Origin: a virus
Taxonomy: Duplodnaviria; Heunggongvirae; Uroviricota; Caudoviricetes
Length of the DNA: 10,631 nucleotides
Virus record (IMG/VR): IMGVR_UViG_2703718802_000006
Strand: one strand, 5' to 3'
Shown: positions 1 to 10,631 of the stretch, in pieces
How positions within the stretch are numbered: the stretch's first letter is position 1
How the letters are laid out: the number at the start of each line of letters is the position of its first letter
Program-made: the position numbers and the translations under genes
The notes under the pieces: generated by a model
Databases searched by the model: none
Seen by the model: the letters and a program-made list of their open reading frames with translations, nothing else
What the model was told of the DNA's origin: nothing

Positions 1-1375
1 GCCCAATAACACCACGCACCGCCCCGCCACCCTTCAGCACTTGCGTATCAGTGCCGACCAGAGCGGGAAAATCACCGCTATCTCACATGAAAGCTGGTCT
101 GGAAACCTGCCCGGCGGCACGCCGGAAACGGCGGTACAGCAAAGCGAATTACTCTACGCCGGGGCGAATCGTCATACCGGCCTGCGGCTCGCCACGCTTG
201 ATTTGCCGGAAGGGAACGCCATGCGTGCGCCCGGCGAAGCCCCCGGTCTGATGGCGCTCGAAATCGCGATCGACGAACTGGCGGAAAAAGCGGGCATCGA
301 TCCCGTCGAGTTTCGCATCCTGAATGACACTCAGGTTGACCCCGCCGACCCGACGCGCTGCTTCTCTCGCCGTCAGCTTATCGAGTGCTTGCGCACCGGA
401 GCGGATAAATTTGGCTGGAAGCAGCGCAACGCCACACCCGGACAGGTGCGCGACGGGGAGTGGCTAGTCGGCCACGGTGTTGCGGCGGGCTTTCGCAATA
501 ATCTGCTGGAAAAATCGGGTGCTCGGGTTCACCTCGAACAAAACGGCACCGTTACCGTAGAAACGGACATGACCGACATTGGCACCGGCAGCTACACCAT
601 TCTGGCCCAGACGGCAGCGGAAATGCTTGGCGTACCGCTGGAGCAGGTTGCGGTTCACCTCGGCGATTCCAGTTTCCCGGTTTCTGCGGGTTCTGGTGGA
701 CAATGGGGCGCGAATACCTCCACCTCCGGCGTTTACGCCGCCTGTATGAAGCTTCGCGAAATGATTGCCTCGGCAGTCGGGTTTGATCCTGAGCAGTCGC
801 AGTTTGCCGACGGCAAGATTACCAACGGTACCCGAAGCGCCACGCTACATGAAGCCACCGCAGGCGGCAGACTGACAGCGGAAGAGAGCATTGAATTCGG
901 AACACTGAGCAAAGAGTACCAGCAGTCGACCTTTGCCGGGCATTTTGTGGAGGTCGGCGTGCATAGCGCGACGGGAGAAGTTCGGGTCCGGCGTATGCTC
1001 GCTGTGTGTGCTGCAGGACGCATCCTGAATCCGAAAACTGCGCGCAGCCAGGTCATTGGCGCAATGACTATGGGCATGGGCGCGGCACTGATGGAGGAGC
1101 TAGCGGTGGATGACCGTTTGGGCTACTTCGTTAATCACGATATGGCGGGGTATGAGGTGCCGGTTCATGCGGATATCCCAAAACAGGAGGTGATTTTCCT
1201 GGATGATACCGACCCCATATCCTCCCCGATGAAGGCCAAAGGTGTCGGTGAGCTGGGCCTGTGCGGCGTGAGCGCGGCTATCGCCAACGCGGTGTATAAC
1301 GCCACCGGTATTCGGGTACGGGATTATCCCATCACTCTGGATAAGCTGCTCGATAAGCTGCCGGATGTGGTTTAA
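1..1375 (+). CDS. paoC: Aldehyde oxidoreductase molybdopterin-binding large subunit (xanthine dehydrogenase family, PaoC/YagR-like), 5'-truncated by the window edge
   Basis: Frame is open from the window start with no stop until TAA at 1373-1375; the 444-aa track ORF (41..1375) is only the first in-frame Met. Sequence reads like the C-terminal Moco-binding domain of XDH-family enzymes. Followed 9 nt later by an XdhC-type chaperone gene with an AGGAGG SD, the paoC-paoD arrangement. High GC typical of enterobacterial core genes. Confidence 0.8.
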   Translation, partial: PNNTTHRPATLQHLRISADQSGKITAISHESWSGNLPGGTPETAVQQSELLYAGANRHTGLRLATLDLPEGNAMRAPGEAPGLMALEIAIDELAEKAGIDPVEFRILNDTQVDPADPTRCFSRRQLIECLRTGADKFGWKQRNATPGQVRDGEWLVGHGVAAGFRNNLLEKSGARVHLEQNGTVTVETDMTDIGTGSYTILAQTAAEMLGVPLEQVAVHLGDSSFPVSAGSGGQWGANTSTSGVYAACMKLREMIASAVGFDPEQSQFADGKITNGTRSATLHEATAGGRLTAEESIEFGTLSKEYQQSTFAGHFVEVGVHSATGEVRVRRMLAVCAAGRILNPKTARSQVIGAMTMGMGAALMEELAVDDRLGYFVNHDMAGYEVPVHADIPKQEVIFLDDTDPISSPMKAKGVGELGLCGVSAAIANAVYNATGIRVRDYPITLDKLLDKLPDVV

Positions 1376-1384
1376 GGAGGAACA

Positions 1385-2341
1385 ATGTCATACCCGCTTT
1401 TTGACAAAGACGAACACTGGCATAAGCCAGAGCAGGCGTTTCTCACCGATGACCACCGGACCATTCTGCGCTTCGCCGTAGAGGCGCTAATGTCCGGTAA
1501 AGGAGCGGTGCTGGTGACGCTGGTGGAGATACGCGGCGGCGCGGCGCGCCCGCTCGGGGCGCAGAGGGTGGTGCGCGAAGATGGTCGTTACTGCGGTTTT
1601 GTCTCTGGCGGCTGCGTGGAGGCCGCTGCCGCTTTTGAAGCGCTGGAGATGATGGGCTCAGGCCGCGATCGCGAAATTCGCTATGGCGAAGGTTCGCCGT
1701 GGTTTGACATCGTTCTGCCCTGCGGCGGTGGGATCACGCTGACGCTCCATAAACTACGCTCGGCACAGCCTCTGCTCGCCGTGCTGAACCGCCTGGAACA
1801 GAGAAAACCGGTGGGGCTGCGCTACGATCCGCAAGCACAATCGCTGGTGTGCCTGCCCACGCAAACCCGGACGGGCTGGAATCTCAATGGCTTTGAGGTG
1901 GGGTTCAGGCCATGCGTCAGGCTGATGATTTACGGACGTTCTCTTGAGGCGCAGGCAACCGCGAGTCTTGCAGCAGCCACAGGCTATGACAGCCATATCT
2001 TCGATCTTTTTCCGGCCTCAGCCAGCGCTCAGATCGATACCGATACGGCGGTCATTTTGCTGTGCCATGATCTCAACCGGGAGCTGCCAGTGTTGCAGGC
2101 CGCGCGAGAAGCAAAACCCTTTTATCTCGGCGCATTGGGCAGCTATCGAACCCACACGTTACGTCTGCAAAAGCTCCACGAGCTGGGATGGTCCAGGGAG
2201 GAAACAACGCAAATCCGGGCACCCGTCGGGATATTCCCCAAAGCCCGGGATGCGCATACTCTGGCACTCTCCGTGCTGGCAGAAGTCGCCTCTGTACGTC
2301 TCCATCAGGAGGAGGATTCATGCCTGCCCCCGTCGTCCTGA
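1385..2341 (+). CDS. paoD: XdhC/CoxI-family molybdenum cofactor insertion chaperone (PaoD/YagQ-like), 318 aa
   Basis: ATG at 1385 preceded by AGGAGG (1374-1379). The 318-aa length matches what I recall for E. coli PaoD, and it sits directly downstream of the XDH-family large subunit. Identification is from family-level recognition and synteny, not a search. Confidence 0.8.
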   Translation: MSYPLFDKDEHWHKPEQAFLTDDHRTILRFAVEALMSGKGAVLVTLVEIRGGAARPLGAQRVVREDGRYCGFVSGGCVEAAAAFEALEMMGSGRDREIRYGEGSPWFDIVLPCGGGITLTLHKLRSAQPLLAVLNRLEQRKPVGLRYDPQAQSLVCLPTQTRTGWNLNGFEVGFRPCVRLMIYGRSLEAQATASLAAATGYDSHIFDLFPASASAQIDTDTAVILLCHDLNRELPVLQAAREAKPFYLGALGSYRTHTLRLQKLHELGWSREETTQIRAPVGIFPKARDAHTLALSVLAEVASVRLHQEEDSCLPPSS

Positions 2342-2730
2342 TCCTTGCGGCCGGGCGTGGAGAGCGCTTTCTCGCCTCCGGGGGAAATACCCATAAGTGT
2401 ATCGGCTGGCGTCAGTCCCCGGAGGTTGCGCCTTATCGCTGGCCATTTGAAGAAAACGGGAGAACTTTCGACCTTGCGATTGAACCGCAGATTACGACTA
2501 ATGATCTGCGTCTGATGTTGAGGCTGGCTCTTGCCGGCGGAGGAATAACAATTGCCACTCAGGAAACTTTCAGGCCATATATTGAAAGCGGTAAGCTTGT
2601 ATCGCTGCTTGATGACTTTCTTCCACAATTTCCGGGCTTCTATCTGTATTTCCCACAGCGTCGCAATATTGCACCAAAGCTCCGCGCCCTGATTGACTAC
2701 GTCAAAGAATGGCGGCAGCAATTGGCTTAA
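2320..2730 (+). pseudogene. yagP: LysR-type transcriptional regulator remnant (YagP-like): effector-binding C-terminal domain only, no HTH domain; chimeric N-terminus
   Basis: ATG at 2320 with AGGAGGA just upstream gives a 136-codon ORF overlapping the paoD 3' end by 22 nt. Residues after about position 30 read like the C-terminal substrate-binding domain of a LysR regulator, but the N-terminal DNA-binding domain is missing. The first ~22 residues (MPAPVVLILAAGRGERFLASGG) instead resemble the G-x-G-x-R motif of MobA/MocA-type nucleotidyltransferases. The longer track ORF 2188..2730 has an N-terminal extension that lies out of frame inside paoD and is not credible. Confidence 0.55.
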
Positions 2731-2856
2731 ATGTCTGCACCTGCACTGCCTGATGTCAGAACAGTATTTTGATGAATTGCCAAGGTTACAATGGCACAAA
2801 TACGGCACAGGAGGAAACGTGGTGTATTTAAATATGGGGTAACTCTTTGATTTTAA

Positions 2857-2875
2857 TGGTGCCGATAATAGGAGT
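2857..2875 (-). other. attR core: 19-nt 3'-terminal fragment of tRNA-Thr (thrW-type, ptwF-like), not a functional tRNA
   Basis: Minus strand 2875->2857 reads ACTCCTATTATCGGCACCA: the end of the T-arm, the 3' acceptor strand TATCGGC (complementary to a 5' GCCGATA), discriminator A and CCA. The match to a tRNA body stops at 2876 (C where the T-stem needs G). The CCA end faces the pao/yagP flank and the 5' side faces the integrase, as expected for the duplicated core at the attR end of a tRNA-integrated element. Confidence 0.7.
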
Positions 2876-2876
2876 G

Positions 2877-2990
2877 TAACACGCGATAAATCTTGTGTTC
2901 GGGTCTTCTTCTACGACCTTCGCAACTACCTGATTTAACGATTTTTACGCACACTGATAATCTGGCATTCATCATGCACATGATAAACGC
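2877..2990 (+). repeat. Imperfect direct repeats of a CAC-N-(T)GATAA motif in the att arm between core and int (candidate integrase arm-type sites or int promoter elements)
   Basis: cacgcGATAAa at 2880-2890, cacacTGATAAtc at 2951-2962, cacaTGATAAac at 2977-2988. The last two are 26 bp apart and lie immediately upstream of the int start. Confidence 0.3.
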
Positions 2991-3014
2991 CCCTAAACTT
3001 TAACGGGGTGGAAA

Positions 3015-4229
3015 ATGAAATACAAGCCGGATCAATACATCATCTCTGATAGTTACGGAGTTTATTACGTCAGGATCTCAATTCCTATATGGCTTCGTAA
3101 TGCATTTGGTGGAAGAAAAACTCTCGTCCGTAGTCTGAACACTTCCGATCTTCGTGTGGCACGTAGGAAGCGTGATGTTATAGCAGACGAGTTTCACCAC
3201 ATCAGGCAAATTGCAGAGCCACCAAAACCGGACAGCCTGCAGGACACAATCAGCTATCTAAAGAGCGTTGCTAAGTACGCAAAAGCTGCCCCGAAAGCAT
3301 CAGCGCCAATTATCTCCCAATGCCCCTCTCTGAATAAGATGTTGGAGATTTACCTCACGCATAACGCTGATCGCCTGAAAATTGGAACATTAAGCAAGAC
3401 CAGGAAAGCCGTAGAACTGTTTCTGAATTACCTGCGAAAGAAGGATGTGGAACTAAACGATATCAACCGTACCACCGTTACAGGCTGGCTTGATCATCTC
3501 CGAGAAACAAAGGCAGTCCAAACAGTGGCTAACTATCTTTCTGCAATGGCAAACATTCTCGATCTTGCCTCTTCCCGATACCAGGACGCCCCACAGCTGG
3601 AAAGTAACGTATTCAGAGGGCATAAACTCAACACAGCGCAGAGCCGCCAGAGTTACGAGGCATTCACGGACGAAGAAATTACGAAGCTCATTAGCACGTT
3701 TAACAAGTTAGGAGAGGACGAATTAAGGGATTTAAGCGCCATAGCCGCTTATAGCGGAATGCGCATCAATGAAATAGCCAGTTTGAAATCTGACAATATC
3801 CGTGAAGTTGAGGGGGTGTTATGTTTCGATGTATTGGAAGGAAAGACAGCTAACGCTTCCAGGCTAATCCCATGCCATAGTGCGATTAAAACAATGGTCC
3901 TGGAACGCTGCCAGAAGCCGCACAACGGCTTTTTATTTTACCGTGCAAGTGTGACCAAGAGAGAGGACGGCAAGCGCTCCTCATGGCACGTAAACCGCTT
4001 TGGACGGCTTAAACGCGATATTCTCCCAGGGCAAGAAAACAAGGTGTTTCACTCGTACCGCCATGCCGTGATCAGTAAGCTAAACGCCGCCGGAGTGGAT
4101 GAATCTCGTATTGCCTTGCTCGCGGGCCACTCATTTGGAGAAACTGAATCTTTCAAGACGTATTCGAAATCCGTTCCTGAGCGAATAGTGAAGGAACTAA
4201 AAGAATATATCGAATTAATCAAATATTAA
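3015..4229 (+). CDS. Tyrosine-type site-specific integrase (phage integrase family), 404 aa
   Basis: ATG at 3015 with a G-rich SD (GGGGTGG). Box I Arg context (AYSGMRINEIASL), box II HxxR (FHSYRHAVISKL), a downstream LAGHS His and a C-terminal Tyr (FKTYSKS). The N-terminus (GVYYVRISIP...GGRKTLVRSLNTSDLRVARRKRD) matches the pattern of N-terminal arm-binding domains of island/P4-type integrases. Located next to the tRNA-derived att core. Confidence 0.9.
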   Translation: MKYKPDQYIISDSYGVYYVRISIPIWLRNAFGGRKTLVRSLNTSDLRVARRKRDVIADEFHHIRQIAEPPKPDSLQDTISYLKSVAKYAKAAPKASAPIISQCPSLNKMLEIYLTHNADRLKIGTLSKTRKAVELFLNYLRKKDVELNDINRTTVTGWLDHLRETKAVQTVANYLSAMANILDLASSRYQDAPQLESNVFRGHKLNTAQSRQSYEAFTDEEITKLISTFNKLGEDELRDLSAIAAYSGMRINEIASLKSDNIREVEGVLCFDVLEGKTANASRLIPCHSAIKTMVLERCQKPHNGFLFYRASVTKREDGKRSSWHVNRFGRLKRDILPGQENKVFHSYRHAVISKLNAAGVDESRIALLAGHSFGETESFKTYSKSVPERIVKELKEYIELIKY

Positions 4230-4243
4230 AATACCTTAAATGT

Positions 4244-4270
4244 GAGGGGGAATCCCCCTCTATTTTATTT
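4244..4270 (+). terminator. Bidirectional rho-independent terminator between convergent int and the 92-aa gene
   Basis: Perfect inverted repeat GAGGGGG-aat-CCCCCTC (4244-4260) followed by TATTTTATTT. The T-tract overlaps the stop codon (4265-4267) of the convergent minus-strand gene. Confidence 0.7.
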
Positions 4271-4543
4271 ATACCATACACTTTGCATATATTGCGATGT
4301 TTCAGATGAAATATTATACCAATATGCATAATTATTTGTTGCATCTACAACTATCAATTTATCATCACTATCCATCGCTTTATGAACTATTTGCGCTGCC
4401 TGTTCAGAATTGTAATGTGAATTAACATACCAATTTGATTCTGTAACTTTGACTGCTACGCCCAATGATTTAATAGCTTCGTAAACTGCTGGATAGTTTT
4501 TAGTTTTGATCAAGTCATAGGTTACAAAAAGATTGTTAGCCAT
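4265..4543 (-). CDS. Hypothetical 92-aa protein, AT-rich; predicted alternating beta/alpha pattern loosely reminiscent of Cas2/VapD-like ferredoxin-fold small nucleases (speculative)
   Basis: ATG at 4543-4541 with GGAGAG SD 8 nt upstream; stop at 4265. N-terminus LFVTYDL followed by a helix-like segment then VAVKVTESNWYVNS resembles the beta1-alpha1-beta2 start of Cas2/VapD-type proteins. Aromatic-rich C-terminus. No confident family assignment. Confidence 0.6.
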   Translation of the reverse strand: MANNLFVTYDLIKTKNYPAVYEAIKSLGVAVKVTESNWYVNSHYNSEQAAQIVHKAMDSDDKLIVVDATNNYAYWYNISSETSQYMQSVWYK

Positions 4544-4601
4544 TTTATTCTCTCCAGAGATTCAAAAGAATAAGCGCCGCTATAGGCGCTTTGAGATGTT
4601 T

Positions 4602-4730
4602 TTATTTCTTAGCTTTCTTGGTAGGGATTTTGATAGTTTCAGTTACCGTAGTGTCAGGATGTCTTTTAGCTTCAATGGGCTTAACAAACTGACCAGTTAT
4701 CGCAGAACGAACTACTGTTTTCTTAGCCAT
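4602..4730 (-). CDS. Hypothetical 42-aa basic small protein (MAKKTVVRSAITGQFVKPIEAKRHPDTTVTETIKIPTKKAKK), first gene of a two-gene cassette
   Basis: Internal ATG at 4730-4728 preceded by GAGGTG SD (5-nt spacer). The longer track ORF from 4832 adds a Cys-rich, low-complexity N-terminal extension with no SD and is unlikely. Lys-rich termini suggest nucleic-acid binding. A hairpin (4572-4591) plus U-rich tract separates it from the 92-aa gene. Confidence 0.4.
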   Translation of the reverse strand: MAKKTVVRSAITGQFVKPIEAKRHPDTTVTETIKIPTKKAKK

Positions 4731-4881
4731 AAAACACCTCATCTTGGAGATAAAGAGTGAACTGCTTACCCTTTTAAGAATAAGGGACAAACGAAGCGGC
4801 GTCAAAGAAAAAACACCACATATACACATCATTTACAAAACAAGCGCAATATGTGGTATCTCCATGCGATTTACATCACAA

Positions 4882-6753
4882 TCACCCCCCTGTGCTGCTC
4901 TGACCGCTCAAGGCTGACAAGGTGAGCGACTGTGTAAAACTGGCTTGTGAGGCTCTCGCCTGGAAATCAATGTAATCGCTCAGCCTTGAGCTATCGCTGG
5001 CGATAGTTAGCGGAACAGACGCTTCAAGATTGAGATTGAATACAGGTGCAAGATTGTACGCTGGCGCACTATTGGTGCTGGTTAGGGATGATATAGCAGA
5101 ATCACGAAGCGCTCCCCCTTTCAGAGAATCACCATTCAGGCCGTATTGTTCTACCGCTGTCCCTGTAGGCTGATCATCTATCCCTAACCAACCTTTAACG
5201 GCATGACCTACACTACGGCTGTCCCACCCTGTCTTGTCCTGCACCCAATCGGCAGCACTGTTGGCACTTCCTGTAACAGCACCATCATACAAACTCTGTG
5301 CCGCTGGCTTATCGCTACCAGTGAACCATTGAGGGAAACGTTCTTTCAGCCCTGCATTGATATCACTCACAACACTGGAAATCTCACCCACAAACCCAGT
5401 GATTTCTTTCGAGAGATTGCCTAAGCCCTCTCCAAGCATTCCCGCCGCTTCGGTGATAATTTTGGTTTTCCTTACCAGATCGTCGCCCCCATCGGCAAAG
5501 CCTTTCATCCAGCCTGTAAACAACTGATTGTCTATTCCATTCATCAGATTACCCATAGCAACACTCAAATCGCCATACTCATAAACCTGCTTGATCATTT
5601 CGTCGTTCAGCGTCTGACCGGACTCAATGAGAGTTCTTAGCGTCTTGTTATACTCTGCACCGTTGTTCATGAACATATCGGTGTAGTGCATCAGGTCATC
5701 ACCTAAACTCTCAATCAGCGTACCAATCTGAGCCTGTGACATACCACGGCGTTGCCCTTCATTCACCGTAGCTTGAACAAAATCGAGTGGTGAATCTTGG
5801 AACTTGGAAATCTGATCCTTACTCCATCCAAATTTGTTCATTATCGACGTAATGCCACCATCCCCACCCTTCCATTCGCCATTCTTCATTTGAGCATCGT
5901 TAACAGTCATGGCGAGGCGTTCACGCACATCTTTCATGTTATCGACGGCTTTTGAGGTATTAGCTGAATCAACACCGTGTTGCTGTCCCCAGGCCACCAT
6001 CGTTTTTATGGCGTTTGGGTTGGTTTTCACACGTTCACTCATTCTCACCAGTTCGAGGTTATCATTCCCTTTGTCAATAATTCGCTGCCCCACTCCGAGG
6101 GAGCCAGCCGTTAACGCAAGGCTTCCTAATACCCCACCACCGACGATAGGAGCATTCCCGCCCTTCTGAGCCTTTAGCTTAGTGGCTGCTGCGGCATACT
6201 GGGTACGCTGTGCCTGTGTCACTTTGGCTTGCTGTGCGGCTTCTCTGCGTAACAGGGTTACACGCTCACGAATAGATGCGTTCATACGGGCACTGGTCAG
6301 ATTGCCTTTGGCAAATTCCTCTGTTTGCTGACGTATGAAACGTAACGCTTCATATTGAGATTTAAGATCAAGTCCGTATTTACCTTTAATTCCTGACACT
6401 TGTAGCCCTGCATGGCGAAGTTTAAGCTCGGCTGTCTCTTGGTGCTTCTGTAGCTGCTGCTTCGCTTTCAGATTGGCCTTTTCATCCCTGGCTTTCTGCT
6501 TCTCTGCCGCACGTTGGGCTTTCATTTCCTTCGTATCACGAGGTTTATCATTAAAACGTGCATCATCGGCTTGTTGACGAGCTTTCTGTCTGCGCTGCTT
6601 CTGAGCCTGGAAGCGAATCTTGGGATCGGCTATTTTCTGGAAGTGCTTTTGAAGGTTATCCGCTGCGGCTTTAGCCAGAGCAATGCTCTGCTTATCCACC
6701 ACGAATGTAACCGTATTGCGGATCTGACTGACCGAAATATCAAGCATCGCCAC
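4882..6753 (-). CDS. Phage tail tape-measure-like protein (about 621-623 aa): N-terminal Lys/Gln/Ala-rich coiled coil, Gly-rich hydrophobic segment, globular C-terminal part
   Basis: Track start at 6753 is a GTG; an in-frame ATG lies at 6747-6745, with an 8-nt overlap with the upstream 65-aa ORF. The coiled-coil stretch (KAQRAAEKQKARDEKANLKAKQQLQKHQ...) and the GGGVLGSLALTAGSLGVG segment are typical of tape-measure proteins. The family call is by composition and architecture only. Confidence 0.55.
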   Translation of the reverse strand: MAMLDISVSQIRNTVTFVVDKQSIALAKAAADNLQKHFQKIADPKIRFQAQKQRRQKARQQADDARFNDKPRDTKEMKAQRAAEKQKARDEKANLKAKQQLQKHQETAELKLRHAGLQVSGIKGKYGLDLKSQYEALRFIRQQTEEFAKGNLTSARMNASIRERVTLLRREAAQQAKVTQAQRTQYAAAATKLKAQKGGNAPIVGGGVLGSLALTAGSLGVGQRIIDKGNDNLELVRMSERVKTNPNAIKTMVAWGQQHGVDSANTSKAVDNMKDVRERLAMTVNDAQMKNGEWKGGDGGITSIMNKFGWSKDQISKFQDSPLDFVQATVNEGQRRGMSQAQIGTLIESLGDDLMHYTDMFMNNGAEYNKTLRTLIESGQTLNDEMIKQVYEYGDLSVAMGNLMNGIDNQLFTGWMKGFADGGDDLVRKTKIITEAAGMLGEGLGNLSKEITGFVGEISSVVSDINAGLKERFPQWFTGSDKPAAQSLYDGAVTGSANSAADWVQDKTGWDSRSVGHAVKGWLGIDDQPTGTAVEQYGLNGDSLKGGALRDSAISSLTSTNSAPAYNLAPVFNLNLEASVPLTIASDSSRLSDYIDFQARASQASFTQSLTLSALSGQSSTGG

Positions 6754-6937
6754 CGCCTTTCTTACTCACCAGATAATTAAGTGCATCTGATACACTACGC
6801 CCACGATGTAATAACTGACGTAGATGACCGTGATCTATTTCAAGCACACGACACACTCCCGCCAGATTTAATAACTCTTCTGCTGTTTCAGCATTTACGG
6901 CGAGGTGAAGCCCCGCGCTTTTTACAATCACTTGCAT
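6740..6937 (-). CDS. Hypothetical 65-aa protein, translationally coupled to the downstream tape-measure-like gene
   Basis: ATG at 6937-6935 with AGAGGAAAG SD (about 8-nt spacer). Stop TGA at 6742-6740 overlaps the ATG (6747-6745) of the next gene in the arrangement ATGCTTGA. Confidence 0.45.
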   Translation of the reverse strand: MQVIVKSAGLHLAVNAETAEELLNLAGVCRVLEIDHGHLRQLLHRGRSVSDALNYLVSKKGGGDA

Positions 6938-6960
6938 TTATCTTTCCTCTTATTCTGGAA

Positions 6961-6995
6961 ATAAAAAAGGGCGGGAACACTGGGGAGATGTTCCC
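6961..6995 (-). terminator. Rho-independent terminator downstream of the capsid gene (second of two tandem hairpins)
   Basis: On the minus strand: GGGAACA-tctccccag-TGTTCCC (6995-6973) followed by GCCC and TTTTTT (6968-6963). A second hairpin (7019-7046, stem AGCCTGA/TCAGGCT) lies just 3' of the capsid stop, with a weaker U-tract. Confidence 0.65.
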
Positions 6996-7058
6996 AACGT
7001 TCACACGCCCTATTCAAAAGCCTGATTATTGCCTGCGGGTCAGGCTCCCGCTTGCTCA

Positions 7059-8090
7059 TTAAGCAGTGATGGTGATCTTCACTTGCATACCTAACGCATG
7101 GTTCACTGGTAATGCGCTGTTTTCGTGCATAACGTGGTAAGCATCGCCGCGCTCGCTCAGGTAGCCCCAAGAGTAGTATTCAGCAGGTGCAGCATCGATC
7201 AGCGCGAAGTTGCCAGAGGCAGCGCCGTAGATGTTCTGATAAGCATTTGTGCCTTTACTGAATACCGGAACCGCCACCATGTCAGCATCATCTGGCATCT
7301 GTGCAAGGATCAGCGGATCTGTCACTTTAACAATGTCGATAGGCGCACCAGGTAGGCTAAACGTACTAACACCAGGGAGAAGCTCGTGACGCTGGTAGAA
7401 TAGGTTACGGTCGTCATATGGCGCTACATACTGGAACGCCTTAGACATACTGTCAGAGAAGCGAATCTGGCTAAATGCAGCAGGTTTAGCGAATACGATC
7501 ACTCGTTCAATCTGTCCAGCCAATCCACCTGCGGCAGCCTGAACTTTGTCTAAGATGGCATCAAAATCCTGTGCCGCTGTCGCTGTGCTCACGCTGGCTG
7601 TCATTGGCACCACACCGAACAGTTCAGCATAAGAGATCAGTAGGTCATCAGTTGCAGGCGTATAAACTTCACCTTTGAACAGAGCACGGGCCAGGTAGGA
7701 TTCACGGGTACGAAGATAGGCAATCTTATGTTTCCCTGTGTACTCGGTGTACAGGTCGGTAACGGTTTGCTCGTAGTCCGTGCCTTGCACCCTTTTCCCT
7801 TGTACGTCTACTGGTTTGAAGGTGTCTTCCCTCGCAAACCAAGGGATCTCCACCAAATATTCTTTACCATTCTGACGCGCGGTAGTGTCGTGGCTTGATG
7901 AATAACGACTCTGCGGGGTGTTAAACAGGCTGTAGTTATCATCCAGAAGCTGTGTCACCACCACTTTCGGATTCTGAACACCTACCCCGTCGAAGAGGTC
8001 GAGAGCATTCATAAGATAGTTACGTTCCGGCAGAGCCTGGAAGATTGGCGCTAAATCGACCATCTCACGCCCAATTGCGATTTTACTCAT
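7059..8090 (-). CDS. Phage major capsid protein (lambda gpE-like family), 343 aa
   Basis: ATG at 8090 with AAGGAAG SD. Size (343 aa) and sequence character fit E-type major capsid proteins, and it sits immediately downstream of a gpD-like decoration gene (D-then-E order as in lambda). Strong terminator downstream. Confidence 0.75.
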   Translation of the reverse strand: MSKIAIGREMVDLAPIFQALPERNYLMNALDLFDGVGVQNPKVVVTQLLDDNYSLFNTPQSRYSSSHDTTARQNGKEYLVEIPWFAREDTFKPVDVQGKRVQGTDYEQTVTDLYTEYTGKHKIAYLRTRESYLARALFKGEVYTPATDDLLISYAELFGVVPMTASVSTATAAQDFDAILDKVQAAAGGLAGQIERVIVFAKPAAFSQIRFSDSMSKAFQYVAPYDDRNLFYQRHELLPGVSTFSLPGAPIDIVKVTDPLILAQMPDDADMVAVPVFSKGTNAYQNIYGAASGNFALIDAAPAEYYSWGYLSERGDAYHVMHENSALPVNHALGMQVKITITA

Positions 8091-8106
8091 TATTTATCTT
8101 CCTTGA

Positions 8107-8466
8107 TTAAGAGGTGAAGAATGGACGGCATACGAACCCTTTGGATTCGAGCGTGGTGATAGCTGCGGCGTGATTAGCTGCGTGCAGGTTGTCGGCTTTC
8201 AGTGCTACGAAGCTGCCAACATTAGGCGCACGTAGGACATTCACGGTTTTACCGTCGCCAGCACTCACGAAATCACTTACCACCACAAAGGCATCATCGC
8301 CGGAGGTGTATAGAGCGCCATCAGCGCCGATAACATCGCCGCATTCAATATCTGCTGGCAGGTCGAAAACACGGCCTTCTACGACTGCAAAAGAATCAGT
8401 GGCGTAGCTCACTACGTCAGTGAAACTCTTACGAATTGGGAAAAGTTCGGTTAGGTCTACAATCAT
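8107..8466 (-). CDS. Putative head decoration protein (lambda gpD-like), 119 aa
   Basis: ATG at 8466 overlaps the stop of the upstream 71-aa ORF (ATGA), with AAGGAA SD. Small Gly/Ala/Val-rich beta-type protein directly preceding the major capsid gene. Assignment is by position and composition only. Confidence 0.5.
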   Translation of the reverse strand: MIVDLTELFPIRKSFTDVVSYATDSFAVVEGRVFDLPADIECGDVIGADGALYTSGDDAFVVVSDFVSAGDGKTVNVLRAPNVGSFVALKADNLHAANHAAAITTLESKGFVCRPFFTS

Positions 8467-8678
8467 TGTTGTTTGATTTCCTTGGATTTGATTGCGATCC
8501 GTTCCTGCATACTAAGTTGAGGTGTGTCCTCAGAAGGGAAATACTGGTCTACAGCTTTTTCTATTTCTTCAACGGTACATCCTGCCATTTCAGCCACTTT
8601 AGCTATTAACTCAGGATTAACTTGAATCACTTCGGATTTGTATTTTAGGATTCGGTCGCGATTGTTTATTAAGAACAT
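8463..8678 (-). CDS. Hypothetical 71-aa protein, first gene of the capsid operon; possible HTH-like segment (LIAKVAEMAGCTVEEIEKAV)
   Basis: ATG at 8678 with GAAGGAACAACACA upstream. Four-nt overlap with the decoration gene start. Function unknown. Confidence 0.5.
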   Translation of the reverse strand: MFLINNRDRILKYKSEVIQVNPELIAKVAEMAGCTVEEIEKAVDQYFPSEDTPQLSMQERIAIKSKEIKQQ

Positions 8679-8747
8679 TGTGTTGTTCCTTCGCGTTATA
8701 ACTGCGTTTATCCTTCCATTAATAACGGAAGTGTTACATGCAGATTG

Positions 8748-8771
8748 TTAAAAAGGGGCGATTAAGCCCCT
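8748..8771 (-). terminator. Rho-independent terminator (minus strand) at the 3' end of the ~670-bp non-coding region, just upstream of the capsid operon promoter
   Basis: Minus strand reads AGGGGC-ttaatc-GCCCCT followed by TTTT (stem 8771-8766 / 8759-8754, T-tract 8753-8750). Confidence 0.6.
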
Positions 8772-9347
8772 GGAGAATATGCCCTTGTTAGAAAGCATTC
8801 TGTTAAAATCATTTTCGTTTCGGAGGATTATGATGTTAAAGAAAGGTTTCTTGAAAAAATGAAGGGCGCAACTGTTACGAATAACAGAAGTAGGATCGCC
8901 CGTCATTGCTCCCACTTCAAAACAGAAGCCCTTCTGTCATGGCGAGAAGTGGGAATGGAATTTCTTATCACCCTGGAATAGTAATAAGAGATTGCCAGCC
9001 TGAACGTAACTACCACTGACGGCGTTTATTCAGTCTGACTGCTTATAATCCTAACGGGGTTATAAGGTTTAGAGCACGGAATATGCTCTCTGAAAGAGAA
9101 TGTGCGCGGTGATTGTTCGTTACCACCCGACACAAGTGGGAACGCCCGCGCCACCCTTTGGAACTAAACACAACAAAGGAAAACAACCAGCTTTCAGAGA
9201 GGATATTCAATGGGAGAGAGCGCCGCCTATGGGAAACGGCATTCTCAGGGAGTGCGTATTGTTATACGAGGGTGGAGTGATTCTAATACCTACCCTATAA
9301 CTTATTATGACACAAATAGCACAATATGTCAAGATATTTCGTAATAT

Positions 9348-9686
9348 TTATGTTATAGCGCATTCTTCCGCGATCTGGATGGCAAGCTCTCCGAGTTCAA
9401 CGGTGATGTGTTCCATAGCGAGGGCAAGCTCCTCCATATCATTGGCAATGCGCCACGCCTGATCCACGGTGACGGTATCCCCGTTCATCTGCACCAGGTG
9501 CTCTACAGCAGCATTCCAGTGTTCAAGGGCGGTGATTGCCTGTTCAGTGTATTGCAGCGCTTCCAGGAGCGCGGAGGGCGTTCTCTCACACCACGCCCTA
9601 TTAACAAGCCACAGGGCTGGTAGATGCCAAATATCGTGGAAATAGTTAATTAGGGTGTTCATGGTGTCCATAGTTTTATTATTCAT
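9348..9686 (-). CDS. Hypothetical 112-aa acidic, predicted helical protein (second gene of a coupled pair)
   Basis: ATG at 9686-9684 preceded by AAGGAA (7-nt spacer). Its start overlaps the stop of the upstream 127-aa gene as ATGAATAA. The 161-aa track ORF from 9833 is an out-of-frame extension into the 127-aa gene and is rejected. Confidence 0.5.
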   Translation of the reverse strand: MNNKTMDTMNTLINYFHDIWHLPALWLVNRAWCERTPSALLEALQYTEQAITALEHWNAAVEHLVQMNGDTVTVDQAWRIANDMEELALAMEHITVELGELAIQIAEECAIT

Positions 9687-10062
9687 TGTTGTTTTCCTTG
9701 TCGTCAAAGAGAATATCAAAATCTTGTATGTGGTGAGATAAGCCGTTAGTTTGGGAATACCCCACCCAGTCAACATAGTTTTCTGCGTATAGCTGCCACT
9801 TCTTAAGATTCGATGAATCAACACGGTATTCACGGCGGCGGCGTGGTTTATAGAAGACGTTATCCGAAGATGCTAAAACATCCTGCAATAGTTCAAACTC
9901 TGCCCCTACGGGCACCGTTGCAGGGTATTCTATTATTTCGGTGATCCATTCTCCTGGAATAGACTCTCGTGCGAGGTCTTGTAGAGAAGAGGTGTATTTA
10001 CGTTTGCTGGCGCGAGTGGCTTTTTCGATTCTAACAATGTTACTTCGTTCTTTTCGTCCCAT
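9679..10062 (-). CDS. Hypothetical 127-aa protein with basic N-terminus and acidic C-terminal tail
   Basis: ATG at 10062 with GAGGAA SD. N-terminus is Arg/Lys-rich (MGRKERSNIVRIEKATRASKRKY), there is an internal KPRRRREYR stretch, and the tail is acidic (FDDKENNNE). Stop TAA at 9681-9679 overlaps the next gene. Confidence 0.5.
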   Translation of the reverse strand: MGRKERSNIVRIEKATRASKRKYTSSLQDLARESIPGEWITEIIEYPATVPVGAEFELLQDVLASSDNVFYKPRRRREYRVDSSNLKKWQLYAENYVDWVGYSQTNGLSHHIQDFDILFDDKENNNE

Positions 10063-10076
10063 TCATTCCTCGTAGA

Positions 10077-10161
10077 GGGAAACTTCCGTGTTTTCTCGTT
10101 AATGTCCATACTGCGTAAAATGCAAATAACCAATACATAGCGATGATCATAAAAGTTTCCC
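10077..10161. promoter_or_regulatory. Pair of 9-bp inverted repeats (GGGAAACTT / AAGTTTCCC) bracketing the intergenic promoter region upstream of the 127-aa/112-aa pair
   Basis: GGGAAACTT at 10077-10085 and its exact reverse complement AAGTTTCCC at 10153-10161, 67 bp apart, inside the 109-bp gap between the 94-aa gene stop and the 127-aa gene start. Confidence 0.35.
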
Positions 10162-10171
10162 TATTGTGTGT

Positions 10172-10456
10172 TTAGAAATTAGAGTAGATAAATTCTACAT
10201 TGTCTCGTTCGATGTGTTTCAGCGTGAATGATAGATAATGGCTTTCATCGTCGATATCGATCACACCAATGTTGCGCAGCGCACGAAGCCAGAATCTGAT
10301 CCCGTTATCACTTACACTGGATTTATCAGATAGCTCTCCGTAAGAAATTTTAGTTTTTCTGCCCTTCCAGAACCAGATAAGCGCATAATAAACGCCCTTC
10401 CCGCTATCGTTGATCTGTATCTGGTTTGTGTTGTTCAATTTTATGTATTGTATCAA
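10172..10456 (-). CDS. Hypothetical 94-aa protein, putative winged-helix-type DNA-binding regulator; TTG start
   Basis: The ORF contains no ATG or Met codon. Its first codon is TTG (10456-10454), preceded by a perfect AGGAGG SD with a 5-nt spacer. The segment ISYGELSDKSSVSDNGIRFWLRALRNIGVI resembles a recognition helix plus wing. AT-rich. Confidence 0.5.
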   Translation of the reverse strand: MIQYIKLNNTNQIQINDSGKGVYYALIWFWKGRKTKISYGELSDKSSVSDNGIRFWLRALRNIGVIDIDDESHYLSFTLKHIERDNVEFIYSNF

Positions 10457-10469
10457 TTAGTCCTCCTGA

Positions 10470-10601
10470 TTAGTTCCAGTGGCGTTGTATTGTGGCGATC
10501 CCTTTCTTCATTAGTTCAGCCGTTTGTCTTTGGGTCAATCCTTTGGATTTGTGTTCCTGTACTTCTTTACGGGTGTTGTTACCTTTAACTTTCTTTCTCA
10601 C
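10470..10601 (-). CDS. Possible 43-aa helix-turn-helix small protein (GTG start), very tentative
   Basis: Minus-strand ORF from GTG at 10601 to TAA at 10472-10470 translates to MRKKVKGNNTRKEVQEHKSKGLTQRQTAELMKKGIATIQRHWN. The segment LTQRQTAELMKKGIATIQRHW has a helix-turn-helix pattern. No good SD and a non-ATG start; below the ORF track size cut-off. Confidence 0.25.
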   Translation of the reverse strand: MRKKVKGNNTRKEVQEHKSKGLTQRQTAELMKKGIATIQRHWN

Positions 10602-10631
10602 TTTCTAGACTGGCCCCCTGAATCTCCAGAC

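Follow-up and report, generated by a model that had tools for sequence, protein, structure and literature searches.

The 19 nucleotides at positions 2857-2875 of the window, as the whole stretch of 10,631 nt analyzed here is called, are very probably the distal att scar of an element of about 13.5 kb that recombined its attP with the 3′ end of the tRNA gene thrW. The junction itself is of an ordinary kind and lies at a known hotspot, thrW being listed among the most-used tDNA integration sites (PMC7545054). The window corresponds to positions 296534-307164 of the Escherichia coli RM10410 chromosome (NZ_CP042350.1), with a 100% match from window base 2, and its features are the following.

1-1375, plus strand: paoC, 3′ portion, in the core chromosome flank (GC 0.59; annotated in the identical RefSeq record)
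1385-2341, plus strand: paoD, core chromosome flank (ORF, annotation)
2392-2730, plus strand: yagP remnant, a pseudogene retaining a C-terminal LysR substrate-binding fragment (annotation; weak NCBIfam LysR-family matches; identical flank in K-12)
2731-2856: native bacterial DNA, outer arm of the junction (contiguous with thrW in empty-site genomes; identical in K-12 beside ptwF)
2857-2875, minus strand: 19-nt duplicated att core, thrW nt 58-76, from the T-loop ACT to CCA (sequence identity)
2876-3014: element-side arm 5′ of int, beginning gtaacacgcg (identical beside the same int in four different left contexts)
3015-4229, plus strand: tyrosine integrase (Int), 404 aa (Pfam PF00589, PF20172 and PF13102; phrog_1; dN/dS 0.12)
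4244-4260: GC-rich palindrome with T-runs, terminator-like, between the convergent int and p92
4265-4543, minus strand: p92, a 92-aa protein, phrog_1090
4882-6753, minus strand: tape-measure-like protein, 623 aa (phrog_16051, E=1e-96)
6740-6937, minus strand: p65, a small conserved protein of 65 aa, kept in the element family
7059-8090, minus strand: major capsid protein, lambda gpE-like, 343 aa (PF03864 over its full length, E=1e-13; dN/dS 0.08)
8107-8678, minus strand: two small conserved genes, p119 and p71 (119 and 71 aa), at the start of the capsid module
8750-9332, minus strand: sigma-70 promoter (9332->9304), structured leader of ~550 nt and intrinsic terminator (8770->8750)
9348-10456, minus strand: three small conserved genes, p112, p127 and p94 (112, 127 and 94 aa)
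10470-10605, minus strand: final 45 codons of a gene for an SF2 helicase-like protein, interrupted by IS2 (as seen against the intact copy in XYEH3934)
10606-10631, plus strand: TAGACTGGCCCCCTGAATCTCCAGAC, the putative left terminal repeat of IS2 (XYEH3934 homology extends only to 10605, and the annotation places an IS2 transposase immediately past the window)

The plus strand of 2857-2875 reads TGGTGCCGATAATAGGAGT, and its reverse complement, ACTCCTATTATCGGCACCA, is identical in 19/19 nt to nt 58-76 of thrW, which encodes tRNA-Thr (CGU). The initial annotation had recognized a tRNA-Thr 3′ end on the minus strand from 2875 to 2857, and this proved to be an exact match to the final 19 nt of the gene. 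Read off the sequence, these nucleotides occupy on the cloverleaf the three final T-loop positions, the 3′ strand of the T-stem, the 3′ acceptor strand, the discriminator and CCA, and the same 19-mer ends thrW in K-12, RM10410, XYEH3934, AR_0128 and Sakai. The tRNA body was said to be absent, in agreement with the fact that ARAGORN detected no tRNA gene in the window and that an Rfam scan of the whole window at E<=0.1 matched no family. A second copy of the core had been expected elsewhere in this genome and was found to be thrW itself (NZ_CP042350.1 276428-276503), and the integrase, placed 140 bp inside the core, does start at 3015, exactly 140 bp from it. However, the composition does not change exactly at the scar as had been claimed, since GC drops ~500 bp earlier, around 2350-2400, where paoD ends. 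The values are 0.59-0.60 for paoC and paoD, 0.50 for the yagP remnant, 0.41 for the native intergenic flank and 0.46 for the island.

Integration at thrW is supported by comparison with other genomes. A synthetic empty site, composed of the window left flank 2476-2875, the remaining part of thrW and the proA side, was contiguous in 948 of the 5426 complete E. coli genomes with 99.6-99.8% identity (e.g. ATCC 8739), which indicates that all DNA to the left of 2876 is native thrW-downstream DNA. The alignment with empty-site genomes that had been recommended thus yielded thrW and the yagP flank joined, with no island between them. The intact island is found in XYEH3934, where its genes are 99.9% identical to those of the window and where the core (L007 22356) and thrW (35884) lie on the same strand 13,528 bp apart. 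In AR_0128, which together with eight related genomes carries an 89%-identical variant of the island spanning 13,703 bp, core and thrW are in direct orientation 13,703 bp apart. Therefore, the core is indeed duplicated at the distal end of the element, as had been proposed, with the direct 19-nt repeat and thrW bounding it in both strains. Additionally, the inner junction, in which the core is followed by gtaacacgcgataaatc and then by int, is unchanged whether the outer flank is yagP, as in RM10410 and XYEH3934, a CP4-6-like ykfI end, as in CFSAN051542, or, as in AR_0128, the integrase end of another prophage, and this constancy across outer flanks shows the arm to be part of the integrase-bearing element. 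This type of core-arm-int junction occurs in 248 of the 5426 genomes, and the particular island of the window in 13.

The description of the junction as an attR was sustained as regards the exact thrW scar, the empty site and the adjacent Int, but not as one end of an intact pair in this genome, since in RM10410 the pair is inverted and the element truncated; for a clean attL/attR pair one must turn to other strains, namely XYEH3934 and AR_0128. The element is cut in the helicase-like gene by the IS2 end at 10606-10631, beyond the last base of homology with XYEH3934 (10605). The 86 kb that surround thrW in RM10410 do not contain the thrW-proximal 5.7 kb of the element, and RM10410 was not among the matches listed for this segment in the complete-genome collection. 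In this strain thrW occupies the plus strand at 276428-276503 and the scar lies 23 kb off on the minus strand, the ecp-pao-yagP-scar-int block being inverted relative to proA-thrW. Because the element is incomplete and its partner site inverted, simple excision with thrW is no longer possible in RM10410. Within NZ_CP042350.1 276428-307230, ISVsa5 is found on one side of the inverted block and IS2 on the other, and genes located between ecpR and ykgE, present in other strains, are missing in RM10410.

From the anatomy of the element and from established knowledge of tyrosine integrases, we infer that Int (3015-4229) is the catalyst and that the crossover falls inside the 19 bp. Int would recombine attP with thrW within this identity block, which extends from the T-loop to CCA. 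At the proximal end, an intact thrW would be rebuilt with element-supplied DNA, because the element brings the identical 19 nt, and the original 19 nt would be displaced to the distal end, 140 bp 5′ of int, together with the native downstream flank and yagP/pao. All tyrosine-recombinase domains are present in the 404-aa Int (a DUF6538 N-terminus, a SAM-like domain and the catalytic domain), and its dN/dS of 0.12 relative to the AR_0128 variant indicates purifying selection.

The element-side arm carries an inverted repeat, AACAC-N12-GTGTT, at 2878-2899 and, 35 bp from the core, a 14-nt block, CTACGACCTTCGCA (2911-2924), equal to thrW nt 39-52, for which the chance expectation is 6e-5. In the sense orientation, attP resembles the 3′ half of the tRNA with the T-arm GTTCG replaced by 35 nt that contain AACAC-N12-GTGTT. 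The elements of FORC 064 and 90-9280 retain this arrangement, CTACGACC again lying at a 35-bp spacing, and its maintenance despite an Int only 52% identical argues for constraint, perhaps imposed by the binding of the integrase or of an accessory protein. A k-mer scan of the reconstructed attP returned the weak candidate arm repeats TTTTTACG and TGTTCGGG, which are not claimed as sites, and no excisionase was identified in the element. Williams reportedly defined, in 2002, classes of tRNA sublocations used by tyrosine integrases, a T-loop class among them. The present block likewise begins within the T-loop and extends to the 3′ end, with regeneration of the tRNA. In comparison with that class, however, it is unusually short at 19 nt, and the element arm has the displaced 14-nt copy of thrW nt 39-52, as if the 3′ half of the tRNA had been divided within the T-loop.

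The statement that E. coli K-12 has a comparable junction at one end of CP4-6 was accurate, the K-12 yagP flank being identical up to the core and followed by 49 nt of thrW and intF. The end of CP4-6 is annotated at 297205, with intF reading inward from the scar, and this attR (ptwF) shares with the window the site, the outer flank of yagP remnant and paoD, the strand of the scar and the inward integrase. However, the CP4-6 scar extends over 49 nt into the anticodon stem, whereas the identity of the window scar stops in the T-loop after 19 nt, and the gene content of CP4-6 is entirely unlike that of the window island. The suggestion of a distinct occupant also agrees with the integrases, since the 404-aa Int aligns with the 466-aa IntF over 176 aa at 20% identity (E=0.056), and the two are unrelated beyond the generic fold. 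This lack of relationship, combined with the different tRNA sublocation, implies that two integrase lineages share the thrW hotspot, with CP4-6 (49 nt) and Sakai Sp2 (47 nt) on the anticodon side and the window element (19 nt) on the T-loop side.

In O157:H7 Sakai, the lambda-like Sp1 and the P4-like Sp2 are in tandem at thrW, parted by partial thrW repeats, and the same tandem logic holds for the window element in CFSAN051542 and AR_0128. On the other hand, the internal repeat in Sakai is of the anticodon-loop type and measures 47 nt instead of 19, and Sp2 encodes psu, sid and primase of P4, which are all missing from the window island. An identity of the window element with Sp1/Sp2 was considered and rejected, these being different elements. 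More generally, elements that are unrelated to one another (CP4-6-like, lambda-like, P4-like and the capsid-bearing family of the window) accumulate in tandem at thrW, parted by partial thrW copies of 19, 47 or 49 nt depending on the integrase type; such copies lie at L005 12019 and 24711, L006 12019 and 25722, and L010 8041 and 18627. Sakai also has several additional genes between yagP and paoD, and its yagP encodes a full-length LysR regulator of 299 aa (L010 31658-32557), the gene being a truncated pseudogene in the window and in K-12.

Two further explanations of the scar can be set against integration of attP at thrW. A chance likeness to thrW in AT-rich intergenic DNA would gain some plausibility from the shortness of the match; however, the 19-mer occurs a single time in the window, where 0.01 matches would be expected even with 3 mismatches tolerated, and the flank beside it coincides exactly with the DNA downstream of thrW in the empty-site genomes, which renders such a coincidence scarcely conceivable. 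It is also very improbable, if to a lesser degree, that the scar is a CP4-6 scar (ptwF) shortened by deletion, beside which the integrase DNA arrived independently through IS activity or homologous exchange, the 19-mer then not being the att core of this element. Several observations would suit this derivation: the outer flank matches that of K-12 ptwF exactly, the 14-nt thrW-like block at 2911-2924 might pass for part of a broken 49-nt scar, and the RM10410 region is strongly IS-rearranged. Nevertheless, it is contradicted by strains that have the same core-arm-int junction with an outer flank other than yagP, by intact copies that end at thrW with the same 19-nt repeat, and by the element with a 52%-identical Int, in which the same 19-nt core and 35-bp spacer precede CTACGACC. 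In addition, relatives located at tRNA-Gly and tRNA-Leu genes also have a tRNA 3′ repeat beside int.

The element that integrated at thrW belongs to a family whose members include the window (2876-10605), the XYEH3934 copy (L007 22356-35902) and those at L006, L008, L009, L011, L013, L015, L018 and L031. Its hosts are Enterobacteriaceae (E. coli, Klebsiella, Enterobacter, Citrobacter and relatives), and the capsid family is spread across Enterobacterales. From the tRNA side, the gene order begins with small ORFs and a tyrosine recombinase of ~186 aa that has the catalytic domain only (a resolvase in one lineage), followed by an Arc-like protein of 54 aa and a replication module with either an SF2 helicase-like or a lambda-O-like initiator. 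It continues with p94, p127, p112, a long untranslated region, p71 and p119, and ends with the gpE-like capsid gene (343 aa), p65, the tape-measure-like gene (~620 aa), a variable gene and the integrase gene. The variable position is occupied by the 92-aa phrog_1090 protein in the window and by a Dit-like tail/baseplate protein in other lineages.

The integration site also varies within the family. In Klebsiella pneumoniae, the element is bounded by tRNA-Gly(CCC) and a 3′ repeat of 24 nt located 93 bp before int, and that of Buttiauxella lies at tRNA-Leu(CAA) with a 43-nt repeat; one E. coli lineage adjoins ygfI, without a tRNA. Compared with the window, the K. pneumoniae element has a capsid protein 72% identical, a tape-measure-like protein 67% identical and an integrase 33% identical, and uses another tRNA. 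The family is modular. In the metagenome contig L011 (ERZ28645923 scaffold_795), the Kiwa genes KwaA/KwaB are encoded at 9566-11108, flanked by a p63 ORF that follows the capsid gene and by an ORF of 155 aa beside int; they stand at the place of the tape-measure-like gene, indicating that this position can hold anti-phage cargo.

The C-terminal ~390 aa of the tape-measure-like protein match the putative tape-measure protein of phAPEC8/phi92-like myoviruses at 38-41% identity. These virulent phages of 145-150 kb account for nearly all of the 139 phage matches of the protein. The center of the gene has 66-69% nucleotide identity to these phages, in which the adjoining capsid gene is without a relative. 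No portal, protease, terminase or head-tail connector was detected by Pfam or PHROG in the window, in XYEH3934 or in relatives, a search that very divergent small proteins could escape. Beyond the int, tape-measure-like, capsid and replication genes, no ORF exceeds about 136 aa, so that none is big enough for a portal or a large terminase. Neither a packaging signal nor terS was found in the element, and the AlphaFold2 model of p127, considered as a possible small terminase, reached a pLDDT of 51 with an alignment of 25 sequences. Searches of the island proteins with PADLOC and NCBIfam were uninformative; a weak Cas2-like PADLOC match of p92 (E=3e-4, 19 bits) was not trusted. The p92 protein shows 66% amino acid identity between variants with saturated dS, and yet it is 89% identical to its K. 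pneumoniae homologue. The IMG/VR capsid-gene matches all lie within provirus contigs of 21-63 kb and are uninformative as to free forms, and neither a free nor a packaged form of the element was seen. Of the metagenome contigs of ~13.7 kb, which resembled possible free genomes, L011 (13,773 bp) was inspected and, having a cut flanking gene beyond int, was taken as a chromosomal fragment. In the literature searched, no description of this capsid-bearing element family was found, and its proteins are annotated as hypothetical.

The untranslated region that precedes the capsid module is a further property of the family. A near-consensus minus-strand promoter, TTGACA-17-(TG)CATAAT (9332->9304), whose -35 hexamer is almost invariant (10/11 family members), is followed by ~550 nt in which no ORF is conserved; an intrinsic terminator (8770->8750) then lies 70 nt before the first capsid-module gene. 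The leader folds more stably than shuffled controls (z = -6.8), and homologous leaders occur in elements whose capsid proteins are only 55-59% identical. In an alignment of 11 sequences from several genera, RNAalifold predicted 119 pairs, of which 31 show compensatory double changes; paired cells amounted to 94%, in comparison with 41-52% when partners were slid, and none of 500 shuffles reached the observed covariation. The terminator hairpin varies in sequence and keeps its form across members, and the leader RNA has no Rfam match.

The organization of this region looks like that of an antitermination-controlled late operon or of an RNA-based switch. In the late operon of lambda, the leader is composed of PR′, 6S RNA and tR′, and the immunity of P4 is RNA-based. 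In the element, too, the structural genes are directly preceded by an untranslated leader and a terminator, behind a strong promoter of constitutive appearance. However, its leader of ~550 nt is highly structured and covarying and has no sequence or Rfam relation to these systems, and, unlike in lambda, no antiterminator was identified in the element.

It is possible, and here tentatively suggested as the simplest reading, that the occupant family represents an undescribed, helper-dependent, phage-satellite-like element. A fuller version of this suggestion, to be regarded as somewhat more doubtful, depicts satellites of Enterobacteriaceae of 13.5-13.9 kb that reside in tRNA 3′ ends (thrW, tRNA-Gly CCC, leuX) or at ygfI, supply their own lambda-E-like capsid, tape-measure-like protein (in some cases also a Dit-like tail protein) and initiator, lack portal and terminase, and carry a leader RNA before the structural operon. 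With structural genes and neither portal nor terminase, such a family would depend on a helper phage for packaging, and perhaps also for antitermination; the phAPEC8/phi92-like myoviruses, as the closest phage relatives of the tape-measure-like protein, could be the helper. Similarly to cf-PICIs and other satellites (P4-like, PICI, PLE), the element is small (~13.7 kb), has its integrase at one end, and possesses its own replication initiator, its own major capsid gene and a variable defense slot (Kiwa in L011). In contrast to cf-PICIs, the PF03864 capsid gene was detected without portal, prohead protease, terminase or head-tail connectors. The element further differs from known satellites in its lambda-gpE-like capsid, its tape-measure-like gene and the Dit-like tail gene of its relatives. 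The P4 markers Psu, Sid, Delta, alpha primase-helicase and AlpA had no Pfam or PHROG match in the window or in the XYEH3934 copy, and the family does not match the gene set that defines any one of these groups (P4-like satellites, PICIs, cf-PICIs and PLEs). Indirect hints of helper-dependent packaging are the narrow size range, the presence of structural genes where no packaging machine was detected, and the relationship of the tape-measure-like gene to phAPEC8/phi92-like phages.

The same att junction could also border the remains of an ordinary temperate phage in decay, with the structural genes as leftovers. This is unlikely, even though the RM10410 copy is cut by IS2, the capsid and tape-measure-like genes are the only structural ones, and IMG/VR places such regions in larger provirus calls. 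Decay is difficult to reconcile with a gene order and content kept across genera while protein identity falls to 22-55%, or with the size of five intact copies (13.5, 13.7, ~13.7 after subtraction of an IS3, 13.8 and 13.9 kb), which is maintained despite differing integration, replication and cargo modules. In addition, int, p127 and the capsid and tape-measure-like genes have dN/dS values of 0.08-0.23, nothing close to the capsid protein was found in 50,697 phage records (the best being 23-27% identical), and the covarying leader RNA is conserved. Such features fit a packaged element that depends on a helper better than they fit the random decay of a prophage.

With this element, the thrW hotspot gains one more occupant and a second, shorter core type, of 19 nt and of the T-loop class, and the RM10410 case illustrates how an att scar can be left stranded by tandem accretion and an apparently IS-mediated inversion. 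The broader value of these findings lies in the occupant family and its leader RNA and not in the scar. The family possesses a leader RNA that is supported by covariation and absent from Rfam. If the family does prove to be a satellite, it would widen the range of satellite strategies to elements with their own capsid and tail-length genes and no packaging machine, and would represent another carrier of defense cargo such as Kiwa.

Follow-up and report, generated by a model that had tools for sequence, protein, structure and literature searches.

What kind of module is formed by two small genes that lie between the integrase gene and the late genes of a small integrated element, and do the two genes belong together? 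The window (the whole stretch of 10,631 nt that was analysed) is E. coli chromosome: it begins with paoC, paoD and a truncated LysR gene (positions 1–2730) and continues into the element, in which int is followed, on the minus strand, by p92 and p42, a 623 aa gene, a 65 aa gene, a lambda-E-type major capsid gene and further small genes. The region under study (4230–4880) is the interval between int and the late (capsid/tape-measure-like) genes, and its features are listed in Table 1. An initial annotation, made from the sequence, had described it as an AT-rich cassette of two small genes and had proposed that these might be a toxin–antitoxin or abortive-infection pair. The reading that we prefer, with a probability of roughly 55 % for the overall picture, is that this is an ordinary moron cargo cassette with a solo Cas2-like gene; our confidence in any specific activity is much lower.

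Table 1. Features of the cassette and of the two genes that flank it (positions in the window)
Feature	Position	Strand	Evidence and remarks
Tyrosine integrase gene (int)	3015–4229	plus	DUF6538 and Phage_integrase; Pfam and PHROG matches; fixed boundary of the cargo slot
GC-rich hairpin GAGGGGGAATCCCCCTC	4244–4260		Between the convergent p92 and int genes; terminator scan
p92, gene for a 92 aa stand-alone protein, probably of the Cas2/VapD superfamily	4265–4543	minus	ORF and RefSeq hypothetical-protein CDS; SD GGAG at 4555–4552
Putative intergenic terminator/attenuator hairpin AAGCGCC-N6-GGCGCTT, then ATTCTTTT	4572–4591	minus	Terminator scan
p42, gene for a 42 aa basic protein, pI 10.5	4602–4730	minus	ORF and RefSeq hypothetical-protein CDS; SD GAGG at 4740–4737
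Sigma-70-like promoter candidate, TTGACG-17 nt-TATTCT	4777–4805	minus	9/12 match to consensus
Long RNA hairpin and U-tract (to about 4797)	4809–4863	minus	RNA fold, dG −27.7 kcal/mol, z −3.3
623 aa tape-measure-like gene	4882–6753	minus	Match to a PHROG tape-measure family, 1e-96

The physical description given in the initial annotation stood up well. The two minus-strand genes are present as open reading frames and as RefSeq CDSs, each with its own SD read from the sequence, and the cassette is more AT-rich than its neighbours, with a GC content of 35 % overall (31 % in p92 and 38 % in p42) compared with 46 % in int, 49 % in the tape-measure-like gene, 50 % in the capsid gene and 59 % in the flanking chromosome. 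It is also an AT-rich, separately signalled accessory cassette adjoining int, which is the moron position that had been claimed for it. An identical (100 %) cassette is found in four complete E. coli genomes and one that is ~86 % identical in nine more. The version of the element in E. coli AR_0128 is ~13.5 kb long, adjoins tRNA-Thr and includes a replication-initiator-like gene, and no recognisable terminase or portal was found in it. Scans of the window with Rfam and for tRNA genes returned zero matches, and hence give no evidence that the hairpins of the cassette belong to a known RNA family.

The cassette is bracketed by terminator hairpins, and a terminator scan returned five matches where 0.2 were expected; in the anatomy that we propose, terminators are counted at three to four places. 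The long hairpin on the p42 side, of roughly 55 nt, begins 19 nt past the stop codon of the upstream 623 aa gene and has as its core an inverted repeat of 9 nt, ACCACATAT (4815–4823) and ATATGTGGT (4849–4857), the arms of which are conserved among relatives, Kosakonia having a change that is compatible with G-U pairing. This repeat had been noticed before, as one of 8 bp, and had been taken for a possible operator. The repeat is real and measures 9 nt, but the operator reading was rejected, as the repeat extends into a hairpin that lies just past the upstream stop codon and is followed by a U-tract, and it therefore sits inside what is likely to be the stem of the intrinsic terminator of the 623 aa tape-measure-like gene. 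The relatives in E. coli AR_0128, Kosakonia, Citrobacter and Pectobacterium retain the -35 hexamer of the candidate promoter and its spacing, and vary in the -10 hexamer. Since the overall total of promoter-like matches is not above the expectation from shuffled sequence, it is treated here as a candidate only.

The U-tailed hairpin between the two genes, also pointed out in the initial annotation, was found again by the terminator scan. It has a stem of 7 bp and lies 10 nt past the p42 stop codon and 16 nt ahead of the p92 SD. Its structure is kept by wobble pairing in AR_0128 and by a different sequence in Serratia and Pectobacterium, and a similar intergenic hairpin is present in loci where a DUF3606 gene precedes the p92 homologue and ahead of an unrelated cargo gene for a 155 aa protein. 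No promoter-like site was found between p42 and p92, and this together with the conserved hairpin suggests that p92 would be produced by attenuated read-through past 4572–4591. At the other end of the cassette, the GC-rich hairpin had been described as a bidirectional terminator. This holds for the int (plus) strand, which has a good T-run, and not for the p92 strand, where the tail is weak. In other Enterobacterales loci, equivalent G-run hairpins follow the p92 homologues. The hairpin at 4244–4260 is the predicted terminator of int, and the cassette ends with it.

The identity of p92 was approached through both sequence and structure. The protein matches PHROG 1090 (E = 8.2e-22, residues 3–90 on profile positions 2–88 of 90), a catalogued phage protein family with no assigned function. 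The structure model is confident and ferredoxin-like, with an alpha-helix at the C-terminus, and the top 16 Foldseek matches to it are all Cas2, BPSL1038 or VapD proteins, with the C. jejuni VapD–VapW complex among the matches. The beta-alpha-beta pattern that the initial annotation had thought loosely Cas2/VapD-like is thus borne out by the predicted fold and its best structural matches, and there is sequence-level support as well. A search of the BFVD viral structures with p92 returned uncharacterised proteins only.

At the sequence level, the sole direct match of p92 to Cas2 is to the PADLOC Cas2_II model (E = 2.8e-4). In Pfam and NCBIfam, p92 has no match to Cas2, it falls short of every curated Cas2 threshold, and it is not assigned to any Pfam family. 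A homologue, gp35 of Staphylococcus phage SN8, passes the cut-off of the Pfam CRISPR_Cas2 family (PF09827; 29.4 vs 23.8 bits) and matches 11 Cas2 models, and the profile of the SN8 gp35 group aligns with the p92 family profile with an hhalign probability of 99.7 % over 88 columns. Because p92 itself lies under the threshold, its homologue lies above it and the two groups are linked by hhalign, superfamily membership is indirect by sequence; on these profile comparisons and the model, p92 appears to belong to the Cas2 superfamily. The conserved residues are in keeping with this placement. Among 65 members of the family, Y9 and D10 are each found in 64 and L11 in 63, S36, D58 and D61 are each found in all 65, and W38 is essentially invariant; in the Firmicutes phage group, YDL does not vary. 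D10 is at the end of strand 1, the metal-binding/catalytic position of Cas2, and the Ser-x-Trp motif falls in the beta2–beta3 region.

The upstream gene does encode a tiny basic protein, as had been stated (42 aa, pI 10.5). Compared with the Serratia and Pectobacterium homologues, p42 differs at 7, 13 and 24 and at 7, 7 and 17 first, second and third codon positions, respectively, with 10–14 synonymous codon changes, and 14 homologues share 10 invariant residues, conservation extending over the entire length. This bias of the substitutions to third codon positions and the invariant residues indicate that p42 is a real coding gene, and it is, judged from these comparisons, under selection at the protein level. 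No match to p42 was found in Pfam, PHROGs, NCBIfam or PADLOC, none to a DNA-binding or antitoxin family, and the PDB gave a spurious match only. A longer ORF of 76 aa (4602–4832) was also considered and was rejected, as the extension is not conserved and in relatives the region is split into 34 aa and 42 aa.

Whether p42 and p92 form a pair can be judged from how often they travel together. Among 5,426 complete E. coli genomes, p92-like genes were found in 114 and p42-like genes in only 14, with p42 absent from 100 of the 114 that carry a p92-like gene, and both genes were found with other partners. Upstream of the p92 homologues there is p42 (in a few Enterobacterales), a DUF3606 gene (in most enterobacterial prophages), a DUF2188 gene or none of these. 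Conversely, p42 with the same hairpin and SD precedes the unrelated gene for a Cys-rich protein of 155 aa in a sibling E. coli element and in Serratia. Within the cassette itself, the two genes do not overlap and are separated by a gap of 58 nt that holds the conserved terminator hairpin. In PADLOC-DB 2.0, p42 had no match, p92 matched weak Cas2 models only and the alternative cargo proteins had no match, and beyond these weak Cas2 matches no toxin–antitoxin or defence model was matched by either protein. With separable genes, swapped partners, a conserved terminator between them and toxin–antitoxin and defence models unmatched, the proposal of a toxin–antitoxin or abortive-infection pair was not sustained, and the comparative evidence says that p42 and p92 are not a matched toxin–antitoxin pair. 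We infer that p42 is a small basic protein in its own right, encoded at the head of such cassettes, and not a dedicated antitoxin. The broader suggestion of a possible defence or accessory role for the cassette remains plausible.

The interval itself is variable. When the element in the window is compared with that in AR_0128, p42 is 98 %, int 95 % and the capsid 99 % identical, whereas p92 shares only 66 % identity. The contents differ among elements with int genes that are 87–95 % identical and capsid genes that are 96–99 % identical, and siblings in which int is 87 % identical have neither p42 nor p92 and include in their place either an STM1697/YdiV-like EAL-domain protein or a 224 aa protein. 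As different contents are found next to similar int genes, the interval between int and the tape-measure-like gene is best regarded as a variable cargo slot, with p92 as one exchangeable cargo. The region thus has the deviant composition, the terminators on both sides and the varying content of a moron, with a promoter that is a consensus candidate. The cassette has clear limits and occupies a variable slot of a small element that encodes a capsid; it does not represent a novel type of system. The p92 family is already catalogued as PHROG 1090, and its context here, that of an ordinary moron, is not surprising.

The p92 family is large. An HMM search recovered 2,267 clusters at 50 % identity, nearly all of proteins of 90–95 aa, and tblastn found homologues in temperate phages of Staphylococcus pseudintermedius, Enterococcus, Clostridium and Mannheimia. 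Some members have been labelled Cas2 already by annotation pipelines, and no functional study of the family was found in literature searches. CRISPR-like arrays were not detected within 10 kb of the p92-family gene at any of 105 loci using a k-mer array scan, and a single homologue was found flanked by cas3 and cas5d in a cas operon of type I-C. A census of neighbours, in which the two nearest ORFs on each side were compared to Pfam at ~63 diverse loci, revealed no family that recurs in more than two members. Cas families were not recurrent, and defence, toxin–antitoxin and integrase families were not enriched outside the Enterobacterales at these loci.

In the Enterobacterales, two positions stand out. 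Beside int, a p92-family gene is found in three or more lineages of small elements, and in the P2-like R18C, P2-EC53 and prophage D6 it lies between the tail-fibre assembly and sheath genes, which is the fun(Z) site of P2-like phages, an immunity slot. In the temperate phages of Enterococcus, Staphylococcus, Clostridium and Mannheimia, it stands alone in the early region, pointing against its surroundings and in the direction of int and cI, and a counter-oriented early-region gene aligned with int and the repressor gene is the classic layout of genes expressed in the lysogen. At its fun(Z) site, R18C was reported to have two short morons, 219 and 279 bp long, that were left unexplained (PMC6823313). 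The p92 family is, then, a family of solo, CRISPR-independent genes that recur in accessory positions. Mobile elements were seen to carry solo Cas2 homologues in 2012 (PMC3506569), and a nuclease sub-family of the Cas2/VapD type was defined with BPSL1038 in 2023 (PMC10491678). Tandem duplications are few in the family; one double (tandem) insert lies within a 1,507 aa Baseplate_J-like protein, a location that hints at a non-enzymatic binding role and does not sit easily with the mechanism set out below.

In the explanation that we favour, the upstream late gene would end in the long terminator hairpin, and transcription of the cassette would start from the candidate sigma-70-like promoter that comes next, ahead of p42. 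Translation of p42 would be from its own SD, the imperfect but conserved terminator hairpin that follows would attenuate read-through towards p92, and p92 would also be translated from its own SD, with the GC hairpin shared with the convergent int closing the transcription unit. The p92 protein would be made from the integrated element and, by analogy with Cas2, may be a small dimeric protein that binds nucleic acid or is a nuclease. It may act in conflicts with other phages or mobile elements, by exclusion or by counter-defence, a role suggested by the relatives found in the P2-like fun(Z) immunity slot and on the lysogeny side of temperate phages of Firmicutes. However, as the EAL-like cargo of the same slot is not defence and the PADLOC defence models were unmatched, a conflict-related role is a guess from position. 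The scores of p92 below every curated Cas2 threshold and a promoter that is a consensus match, in a set of matches no larger than in shuffled sequence, also weigh against the overall picture.

Four other explanations were weighed against this one. The genes could still be a type II toxin–antitoxin or abortive-infection pair, with p92 as a VapD-like nuclease toxin and p42 as a neutraliser produced in excess via the attenuator. VapD toxins share the p92 fold, and the VapD–VapW complex of C. jejuni is among its structural matches; a small gene upstream of a Cas2-like gene is a layout that recurs with p42, DUF3606 and DUF2188, partner swapping is known in toxin–antitoxin systems, and the intergenic terminator would yield a surplus of the upstream product. 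Nevertheless, the p92 homologues are mostly solo, with no recurrent neighbour family in about 60 diverse loci, and the absence of p42 from most p92-bearing E. coli genomes (100/114), its occurrence ahead of the unrelated 155 aa protein, the 58 nt and the terminator in place of an overlap, and the failure of p42 to match any DNA-binding or antitoxin family make such a pair distinctly unlikely. We find it highly improbable that p42 is mainly a cis-acting translated leader, the termination of which beside the hairpin would tune read-through into whichever cargo follows, the whole amounting to one regulated gene. It is true that the block of p42, hairpin and SD is conserved as a unit ahead of two unrelated cargo genes, that the p42 stop codon is 10 nt ahead of the hairpin and that a promoter-like site is absent between p42 and p92. 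Against this, the peptide is conserved over its full length, and 10 invariant residues in 14 homologues together with many synonymous changes form a pattern typical of a trans-acting protein; moreover, in the DUF3606-p92 loci a similar hairpin stands behind a different, known protein family.

The remaining two concern what p92 does. One is counter-defence, in which p92 would be a Cas2 mimic that poisons spacer acquisition by Cas1–Cas2, or disturbs host CRISPR adaptation in some other way, and so shields the element and its relatives. Membership of the Cas2 superfamily, the carriage of the family by temperate phages whose hosts have CRISPR systems and the homologue in the cas3/cas5d interval of a type I-C operon are compatible with such a mimic, and there is a precedent in the dominant-negative action proposed for a virus-encoded Cas2 homologue (PMC10541130). 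We nonetheless give it slim odds, for the model of p92 ends in an alpha-helix and it is by a C-terminal strand that Cas2 docks Cas1 (PMC10491678), none of the 105 loci has a CRISPR array inside 10 kb, and members of the family are frequent in lineages and contexts that have no cas genes in the vicinity. The other is that p92 is a non-enzymatic module for binding a ligand or protein (ACT-like or structural), regulatory or virion-associated, with a likeness to Cas2 that is merely ancestral. Two tandem copies inserted in the Baseplate_J-like protein and several natural tandem duplications would fit a binding module, but the acidic residues D10, D58 and D61 are conserved, D10 at the Cas2 catalytic position, and the gene is found in accessory positions and outside virion modules, and this reading also appears very unlikely.

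Among known proteins and loci, the closest comparison for p92 is with Cas2 itself (PF09827/TIGR01573), with which it shares a length of ~90 aa, a hydrophobic N-terminal strand that ends in Y-D-(L/I) and a Ser-x-aromatic motif in the beta2–beta3 region, the direct HMM matches being weak and the indirect link strong. Unlike Cas2, p92 has no cas1 gene or CRISPR array nearby and is a solo gene of phages and integrated elements, and its model has a C-terminal helix in place of the strand that docks Cas1. BPSL1038 of Burkholderia pseudomallei (PDB 7VXR; PMC10491678) is likewise a stand-alone Cas2-like protein in a CRISPR-free context, and p92 resembles it in the Asp after strand 1, the Ser...Trp motif and perhaps the C-terminal helix of the model. 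However, the profile match between p92 and BPSL1038 is not significant (E = 0.87), the spacing is D10-x25-S36 in p92 and D11-x20-SST (D(X20)SST) in BPSL1038, and BPSL1038 is chromosomal and has not been described as phage cargo. The VapD proteins of the VapD–VapX and VapD–VapW systems are also small and have a Cas2-type fold, but p92 has no conserved cognate antitoxin gene, is separated from the upstream gene by a terminator and, in its model, does not include the VapD helices in the beta1–alpha1 and alpha2–beta4 loops (PMC10491678).

With respect to the locus, R18C gp22 is 68 % identical to p92 and of equal length, and the R18C fun(Z) morons and the Z-region of P2-EC53 have the same arrangement of a small upstream gene, a terminator hairpin, a 279 bp gene and a GC hairpin. 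The upstream partner in R18C is a DUF3606 protein and not p42, and R18C is a complete P2-like myovirus whereas the element studied here is a small int/capsid element. More broadly, the slot resembles the psu–int hotspot of P4 and the old/tin and Z/fun loci of P2 (PMC9122126, PMC13586616) in having fixed flanks and rapidly swapped, AT-rich, separately signalled cargo beside int, but it differs from those hotspots in that its cargo is unmatched by defence models and includes an EAL-like regulator of the motility/virulence type.

For more than a decade, stand-alone proteins of the Cas2/VapD type have been recorded away from CRISPR loci, and hardly any biology has been assigned to them; the p92 family, at ~2,270 clusters (50 % identity), is a large one that is found repeatedly in lysogen-expressed accessory positions of temperate phages, including the P2 fun(Z) slot. 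If p92 does exclude phages or disturb CRISPR adaptation, a widespread "hypothetical" phage gene would acquire a function, and the Cas2 fold a second life. A still more ambitious possibility is that PHROG 1090 is a large unrecognised solo branch of Cas2-like proteins, lysogen-expressed in temperate phages and satellites, whether the hosts are Gram-negative or Gram-positive, acting either as a single-gene nuclease for exclusion or as a Cas2 decoy to prevent spacer acquisition by the host's CRISPR system, and dosed by a translated leader/attenuator of p42 or DUF3606 type; taken as a whole, we regard this as unlikely.

Two further observations concern individual members of the family. A single-sequence AF2 model of P0160, a natural tandem-duplicated relative of p92, had a pLDDT of 44 and was unusable for dimer geometry. 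The p92 allele in the window is itself atypical, with Ala-Val at positions 30–31 where 60 of 65 relatives have Trp-Ala, a departure that counts against the picture preferred here.

The interval between int and the 623-aa tape-measure-like gene, which in the window holds p42 (the 42-aa basic protein) and p92 (the 92-aa solo Cas2/VapD-superfamily protein), is filled by different cargo in siblings, i.e. related elements with a similar integrase. One sibling has p42 together with an unrelated 155-aa Cys-rich protein, in others the cargo is a protein of 223 aa that matches STM1697 of Salmonella (6.5e-60), a YdiV-like EAL-domain regulator, and further siblings carry a 224-aa protein in this slot. 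In L117, a p42-like protein of 58 aa is encoded immediately ahead of a SocA/Panacea antitoxin-domain protein and a 91-aa ORF, and hence p42-like genes head other small cassettes too.

Next to p92 homologues, a conserved small ORF of 42–76 aa in convergent orientation was found in 11 alpha/beta-proteobacterial or IMG/VR loci. It carries the motif LH.VAK.LG.L.HVDGLPFG and, in ten of the 11, shares 7–43 nt at its 3′ end with the end of the p92 homologue, the exception being locus L059, where the measured distance between the two is positive. This ORF matches no Pfam family and is not present in the window, and in the lineages concerned it may be a genuine partner of p92.

One p92 homologue, P0093 on a JGI metagenome contig, lies on the opposite strand between cas3 and cas5d in a type I-C CRISPR-Cas operon, and this operon also includes a canonical cas2 of its own. 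Domains resembling p92 are also found within larger proteins. Several proteins of 200–260 aa are natural tandem duplications of the domain, and P0136 (1,507 aa), a giant Baseplate_J-like protein that also includes a CBM_5_12 module, has two inserted in tandem at residues ~365–540.

Locations of features in the window, in siblings and in loci with homologues
Feature	Location	Strand	Remark
Host element	window 3015-10631		runs on past window end; complete copy, L002 13698-27243
LysR-family gene	window 2188-2730		adjoins element; C-terminal fragment
Region without annotated gene	window 8679-9347		gap in RefSeq copies, L001 19450-20118
int/tape-measure-like gene interval, siblings	L119 5001-5650; L125 5231-6258; L123 4743-5484		
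p42-like cassette	L117 2929-4249		IMG/VR contig
Small convergent ORF (n=11)	L008, L035, L040, L044, L046, L049, L051, L059, L085-L087		just downstream of p92 homologue
Small convergent ORF, example	L049 2297-2527	minus	

The host element is unusual in its own right. It is integrated, has a length of ~13.5 kb and includes int, a capsid gene of the lambda-E type, a small gene in the position of lambda D, the tape-measure-like gene and a replication-initiator-like gene. No terminase, portal or tail genes were recognisable within the ~13.5 kb and, thus, its appearance is that of a capsid-encoding satellite, not of a decayed prophage. The adjoining LysR-family gene, a C-terminal fragment, is annotated as a pseudogene with the N-terminus missing, which would fit an old scar left by an insertion or deletion at that chromosomal junction. 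Within the element, the ~670 bp region without an annotated gene includes only short ORFs, returned no Rfam or tRNA match, and may serve the element as a regulatory region or an origin.

Follow-up and report, generated by a model that had tools for sequence, protein, structure and literature searches.

The DNA examined here, referred to as the window, is a stretch of 10,631 nucleotides from the IMG/VR virus record IMGVR_UViG_2703718802_000006, and it holds one copy of a small integrative island, whose features are collected in Table 1. In locus L002, direct repeats at 15157-15181 and 15212-15225 match positions 28685-28723 inside tRNA-Thr, 13.5 kb apart. The tyrosine integrase is kept at one island end in relatives, while an IS2 annotated just outside the window truncates the window's copy of the island, which is probably immobile. 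Several small genes are shared with related loci. The 92-aa protein is 66% identical in L003 and 100% identical over the 70 residues present in L009, and a gene matched by length and position lies at the equivalent place in L020 and L021; the 42-aa protein is 98-100% identical in L003 and L009 and 79% in L005. A gene of 92-95 aa, matched by position, is also called where the 94-aa ORF sits in L015, L018, L020 and L023. Rfam recognized no RNA family in the island except the tRNA. The possibility that a short tyrosine recombinase (186 aa) and a 14-nt inverted repeat close to it make up a fim-like invertible switch found no support, as 18 of 18 E. coli genomes were collinear.

Table 1. Coordinates, strand and basis of assignment of the features of the island copy in the window.
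Feature	Position	Strand	Basis
attL: partial copy of the tRNA-Thr (thrW) 3' end, left end of the island	2856..2924	.	direct repeats
Tyrosine integrase, 404 aa, DUF6538 and Phage_integrase	3015..4229	+	Pfam and PHROG
92-aa protein, phrog_1090, downstream of the TMP gene	4265..4543	-	PHROG
42-aa conserved small protein	4602..4730	-	RefSeq annotation
Tail tape measure protein (TMP) homologue, 621 aa	4882..6747	-	matches to phrog_16051, anhysbys TMP and phi92 gp134
65-aa protein, coupled to TMP (predicted)	6740..6937	-	8-nt overlap; AF2 model; orthologues in relatives
Terminator-like hairpin, then T-run	6972..6996	-	located after the capsid stop (7059), before the 65-aa ORF begins
Major capsid protein, 343 aa, HK97 fold, Phage_cap_E	7059..8090	-	Pfam 1e-13
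Capsid cement/decoration protein, 119 aa, lambda gpD-like fold	8107..8466	-	AF2 model, pLDDT 77
71-aa protein, first gene of the head/TMP block	8463..8678	-	conserved at the same position in relatives
Conserved non-coding leader	8679..9347	-	78-87% identical in L003, L005, L015, L018
112-aa conserved island protein	9348..9686	-	RefSeq and relatives
127-aa conserved island protein	9679..10062	-	63-78% identical in L003, L005, L009
94-aa conserved ORF, weak HTH-like Pfam match	10172..10456	-	100% identical in L009
DEAD-box helicase gene 3' remnant, cut by IS2	10470..10605	-	matches the C-terminus of the 482-aa XYEH3934 helicase

The gene at the center of this study has a reading frame that is open without interruption from 4882 to 6753 on the minus strand in the ORF list of the window. 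Translation likely starts at the ATG at 6747, giving a protein of 621 aa (MLDISVSQ...), rather than at the GTG at 6753, because RefSeq uses this ATG and residue 1 of the phage tape measure proteins aligns there. The sequence-only reading had described a 623-aa protein with tape-measure architecture, and, apart from the likely length, this description is borne out by composition and hydropathy. Basic character (43 K+R vs. 20 D+E) and an abundance of helix formers mark residues 1-196; residues ~197-225 form a hydrophobic, Gly-rich segment, with a top 19-residue Kyte-Doolittle mean of 1.64 at residue 201 and eight glycines within 40 residues; and residues 230-621 make up a mildly acidic C-terminal region. 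RefSeq names the protein 'TolA', and an NCBIfam search gave no match supporting this name. The gene is under purifying selection (dN/dS 0.17-0.34).

Profile searches against tape-measure families, which had been suggested as a check on the assignment, returned strong matches to PHROG 16051 (E 1.4e-96) and to phi92 gp134 (PDB 21vq_V, chain V; E 5.3e-69). Moreover, the protein aligns with the TMP of Phapecoctavirus anhysbys (gp254) from residue 3 to the last residue, both termini included, at 32% identity (E 2e-89). Phi92 gp134 and anhysbys gp254 show the same three-part architecture, and full-length comparison of this kind, with similarity far beyond chance, indicates that the window gene is a genuine tail tape measure homologue. 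Conservation between island and phage TMPs lies in the N-terminal 45 residues, in the central segment 243-360, which is 64-69% identical to the phage proteins vs. 10-25% elsewhere, and in a C-terminal ...LSGQS(S/N)TGG tail. Over the last 31 residues, identity to anhysbys is 48% and the terminal LSGQSxTGG motif is kept; the island protein itself ends in the conserved ...LSGQSSTGG form. In phi92, gp134 is a trimeric TMP, the C-terminal residues 631-656 of which are resolved inside the baseplate. The phage records with a TMP match number 139, all of them phages of ~145-152 kb belonging to the phi92/phAPEC8-type group, mostly phages of Escherichia and Klebsiella in the collection; the nearest ones (145-152 kb) are 32-41% identical, and the best match reaches only 41%.

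Island TMPs fall in a narrow band of 611-627 aa vs. 634-662 aa in the phages, and the window protein falls short of the six TMPs examined in phage context by 13-41 aa, the entire deficit lying in the coiled-coil 'ruler' segment. A length of ~620 aa had been thought short for a functional ruler; this objection is not supported, as the phage TMPs of the family are only 634-662 aa long and phi92 builds a contractile tail of 24 rings with a TMP of 659 aa.

The genomic setting of the gene differs from that of its phage homologues. In phages with a homologous TMP, the gene sits in the order sheath-tube-chaperone-TMP-Dit-hub, a form of the usual sheath-tube-chaperone-TMP-baseplate arrangement; the Stephanstirmvirinae TMPs are flanked by sheath, tube, chaperone and hub genes. 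The island TMP has none of these neighbors: its gene immediately follows a capsid gene, on a chromosomal island of 13.5 kb. Chaperone and tube-initiator/hub genes do not border it in the window; its upstream neighbors are the 65-aa ORF and the capsid gene, and it is followed downstream by small ORFs and the integrase. The orphan position that had been noted is therefore real and unusual, with only the 65-aa coupled ORF and the terminator-like hairpin between the two structural genes. The reported absence of tail genes also stands: no terminase, portal, tube, sheath or chaperone family match was obtained in Pfam or PHROG for any ORF of the window or of the intact island.

The 65-aa ORF overlaps the start of the TMP gene by 8 nt (ATGCTTGA), and this overlap indicates translational coupling of the two genes. 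It was found in 10 of 10 related island loci examined, with orthologues in L005, L009, L015, L019, L020, L022 and L023, and the protein has only 18 close homologues. Its AF2 model shows a beta-hairpin and three helices (pLDDT 87) with no significant fold match in PDB; Pfam was empty, and PHROG gave only a weak match. A role as tail chaperone or as a frameshift 'T' extension is unsupported, since the protein has no PF21822/chaperone match and no chaperone-like fold, and hhalign gave no similarity to the small ORF that precedes TMP in the phages.

Upstream, the head genes form a block with the TMP gene. A profile built from island capsid proteins matches solved structures of Pakpunavirus P7-1 (9zbi, 1.4e-21) and phi92 gp124 (1.7e-17), and it aligns with the anhysbys capsid protein at an hhalign probability of 97.7% and about 19% identity. 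The protein is under strong purifying selection (dN/dS 0.07-0.12). The AF2 model of the 119-aa protein matches the decoration proteins of PhiTE, Sf14, Bas63, YSD1, P21 SHP and lambda gpD, at probabilities reaching 1.00 and a TM of about 0.6. When the window capsid and 119-aa proteins were compared by BLASTP with the capsid and decoration proteins of anhysbys, no significant match appeared, and the link of both to phages is detectable only via profile and structure comparison. The 71-aa protein has no family match in Pfam or PHROG. The leader holds a predicted, near-consensus sigma-70-like promoter at 9332-9304 (11/12 in the promoter scan).

A seat in this head operon, the Gly-rich hydrophobic segment and the lack of cognate chaperone, tube and sheath genes would all suit a protein repurposed outside tails, either as a virion protein that is internal or ejected or as one that acts on membranes or in lysis. 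We regard such a role as quite improbable, since the protein retains all hallmarks of the phage TMPs, among them the N-terminal 45 residues and the baseplate-docking C-terminal tail, and length is confined to 611-627 aa. In addition, two island lineages (L022 and L023) carry a Dit-like tube-initiator gene directly after TMP, a pairing that is sensible only for tail assembly; identity to anhysbys gp253 is 70% for the copy in L023, and the gene is absent from the window's island. The different role offered by the sequence-only reading thus holds in so far as a small mobile element has made the gene its own, while the evidence suggests that the protein still serves as a TMP, in the tails of a helper phage, and not in an unrelated function.

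The cement protein-capsid protein-small ORF-TMP block recurs in integrative islands of 13.5-14.3 kb in E. coli, Enterobacter, Klebsiella and Citrobacter. The order of a ~71-aa gene, a ~119-aa gene, the capsid protein, a 62-76-aa gene and TMP is found in L002, L003, L005, L009 and L015-L023, with TMP identity down to 30-35%, and at least ten divergent lineages share the arrangement and the element size at several attachment sites. Insertions lie at tRNA-Thr, tRNA-Leu and other chromosomal sites, the att repeat being confirmed only for tRNA-Thr. Hundreds of genomes carry the island, mostly Enterobacter hormaechei; a single-protein scan of genome contigs returned six loci, two of them usable. Across the family, the gene content comprises one or more integrases, a small regulatory/replication module, variable defense-type cargo (TIR, SduA_C, SieB), the capsid module, the 65-aa protein and TMP, and baseplate and lysis genes are absent from this content. 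No recognizable TerS, scaffold, protease or head-tail connector match was found among the island ORFs in Pfam and PHROG or among the precomputed Pfam hits of the relatives. As for mobility, the contig L021 has a 141-bp terminal overlap that makes it a metagenomic circle of 14,262 bp, whose sequence matches the integrated copy L020 at 100% identity; this circle could reflect a tandem duplication instead of excision. Mosaic recombination of TMP among islands was also observed, which is consistent with an arms race or with matching to helpers. An ORF of the L003 island is 48% identical to anhysbys gp209, a further link of the islands to Stephanstirmvirinae besides the L023 tube-initiator, TMP segment 243-360 and the capsid profile match to phi92 gp124. 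In a nucleotide search of the islands against the whole anhysbys genome, similarity was confined to the TMP gene, and no shared non-coding (pac/cos-like) sequence was seen. All copies found by the IMG/VR scan were integrated ones embedded in longer contigs and thus give no sign of packaging. Existing tools, SatelliteFinder among them, miss the island family, as does RefSeq.

This distribution bears on the view that a large internal deletion has collapsed a prophage and left the capsid and TMP genes adjacent as decaying remnants. Such a remnant might be read from the presence of only two classes of structural genes, from the insertion at thrW, a classical prophage attachment site, and from the IS2 truncation at the far end of the window's copy. 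However, the same capsid gene/small ORF/TMP order and the size of 13.5-14.3 kb are kept by ten or more divergent lineages inserted at several different attachment sites, with TMP identity falling to 30%; the ORFs are all intact and under purifying selection, and no pseudogene fragments of other phage genes were found. Moreover, the nearest phages, of 145-152 kb, are just 32-41% identical, and a circular 14.26-kb form exists. The collapsed prophage proposed earlier is thus extremely improbable and, in view of the conserved synteny, largely refuted already.

We consider it somewhat more probable than not that the window gene is the TMP of a 13.5-14.3 kb Enterobacteriaceae island that acts as a satellite of virulent myophages of the phi92/phAPEC8 type (Stephanstirmvirinae-like) and places its own TMP in tails built by the helper. 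Under this satellite reading, infection by the helper would induce the island to excise, replicate and express its head/TMP operon. The island capsid and cement proteins would form a small shell with room for about 14 kb, and the island TMP, through its helper-like N-terminal 45 residues, segment 243-360 and hub-docking C-terminus, might be taken up by the chaperone, hub, tube and sheath of the helper. The resulting tail would be chimeric and some 6 nm shorter than that of the helper, by analogy with the ICP1 PLE satellites, and the island would be packaged and would benefit from its incorporated TMP. Portal, terminase, tube, sheath, baseplate and lysis functions would come from the helper, and the tube-initiator sometimes from the satellite. 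Because the island is without recognizable TerS, portal, scaffold and protease, its divergent capsid protein would need to use a portal and a scaffold that are foreign to it. To our knowledge, assembly of a foreign capsid protein on the portal and scaffold of another phage is unprecedented, and this counts against the satellite reading. In our judgment, the chance falls a little short of even that the islands form an undescribed satellite family of Stephanstirmvirinae-type myophages in which both head and tail are chimeric, the satellite supplying the capsid shell and the tail core and the helper the rest. Searches of the literature turned up no account of the island family, nor of any satellite of Phapecoctavirus or phi92.

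The closest parallel is found in the PLE satellites of Vibrio cholerae ICP1, with which, as far as we know, no sequence relationship is to be expected. The island resembles them as a small integrative element that would parasitize a large virulent myophage, lacks tube, sheath and baseplate-wedge genes and has a shorter TMP distantly related (32-41% here) to that of such a phage, in carrying a second central-baseplate gene in some lineages only (here the Dit-like gene of L022 and L023), and in TMP diversification resembling an arms race. The integrases of the island are of the tyrosine type, whereas that of PLE is of the serine type. PLEs encode their own TMP and chaperone and, in some of them, a baseplate hub, which makes the tails chimeric (Mathur, Boyd et al., Nature 2026, PMC12987554); all of them have a TMP, 19-41% identical to that of ICP1, which is selectively built into PLE virions, and these virions have shorter tails, while deletion of tmp lowers transduction by 96-99.9% (PMC12987554). 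These Vibrio elements, in 2025-2026, were the first for which satellite-encoded tape measures were demonstrated. Unlike PLEs, in which a chaperone gene lies beside tmp, the island encodes no tail assembly chaperone, which speaks against the satellite reading. The two also differ in the head: PLE remodels the ICP1 capsid protein with TcaP, whereas the island has its own capsid and cement proteins.

As the best phage TMP match is at most 41% identical, the phi92/phAPEC8-type group is put forward as a candidate for the helper rather than as its established identity. That the helper belongs instead to an unsampled, possibly temperate lineage with the same TMP/Dit type is decidedly unlikely: all 139 of the 139 matching phage records are ~145-152 kb phages of the known group, the L023 tube-initiator is 70% identical to a Phapecoctavirus protein, and PLE proteins are comparably distant from those of ICP1 (19-41%). 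On the other hand, besides this modest TMP identity, such a lineage would fit an island capsid protein slightly closer to Pakpunavirus P7-1 than to phi92, as well as the host range, with islands commonest in Enterobacter and matching phages mostly those of Escherichia and Klebsiella.

The island proteins might also act solely as interference, with TMP and perhaps the capsid protein poisoning Stephanstirmvirinae tail and head assembly and protecting the host population with no transduction of the island. We judge this rather unlikely, as a decoy would need neither a co-conserved cement protein and a capsid protein under such strong selection (dN/dS 0.07-0.12), nor the tight size of 13.5-14.3 kb, the integrase and att sites and the circular form. 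Nevertheless, tail assembly is a known target of mobile-element defenses (Tai, PLE11 Rta), other defense-type cargo (TIR, SduA_C, SieB) is present on the islands, the TMP segments that would contact the helper are conserved while the remainder diverges fast, and packaging genes are absent. Interference and transduction coexist in PLEs, which makes interference likelier as an additional effect than as the only function.

If the island is a satellite, satellite-encoded tape measures would extend to clinically important Enterobacteriaceae and to phages of the phi92/phAPEC8 type, which are often included in therapeutic cocktails; strains bearing the island may resist such phages or divert their output. 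The satellite reading, if true, would also provide a second, genetically tractable E. coli system for chimeric tail assembly and a new split of virion genes, with a foreign capsid shell on the portal of the helper.

Other satellites share parts of this organization. Like P4-like elements, the island is an enterobacterial integrative element in the 11-14 kb range that would form a small capsid with a decoration protein; P4, in contrast, uses the capsid protein of its helper together with Sid, Psu and Delta and has no TMP, and none of the psu, sid, delta, alpA and alpha-primase families was found among the island ORFs in Pfam or PHROG. We know of no ground to expect homology with the EPIPs of Mycolicibacterium either. 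These satellites are reported to encode both a tape measure and a major capsid protein and to alter tail length (bioRxiv 2025, PMC12822802); they differ from the island in belonging to a siphophage system of actinobacteria, in having a serine integrase, TerS, scaffold and head-tail adaptors, and in making tails longer than those of the helper (PMC12822802). The capsid-forming PICIs (cf-PICIs) are likewise chromosomal islands of ~14 kb in enterobacteria, with their own HK97-fold capsid protein and a need for helper tails (Alqurainy et al. 2023), but they have TerS, TerL, portal, protease and head-tail connectors, none of which is detectable in the island, and the island is without AlpA or a primase-replicase module. 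Putative tmp genes occur in some cf-PICIs (Nature 2026, Extended Data Fig. 10). Among the loci related to the window's TMP, that of Cedecea consists of an IS-truncated TMP fragment only.

The gene that follows the capsid gene in the window encodes the tape measure of a conserved, satellite-like island, and this island family is apparently undescribed. A search of tape-measure families, proposed as a check in the sequence-only reading, was positive: the family annotated as "tail length tape measure protein" (PHROG 16051) matches the island tape-measure protein (TMP) at 1.4e-96, and PDB 21vq_V, gp134 of phage phi92, matches it at E 5.3e-69. By tblastn, 139 phage records match the TMP, all below 60% identity, and almost all are 145–152 kb Escherichia or Klebsiella myophages of the Phapecoctavirus/Justusliebigvirus group; in the phage record comparison, no phage TMP is more than 41% identical to the window's. 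The TMP of one such phage, anhysbys (662 aa), aligns end to end with the island TMP at 32% identity (E 2e-89), and its gene stands in the canonical order of sheath, tube, chaperone, TMP, tube-initiator, hub and spike, which metagenomic phage contigs repeat. The family is narrow, with 83 matching clusters among 1.84 billion representatives. Since its full-length members have 578–668 aa, about 620 aa is not too short for a phi92-type tail of 24 tube/sheath rings, contrary to an earlier suggestion; in the phi92 cryo-EM study that counted these rings, gp134 is trimeric, with residues 631–656 within the baseplate. RefSeq calls the protein (WP_033801634.1) "cell envelope integrity protein TolA"; because no NCBIfam model backs this name, it probably arose as an artefact of the low-complexity coiled coil, and the label hides the TMP family from annotation-based searches.

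The uninterrupted TMP ORF spans 4882–6753, and the ATG at 6747, giving 621 aa, is preferred because RefSeq uses it and it lines up with residue 1 of the homologues in phages. By composition, residues 1–196 are basic and abundant in helix formers, residues ~197–225 form a hydrophobic, Gly-rich segment, and the remainder is mildly acidic. The TMP start and p65, a coupled 65-aa ORF, overlap by 8 nt, and only p65 and a hairpin lie between the TMP and capsid genes. Tube, sheath, chaperone, portal and terminase families had no match among the ORFs of the window or the intact island copies. As all of these features hold, the observation in the sequence-only reading of a tape-measure-like gene directly after the capsid gene, with no tube, sheath or chaperone gene nearby, stands, while its main interpretation, prophage debris with too short a ruler, does not.

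Similarity to phage TMPs peaks in the first 45 residues (38–44%), residues 243–360 (64–69%) and the last 31 residues (26–48%), and the coiled coil and other parts are 10–25% identical. Island TMPs have 611–627 aa (n = 10), whereas those in phage context have 634–662 aa (n = 6), and it is the coiled-coil segment that is shorter (129–155 versus 183–195 residues). At the textbook ruler conversion of 1.5 Å per residue, the 41-residue gap relative to anhysbys would make the tail ~6 nm, or 1–2 rings, shorter.

Features of the island in the window and in related loci
Locus	Feature	Coordinates	Strand	Remark
Window	tRNA-Thr 3' end, partial copy	2856-2924		island left end
Window	tyrosine integrase	3015-4229	plus	next to left-end tRNA-Thr copy
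Window	42-aa basic protein	4602-4730	minus	downstream of TMP
Window	TMP	4882-6747	minus	
Window	p65	6740-6937	minus	
Window	hairpin, then T-run	6996-6972		between p65 and capsid gene stop
Window	capsid gene, 343 aa	7059-8090	minus	Phage_cap_E; upstream of hairpin and p65
Window	0.67-kb leader	8679-9347		
Window	promoter	9332-9304	minus	at leader start
Window	island truncation by IS2	10470-10631		with 19998-21226 of L001 (RM10410 locus)
L002	1.4-kb non-coding region	24523-25893		
L003	65-aa ORF, phrog_4641	26096-26293		
L022	Dit-like gene	11870-12586		
L023	Dit-like gene	11869-12525		
L015	TIR-domain protein	1030-2175		cargo slot
L019	SduA_C/Shedu	655-1668		cargo slot
L005	SieB-family	21906-22394		cargo slot
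L020	Rap1a	2373-2729		cargo slot

The window matches the chromosome of E. coli RM10410 at 100%. There, a paoC–paoD–yagP remnant precedes the foreign island, which is lower in GC and, apart from the integrase, has all its genes on the minus strand. The window's own copy is truncated: IS2 interrupts the DEAD-box helicase gene at ~10605, leaving the last 45 codons, and this locus lacks the attR, the cargo, the short recombinase and the replication module that strain XYEH3934 has. The intact XYEH3934 element (L002) has 13.5 kb, is flanked by the tRNA-Thr repeat and carries, in order, the integrase, 92- and 42-aa ORFs, TMP, p65, capsid protein, 119- and 71-aa proteins, the 0.67-kb leader, 112-, 127- and 94-aa proteins, the helicase, a regulator resembling Arc/RHH proteins, 1.4 kb of non-coding DNA, a short tyrosine recombinase of 186 aa and cargo that includes a YecR lipoprotein. 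A gpD-like cement/decoration fold is predicted for the 119-aa protein, its model matching best the decoration proteins of PhiTE, Sf14, Bas63, YSD1, P21 and lambda. A profile built from the island capsid proteins matches those of two phages, Pakpunavirus P7-1 (1.4e-21) and phi92 (gp124, 1.7e-17), and hhalign pairs it with that of anhysbys at 97.7% probability and ~19% identity.

The conserved untranslated leader lies ahead of the head/TMP gene block, begins with a sigma-70-like promoter (near-consensus TTGACA-17-CATAAT plus extended TG) and matches no Rfam family. The 42-aa basic protein, which has no family assignment, is 98–100% identical in the otherwise diverged L003 and L009 islands. In the 1.4-kb non-coding region upstream of the short recombinase, a block (~25332–25520) keeps 88–90% identity in certain divergent islands (L015, L023), and it is probably an island operator/promoter control region because it contains several palindromes (ATCATTGTccACAATGA, TTGTTAtaatgTAACAA, GATTAGcattCTAATC). 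A fim-like inversion near this recombinase was looked for in 18 E. coli genomes, and none was seen.

The block of ~71-aa protein, cement protein, capsid protein, 62–76-aa ORF and TMP recurs together with the short recombinase, long stretches of non-coding DNA and a replication module that varies. It occurs in E. coli at tRNA-Thr (an 89% nucleotide variant) and at tRNA-Leu, in Citrobacter, Klebsiella and Enterobacter hormaechei, where a single TMP variant is indexed in 360 data blocks, and in metagenomic islands with TMPs 30–46% identical to the window's; in E. coli the island is rare (12–18 of 5,426 complete genomes). The island genes are all intact across relatives, and dN/dS versus the window is 0.17–0.34 for the TMP and 0.07–0.12 for the capsid protein. 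Modules are also shuffled among islands: flanks and the C-terminal two-thirds of the TMP are 100% identical between the Citrobacter island and XYEH3934, but the capsid module of the former is too divergent for tblastn to detect; AR_0128 (L003) has an identical head module and a TMP 79% identical. Moreover, the 14,403-bp L021 contig has an exact 141-bp terminal overlap, giving a 14,262-bp circle in which the integrase joins both island ends; it is 100% identical to L020, a copy found integrated in a different sample, which suggests that L021 was excised or replicating. Together, recurrence, intact genes, dN/dS, shuffling and the circle rule out the one-off collapse of a prophage that had been proposed, and point to a family of active, recombining mobile elements.

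The TMP gene itself is a recombinational mosaic (compared with L003, L005 and L009): residues 243–621 of the Citrobacter TMP are 100% identical to the window's and earlier residues 27–88%, with the opposite pattern in AR_0128 and E203449. Cargo also varies by island (TIR, SduA_C, Rap1a, SieB, Dam); defence-type genes lie beside the short recombinase, and differing cargo in one slot is the kind of hot spot that phage satellites typically show.

Other genes are common to islands and phages. A tube-initiator (Dit)-like gene, absent from the window's island, lies directly 3' of the TMP in two divergent lineages, L022 and L023; that of L023 shares 70% identity with anhysbys gp253, whose position and Pfam family mark it as the homologue of gp135, the tube-initiator of phi92. 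In addition, the AR_0128 phrog_4641 ORF, 48% identical to anhysbys gp209, is a second gene common to islands and Phapecoctavirus.

Satellite tape measures have been recognised only recently. All PLEs, Vibrio satellites of phage ICP1, encode a TMP 19–41% identical to that of ICP1, together with a chaperone and, in some cases, a baseplate hub; this TMP takes the place of ICP1's in PLE virions, whose tails are ~10 nm shorter, and tmp deletion lowers transduction by 96–99.9% (Seed and colleagues, PMC12987554). Putative tmp genes were noted in some capsid-forming PICIs (PMC12987554), and a 2025 preprint describes satellites in mycobacteria that encode both a capsid protein and a TMP (PMC12822802). 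The island is most PLE-like in its tail genes, but it lacks a chaperone, has different recombinases and is not a PLE. It partly resembles capsid-forming PICIs in having its own capsid protein, but lacks their terminase, portal, protease and connectors and is not one of them, nor is it a P4-like element. The literature yielded no description of this island family or of any satellite of phi92/phAPEC8-type phages.

A satellite mechanism is proposed with modest confidence, based on TMP homology and architecture, the conserved island with its att sites, purifying selection, mosaic exchange among islands, the circle and the phage-like tube-initiators of some lineages. The island might be induced by a Stephanstirmvirinae-like helper; its capsid and cement proteins would form a small capsid on the helper portal, ~14 kb would be packaged by the helper terminase, and the island TMP with helper chaperone, hub, tube and sheath would build a slightly shorter chimeric tail, possibly hindering helper tail assembly at the same time. 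Against this mechanism stand the absence of packaging, portal and chaperone genes from the island, the ≤41% identity of phage TMPs and the truncation of the window's copy. The island merits experimental follow-up. In Enterobacter intestinihominis (L010, L011, L013, L014), two diverged TMP gene copies, 88–97% identical to the query, seem to be present in one genome, and assembly breaks inside the gene suggest that one cell holds two islands.

Follow-up and report, generated by a model that had tools for sequence, protein, structure and literature searches.

Enterobacterial islands encoding a capsid and a tape-measure protein: candidate satellites of phi92/phAPEC8-type myoviruses

Here we describe a family of islands of about 13 kb, frequent among E. 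coli and related bacteria, whose members encode their own major capsid protein together with a homolog of a phage tail tape-measure protein (TMP). Based on protein homology and conserved gene content, we suggest with a probability of roughly 60% that these islands are phage satellites of the phi92/phAPEC8-type myoviruses (Stephanstirmvirinae, ~150 kb), which would provide the remaining virion functions. The intact island agrees with the general definition of a satellite in its length of 13.5 kb, its integrase and attachment repeats, and its partial set of structural genes. Helper-driven induction, packaging and transfer are suggested indirectly, by homologies of the TMP and of a tube initiator that are restricted to Stephanstirmvirinae.

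A sequence-only reading of one member had left the choice between a deleted prophage and a capsid-encoding satellite, and had held that an element of 10-15 kb would favor the latter. The measured length, the conserved gene order and purifying selection support the satellite side of that choice, and the presence of a TMP gene corrects that reading, in which tail genes were missing.

The island and its relatives

The DNA analyzed (the window, 10,631 nucleotides) is from E. coli RM10410, where the island occupies the thrW/ptwF site (Table 1). An intact version is found in strain XYEH3934 (locus L002), in which 13.5 kb lie between thrW and a ptwF-like repeat with the integrase at one end; the direct repeat shared with thrW is at L002 positions 20157-20181 and 20212-20225 versus 33685-33723. 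Similarity of the window to variant islands starts at position 2839, and the integrase matches PF00589 (E 4.6e-11), PF20172 (E 6.9e-11) and PHROG 1 (E 5e-34). At the other end the match to XYEH3934 stops at 10605, where the annotation continues with an IS2 transposase, the bases from 10606 to 10631 being presumably the IS2 inverted repeat itself. The helicase, complete in XYEH3934 (494 aa; Pfam DEAD/ResIII, PHROG 2467), is reduced in RM10410 to residues 458-494. The RM10410 copy is a truncated, itself decayed member of the family, from which IS2 took most of the replication and regulatory half.

Table 1. Features of the RM10410 island in the window
Feature	Position	Strand	Remarks
ptwF-like partial copy of tRNA-Thr (thrW) 3' end	2856-2924	-	Left attachment repeat, island boundary
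Tyrosine integrase, 404 aa	3015-4229	+	DUF6538 + Phage_integrase (Pfam/PHROG)
Accessory slot between TMP and integrase	4265-4730	-	92-aa protein and 42-aa ORF
92-aa protein (p92)	4265-4543	-	PHROG 1090
42-aa ORF	4602-4730	-	In accessory slot
TMP homolog, 623 aa from GTG 6753	4882-6753	-	PHROG 16051, phi92 gp134
p65, conserved small protein	6740-6937	-	Stop overlaps TMP start
Two terminator-like hairpins after capsid gene	6962-7050	-	Second with U6 tract
Major capsid protein, 343 aa	7059-8090	-	Lambda-E / phi92 gp124 type
Decoration (cement) protein, 119 aa	8107-8466	-	gpD-like fold
p71, small acidic conserved protein, 71 aa	8463-8678	-	First gene of operon
Sigma-70 promoter, structured non-coding RNA and intrinsic terminator	8745-9332	-	Directly upstream of capsid operon
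Three conserved small ORFs	9348-10456	-	
p112	9348-9686	-	
p127	9679-10062	-	
p94	10172-10456	-	
Island SF2 helicase (replication module)	10470-10605	-	Last ~45 codons
Terminal sequence	10606-10631	+	Start of RM10410-specific IS2 insertion truncating the island

Roughly 40 related loci, spread over Enterobacterales (Escherichia, Enterobacter, Klebsiella, Citrobacter, Kluyvera, Buttiauxella, Scandinavium and Pseudenterobacter), share one gene order: small recombinase, replication module, three small ORFs, p71, decoration protein, capsid, p65, TMP, often a tube initiator, and integrase. The loci occupy different integration sites, near-identical modules are found in different genera, and purifying selection acts on each of the five module genes (dN/dS 0.06-0.33). 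The small ORFs p112, p127 and p94 are syntenic in most of these loci and matched no Pfam or PHROG family. Replication modules are swapped between loci, a helicase in one being replaced by an O-like initiator with an HTH protein in another, and the integrases are also interchangeable; such exchange of replication modules and integrases is a feature of known satellites. The accessory slot holds the tube-initiator gene in sister islands, and in one relative (L006) a Kiwa defence system fills the TMP slot; known satellites likewise carry defence cargo.

Among 5426 complete E. coli genomes, 546 contain a sister variant (284 at a coverage of at least 80%); the family is present in about 5-10% of the complete E. 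coli genomes searched, and also in Klebsiella, Enterobacter and Citrobacter. Literature searches by keyword and protein accession, with thin coverage of subscription journals, returned no description of the family, which is apparently undescribed. RefSeq labels its products 'major capsid protein' along with hypothetical proteins or 'TolA'.

Two groups of sequences that resembled mobile forms of the island were considered and set aside. Metagenome contigs of ~13 kb carrying the capsid gene looked like free elements, and their ends proved to be a tRNA gene and what looks like a piece of a transposase; these contigs are chromosomal assembly breaks, and none is a circle. Plasmids with TMP matches were considered as phage-plasmid helpers, and the one inspected, pCP53-92k, carries an IS-truncated island fragment.

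Virion genes and the leader RNA

The proposed operon of a 71-aa ORF, a decoration gene and a capsid gene was confirmed as three minus-strand ORFs, the first two joined by an ATGA stop/start overlap and the second and third each preceded by a good ribosome-binding site. The identification of the capsid protein as gpE-like is borne out by a full-length match to Pfam Phage_cap_E (PF03864, E 1e-13) and by PHROG 29 (major head protein). A profile of the capsid family matches phi92 gp124 (E 3.8e-18) and PhiTE (E 3.5e-15) in the PDB, and hhalign aligns the island protein with Stephanstirmvirinae capsid proteins at 98% probability and ~19% identity. By tblastn against phages the sole match was a Curvibacter phage (27%), and the database clusters containing the protein were close relatives of the island version in 52 of 52 cases, with all loci examined being island copies. 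Island capsid proteins share 40-99% identity with one another versus ~19% with those of phages, and on this comparison they form one lineage. Pseudogenisation of related capsid genes, which had been raised as a point against a satellite, was not seen: the copies are intact, with dN/dS of 0.06-0.11.

The gpD-like decoration protein likewise holds up, having a decoration fold and being encoded beside a lambda-E-type capsid gene. In the related loci the capsid gene is always accompanied by a neighboring cognate decoration gene, and gpD-type cement proteins are known to bind assembled shells and capsid lattices. Fold comparison is the sole link between the island and Phapecoctavirus decoration proteins, hhalign giving only 7% probability. 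The first gene product, p71, is conserved in sequence and position across loci (dN/dS 0.12-0.23), matched no Pfam or PHROG family, and is possibly a scaffold or assembly factor.

The earlier statement that tail genes are missing has to be corrected, as the ORF at 4882-6753 encodes a full-length TMP homolog. It matches PHROG 16051 (E 1.4e-96) and, by phmmer, phi92 gp134 (E 2.6e-69; residues 180-623 versus 223-659); full-length blastp alignments with phage TMPs give 31-33% identity, and motifs at both the N and C termini are common to the window TMP and its matching phage. RefSeq places the start of the gene at an ATG at 6747. The protein has 623 aa versus 635-662 aa in the phages, the island TMP being 12-49 aa the shorter; across the islands the length stays within 613-630 aa, and the gene has dN/dS of 0.13-0.25. 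The small p65 preceding it has a predicted structure of a beta-hairpin and three helices; it was considered as a counterpart of the small ORF upstream of phage TMP genes and rejected when hhalign found no similarity.

A tblastn search with the TMP reached 139 phage records, the matches listed being ~150-kb phAPEC8/phi92-type phages (Stephanstirmvirinae), and when four TMP variants were compared with 50,697 phage records only Stephanstirmvirinae-type phages were among the matches listed, different variants matching different lineages of the subfamily. The window TMP has 35-36% identity to phage TMPs versus 18-30% to those of other island subgroups, and the TMPs of L017 and L048 have 27-28% to phage FBKp34 versus 17-22%; judged by identity, some island TMPs resemble a phage TMP more than they resemble the TMPs of other islands. 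In the phages the gene follows those for sheath, tube and chaperone. The cryo-EM structure of phi92 identifies gp134 as a trimeric TMP whose C terminus lies inside the baseplate, in its central part, alongside the hub protein gp137, and which is ejected upon contraction (PMC13450770). In 22 island loci (21 sisters and L050, from which the query came) the TMP gene is directly followed, as in the phage, by one for a homolog of the phi92 tube initiator gp135; this homolog matches gp135 with E 4e-79 and has 56% identity to a Phapecoctavirus protein. We know of no satellite described so far that encodes a TMP.

Expression of these genes may be controlled by an upstream RNA. The operon had been credited with its own promoter, which we could not substantiate: the ~70 nt between the upstream terminator and the 71-aa ORF contain no sigma-70 match. 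A strong sigma-70 promoter at 9332-9304, matching 11 of 12 positions, drives a conserved ~550-nt non-coding RNA (9297-8745) ending at the terminator 8771-8748. The latter stands as originally proposed (-11.5 kcal/mol, z -3.4, followed by U5), with compensatory substitutions in its stem in related loci. The leader RNA has 93 predicted pairs, 32 of them with compensatory changes; 92.8% of its cells are paired versus 39-50% in slid controls, and a covariance model of its 5' domain was present in 18 of 44 sources searched, none of them a phage. The non-coding regions matched no Rfam family, and this structured leader is a candidate for a new RNA family.

Downstream of the capsid gene, the tandem terminators claimed at 6961-7046 are present as two hairpins within 6958-7058, but they do not close the module: immediately after them come p65 and the TMP gene, in an order conserved among the loci. 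They probably serve as an attenuator that separates the abundant capsid genes from the low-copy TMP; in phage FBKp34 a terminator is likewise annotated after the capsid gene.

The absence of portal, protease and terminase genes noted from the window extends to the full 13.5-kb element. Neither these nor sheath or tube genes were found by Pfam or PHROG among ORFs of the window or the intact island, and the gene tables of related loci contain no portal, protease, head-tail connector or TerS/TerL. The flanks of the module in RM10410, XYEH3934 and AR_0128 hold no prophage head or tail genes or remnants of them, and beyond the window there is no portal, terminase or tail gene other than the TMP homolog, as a refutation of the earlier reading would have required. 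Neither a small terminase nor a cos/pac site nor an AlpA-type regulator could be recognized on the island; by sensitive blastn its two large non-coding regions matched no phage and revealed no shared pac/cos site. The island DNA compared with the 50,697 phage records gave a sole match, to a 176-bp host-flank stretch in phage phi458. The predicted circular attP junction was absent from viral and metagenome contig collections, an observation of little weight given the rarity of the variant.

A proposed life cycle and its alternatives

These observations are consistent with a model in which helper infection would lead to excision of the island by its integrase and to replication by its own replicase, the SF2 helicase here and an O-like initiator in other variants. 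Read-through of the leader-RNA terminator would allow expression of p71, decoration and capsid proteins, and lower-level read-through of the second attenuator that of p65 and TMP. Island capsid and cement proteins could then build small capsids suited to 13.5 kb, as opposed to the T=13 shell that holds the 150 kb of the helper; these would form on the helper portal with the helper scaffold/protease and be filled by the helper terminase. The island TMP, together with the tube initiator in sister islands, would dock in the helper baseplate hub and nucleate helper tube and sheath, and the resulting tails would join island capsids, the helper supplying sheath, tube, baseplate, fibers, neck proteins and lysis functions. 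With a capsid identity of only ~19% to Stephanstirmvirinae, it is not obvious that island shells could assemble on the portal and scaffold of such a helper. TMP identities to the proposed helper phages are only 27-40%, and the true helpers may therefore be unsampled relatives. We propose, tentatively, that the islands may form a new class of satellite that reprograms both heads and tails of its helper by contributing a decorated shell and the core of the tail (the tape measure, with or without the tube initiator), with the TMP swapped according to helper lineage and the late operon gated by the leader RNA.

The same genes may be viewed as a defence island, whose TMP, tube initiator and capsid would be dominant-negative decoys that poison Stephanstirmvirinae assembly while the island itself stays unpackaged. 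The proteins expected to contact the helper are the most phage-like (the tube initiator by its identity, the TMP by its shared termini), and the TMP slot adjoins the integrase, the usual place of defence cargo and the position of Kiwa in L006. Tail-assembly interference is also known as a defence of mobile elements, in the Tai systems (PMC11364771). A decoy, however, would need neither a cognate decoration protein nor a TMP of constant length, whereas here the decoration and capsid genes invariably occur as a pair under strong constraint. The swappable replication modules and integrases and the near-identical modules across genera point instead to an amplifying, moving element, and the module matches none of the PADLOC defence models (weak hits were to Cas2 and mad1, from p92 and p94). 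We consider a purely defensive role unlikely; interference itself would be compatible with the satellite model because satellites also interfere with their helpers.

It is slightly less likely again that the islands depend on a different, unsampled helper and that the TMP likeness to Stephanstirmvirinae reflects only shared ancestry of tail modules. This would accord with the modest TMP identities to known phages and with a capsid that has no close phage relative, given the lone tblastn match to a Curvibacter phage and the 52 island-like clusters. Against it, four divergent TMPs and the tube initiator match only Stephanstirmvirinae among the matches listed, different TMP variants matching different lineages of that group, and the order of TMP followed by tube initiator is that of the phage genomes.

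A decayed cryptic lambdoid or myovirus prophage, with the capsid genes as leftovers, seems highly improbable. The thrW gene is a prophage hot spot, being home to prophage CP4-6 in K-12, the RM10410 region is IS-rich and the window copy cut by IS2, and a truncated copy is also found on a plasmid. Still, the same minimal set in the same order recurs in ~40 loci of several genera at different sites, with ORFs intact and constrained and a fuller head or tail module in none of them, and random decay is not expected to retain the same genes repeatedly. Least credible of all is a self-sufficient, helper-free shell of the GTA or encapsulin kind: HK97-fold shells can form without a portal, and the island has shell and cement proteins, but it has no DNA-packaging gene and no obvious cargo enzyme, and its conserved TMP and tube initiator imply a contractile tail that it does not encode.

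Should the islands indeed be Stephanstirmvirinae satellites, virulent large myoviruses of E. coli and Klebsiella would for the first time have a described satellite. Phages of this subfamily are widely used in therapy cocktails, and hosts bearing such an island could reduce phage yields, disseminate island DNA through lysates or contaminate preparations. By encoding a tape measure, a satellite would have a new means of exploiting or sabotaging its helper, which raises the question of what a TMP contributes beyond tail length.

Comparison with known satellites and helper modules

SatelliteFinder seeks four families of satellites (P4-like, PICI, cf-PICI and PLE), and the islands fit none of them, so such searches would miss them as satellites. 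The comparison with PICIs, cf-PICIs and P4-like elements suggested by the sequence-only reading failed on the defining features of each, and the island is not a member of those families. It recalls cf-PICIs in outline, as an integrative island of ~13 kb with its own HK97-fold capsid protein, presumably for satellite-sized capsids, a replication module, an accessory or defence slot and a presumed reliance on a phage for the rest. However, cf-PICIs carry portal, protease, connectors and TerS/TerL and take only tails from the helper, whereas the family described here has none of these genes and encodes a decoration protein and a TMP, frequently with a tube initiator as well. The AlpA-type regulator was not recognized in this comparison with cf-PICIs and PICIs. 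Classical PICIs differ in that the island has virion genes (capsid, decoration, TMP); homologs of their terS, cpm, ppi and rpp genes were not found by Pfam or PHROG.

P4-like satellites, whose helper is P2, are similarly enterobacterial islands in tRNA genes, of 11-13 kb and with a capsid-decoration function (Psu in P4), and the P4 CI RNA with its terminator, placed upstream of the late genes, may be analogous to the leader described here. P4 uses the P2 capsid protein, whereas the island encodes its own, and Pfam and PHROG gave no match to Sid, Psu, Delta, the alpha primase or alpA/vis. The PLEs of Vibrio cholerae, which exploit the virulent myovirus ICP1, share with the island its predicted nature as an integrative, self-replicating myovirus satellite with small capsids. 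In PLEs the external scaffold TcaP reshapes the coat protein of the helper, and these elements are not known to encode a capsid protein or TMP of their own; their recombinase is a large serine enzyme and their range is confined to Vibrio, whereas the island lives in enterobacteria and has a tyrosine recombinase. No Pfam or PHROG match and no sequence relationship links PLE families, RepA and TcaP among them, to the island.

The Stephanstirmvirinae virion module itself (phi92 gp123/gp124, gp134 and gp135) differs in scale, the island keeping 2-4 of ~30 virion genes in a 13.5-kb integrative element rather than a 150-kb virulent genome, and having a capsid of only ~19% identity. The likeness between them lies in the full-length homology of the TMP, the tube initiator (E 4e-79), the order in which these two genes follow one another, the capsid family and the fold of the decoration protein.

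The capsid operon and the region upstream

The sequence-only reading of this stretch, a compact capsid operon of three minus-strand open reading frames (ORFs), proved largely right, a tape-measure gene having been overlooked. An ATGA overlap joins p71 (small island proteins are named by length in aa) to the 119-aa decoration gene, good ribosome-binding sites precede the 119-aa and 343-aa genes, and the 343-aa product is confirmed as a major capsid protein by a full-length match to Phage_cap_E (E 1e-13). The upstream terminator and the two hairpins 3' of the capsid gene, both reported earlier, fold far better than shuffled sequence, and the terminator stem shows compensatory substitutions among related loci (e.g., GGGGC/GCCCC vs GGCGAC/GTCGCC). 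The post-capsid hairpins probably lower the expression of p65 and TMP (tape-measure protein) relative to the capsid protein; in phage FBKp34, too, a terminator is annotated after the capsid gene.

Two earlier statements have to be revised. Tail genes had been described as absent, yet one ORF belongs to PHROG 16051, tail length tape-measure protein (E 1.4e-96). The operon had also been given its own promoter; a sigma-70 promoter is absent between the terminator and p71, and a strong one lies upstream of the terminator. The 0.65-kb region upstream of p71 forms its own transcription unit, with a near-consensus promoter, ~550 nt containing no conserved ORF, and a terminator; its conservation exceeds that of the adjacent genes. 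Of the 93 pairs predicted by RNAalifold, 32 show compensatory changes. In the same alignment from which the structure was derived, 92.8% of cells are paired (39-50% with slid partners) and 32 pairs carry double changes (10-16 in controls). A covariance model of the 5' domain found matches in 18 of 44 sources searched, with none in the tRNA-Gly group of islands, the most distant relatives or phages, and Rfam holds no matching family. Our guess is that this RNA serves as a leader or attenuator of the capsid operon.

Coordinates of features in the window and in related loci
Feature	Sequence	Coordinates	Strand	Remarks
Chromosomal part	window	1-2730		paoC, paoD, truncated LysR gene (yagP')
Foreign island	window	~2839-10605		lower GC; at thrW/ptwF site
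Partial tRNA-Thr 3' end copy (ptwF-like repeat)	window	2856-2924		left island end
GC-rich palindromic hairpin	window	4244-4260		between 92-aa and integrase genes
92-aa ORF	window	4265-4543		beside integrase
TMP ORF	window	4882-6753
Capsid protein, 343 aa	window	7059-8090	minus
Decoration protein, 119 aa	window	8107-8466	minus
p71	window	8463-8678	minus
Upstream terminator	window	8771-8748
Structured non-coding RNA	window	8745-9332	minus	with promoter and terminator
Strong sigma-70 promoter	window	9332-9304
IS2 insertion	window; L001 (RM10410 region)	10606-10631; 27933-29260		truncates island within helicase gene
Second large non-coding region, 1.4 kb	L002 (XYEH3934)	29523-30893		between p57 and small recombinase; conserved among islands; outside window
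29-nt core of that region	L002	30675-30703
193-aa conserved protein	L002	30894-31475		tyrosine-recombinase catalytic domain alone; outside window
Tube initiator	L050 (query source)	12787-13500		RefSeq name 'phage baseplate protein'
Kiwa (KwaA/KwaB)	L006 (metagenome contig, distant island relative)	9566-11108		between p65 and integrase
IS5-truncated related-island fragment	L019 (E. coli plasmid pCP53-92k, 92 kb)	7057-10686		integrase, HTH protein, TMP, p66

Truncated and intact copies of the island

The window is identical to the sequence of E. coli RM10410 (NZ_CP042350.1). Similarity to other strains stops where the IS2 insertion starts, and an IS2 transposase is annotated next; only the final ~37 codons of the helicase gene persist in RM10410, and the rest of its island is replaced by unrelated IS-rich DNA (IS2, IS100, IS3 and IS66 fragments). 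The window copy is a member of its family cut short by IS2 and probably immobile. At its left end the ptwF-like repeat is split: 24 nt match the 3' end of thrW, then come ~30 unrelated bases and a 14-nt match, which hints that two or more integrations have left their marks at this thrW hot spot. A 176-bp part of the yagP'/ptwF chromosomal flank (window 2700-2875) recurs at 100% identity at the end of the record for Escherichia phage phi458, under the annotation 'tail assembly protein'; host DNA or a common attachment-site flank in the record is the probable reason.

Strain XYEH3934 carries an island 99.9% identical to that of the window and free of IS2. It contains, in order, integrase, 92-aa and 42-aa ORFs, TMP homolog, p65, capsid protein, decoration protein, p71, the 0.65-kb non-coding region, p112, p127, p94, an SF2 helicase (494 aa), the ribbon-helix-helix protein p54, p57, a 1.4-kb non-coding region, a 193-aa recombinase-domain protein and a few small ORFs. 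The absence of portal, protease and terminase noted for the window holds in this intact island, which likewise has no connector, sheath, tube or baseplate genes. An element of 10-15 kb had been said to favour a satellite; the intact one measures 13.5 kb from the ptwF-like repeat to thrW.

The small recombinase is additional to the full integrase at the opposite island end, and multimer resolution or directionality are possible functions. The core of the 1.4-kb region retains 93% identity in the tRNA-Gly group, distant as that group is; origin, recombination site and packaging site are possible roles for core or region. The 92-aa protein belongs to PHROG 1090 and has a weak Cas2-like PADLOC match (E 3e-4); the hairpin beside its gene could terminate transcription in both directions.

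A conserved island family with phage-related tail genes

A search of 5.8 billion proteins yielded 52 relatives of the capsid protein, the named ones all from Enterobacterales. We gathered nine loci in reference genomes, 29 in IMG/VR proviruses and others on metagenome contigs, and gene order is the same in nearly all. The replication slot holds either a helicase or an O-like initiator with an HTH protein, and the integrases (31%-100% identical) use different sites, thrW for the window island and tRNA-Gly for its sister group. Among 5426 complete E. coli genomes, 546 have the tRNA-Gly variant of the five-gene module (p71, decoration, capsid, p65, TMP), 284 of them at a coverage of 80% or more. 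Plasmids of 225-280 kb give TMP-gene matches similar to that of pCP53-92k.

Signs of pseudogenisation in relatives would have spoken for a decayed prophage, the alternative to a satellite in the sequence-only reading. Instead, purifying selection acts on each of the five module genes (dN/dS: capsid 0.06-0.11, decoration 0.10-0.33, p71 0.12-0.23, p65 0.10-0.27, TMP 0.13-0.25). With the conserved order and wide occurrence, this does not fit random prophage decay, and a satellite is better supported.

The window TMP matches 139 of 50,697 phage records, those among the matches listed being ~150-kb phAPEC8/phi92-type myoviruses (Stephanstirmvirinae), where the homolog lies downstream of sheath, tube and chaperone genes. 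The phi92 homolog, gp134 (E 2.6e-69), is a trimeric tape measure in a cryo-EM study; its C-terminus lies inside the baseplate, in the central region beside the hub gp137, and it is ejected upon contraction (PMC13450770). Three further, very divergent island TMP variants match only Stephanstirmvirinae, with a separate nearest lineage for each: Justusliebigvirus and phiWec188; Citrobacter phage Tr1; Klebsiella phages FBKp34 and KP13-16. Aligned jointly, the window TMP shares 35-36% identity with phage TMPs vs 18-30% with those of other island subgroups, and the TMP of L017/L048 (two related loci) 27-28% with FBKp34 vs 17-22% with other subgroups. TMPs measure 613-630 aa in islands and 635-662 aa in phages. 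L006 is the sole locus lacking TMP, with a Kiwa defence system in its slot.

A tube-initiator homolog directly follows TMP, in phage-like order, in 22 island loci (21 sister loci and L050) and is absent from the window's subgroup; it matches phi92 gp135 (E 4e-79) and shares 56% identity with its Phapecoctavirus counterpart. The island capsid proteins, of the same family as those of Stephanstirmvirinae, share 40-99% identity among themselves and ~19% with the phage proteins. As judged from these comparisons, TMP and tube initiator, which would need to fit inside a helper's tail, follow phage lineages, and the genes for the capsid shell form an old lineage specific to islands.

Satellite reading and known systems

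Tail genes tracking phage lineages, an old island-specific capsid lineage, integrases, interchangeable replicases and a size of ~13 kb jointly speak for a helper-dependent mobile element, probably a satellite of Stephanstirmvirinae-type phages; its functions are inferred. General phage biology would suggest that real capsids are assembled, since the capsid gene is constantly paired with its cognate cement protein, and that TMP acts as a ruler in real tails, since its length is constrained. The phi92 head is T=13 for 150 kb (PMC13450770); given a 13.5-kb genome, a small satellite capsid is plausible. The helper would supply portal, scaffold/protease, terminase, neck, sheath, tube, baseplate, fibres and lysis, and the satellite might use its own TMP to capture helper tails, to control DNA ejection or to interfere with the helper. 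The chief competing explanation is a defence island of structural decoys, which could coexist with satellite behaviour.

Our search of the literature by keywords and protein accessions found no description of this family; most subscription-journal papers were outside its scope, and an earlier description is possible. In 2026, a survey of satellites in Enterobacter still limited its screening to SatelliteFinder's four families (PMC13612085). Of the two alternatives in the sequence-only reading, the satellite is better supported, as a new family outside PICI, cf-PICI and P4-like elements. Because they carry structural genes, the islands depart from the defining features of classical PICI. They resemble cf-PICI in encoding a capsid protein but lack the portal, protease, connectors and terminase that define it, and they lack the sid, psu, delta and alpha of P4-like satellites. 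From PLE they differ in host and recombinase and in lacking TcaP, but they resemble PLE in their predicted use of a virulent myovirus.

Follow-up and report, generated by a model that had tools for sequence, protein, structure and literature searches.

A non-coding gap that may hold the leader of a capsid operon

The minus strand of the gap between two genes of a phage-satellite-like element may well encode a large structured RNA that forms the leader of the element's capsid/tail operon, a reading that we hold with moderate confidence from the sequence and its homologues. The window, the whole 10,631-nt stretch of DNA that we analysed, comes from an element that appears to be uncharacterised, integrated and like a phage satellite, of a family common in Enterobacter, Klebsiella, Citrobacter, Cronobacter and E. 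coli. The non-coding gap (8679-9347) separates a 112-aa gene, with its stop codon at 9348, from a 71-aa gene starting at 8678, both on the minus strand, as are the operon and the RNA features described below. The 71-aa gene is the first of the capsid/tail operon (4882-8678) and is followed by genes for a 119-aa protein, the major capsid protein (343 aa, lambda gpE type; 7059-8090), a 65-aa protein and a tape-measure homologue (623 aa; 4882-6753) related to that of virulent Phapecoctavirus phages. Our literature search found no description of the element or the RNA, a terminal-overlap test for circular contigs found none, and in PADLOC the element's proteins matched no defence system apart from two weak hits.

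As the initial annotation had claimed, the gap contains no credible ORF. The only ORFs, on both strands, are mechanical ones of 40-66 aa, whose position or length is kept in no homologue and which have no meaningful match in PHROG. Their presence would suit decayed coding sequence, or a neutral spacer with chance hairpins, an explanation to which we give almost no weight. The ORFs have no family matches, indels in the homologues are not multiples of three, the gap can be aligned at 69-88% nucleotide identity where the capsid protein is only 54-59% identical, and paired positions covary strongly. Covariation and the lack of a conserved ORF effectively refute this explanation already. The earlier judgement that a gap of this size is unlikely to be filler was correct.

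A conserved promoter and the predicted transcript

A near-consensus sigma-70 promoter (9304-9332; 11 of 12 matches) begins 15 nt past the stop codon of the 112-aa gene. It comprises a -35 element TTGACA (9332-9327), a 17-nt spacer and an extended -10 element TGtCATAAT (9312-9304) that includes the TG, and it lies in the same place in all 18 full-length homologues. From the position of the -10 element, transcription would start at about 9296-9298. A conserved TATAGGG motif is found 3-9 nt past the -10, so that the RNA would begin with UAUAGGG; this start is conserved even in distant leaders, two of which (L023 and L226) carry a TATAGGG-like sequence. Taken together, the promoter and the terminators described below predict a primary transcript of about 548 nt (8750-9297). 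The longest form would end at the U tract of the last terminator, T2, and shorter forms of about 380 nt and 445 nt would end at T0 and T1, respectively.

The RNA has an extensive, covarying fold

In the RNA sense, the predicted minimum free energy (MFE) is -175 kcal/mol, with a z-score of -6.4 against shuffled sequences. Among 20 distinct homologues from Enterobacteriaceae, the alignment proposed in the initial annotation as a check for compensatory changes revealed strong covariation. Across the whole RNA, 149 consensus pairs are formed in 90.3% of alignment cells, compared to 43-49% when the partners are slid, and both sides change in 54 pairs, compared to 29 ± 3 in shuffled alignments. In a covariance-model alignment of the core domain, 94% of cells are paired (about 43% with partners slid), and both sides change in 39 of 72 pairs (6-15 when slid). 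These counts are inflated by kinship among the homologues and by exchange of whole modules between elements, and independent covariation events are therefore fewer than the cell counts. G-U cells outnumber A-C cells by 344 to 64, an asymmetry on which we assign the RNA to the minus strand. The region thus behaves as is generally expected of a structured RNA: its structure is kept by compensatory changes, and its G-U pairs are specific to one strand.

The 5' end of the transcript is predicted by the MFE fold to form a terminal hairpin, GGGUAGG..CCACCC (9269-9296), with a conserved GAAUCAC in its loop and a stem that compensates among homologues (GG/CC versus AG/CU). Downstream lies hairpin H3, GAGAAUGCCGUU-UCCCAUA-GGCGGCGCUCUC (9216-9246), the most invariant block of the RNA, with the conserved loop motif UCCCAUAG. 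Its stem is compensated in L224 (GCACCAU..AUGGUGC) with the loop kept, and in two other homologues (L006 and L069) a further hairpin with this loop has been inserted.

A core three-way-junction domain (9079-9208) is supported by the consensus fold and by an 18-nt long-range inverted repeat (9079-9096 / 9191-9208). Its closing stem of 18-21 bp (arms 9188-9208 and 9079-9099) encloses a hairpin, CCUUUG..CAAAGG (9154-9180), a GC-rich stem, GGCGCGG/CCGCGC (9145-9153 / 9102-9111), and an apical stem (9135-9143 / 9116-9124). Both sides change in 12 of the 19 pairs of the closing stem and in 9 of the 10 pairs of the apical stem.

Beyond the core, a single-stranded stretch (9068-9075) resembles boxA. 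The core GCUCUUUA is found in many homologues at the aligned position, exactly in 8 of 21 and with one mismatch in 7 of 21, and this position is fixed 35-45 nt upstream of an invariant GUCAGAC. In the window itself the MFE fold leaves this stretch unpaired, and the copy there, GCUCUAAA, has two mismatches, so that the boxA-like assignment is only suggestive; the counterpart in L226 is CGCUCUUUACAAC. The adjacent hairpin, CUUAUAA-CCCCGUUAGGA-UUAUAAG (9042-9066; helix 6), is an inverted repeat with a conserved loop, CCGUUAGG, and all 5 of its pairs change on both sides (for example CUUAUAA/UUAUAAG versus CAUUCA/UGAAUG). It is followed by a domain closed by GUCAGACUGAAU and GUUCAGGCUGGC (8994-9039; helices 8 and 9), which contains the invariant GUCAGAC and a small inner hairpin, and by a hairpin of the MFE fold, UCUCUUAUUACU...GGUGAUAAGAAA (8961-8991; helices 15-17).

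Several motifs singled out in the initial annotation fall within these helices. The perfect TATAAT is present at 9044-9049 as the arm of an RNA helix rather than a promoter, and it is absent or replaced in homologues. The TACCAC..GAC motif (9011-9020 and 9121-9131) and CCACCC (9123-9128 and 9151-9156) are likewise real but form helix arms, and as repeats they are absent or replaced in homologues. The AGAGCA/TGCTCT pair exists at 9071-9076 and 9084-9089, not at about 9072-9092. Overall, several motifs listed there were misplaced by up to 11 nt or were unconserved. The promoter at 9332-9304, the inverted repeat 9079-9096 / 9191-9208 and terminator T1 (about 8854-8907) had not been listed.

The RNA matches no known family. 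The Rfam search that had been proposed as a further check yielded no match in the window at the gathering threshold (Rfam 15), and relaxed searches of 8500-9500 gave only noise (E ≥ 1.4; 15-18 bits, versus gathering scores of 49-90). The homologous region of 10 related loci was also without an Rfam match. The families covered include C4/CI, RNAI, ROOL, GOLLD, OLE, HEARO, 6S, tmRNA, riboswitches and ribozymes, and a tRNA/tmRNA scan found none.

Three terminator-like hairpins precede the operon

The predicted transcript passes through three hairpins resembling intrinsic terminators. The first, T0 (8910-8954), is a nested hairpin in which an outer stem, UCCCACUUC/GAAGUGGGA, surrounds a terminator-like inner hairpin, CAGAAG-GG-CUUCUG, followed by UUUU (8922-8919). 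The initial annotation had noticed this nested inverted repeat. Its inner hairpin lies at 8923-8928 (CAGAAG) and 8931-8936 (CTTCTG), and the outer arms TCCCACTTC and GAAGTGGGA lie at 8910-8918 and 8946-8954, not at 8921-8929 and 8947-8955. Both sides of the outer stem (helix 18) change in 4 of 6 pairs, and in relatives the inner hairpin is swapped for other hairpins, each followed by a U run. A second copy of AAGTGGGAA does occur, at 9134-9142 rather than at about 9133-9141; it is the arm of an RNA helix and not a repeat, and is absent or replaced in homologues. A switch in which UUCCCACUU at this site (9142-9134) would compete with the outer stem of T0 was considered and rejected, since most homologues lack the copy.

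The second terminator, T1 (8854-8907; helix 21), has the form GGGCG...(CUGUUA-UUCG-UAACAG)...CGCCC followed by UUCAUUUUUU, and all 5 pairs of helix 21 change on both sides. A conserved hairpin, AUGCUUU-CUAACA-AGGGCAU (8779-8798; helix 23, 96.9% paired), lies between T1 and T2. The last, T2 (8750-8771), is a canonical intrinsic terminator, AGGGGC-UUAAUC-GCCCCU with a U5 tract. It corresponds to the minus-strand terminator noted earlier at 8748-8771, for which we located GGGGC-TTAATC-GCCCC-TTTTT at 8750-8771. Its absence from the automated scan probably reflects the closing A-U pair, which takes one U out of the tract.

Hairpins of the T1 and T2 types with U tracts are present in most homologues. 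Moreover, four relatives carry a non-homologous CCCCCG..CGGGGG-UUCUUUUUU terminator in place of T1, and six carry UUCG-loop hairpins of different sequence at the T2 position. Since some relatives have such non-homologous replacement terminators, termination itself appears to be selected.

The end of T2 lies 72 nt from the first gene of the capsid/tape-measure operon. The intervening spacer (8679-8749) contains a covarying stem-loop, CUGCAU..ACGCAG (8702-8744), and an invariant AACGCGAAGGAA with the Shine-Dalgarno sequence (8686-8691). Pairing of the RNA with the operon's ribosome-binding site was neither significant nor conserved in position. In strain CFSAN051542, an IS1 is inserted at about 8714.

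The RNA keeps its position at the head of the operon

The 20 homologues occupy the same genetic position. Every locus, among them ten found without a protein anchor, has the RNA flanked by the 112-aa gene and the opening gene of the capsid operon, and this holds also for loci with a swapped capsid cassette. When viral and metagenome collections were scanned with a loose gapped pattern, most matches were due to chance, and 13 true loci were left after an nhmmer filter. In blastn searches against 50,697 phage records, the region had no matches at E ≤ 1e-5; at E up to 10 only terminator-like chance matches appeared, none of them in Phapecoctavirus.

Distant subfamilies have leaders that cannot be aligned to this RNA but show the same layout: a promoter, an untranslated RNA of 220-560 nt and one or more terminators just upstream of the first gene. 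TTGACA-17-TGn-10 promoters also stand at the head of the unalignable leaders of L023, L226 and L019. Our covariance model of the RNA (R1) did not detect the leaders of L019 (Klebsiella), L023 (E. coli, P0032-type), L025, L027 and L015, searched with filters off, or that of L226. Layout is all that these leaders have in common with the RNA, and our claim of homology is limited to the alignable set.

Packaging signals and replication origins explain the region poorly

The initial annotation had offered three options for the region: a structured minus-strand RNA ending at 8748-8771, an iteron-containing origin or a cos/pac packaging site. The conserved promoter and terminators, the compensatory changes and the G-U strand asymmetry favour the first. 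A DNA-level site, namely a cos/pac signal or a terminase-binding platform in which the inverted repeats are incidental, is very unlikely in our judgement. The head of a capsid module is a typical location for such a site, and one invariant block has a CGTTTCC, the core of the lambda cosB R sites, beside a weak cosN-like GGCGGCGCTCT. However, the cosN match has three mismatches, is at chance level (8 found versus 7.4 expected) and is unconserved, and CGTTTCC occurs only singly where a lambda-like cos has cosN with multiple R sites. In L224 compensatory changes preserve the hairpin stem although the CGTTTCC block is altered, and we rejected a lambda-type cosN/cosB site on these grounds. G-U asymmetry and covariation point instead to a single-stranded RNA of one strand, and the region has no similarity to any phage record.

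We give equally little credence, if not slightly less, to a replication origin, whether of iteron type or primed, as in ColE1, by the structured RNA of about 550 nt. Its size, strong promoter and structured transcript resemble those of ColE1 RNA II, and we recognised neither a primase nor a helicase in the window. Iteron origins have at least three direct repeats, each of some 17-22 bp, together with DnaA boxes and an AT-rich unwinding element. Against an origin stand the absence of iterons, tandem repeats and DnaA boxes from 8679-9347, where repeats form only short two-copy families, and the lack of a match to Rfam RNAI (RF00106). The transcript ends in three intrinsic terminators, unlike a primer RNA, and relatives carry candidate replication genes (HTH_36, DUF6945 or DEAD-like) elsewhere in the element.

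A proposed terminator-gated leader and its relation to known systems

We consider it about evenly balanced whether the RNA is a constitutively transcribed, terminator-gated leader that requires processive antitermination for structural-gene expression. In the resting integrated state, the promoter would fire constitutively and transcripts would stop at T0-T2, releasing RNAs of about 380-550 nt without expression of the capsid and tape-measure genes. On induction, probably by infection with a helper phage, a factor would render RNA polymerase resistant to terminators, and the antiterminated polymerase would then read the whole structural operon from the promoter at 9332-9304 alone. This factor could be the basic, conserved 127-aa protein of the element or one from the helper, perhaps together with host Nus factors, and the recognition elements in the nascent leader may be the boxA-like stretch and the hairpins whose loops, UCCCAUAG and CCGUUAGG, are conserved. 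Like StxS, the RNA may have an additional role in trans once released. Our promoter scan found no sigma-70 promoter in the spacer that separates T2 from the 71-aa gene; promoters specific to a helper phage may lie downstream of T2, and would be a point against the gated reading.

The gating logic has precedent, because the late promoter PR' of Stx phages is always active and is terminated immediately downstream during lysogeny (PMC7547250). As in the lambdoid PR'-6S/StxS-tR'-Q arrangement, a strong, apparently constitutive promoter (9332-9304) would yield an untranslated transcript with terminators (T0-T2) just upstream of structural genes. In the lambdoid system read-through occurs only after antitermination, as we propose for this leader, and in the lysogen the terminated leader RNA builds up and is able to act in trans (StxS; PMC7547250). 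In contrast to the PR' leader of about 190 nt, the leader described here is about 550 nt long, with an ornate covarying fold and three serial terminators. In the position of Q, normally just upstream of the promoter, lies the gene for the 112-aa protein, a three-helix bundle by its model, and we found no Q homologue.

None of the known antiterminators, N and Q included, was detected. Searches of Pfam, PHROGs, NCBIfam and PDB sequences gave no matches for the 112-aa and 127-aa proteins. The predicted model of the 112-aa protein is a generic three-helix bundle, for which Foldseek matched generic bundles only. The 127-aa protein, encoded two genes upstream of the RNA, is small, basic at its N terminus and apparently disordered, with a low-confidence AF2 model. 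A Q-like or N-like identity is unsupported by these databases for either protein, and by Foldseek for the 112-aa protein.

The leader may also recall lambda N/nut and rrn-type Nus-factor antitermination, in that a putatively single-stranded GCUCUUUA-like stretch is followed, a few nucleotides on, by a hairpin with a covarying stem. As in nut, a candidate boxA and a hairpin with a conserved loop precede the terminators, and a small basic protein is encoded two genes upstream. Unlike in nut, the boxA core is degenerate in the window (GCUCUAAA versus a CGCUCUUUA-like boxA), and the adjacent hairpin has a loop of 8-11 nt (CCGUUAGG) rather than the 5-nt GNRA-like pentaloop of a boxB recognised by an N arginine-rich motif. 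The RNA is about ten times larger than nut, there is no N homologue, and the 127-aa protein has no sequence relation to N proteins.

HK022 put, a factor-independent cis antiterminator of about 70 nt with two stem-loops, is likewise a structured nascent RNA 3' of a promoter, and the RNA described here could similarly act on the transcribing polymerase. Constitutive action of the put type, however, would leave the three terminators pointless. The immunity leader and CI RNA of satellite P4, and c4 of P1/P7, share with this RNA a constitutive promoter and a leader controlling premature termination of an operon, and there the regulator is an RNA made from the leader itself. CI and C4 RNAs are about 70-80 nt long and act via repeated complementary sites, whereas the only internal repeat here (UUCCCACUU) is unconserved and there is no Rfam match to these families. 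The ornate fold of about 550 nt far exceeds the needs of known nut, put and qut elements, which hints at another or an additional function.

A possible trans-acting role

Such a function could be the RNA's main one. We regard it as possible, though doubtful, that the RNA stands on its own as a large structured non-coding RNA of the OLE, ROOL, GOLLD and raiA kind, working mainly in trans, for example as a ribonucleoprotein scaffold, as an anti-helper sensor or decoy, or by regulating genes of the helper or host. In that case the terminators would merely end the RNA gene, and its place before the capsid operon would reflect inherited synteny. Consistent with this, the RNA is large and ornate, with some 150 conserved pairs, multi-way junctions, and loops and joining strands that do not vary; its promoter is strong and apparently constitutive, and a hairpin forms its 5' terminus, features that a stable RNA should have; and some members carry the UCCCAUAG hairpin module twice. 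Trans-acting RNAs are known from satellites, such as SviR of PLE. The PR' leader StxS, too, acts in trans (PMC7547250). On the other hand, the RNA is found only at the head of the structural operon, in all loci, and has no significant complementarity to phage genomes or to the operon's ribosome-binding site. In distant subfamilies it is the layout rather than the sequence that persists, as would be expected of a regulatory device more than of a catalytic or scaffold RNA.

The likeness to ROOL, GOLLD, OLE, HEARO and raiA lies in a length of several hundred nucleotides, many covarying helices and conserved junctions and loops. Those RNAs are often found on prophages or mobile elements, and their functions are unknown or only recently emerging. 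In contrast to them, this RNA is narrowly distributed, on mobile elements of Enterobacteriaceae, and always heads one operon and is followed by terminators; their Rfam models gave no matches at gathering or relaxed thresholds. PLE SviR is reportedly a short, satellite-encoded base-pairing sRNA that acts on helper capsid genes. Here, too, a satellite-like element would have a regulatory RNA tied to capsid gene expression, but we found no target complementarity of the kind that a base-pairing sRNA has. More speculatively, the RNA could represent a new class of ornate RNAs of about 450-550 nt, made constitutively by this widespread family of elements with their own lambda-E-type capsid protein, and going beyond a leader by acting as a ribonucleoprotein or sensor that detects the helper and switches on, or joins, satellite capsid and tail assembly; we think this rather improbable.

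Implications

Large folded bacterial RNAs without a family are rare, and each one so far (OLE, ROOL, GOLLD, HEARO/omega RNA) has led to new biology. With boundaries set by a promoter and terminators, a comparative structure model and a fixed genetic context, the RNA is directly testable. It also draws attention to a common, uncharacterised family of integrative elements that encode capsid and tape-measure proteins. Large lytic coliphages with a related tape measure appear in phage-therapy collections. If the RNA gates the capsid and tape-measure genes, it would act as the switch in a system, possibly a satellite or an anti-phage one, that targets such lytic coliphages.

A conserved structured RNA precedes the capsid operon

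The gap at 8679-9347, between the 112-aa gene (9348-9686, minus strand) and the 71-aa gene that opens the capsid operon (8463-8678, minus strand), encodes a structured RNA on the minus strand. The initial annotation was right to call this stretch non-coding: it holds just mechanical ORFs of 40-66 aa, whose position and length are not kept in homologues, and has no match to phage protein families, which also excludes degraded coding sequence. Homologues were collected with the capsid protein as anchor, separately with a DNA pattern filtered with nhmmer and, for locus L224, through the 112-aa protein. This gave 20 distinct homologues (21 sequences with the window copy) from Pseudenterobacter, Scandinavium, Citrobacter, Kluyvera, Buttiauxella, Enterobacter and metagenomes. 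The position of the RNA is the same in all loci, ten of which were found without a protein anchor: the 112-aa gene is on one side and the capsid operon's first gene on the other. The RNA region is 69-88% identical to the window in nucleotide sequence, even where capsid-protein identity is only 54-59%; the elements are mosaic, having exchanged capsid cassettes and RNA sub-modules, so that greater conservation of the RNA than of the capsid gene is unsafe as a general claim. A neutral spacer would not stay alignable at such capsid-protein divergence.

A whole-RNA consensus fold computed with RNAalifold from a 19-sequence alignment contains 149 pairs. With the caveat, valid for all pairing statistics here, that related sequences and module exchange leave fewer independent events than the cell counts, standard pairing occurs in 90.3% of cells versus 43-49% with partners slid by 1-3 columns, both sides change in 54 pairs versus 29 ± 3 after shuffling (54 was reached in 0 of 500 shuffles) and 14-31 after sliding, and the covariation score is 0.224 versus about 0.07. 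Alignment of 18 sequences to R1, a covariance model of the central 220 nt, is model-fitted and biased towards R1, and gives 94% paired cells, both-side changes in 39 of 72 pairs (21.8 ± 2.5 shuffled, 6-15 slid) and a covariation score of 0.40 versus 0.08; an independent MAFFT alignment agrees. The comparative alignment reveals compensatory base changes across homologues. The window has UCUCUGAAAG/CUUUCAGAGA as its long closing stem, where other homologues have UUUCUGAAAG/CUUUCAGAAA and locus L017 has CCGUAAAG/CUUUACGG; elsewhere GCGCGG/CCGCGC becomes GCACGG/CCGUGC, and CUUAUAA/UUAUAAG becomes CAUUCA/UGAAUG with its loop, CCGUUAGG, unchanged.

The minus-strand option had been among those proposed from the sequence, and it follows from the excess of G-U over A-C cells (344 versus 64; canonical pairs 90.3% versus 79.8% on the two strands) and from the orientation of promoter and terminators. 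Thermodynamic z-scores (-6.4 and -6.1) do not separate the strands. The other proposed roles fared less well. Searches of the gap found neither iteron-type repeats nor DnaA boxes, which speaks against an iteron origin, and a lambda-type cos packaging site is not borne out by the cos comparison or the L224/hairpin comparison.

Promoter, anatomy and tandem terminators

All features below are on the minus strand. A near-consensus sigma-70 promoter (9332-9304; 11 of 12 matches) comprises TTGACA at 9332-9327, a 17-nt spacer and TGtCATAAT, and would start transcription at about 9297, with a conserved UAUAGGG. A 5' hairpin (9296-9269) and a small optional hairpin (9268-9255) lead to hairpin H3 (9246-9216), which has a conserved loop, UCCCAUAG. 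The H3 stem carries compensatory changes in L224. Loci L006 and L069 have a second copy of the module, a duplication that would suit a protein-binding site. The 5' part of the L006 and L069 RNAs (alignment columns ~87-105) contains an inserted hairpin, CACUA-UCCCAU-AGUG, with the H3 loop motif.

Next is a 130-nt three-way-junction domain (9208-9079) with an 18-nt long-range inverted repeat (9079-9096/9191-9208). After it come a single-stranded boxA-like stretch (9075-9068) and a hairpin (9066-9042) whose loop, CCGUUAGG, is conserved; then follow a domain that an invariant GUCAGAC closes (9039-8994) and a further hairpin (8991-8961). Three terminator-like hairpins stand in series: T0 (8954-8910), the nested hairpin of the initial annotation, with a covarying outer stem and an inner hairpin followed by UUUU; T1 (8907-8854); and, after a conserved hairpin (8798-8779), T2 (8771-8750). 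The 72-nt spacer from T2 to the ATG at 8678 contains a covarying stem-loop and an invariant Shine-Dalgarno region, AACGCGAAGGAA; a scan between T2 and this ATG found no sigma-70 promoter. In E. coli CFSAN051542 (L230), an IS1 at about window position 8714, between T2 and the ribosome-binding site of the 71-aa gene, splits the RNA from the capsid operon. In some relatives T1 and T2 are swapped for sequence-unrelated terminators (CCCCCG..CGGGGG with a U-run, or UUCG-loop hairpins), as expected if termination itself is the selected function. The nested inverted repeat, second AAGTGGGAA copy, AGAGCA/TGCTCT hairpin, TATAAT and terminator listed initially all exist, several of them 1-11 nt away from the positions assigned; the sigma-70 promoter, the 18-nt inverted repeat and the second terminator had been overlooked.

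The layout is shared by distant subfamilies

Leaders of the distant subfamilies (Klebsiella L019-22, E. coli P0032-type L023/24, L015/16, L025-27 and Enterobacter L226-29) could not be aligned by nhmmer or R1. We read and scanned the layout in four of these loci, L019, L023, L015 and L226. A sigma-70-type promoter lies at the same place in all four, in the form TTGACA-17-TGn-10 in L019, L023 and L226. It is followed by 220-560 nt of untranslated leader rich in pyrimidines and hairpins, with one or two intrinsic terminators ~30-80 nt upstream of the first capsid-operon gene. L226 retains CGCUCUUUACAAC, a hairpin, GUCAGAC and a CCCAUAG hairpin. Since leaders that cannot be aligned share it, the layout belongs to the element family as a whole, and the window-type RNA sequence is one version.

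A putative terminator-gated leader

In lambdoid phages the late promoter PR' is constantly active, but during lysogeny its transcripts are terminated directly after it; the resulting short RNA can also be functional in its own right (PMC7547250). The present locus resembles this arrangement in its strong, apparently constitutive promoter, leader, tandem terminators and structural genes, with no sigma-70 promoter found between T2 and the ATG. By this analogy, we give an even chance to the locus being a terminator-gated leader of the capsid and tape-measure genes. In the resting element, transcripts would end at the terminators, yielding RNAs of ~380-550 nt and keeping the capsid and tape-measure genes off; upon induction, a processive antiterminator would let polymerase pass.

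A boxA-like stretch at a fixed position and two hairpin types with conserved loops suggest antitermination signals on the nascent RNA. The boxA-like GCUCUUUA is exact in 8 of 21 homologues and has one mismatch in 7 of 21; the window copy has two. Where Q would be expected, the element has the 112-aa protein, which is predicted to be a plain three-helix bundle. From its sequence, the 127-aa protein (9679-10062, minus strand) is a candidate nucleic-acid-binding regulator: it is conserved in all element subfamilies, its N terminus is basic (MGRKERSNIVRIEK..KRK) and it contains the motif KPRKRKEY. No relatives or family are known for it, and its AF2 model is of low confidence and largely disordered.

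In size and ornateness the fold goes well beyond every known nut, put or qut element, which makes a free-standing RNA acting in trans, as a ribonucleoprotein, sensor or decoy, a serious if less probable alternative that could coexist with a leader role. As sole explanation it sits poorly with the strict position of the RNA and with distant relatives that retain the layout and lose the sequence. No antisense match to phages was detectable in a 50,697-record collection, nor complementarity to the ribosome-binding site of the RNA's own operon. A tRNA/tmRNA scan found none. As neither Rfam (window and homologous region of 10 related loci) nor literature searches gave a match, the RNA family is undescribed. 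The type of device assigned to the locus by the leader reading, terminators ahead of late genes, is already known, and we think it unlikely that the RNA is something more unusual. The sole Rfam match at gathering threshold in the 10 related loci is isrN, of which the window has no copy; this Hfq-binding sRNA lies in L003 (Pseudenterobacter) at 11814-11956 (149 bits), ~3.8 kb downstream of the capsid gene.

The element resembles a phage satellite

The window comes from the E. coli chromosome and matches strain RM10410 at 100% identity, and the region is present in only 14 of 5,426 complete E. coli genomes. Positions 1 to ~2730 contain the pao genes and a truncated LysR gene, and the integrated element runs from ~2731 onward. 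Apart from a plus-strand tyrosine integrase (3015-4229), all its genes within the window are on the minus strand: a 92-aa gene (4265-4543; PHROG family 1090, of unknown function), a 623-aa gene (4882-6753), a 65-aa gene, a 343-aa lambda-gpE-type major capsid protein gene (7059-8090; PF03864, E = 1e-13), a 119-aa gene and the 71-aa gene, and, beyond the RNA, the 112-aa, 127-aa and 94-aa genes. Homologues of the flanking proteins are frequent in Enterobacter, Klebsiella, Citrobacter, Cronobacter and related genera, every one annotated "hypothetical". The 92-aa protein has a weak PADLOC match to Cas2_II (E = 2.8e-4) that is probably not meaningful.

A truncated LysR-family gene adjoins the element (~2392-3014), and in L023 an element of ~12 kb lies between two LysR gene halves (787-1119/13375-14019), making LysR regulator genes the apparent integration site of this family. 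In the L015/L016 subfamily the element instead ends at an apparent tRNA 3' end. In the window's strain an IS2 just beyond the window truncates the right part of the element (window 10172-10631 onward; L001 14098-15326); in MS6192 (L002) the element runs on, and its continuation includes HTH, DUF6945-like and small genes together with a second integrase-like gene, which is short.

The 623-aa protein, labelled "TolA" by PGAP, is by sequence a genuine tape-measure homologue: its C-terminal 400 aa share 40% identity with tape-measure gp254 of phage anhysbys, whose gene is flanked by tail chaperone and baseplate genes, and with the counterpart in >100 other Phapecoctavirus or Justusliebigvirus phages. 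Some relatives have an extra Dit-like protein after the tape measure. In one subfamily, at L015 9566-11108 and L016 9541-11083, the Kiwa defence genes KwaA/KwaB follow the capsid module immediately, in place of a tape-measure gene, suggesting a cargo hotspot for anti-phage systems. A search of 50,697 phage records gave the capsid protein no close relative (best, a Curvibacter phage at 27% identity), and no portal, protease or terminase is recognisable among the element proteins.

Taken as a family, these elements look like phage satellites of an undescribed kind. Phapecoctavirus and Justusliebigvirus are 150-kb lytic myoviruses infecting E. coli and Klebsiella, and the tape-measure homology suggests that these phages are the helper or target of the element. 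We tentatively infer that the element is an undescribed satellite or anti-phage island against large lytic myoviruses.

What the first reader, a model, noticed from the sequence alone, without database searches (positions are those of the whole stretch)
9348..10062. Translationally coupled 127-aa (basic head, acidic tail) and 112-aa (acidic helical) gene pair of unknown function
The two genes overlap in the arrangement ATGAATAA (start of the second overlapping the stop of the first), which indicates enforced stoichiometric co-expression. The first protein has a strongly basic N-terminus and a KPRRRREYR stretch, suggesting nucleic-acid binding, with an acidic tail. The second is acidic and predicted helical, a composition seen in DNA-mimic or anti-defence proteins and in some antitoxins. 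I recognise neither as a known family. Together with the 94-aa putative regulator upstream and the flanking inverted repeats, this looks like a self-contained regulatory or accessory module of the element and is a second candidate for an undescribed function.
Basis: partly seen in the sequence, partly recalled or inferred. Interest (0 to 1): 0.55.

Follow-up and report, generated by a model that had tools for sequence, protein, structure and literature searches.

The report
Orphan gene pair in a phage satellite
Two small overlapping genes of unknown family are real, conserved core genes of an apparently undescribed phage-satellite-like island of enterobacteria; they sit between its replication genes and a promoter, structured RNA and terminator that precede its capsid and tail genes, so they may control that switch, though nothing shows this directly.

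Summary
A 127-aa gene (9679-10062, minus strand) and a 112-aa gene (9348-9686, minus strand) overlap in ATGAATAA. Both are under purifying selection. They keep this order and an overlap in 32 of 33 related loci.

Neither protein matches any family in Pfam, PHROGs, NCBIfam, PADLOC or PDB. An exhaustive profile search of 1.84 billion proteins found only 29 relatives of the 127-aa protein.

The 112-aa protein is a confident three-helix bundle with net charge -13. The 127-aa protein could not be modelled.

The pair is not self-contained. An unannotated 36-codon hydrophobic ORF overlaps the start of the 127-aa gene, and its ribosome-binding site is locked in a conserved mRNA stem. The three genes end the early operon of a ~14-kb integrative island that carries capsid, decoration, tape-measure and distal-tail genes. 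The last two resemble those of virulent Phapecoctavirus phages.

Eighteen bases after the 112-aa stop lies a near-consensus promoter. It is followed by a covarying ~550-nt RNA, a terminator and the late operon.

My best guess, at about 0.3 confidence, is an early-to-late switch factor placed like lambda Q. A capsid-specific or scaffold role is disfavoured. Toxin-antitoxin, packaging and anti-defence roles are not excluded.

The parts
9679..10062 (-). p127: a 127-aa orphan protein with a basic N-terminal helix, an invariant KPRxR(R/K) loop, a W-Q motif and an acidic-aromatic tail (DFDILFDD)
   Evidence: ORF and translation; composition; alignment A1 with invariant residues; dN/dS 0.16-0.33; no family hit; only 29 relatives among 1.84 billion representatives; AlphaFold2 model poor, pLDDT 55.7
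9348..9686 (-). p112: a 112-aa acidic protein (pI 4.39, net -13) forming an antiparallel three-helix bundle; its start overlaps the p127 stop in ATGAATAA
   Evidence: AlphaFold2 pLDDT 88.4 with helices 4-34, 37-67 and 74-111; only generic bundle matches; alignments A2 and A6 with the motif WHLPxLxLVNxA...TPxxLxEA; dN/dS 0.20-0.36
10040..10150 (-). Unannotated small ORF of 36 aa, MIIAMYWLFAFYAVWTLTRKHGSFPLRGMNGTKRTK: hydrophobic segment plus basic tail; overlaps the p127 start by 22 nt; Shine-Dalgarno GGGAAA
   Evidence: Present in 30 of 33 loci, including the divergent L023 clade; absent from L010, L019 and the decayed L015; dN/dS 0.30-0.65; not annotated in RefSeq
10076..10162 (-). mRNA stem enclosing the small ORF. 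The 5' arm AGGGAAACUUUU (10151-10162) covers the small ORF's Shine-Dalgarno. The 3' arm GGAAGUUUCCCU (10076-10087) lies just upstream of the p127 Shine-Dalgarno.
   Evidence: A closing stem of 10-13 bp appears in the minimum-free-energy fold of 13 of 16 distinct sequences. The arms differ in the L023 clade (AAAGGAAAACAUU / GGUGUUUUCCUUU), which is a compensatory change; three L023-clade sequences instead fold the 3' arm onto the p127 Shine-Dalgarno. Overall energy is not better than shuffles in the window clade.
10172..10456 (-). 94-aa winged-helix gene, immediately upstream in the same operon
   Evidence: Weak HTH hits only; replaced by 92-aa or 153-aa HTH_36 variants in relatives
10470..10601 (-). 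Last ~43 codons of a 494-aa P-loop, helicase-like early gene, cut off by IS2 (IS2 end from 10606)
   Evidence: Intact gene at L011 8109-9593; only residues 458-494 are left in this genome; IS2 annotated next to it
9304..9332 (-). Near-consensus sigma-70 promoter, TTGACA-17-CATAAT with extended -10 TG, 18 nt after the p112 stop
   Evidence: 11 of 12 matches; present at the same place in every clade, including L035 and L036
8750..9298 (-). Structured RNA or leader of ~550 nt, ending in an intrinsic terminator (hairpin 8755-8770, U-run 8750-8754)
   Evidence: MFE -191 against -150.8 +/- 5.9 kcal/mol for shuffles, z -6.8. 77 consensus pairs; 94.4% of cells paired against 85.6% in shuffles (0/500); 28 pairs with compensatory changes against 16.2 (0/500); slid controls 7-13. 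Terminator fold. No Rfam family.
4882..8678 (-). Late (morphogenesis) operon downstream: 71-aa gene, 119-aa decoration-like gene, major capsid protein, 65-aa gene, 623-aa tape-measure-like gene
   Evidence: Phage_cap_E 1e-13 and phrog_16051 1e-96. The tape-measure-like protein aligns full-length with the tape measure of Phapecoctavirus anhysbys.

Best explanation
The 127-aa and 112-aa proteins, with the small hydrophobic ORF in front of them, are the last genes of the early (replication and regulation) operon of a ~14-kb integrative, phage-satellite-like island.

I propose that they form the island's early-to-late switch. Once the early operon is expressed, p127 acts on the near-consensus promoter, structured leader RNA and terminator that start 18 nt after the p112 stop. 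It would do so through its basic N-terminal helix and invariant KPRxR(R/K) loop. This would allow expression of the capsid and tail operon, by terminator read-through or by relieving RNA-mediated blocking of the first late gene's ribosome-binding site.

p112, an acidic three-helix bundle made in coupled amounts, would be its partner. It could be an adaptor to RNA polymerase or a helper factor, or an inhibitor that holds p127 in check.

Shown here:
- The genes are real, conserved and overlapping.
- They are core genes of the island.
- The layout 'early operon, cassette, constitutive-type promoter, structured RNA, terminator, late operon' holds in every clade.
- The pair does not co-vary with capsid or tail gene type.

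Inferred only: any nucleic-acid binding, any p127-p112 contact, and any effect on late expression.
For: Position:
- The pair always lies between the winged-helix/replication genes and the late operon, in all intact loci and in the most distant relatives.
- The p112 stop is 18 nt from the -35 hexamer of a promoter matching 11 of 12 positions, with extended -10. That promoter is conserved in every clade.
- An RNA of 230-570 nt follows, with strong covariation.
- Next comes an intrinsic terminator whose hairpin sequence turns over while its position is kept. The late operon starts about 70 nt further on.
- From my own knowledge, this is the layout of lambda Q, PR', 6S RNA, tR' and the late genes.
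- The consensus fold pairs invariant leader segments (GUUCC, CGCG) with the ribosome-binding region of the first late gene.

Core status:
- Same place and same families in all elements, while cargo genes vary.

Independence from structural variants:
- Pairwise-identity correlation of p127 or p112 with the capsid, decoration and tape-measure proteins is 0.15-0.22, against 0.90 for decoration with capsid.
- p112 is 86% identical between the window and L003, whose capsid proteins are 19% identical.

Composition:
- Basic N-terminal helix and conserved basic loop.
Against: - p127 is not basic overall (pI 5.76), and its model is too poor to show a DNA- or RNA-binding fold.
- Neither protein's type tracks the promoter spacer type. 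Spacer type A occurs with p127 variants that are 40-100% identical, and near-identical p112 variants occur with spacer types A and B.
- The late operon could instead have a helper-dependent promoter of its own in the ~70 nt after the terminator, with the RNA being a stand-alone regulator.
- The small hydrophobic ORF has no obvious role in this model.
- The p127-p112 identity correlation (0.64) is only a little above that of other adjacent genes (0.48-0.55), so contact between the two is not shown.
Confidence: 0.3

Rival explanations
1. The cassette is a toxin/antidote-like, lysis-timing or abortive-infection module. The small hydrophobic peptide is a membrane-active effector kept silent by the mRNA stem, and p127 and p112 are a modulator pair, with p112 neutralising p127 or the peptide. 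It would serve to kill or lyse the cell, or to interfere with the helper at the right time.
For: - A conserved 35-39-aa hydrophobic ORF with a basic tail has its Shine-Dalgarno sequestered by a stem of 10-13 bp, with compensatory change between clades. This is as in type I toxin mRNAs.
- Three consecutive overlapping genes.
- The last protein is acidic.
Against: - No hit to any toxin, antitoxin or defence family.
- p112 has no DNA-binding domain.
- The cassette is a fixed core feature, not in the variable cargo positions.
- L010, L019 and L035 keep the pair without the small ORF.
- No antisense RNA partner was identified.
Confidence: 0.17
2. The pair redirects packaging. p127, a small-terminase-like or Rpp-like DNA-binding protein, and p112 would steer the helper's terminase to the island's DNA, since the island has no terminase of its own.
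For: - No terminase, portal or recognisable small terminase anywhere in the element, although it has its own capsid protein.
- The pair lies just upstream of the morphogenesis genes.
- Basic N-terminus.
Against: - No similarity to any terminase small subunit.
- The pair lies upstream of the late promoter and terminator, not in the late operon.
- The adjacent conserved non-coding stretch behaves as RNA on the sense strand, with many G-U pairs, rather than as a DNA packaging site.
- The 71-aa first late gene is an equally good candidate.
Confidence: 0.12
3. The pair is a helper- or host-takeover or anti-defence pair. p112 would be a protein or DNA mimic that blocks a host or helper factor such as a restriction enzyme, RNA polymerase or a helper late function, and p127 would be its nucleic-acid-binding companion.
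For: - p112 is small, helical, acidic and an orphan.
- Independence from capsid and tail variants fits a target outside the island.
- Expression would be early.
Against: - Acidity is moderate: 15% D+E and net -13, well below what I recall for classic mimics such as Ocr.
- No fold match to any known mimic or anti-defence protein.
- No PADLOC or Pfam hit.
- Anti-defence genes are usually variable, whereas this pair is core.
Confidence: 0.12
4. The pair has a capsid-assembly role, with p112 as a small acidic helical scaffolding protein and p127 as an assembly or head-completion factor.
For: p112 is acidic and all-helical, as small scaffolding proteins are. The island has a capsid gene but no recognised scaffold.
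Against: - The pair is outside the late operon, separated from it by a promoter, a ~550-nt RNA and a terminator.
- It does not co-vary with the capsid protein: correlation 0.18, and 86% against 19% identity between the window and L003. Decoration and capsid co-vary at 0.90.
- No homology to structural proteins.
Confidence: 0.05

Closest known systems
Lambdoid late switch: gene Q, promoter PR', 6S RNA, terminator tR', late genes
   Same: - The last gene(s) of the early/replication operon lie directly upstream of a strong constitutive-type sigma-70 promoter.
- That promoter makes a terminated RNA just ahead of the structural operon.
- This architecture is conserved while the sequences turn over.
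   Different: - No sequence or fold similarity to any Q family.
- Two proteins plus a small ORF instead of one.
- The terminated RNA is 230-570 nt and strongly structured with covariation, unlike the short 6S RNA.
- No Q-binding element or sigma-dependent pause was demonstrated.
- No protein-promoter co-variation was seen.
P1/P7 c4 and P4 CI leader-derived antisense RNA control
   Same: A constitutive promoter drives a structured leader RNA. Segments of that RNA are complementary to the ribosome-binding region of the downstream gene.
   Different: - Those systems control antirepressor or replication genes, not morphogenesis genes.
- They involve no dedicated upstream protein pair.
- There is no Rfam match to c4 or CI here.
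- The complementary segments are invariant, so the pairing is not proven by covariation.
Type II toxin-antitoxin pairs, and type I toxin mRNAs for the small ORF
   Same: - Small overlapping genes.
- An acidic second protein.
- A hydrophobic mini-ORF whose Shine-Dalgarno is locked in an mRNA stem.
   Different: - No family membership.
- No DNA-binding antitoxin domain.
- Core, fixed location in the element.
- No antisense RNA found.
Phage satellites (P4-like, PICI, capsid-forming PICI, PLE, PICMI), as the context of the pair
   Same: - A ~14-kb integrative island with an integrase, a replication module and only part of a virion gene set.
- Genes related to those of a candidate helper.
   Different: - The gene content fits none of these families. 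It has its own capsid and decoration genes plus tape-measure and distal-tail homologues, but no portal, protease, terminase, or Sid/Psu/Cpm-type genes.
- The candidate helper is a virulent ~150-kb Phapecoctavirus.
- No paper describing it turned up in six full-text searches.

Membership tests
Lambdoid Q antiterminators | Sequence or fold membership in a Q family | tested here: not met
   No Pfam hit at E<=1 for any of the 45 members of either family. PDB profile searches at E<=10 found no Q protein.
Lambdoid Q antiterminators | Gene immediately upstream of a constitutive late promoter, followed by a terminator ahead of the late genes | tested here: met
   Promoter at 9304-9332, 18 nt after the p112 stop. 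Terminator at 8750-8770. Late operon from 8678. The same layout occurs in all clades.
Lambdoid Q antiterminators | Binds a DNA element at the promoter, engages a sigma-dependent paused polymerase and causes terminator read-through | not testable with these tools
   Needs biochemistry or reporter assays. No co-variation between protein type and promoter spacer type was seen.
Lambda N-type arginine-rich antiterminators | N-terminal arginine-rich motif, with a boxA/boxB nut site in the target RNA | tested here: inconclusive
   The N-terminal 20 residues carry +5 and are predicted helical. There is no homology and overall pI is 5.76. I saw no clear boxA/boxB when reading the leader alignment; no systematic search was done.
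Type II toxin-antitoxin | Homology to a known toxin or antitoxin family | tested here: not met
   Pfam, NCBIfam and PADLOC gave no hits.
Type II toxin-antitoxin | Antitoxin with a DNA-binding domain (HTH, RHH or AbrB) plus a toxin-binding tail | tested here: not met
   p112 is a plain three-helix bundle with net charge -13.
Type I toxin-like small membrane peptide (small ORF only) | Hydrophobic peptide under 60 aa with its ribosome-binding site sequestered in an mRNA fold | tested here: met
   35-39 aa, present in 30 of 33 loci. A stem of 10-13 bp covers the Shine-Dalgarno in 13 of 16 distinct folds, with different but complementary arms in the L023 clade.
Type I toxin-like small membrane peptide (small ORF only) | Cis- or trans-encoded antisense RNA antitoxin; toxicity on expression | not tested
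   No convincing antisense promoter or terminator was seen in the simple scan. Toxicity needs an experiment.
DNA-mimic or anti-restriction proteins (Ocr, ArdA type) | Very high negative charge density arranged to mimic DNA; fold related to known mimics | tested here: not met
   D+E is 17 of 112 residues (15%). Foldseek against PDB and BFVD gave only generic bundles, best E 0.2-0.45.
Terminase small subunit | Homology to a small-terminase family; adjacency to a large terminase gene | tested here: not met
   No Pfam, PHROG or PDB hit. No large terminase gene in any full-length element.
Capsid scaffolding protein | Encoded in the late operon next to the capsid gene and co-evolving with it | tested here: not met
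   Separated from the late operon by a promoter, an RNA and a terminator. Correlation with the capsid protein is 0.18, against 0.90 for decoration with capsid.
Phage satellite (element level) | Integrative island with an integrase, its own replication genes and an incomplete virion gene set | tested here: met
   Full-length ~13.7-14.3-kb copies L003, L007 and L035, plus the copies embedded in L002, L023 and L036. Direct repeats lie at the ends of L035 and L007.
Phage satellite (element level) | Induction and packaging depend on a helper phage | not testable with these tools
   Indirect evidence only. The distal-tail-like protein is 72% identical, and the tape-measure-like protein aligns full-length, to adjacent genes of Phapecoctavirus anhysbys.

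The most novel reading that the evidence does not exclude
The small membrane peptide, p127, p112 and the adjacent ~550-nt covarying RNA together form a previously unknown kind of early-to-late or helper-sensing switch. It would be a protein pair working on, or with, a large structured RNA. It would be the core control unit of a new family of satellites that parasitise virulent Phapecoctavirus (rV5/phAPEC8-like) phages of E. coli, Klebsiella, Enterobacter and relatives.
Probability: 0.2. Interest if true: 0.8.

Novelty: new variant of a known kind. Interest (0 to 1): 0.55.

Why it matters
If the pair is the late switch, it would be a non-homologous solution to the problem that lambda solves with Q, coupled to a large structured RNA. 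It would also give a handle on how a satellite times capsid and tail gene expression during infection by a virulent helper.

Independently of the pair's exact role, following it up exposed three further things:
- An island family that fits none of the described satellite families I compared it with. It carries its own capsid, decoration, tape-measure and distal-tail genes.
- A likely link to Phapecoctavirus phages, which are used in phage therapy work on E. coli and Klebsiella.
- An unannotated membrane mini-protein and a new structured RNA.

All of these are directly testable, using intact copies present in sequenced clinical strains and available helper candidates.

Tried and rejected
- Family searches for both proteins found nothing: Pfam for single sequences and for all 45 members of each family, PHROGs, NCBIfam and PADLOC.
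- PDB profile searches gave only a designed coiled coil for p112, which reflects composition, and noise for p127.
- tblastn against 50,697 phage records found no homologue of either protein.
- An exhaustive HMM search with the p127 profile found 29 hits. All are the same small family except one leucine-rich-repeat false positive.
- A broadened profile of the p112 family found only hypothetical proteins of Enterobacterales.
- Rfam searches of the window and two full elements, at gathering and at E-value thresholds, found nothing.
- blastn of the non-coding gap against phages gave no match, so there is no evidence that it copies a helper packaging site.
- RNAalifold on my first alignment of the small-ORF region failed because I gave wrong coordinates for one sequence. 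I replaced it with per-sequence folds.
- I looked for co-variation between p127 or p112 type and promoter spacer type and found none.
- The scaffold or capsid-specific role was rejected on the mirror-tree result.
Full report
THE OBSERVATION

The window carries, on the minus strand, a 127-aa ORF (9679-10062) and a 112-aa ORF (9348-9686). The junction reads ...AAC AAT GAA TAA, with ATG AAT AA in the second frame. Both genes have Shine-Dalgarno sequences.

The first protein has +5 net charge in its first 20 residues, KPRRRREYR at residues 72-80 and an acidic tail. Its overall pI is 5.76. The second protein has pI 4.39 and net charge -13. AlphaFold2 folds the second as an antiparallel three-helix bundle with mean pLDDT 88.4. 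The first is modelled poorly, at pLDDT 55.7.

Both are real genes. I found 167 and 88 clusters of homologues, all annotated 'hypothetical', all without Pfam domains and all in Enterobacterales. dN/dS is 0.16-0.36. Across 33 related loci the p127-like gene is followed by an overlapping acidic gene in 32. The exception, L015, is a decayed copy.

WHERE THE PAIR SITS

The left of the window is E. coli chromosome (paoC, paoD and a LysR remnant). From 3015 onward it is an integrated island. Only 12 of 5,426 complete E. coli genomes carry the pair.

Full-length copies are about 13.7-14.3 kb (L003, L007, L035, and copies embedded in L002, L023 and L036). They share one plan, in this order:
- an integrase and variable cargo;
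- a small tyrosine recombinase (a serine recombinase in L023);
- about 1.9 kb of non-coding DNA;
- an early operon with a small ribbon-helix-helix-like gene, a replication-type gene (a 250-266-aa winged-helix protein or a 494-aa P-loop helicase-like protein) and a 92-153-aa winged-helix gene;
- the pair;
- a non-coding gap of 350-850 nt;
- a late operon with a 70-75-aa gene, a 119-125-aa decoration-like gene, a lambda-E-type major capsid protein, a 64-67-aa gene, a ~620-aa tape-measure-like protein and, in many copies, a distal-tail-like protein.

There is no portal, protease, terminase, sheath or tube gene.

The tape-measure-like protein aligns over its full length with the genuine tape measure of Phapecoctavirus anhysbys. 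The distal-tail-like protein of L003 is 72% identical to the gene that follows that tape measure in the phage. The island therefore looks like a satellite of virulent rV5/phAPEC8-like myophages, or at least a recipient of their genes.

It fits none of the described satellite families I compared it with. Six full-text searches found no description of it.

The window copy is a remnant. IS2 (from 10606) has removed all but the last ~37 codons of the 494-aa gene and everything upstream of it. It also lacks the distal-tail gene.

THE PAIR IS NOT SELF-CONTAINED

Aligning the region upstream of p127 across loci revealed a conserved small ORF that RefSeq does not annotate. It lies at window 10040-10150 and encodes 36 aa, MIIAMYWLFAFYAVWTLTRKHGSFPLRGMNGTKRTK. 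It has its own Shine-Dalgarno and overlaps the p127 start by 22 nt.

The small ORF is present in 30 of 33 loci. These include the L023 clade, where p127 is only ~42% identical; there it reads MIVAMYWLLFFITLEAYFGVFSFKRKGKVNNGKKKKQRC. It always has a hydrophobic segment and a basic tail.

Only about 22 nt separate it from the stop of the winged-helix gene. The cassette is therefore most simply the distal end of the early operon.

These form the closing stem of the minimum-free-energy fold in 13 of 16 distinct sequences, and the stem buries the small ORF's Shine-Dalgarno. In the L023 clade both arms are different but still complementary. Three L023-clade sequences instead fold the 3' arm onto the p127 Shine-Dalgarno, which suggests a translational switch.

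Some lineages have an extra 74-76-aa gene between p127 and the bundle protein (L010, L012, L036) or a fusion of the two (L011). L035 has three small genes there.

WHAT LIES JUST DOWNSTREAM

Eighteen bases after the p112 stop is a promoter, TTGACA-17-CATAAT, with an extended -10 TG (11 of 12 matches). A near-consensus promoter with the same TG feature sits at the same place in every clade, including the most distant ones.

The following ~550 nt fold far better than shuffles: -191 against -150.8 +/- 5.9 kcal/mol, z -6.8.

On 12 diverse sequences the consensus structure has 77 pairs:
- 94.4% of cells are paired, against 85.6% in column shuffles (0 of 500 reach the observed value).
- 28 pairs show compensatory changes, against 16.2 expected (0 of 500).
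- Slid-partner controls give 7-13.
- Many pairs are G-U on the sense strand, which points to an RNA transcribed in the gene direction.

No Rfam family matches.

The RNA ends in an intrinsic terminator (hairpin 8755-8770, U-run 8750-8754). The hairpin sequence differs between lineages but its position does not. About 70 nt later the late operon begins.

The consensus fold also pairs invariant leader segments with the ribosome-binding region of the first late gene. Because those columns never vary, this pairing is unproven.

WHAT THE PROTEINS ARE NOT

- Neither has a hit in Pfam, PHROGs, NCBIfam, PADLOC or PDB sequence profiles.
- Neither has a homologue in 50,697 phage genomes.
- The exhaustive profile search of 1.84 billion representatives gave 29 hits for p127. 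All are the same small family apart from one repeat-protein false positive.
- The distant members I could place, L035 and L036, sit in the same island architecture.
- Foldseek with the p112 model returns only generic helical bundles.

A mirror-tree test on 15 loci shows that decoration and capsid proteins co-vary tightly (rho 0.90). p127 and p112 correlate with the capsid, decoration and tape-measure proteins only at 0.15-0.22. p112 is 86% identical between the window and L003, whose capsid proteins are 19% identical. This argues against a scaffold or any capsid-type-specific role.

p127 and p112 correlate with each other at 0.64, only a little above other adjacent gene pairs (0.48-0.55). Physical interaction is therefore plausible but not shown. 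L003 combines a 40%-identical p127 with an 86%-identical p112, so recombination separates the two.

MOST LIKELY MECHANISM

The one strong, repeatable fact is position. The cassette closes the early operon and abuts a constitutive-type promoter, a terminated structured RNA and the late operon, in every clade, while everything around it recombines freely. From my own knowledge, this is the arrangement of lambda Q, PR', 6S RNA and tR'. The leader RNA also recalls the leader-derived antisense RNAs of P1 (c4) and P4 (CI).

I therefore propose that p127, with its basic N-terminal helix and invariant KPRxR(R/K) loop, acts on the promoter or leader to open late expression, and that p112 is its coupled partner or restraint.

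Confidence is only about 0.3:
- There is no homology to any regulator.
- p127 is not basic overall.
- No protein-promoter co-variation was found.
- The late operon may have its own helper-dependent promoter.
- The small membrane ORF is unexplained by this model.

Rivals:
- a toxin-like or lysis-timing module built around the small peptide (0.17);
- packaging redirection (0.12);
- capsid assembly (0.05).

The remainder is 'something else'.

NOVELTY AND VERDICT

The two proteins are orphan families confined to one island family. By layout the island itself is a satellite of a kind not described in the literature I could search.

I rate the finding a new variant of a known kind: a satellite early/late module built from non-homologous parts. 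It may turn out to be more than that if the proteins work with the structured RNA.

Interest is 0.55. The pair alone is an uncharacterised orphan pair. Its context makes it a worthwhile and directly testable target: a new satellite family, a likely virulent helper, a hidden membrane mini-gene and a new ~550-nt RNA.

Noticed in passing
window 8750-9298 (- strand), promoter 9304-9332: A ~550-nt RNA driven by a near-consensus extended -10 promoter and ended by an intrinsic terminator. It is very stable (z -6.8) and has strong covariation (28 compensatory pairs against 16 expected; 0 of 500 shuffles reach this). No Rfam family matches. It is shorter (~230 nt) in the L023 clade. It may be a new structured regulatory RNA of the island.
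   Followed up: partly
window 10040-10150 (- strand): An unannotated conserved 36-codon ORF for a hydrophobic peptide with a basic tail. It overlaps the p127 start, and a conserved long-range mRNA stem (10076-10087 with 10151-10162) sequesters its Shine-Dalgarno.
   Followed up: yes
window 3015-10605; full copies L003, L007, L035, L002 7690-21200, L023, L036: The whole element is a ~14-kb integrative island found in E. coli, Enterobacter, Klebsiella, Citrobacter, Cronobacter, Buttiauxella and others. It has capsid, decoration, tape-measure and distal-tail genes but no portal or terminase. It fits none of the described satellite families I compared it with, and no paper on it was found.
   Followed up: partly
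window 4882-6753; L003 12311-12988; L034 (phage anhysbys) 8170-10992: The island's tape-measure-like protein aligns full-length (31.5%, E 7e-84) with the tape measure of Phapecoctavirus anhysbys. The distal-tail-like protein is 72% identical to the next phage gene. This points to virulent ~150-kb Phapecoctavirus phages as helper or gene donor.
   Followed up: partly
window 10470-10631; L001 15126-16578: The window copy is truncated. IS2 (from 10606) replaces all but the last ~37 codons of a 494-aa P-loop helicase-like gene and the whole upstream part of the island. This copy has therefore lost its early promoter and replication module.
   Followed up: yes
L003 3050-5499; L007 2030-4642; L023 5731-8453: In intact elements a small site-specific recombinase (tyrosine type, or serine type in L023) faces a ~1.9-kb stretch without called genes, upstream of the early operon. 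This could be an origin, an invertible or resolution site, or further RNA genes. It is not present in the window.
   Followed up: no
window 8107-8466 and 7059-8090: The 119-aa acidic gene directly upstream of the lambda-E-type capsid gene co-varies with it at rho 0.90. It occupies the place of lambda gpD, so it is probably a decoration protein. Two very divergent capsid/decoration types (about 20% identity) circulate among otherwise similar islands.
   Followed up: partly
window 4265-4543 (- strand): A 92-aa gene matching phrog_1090 (unknown function, E 8e-22) replaces the distal-tail-like gene next to the integrase in this copy and in L011.
   Followed up: no
L007 ends; L035 ends: L007 (13,712 nt) has a 21-nt terminal direct overlap. 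L035 carries ATGCCAGCGGAGGGA near both ends. This is consistent with att repeats or a circular form.
   Followed up: no
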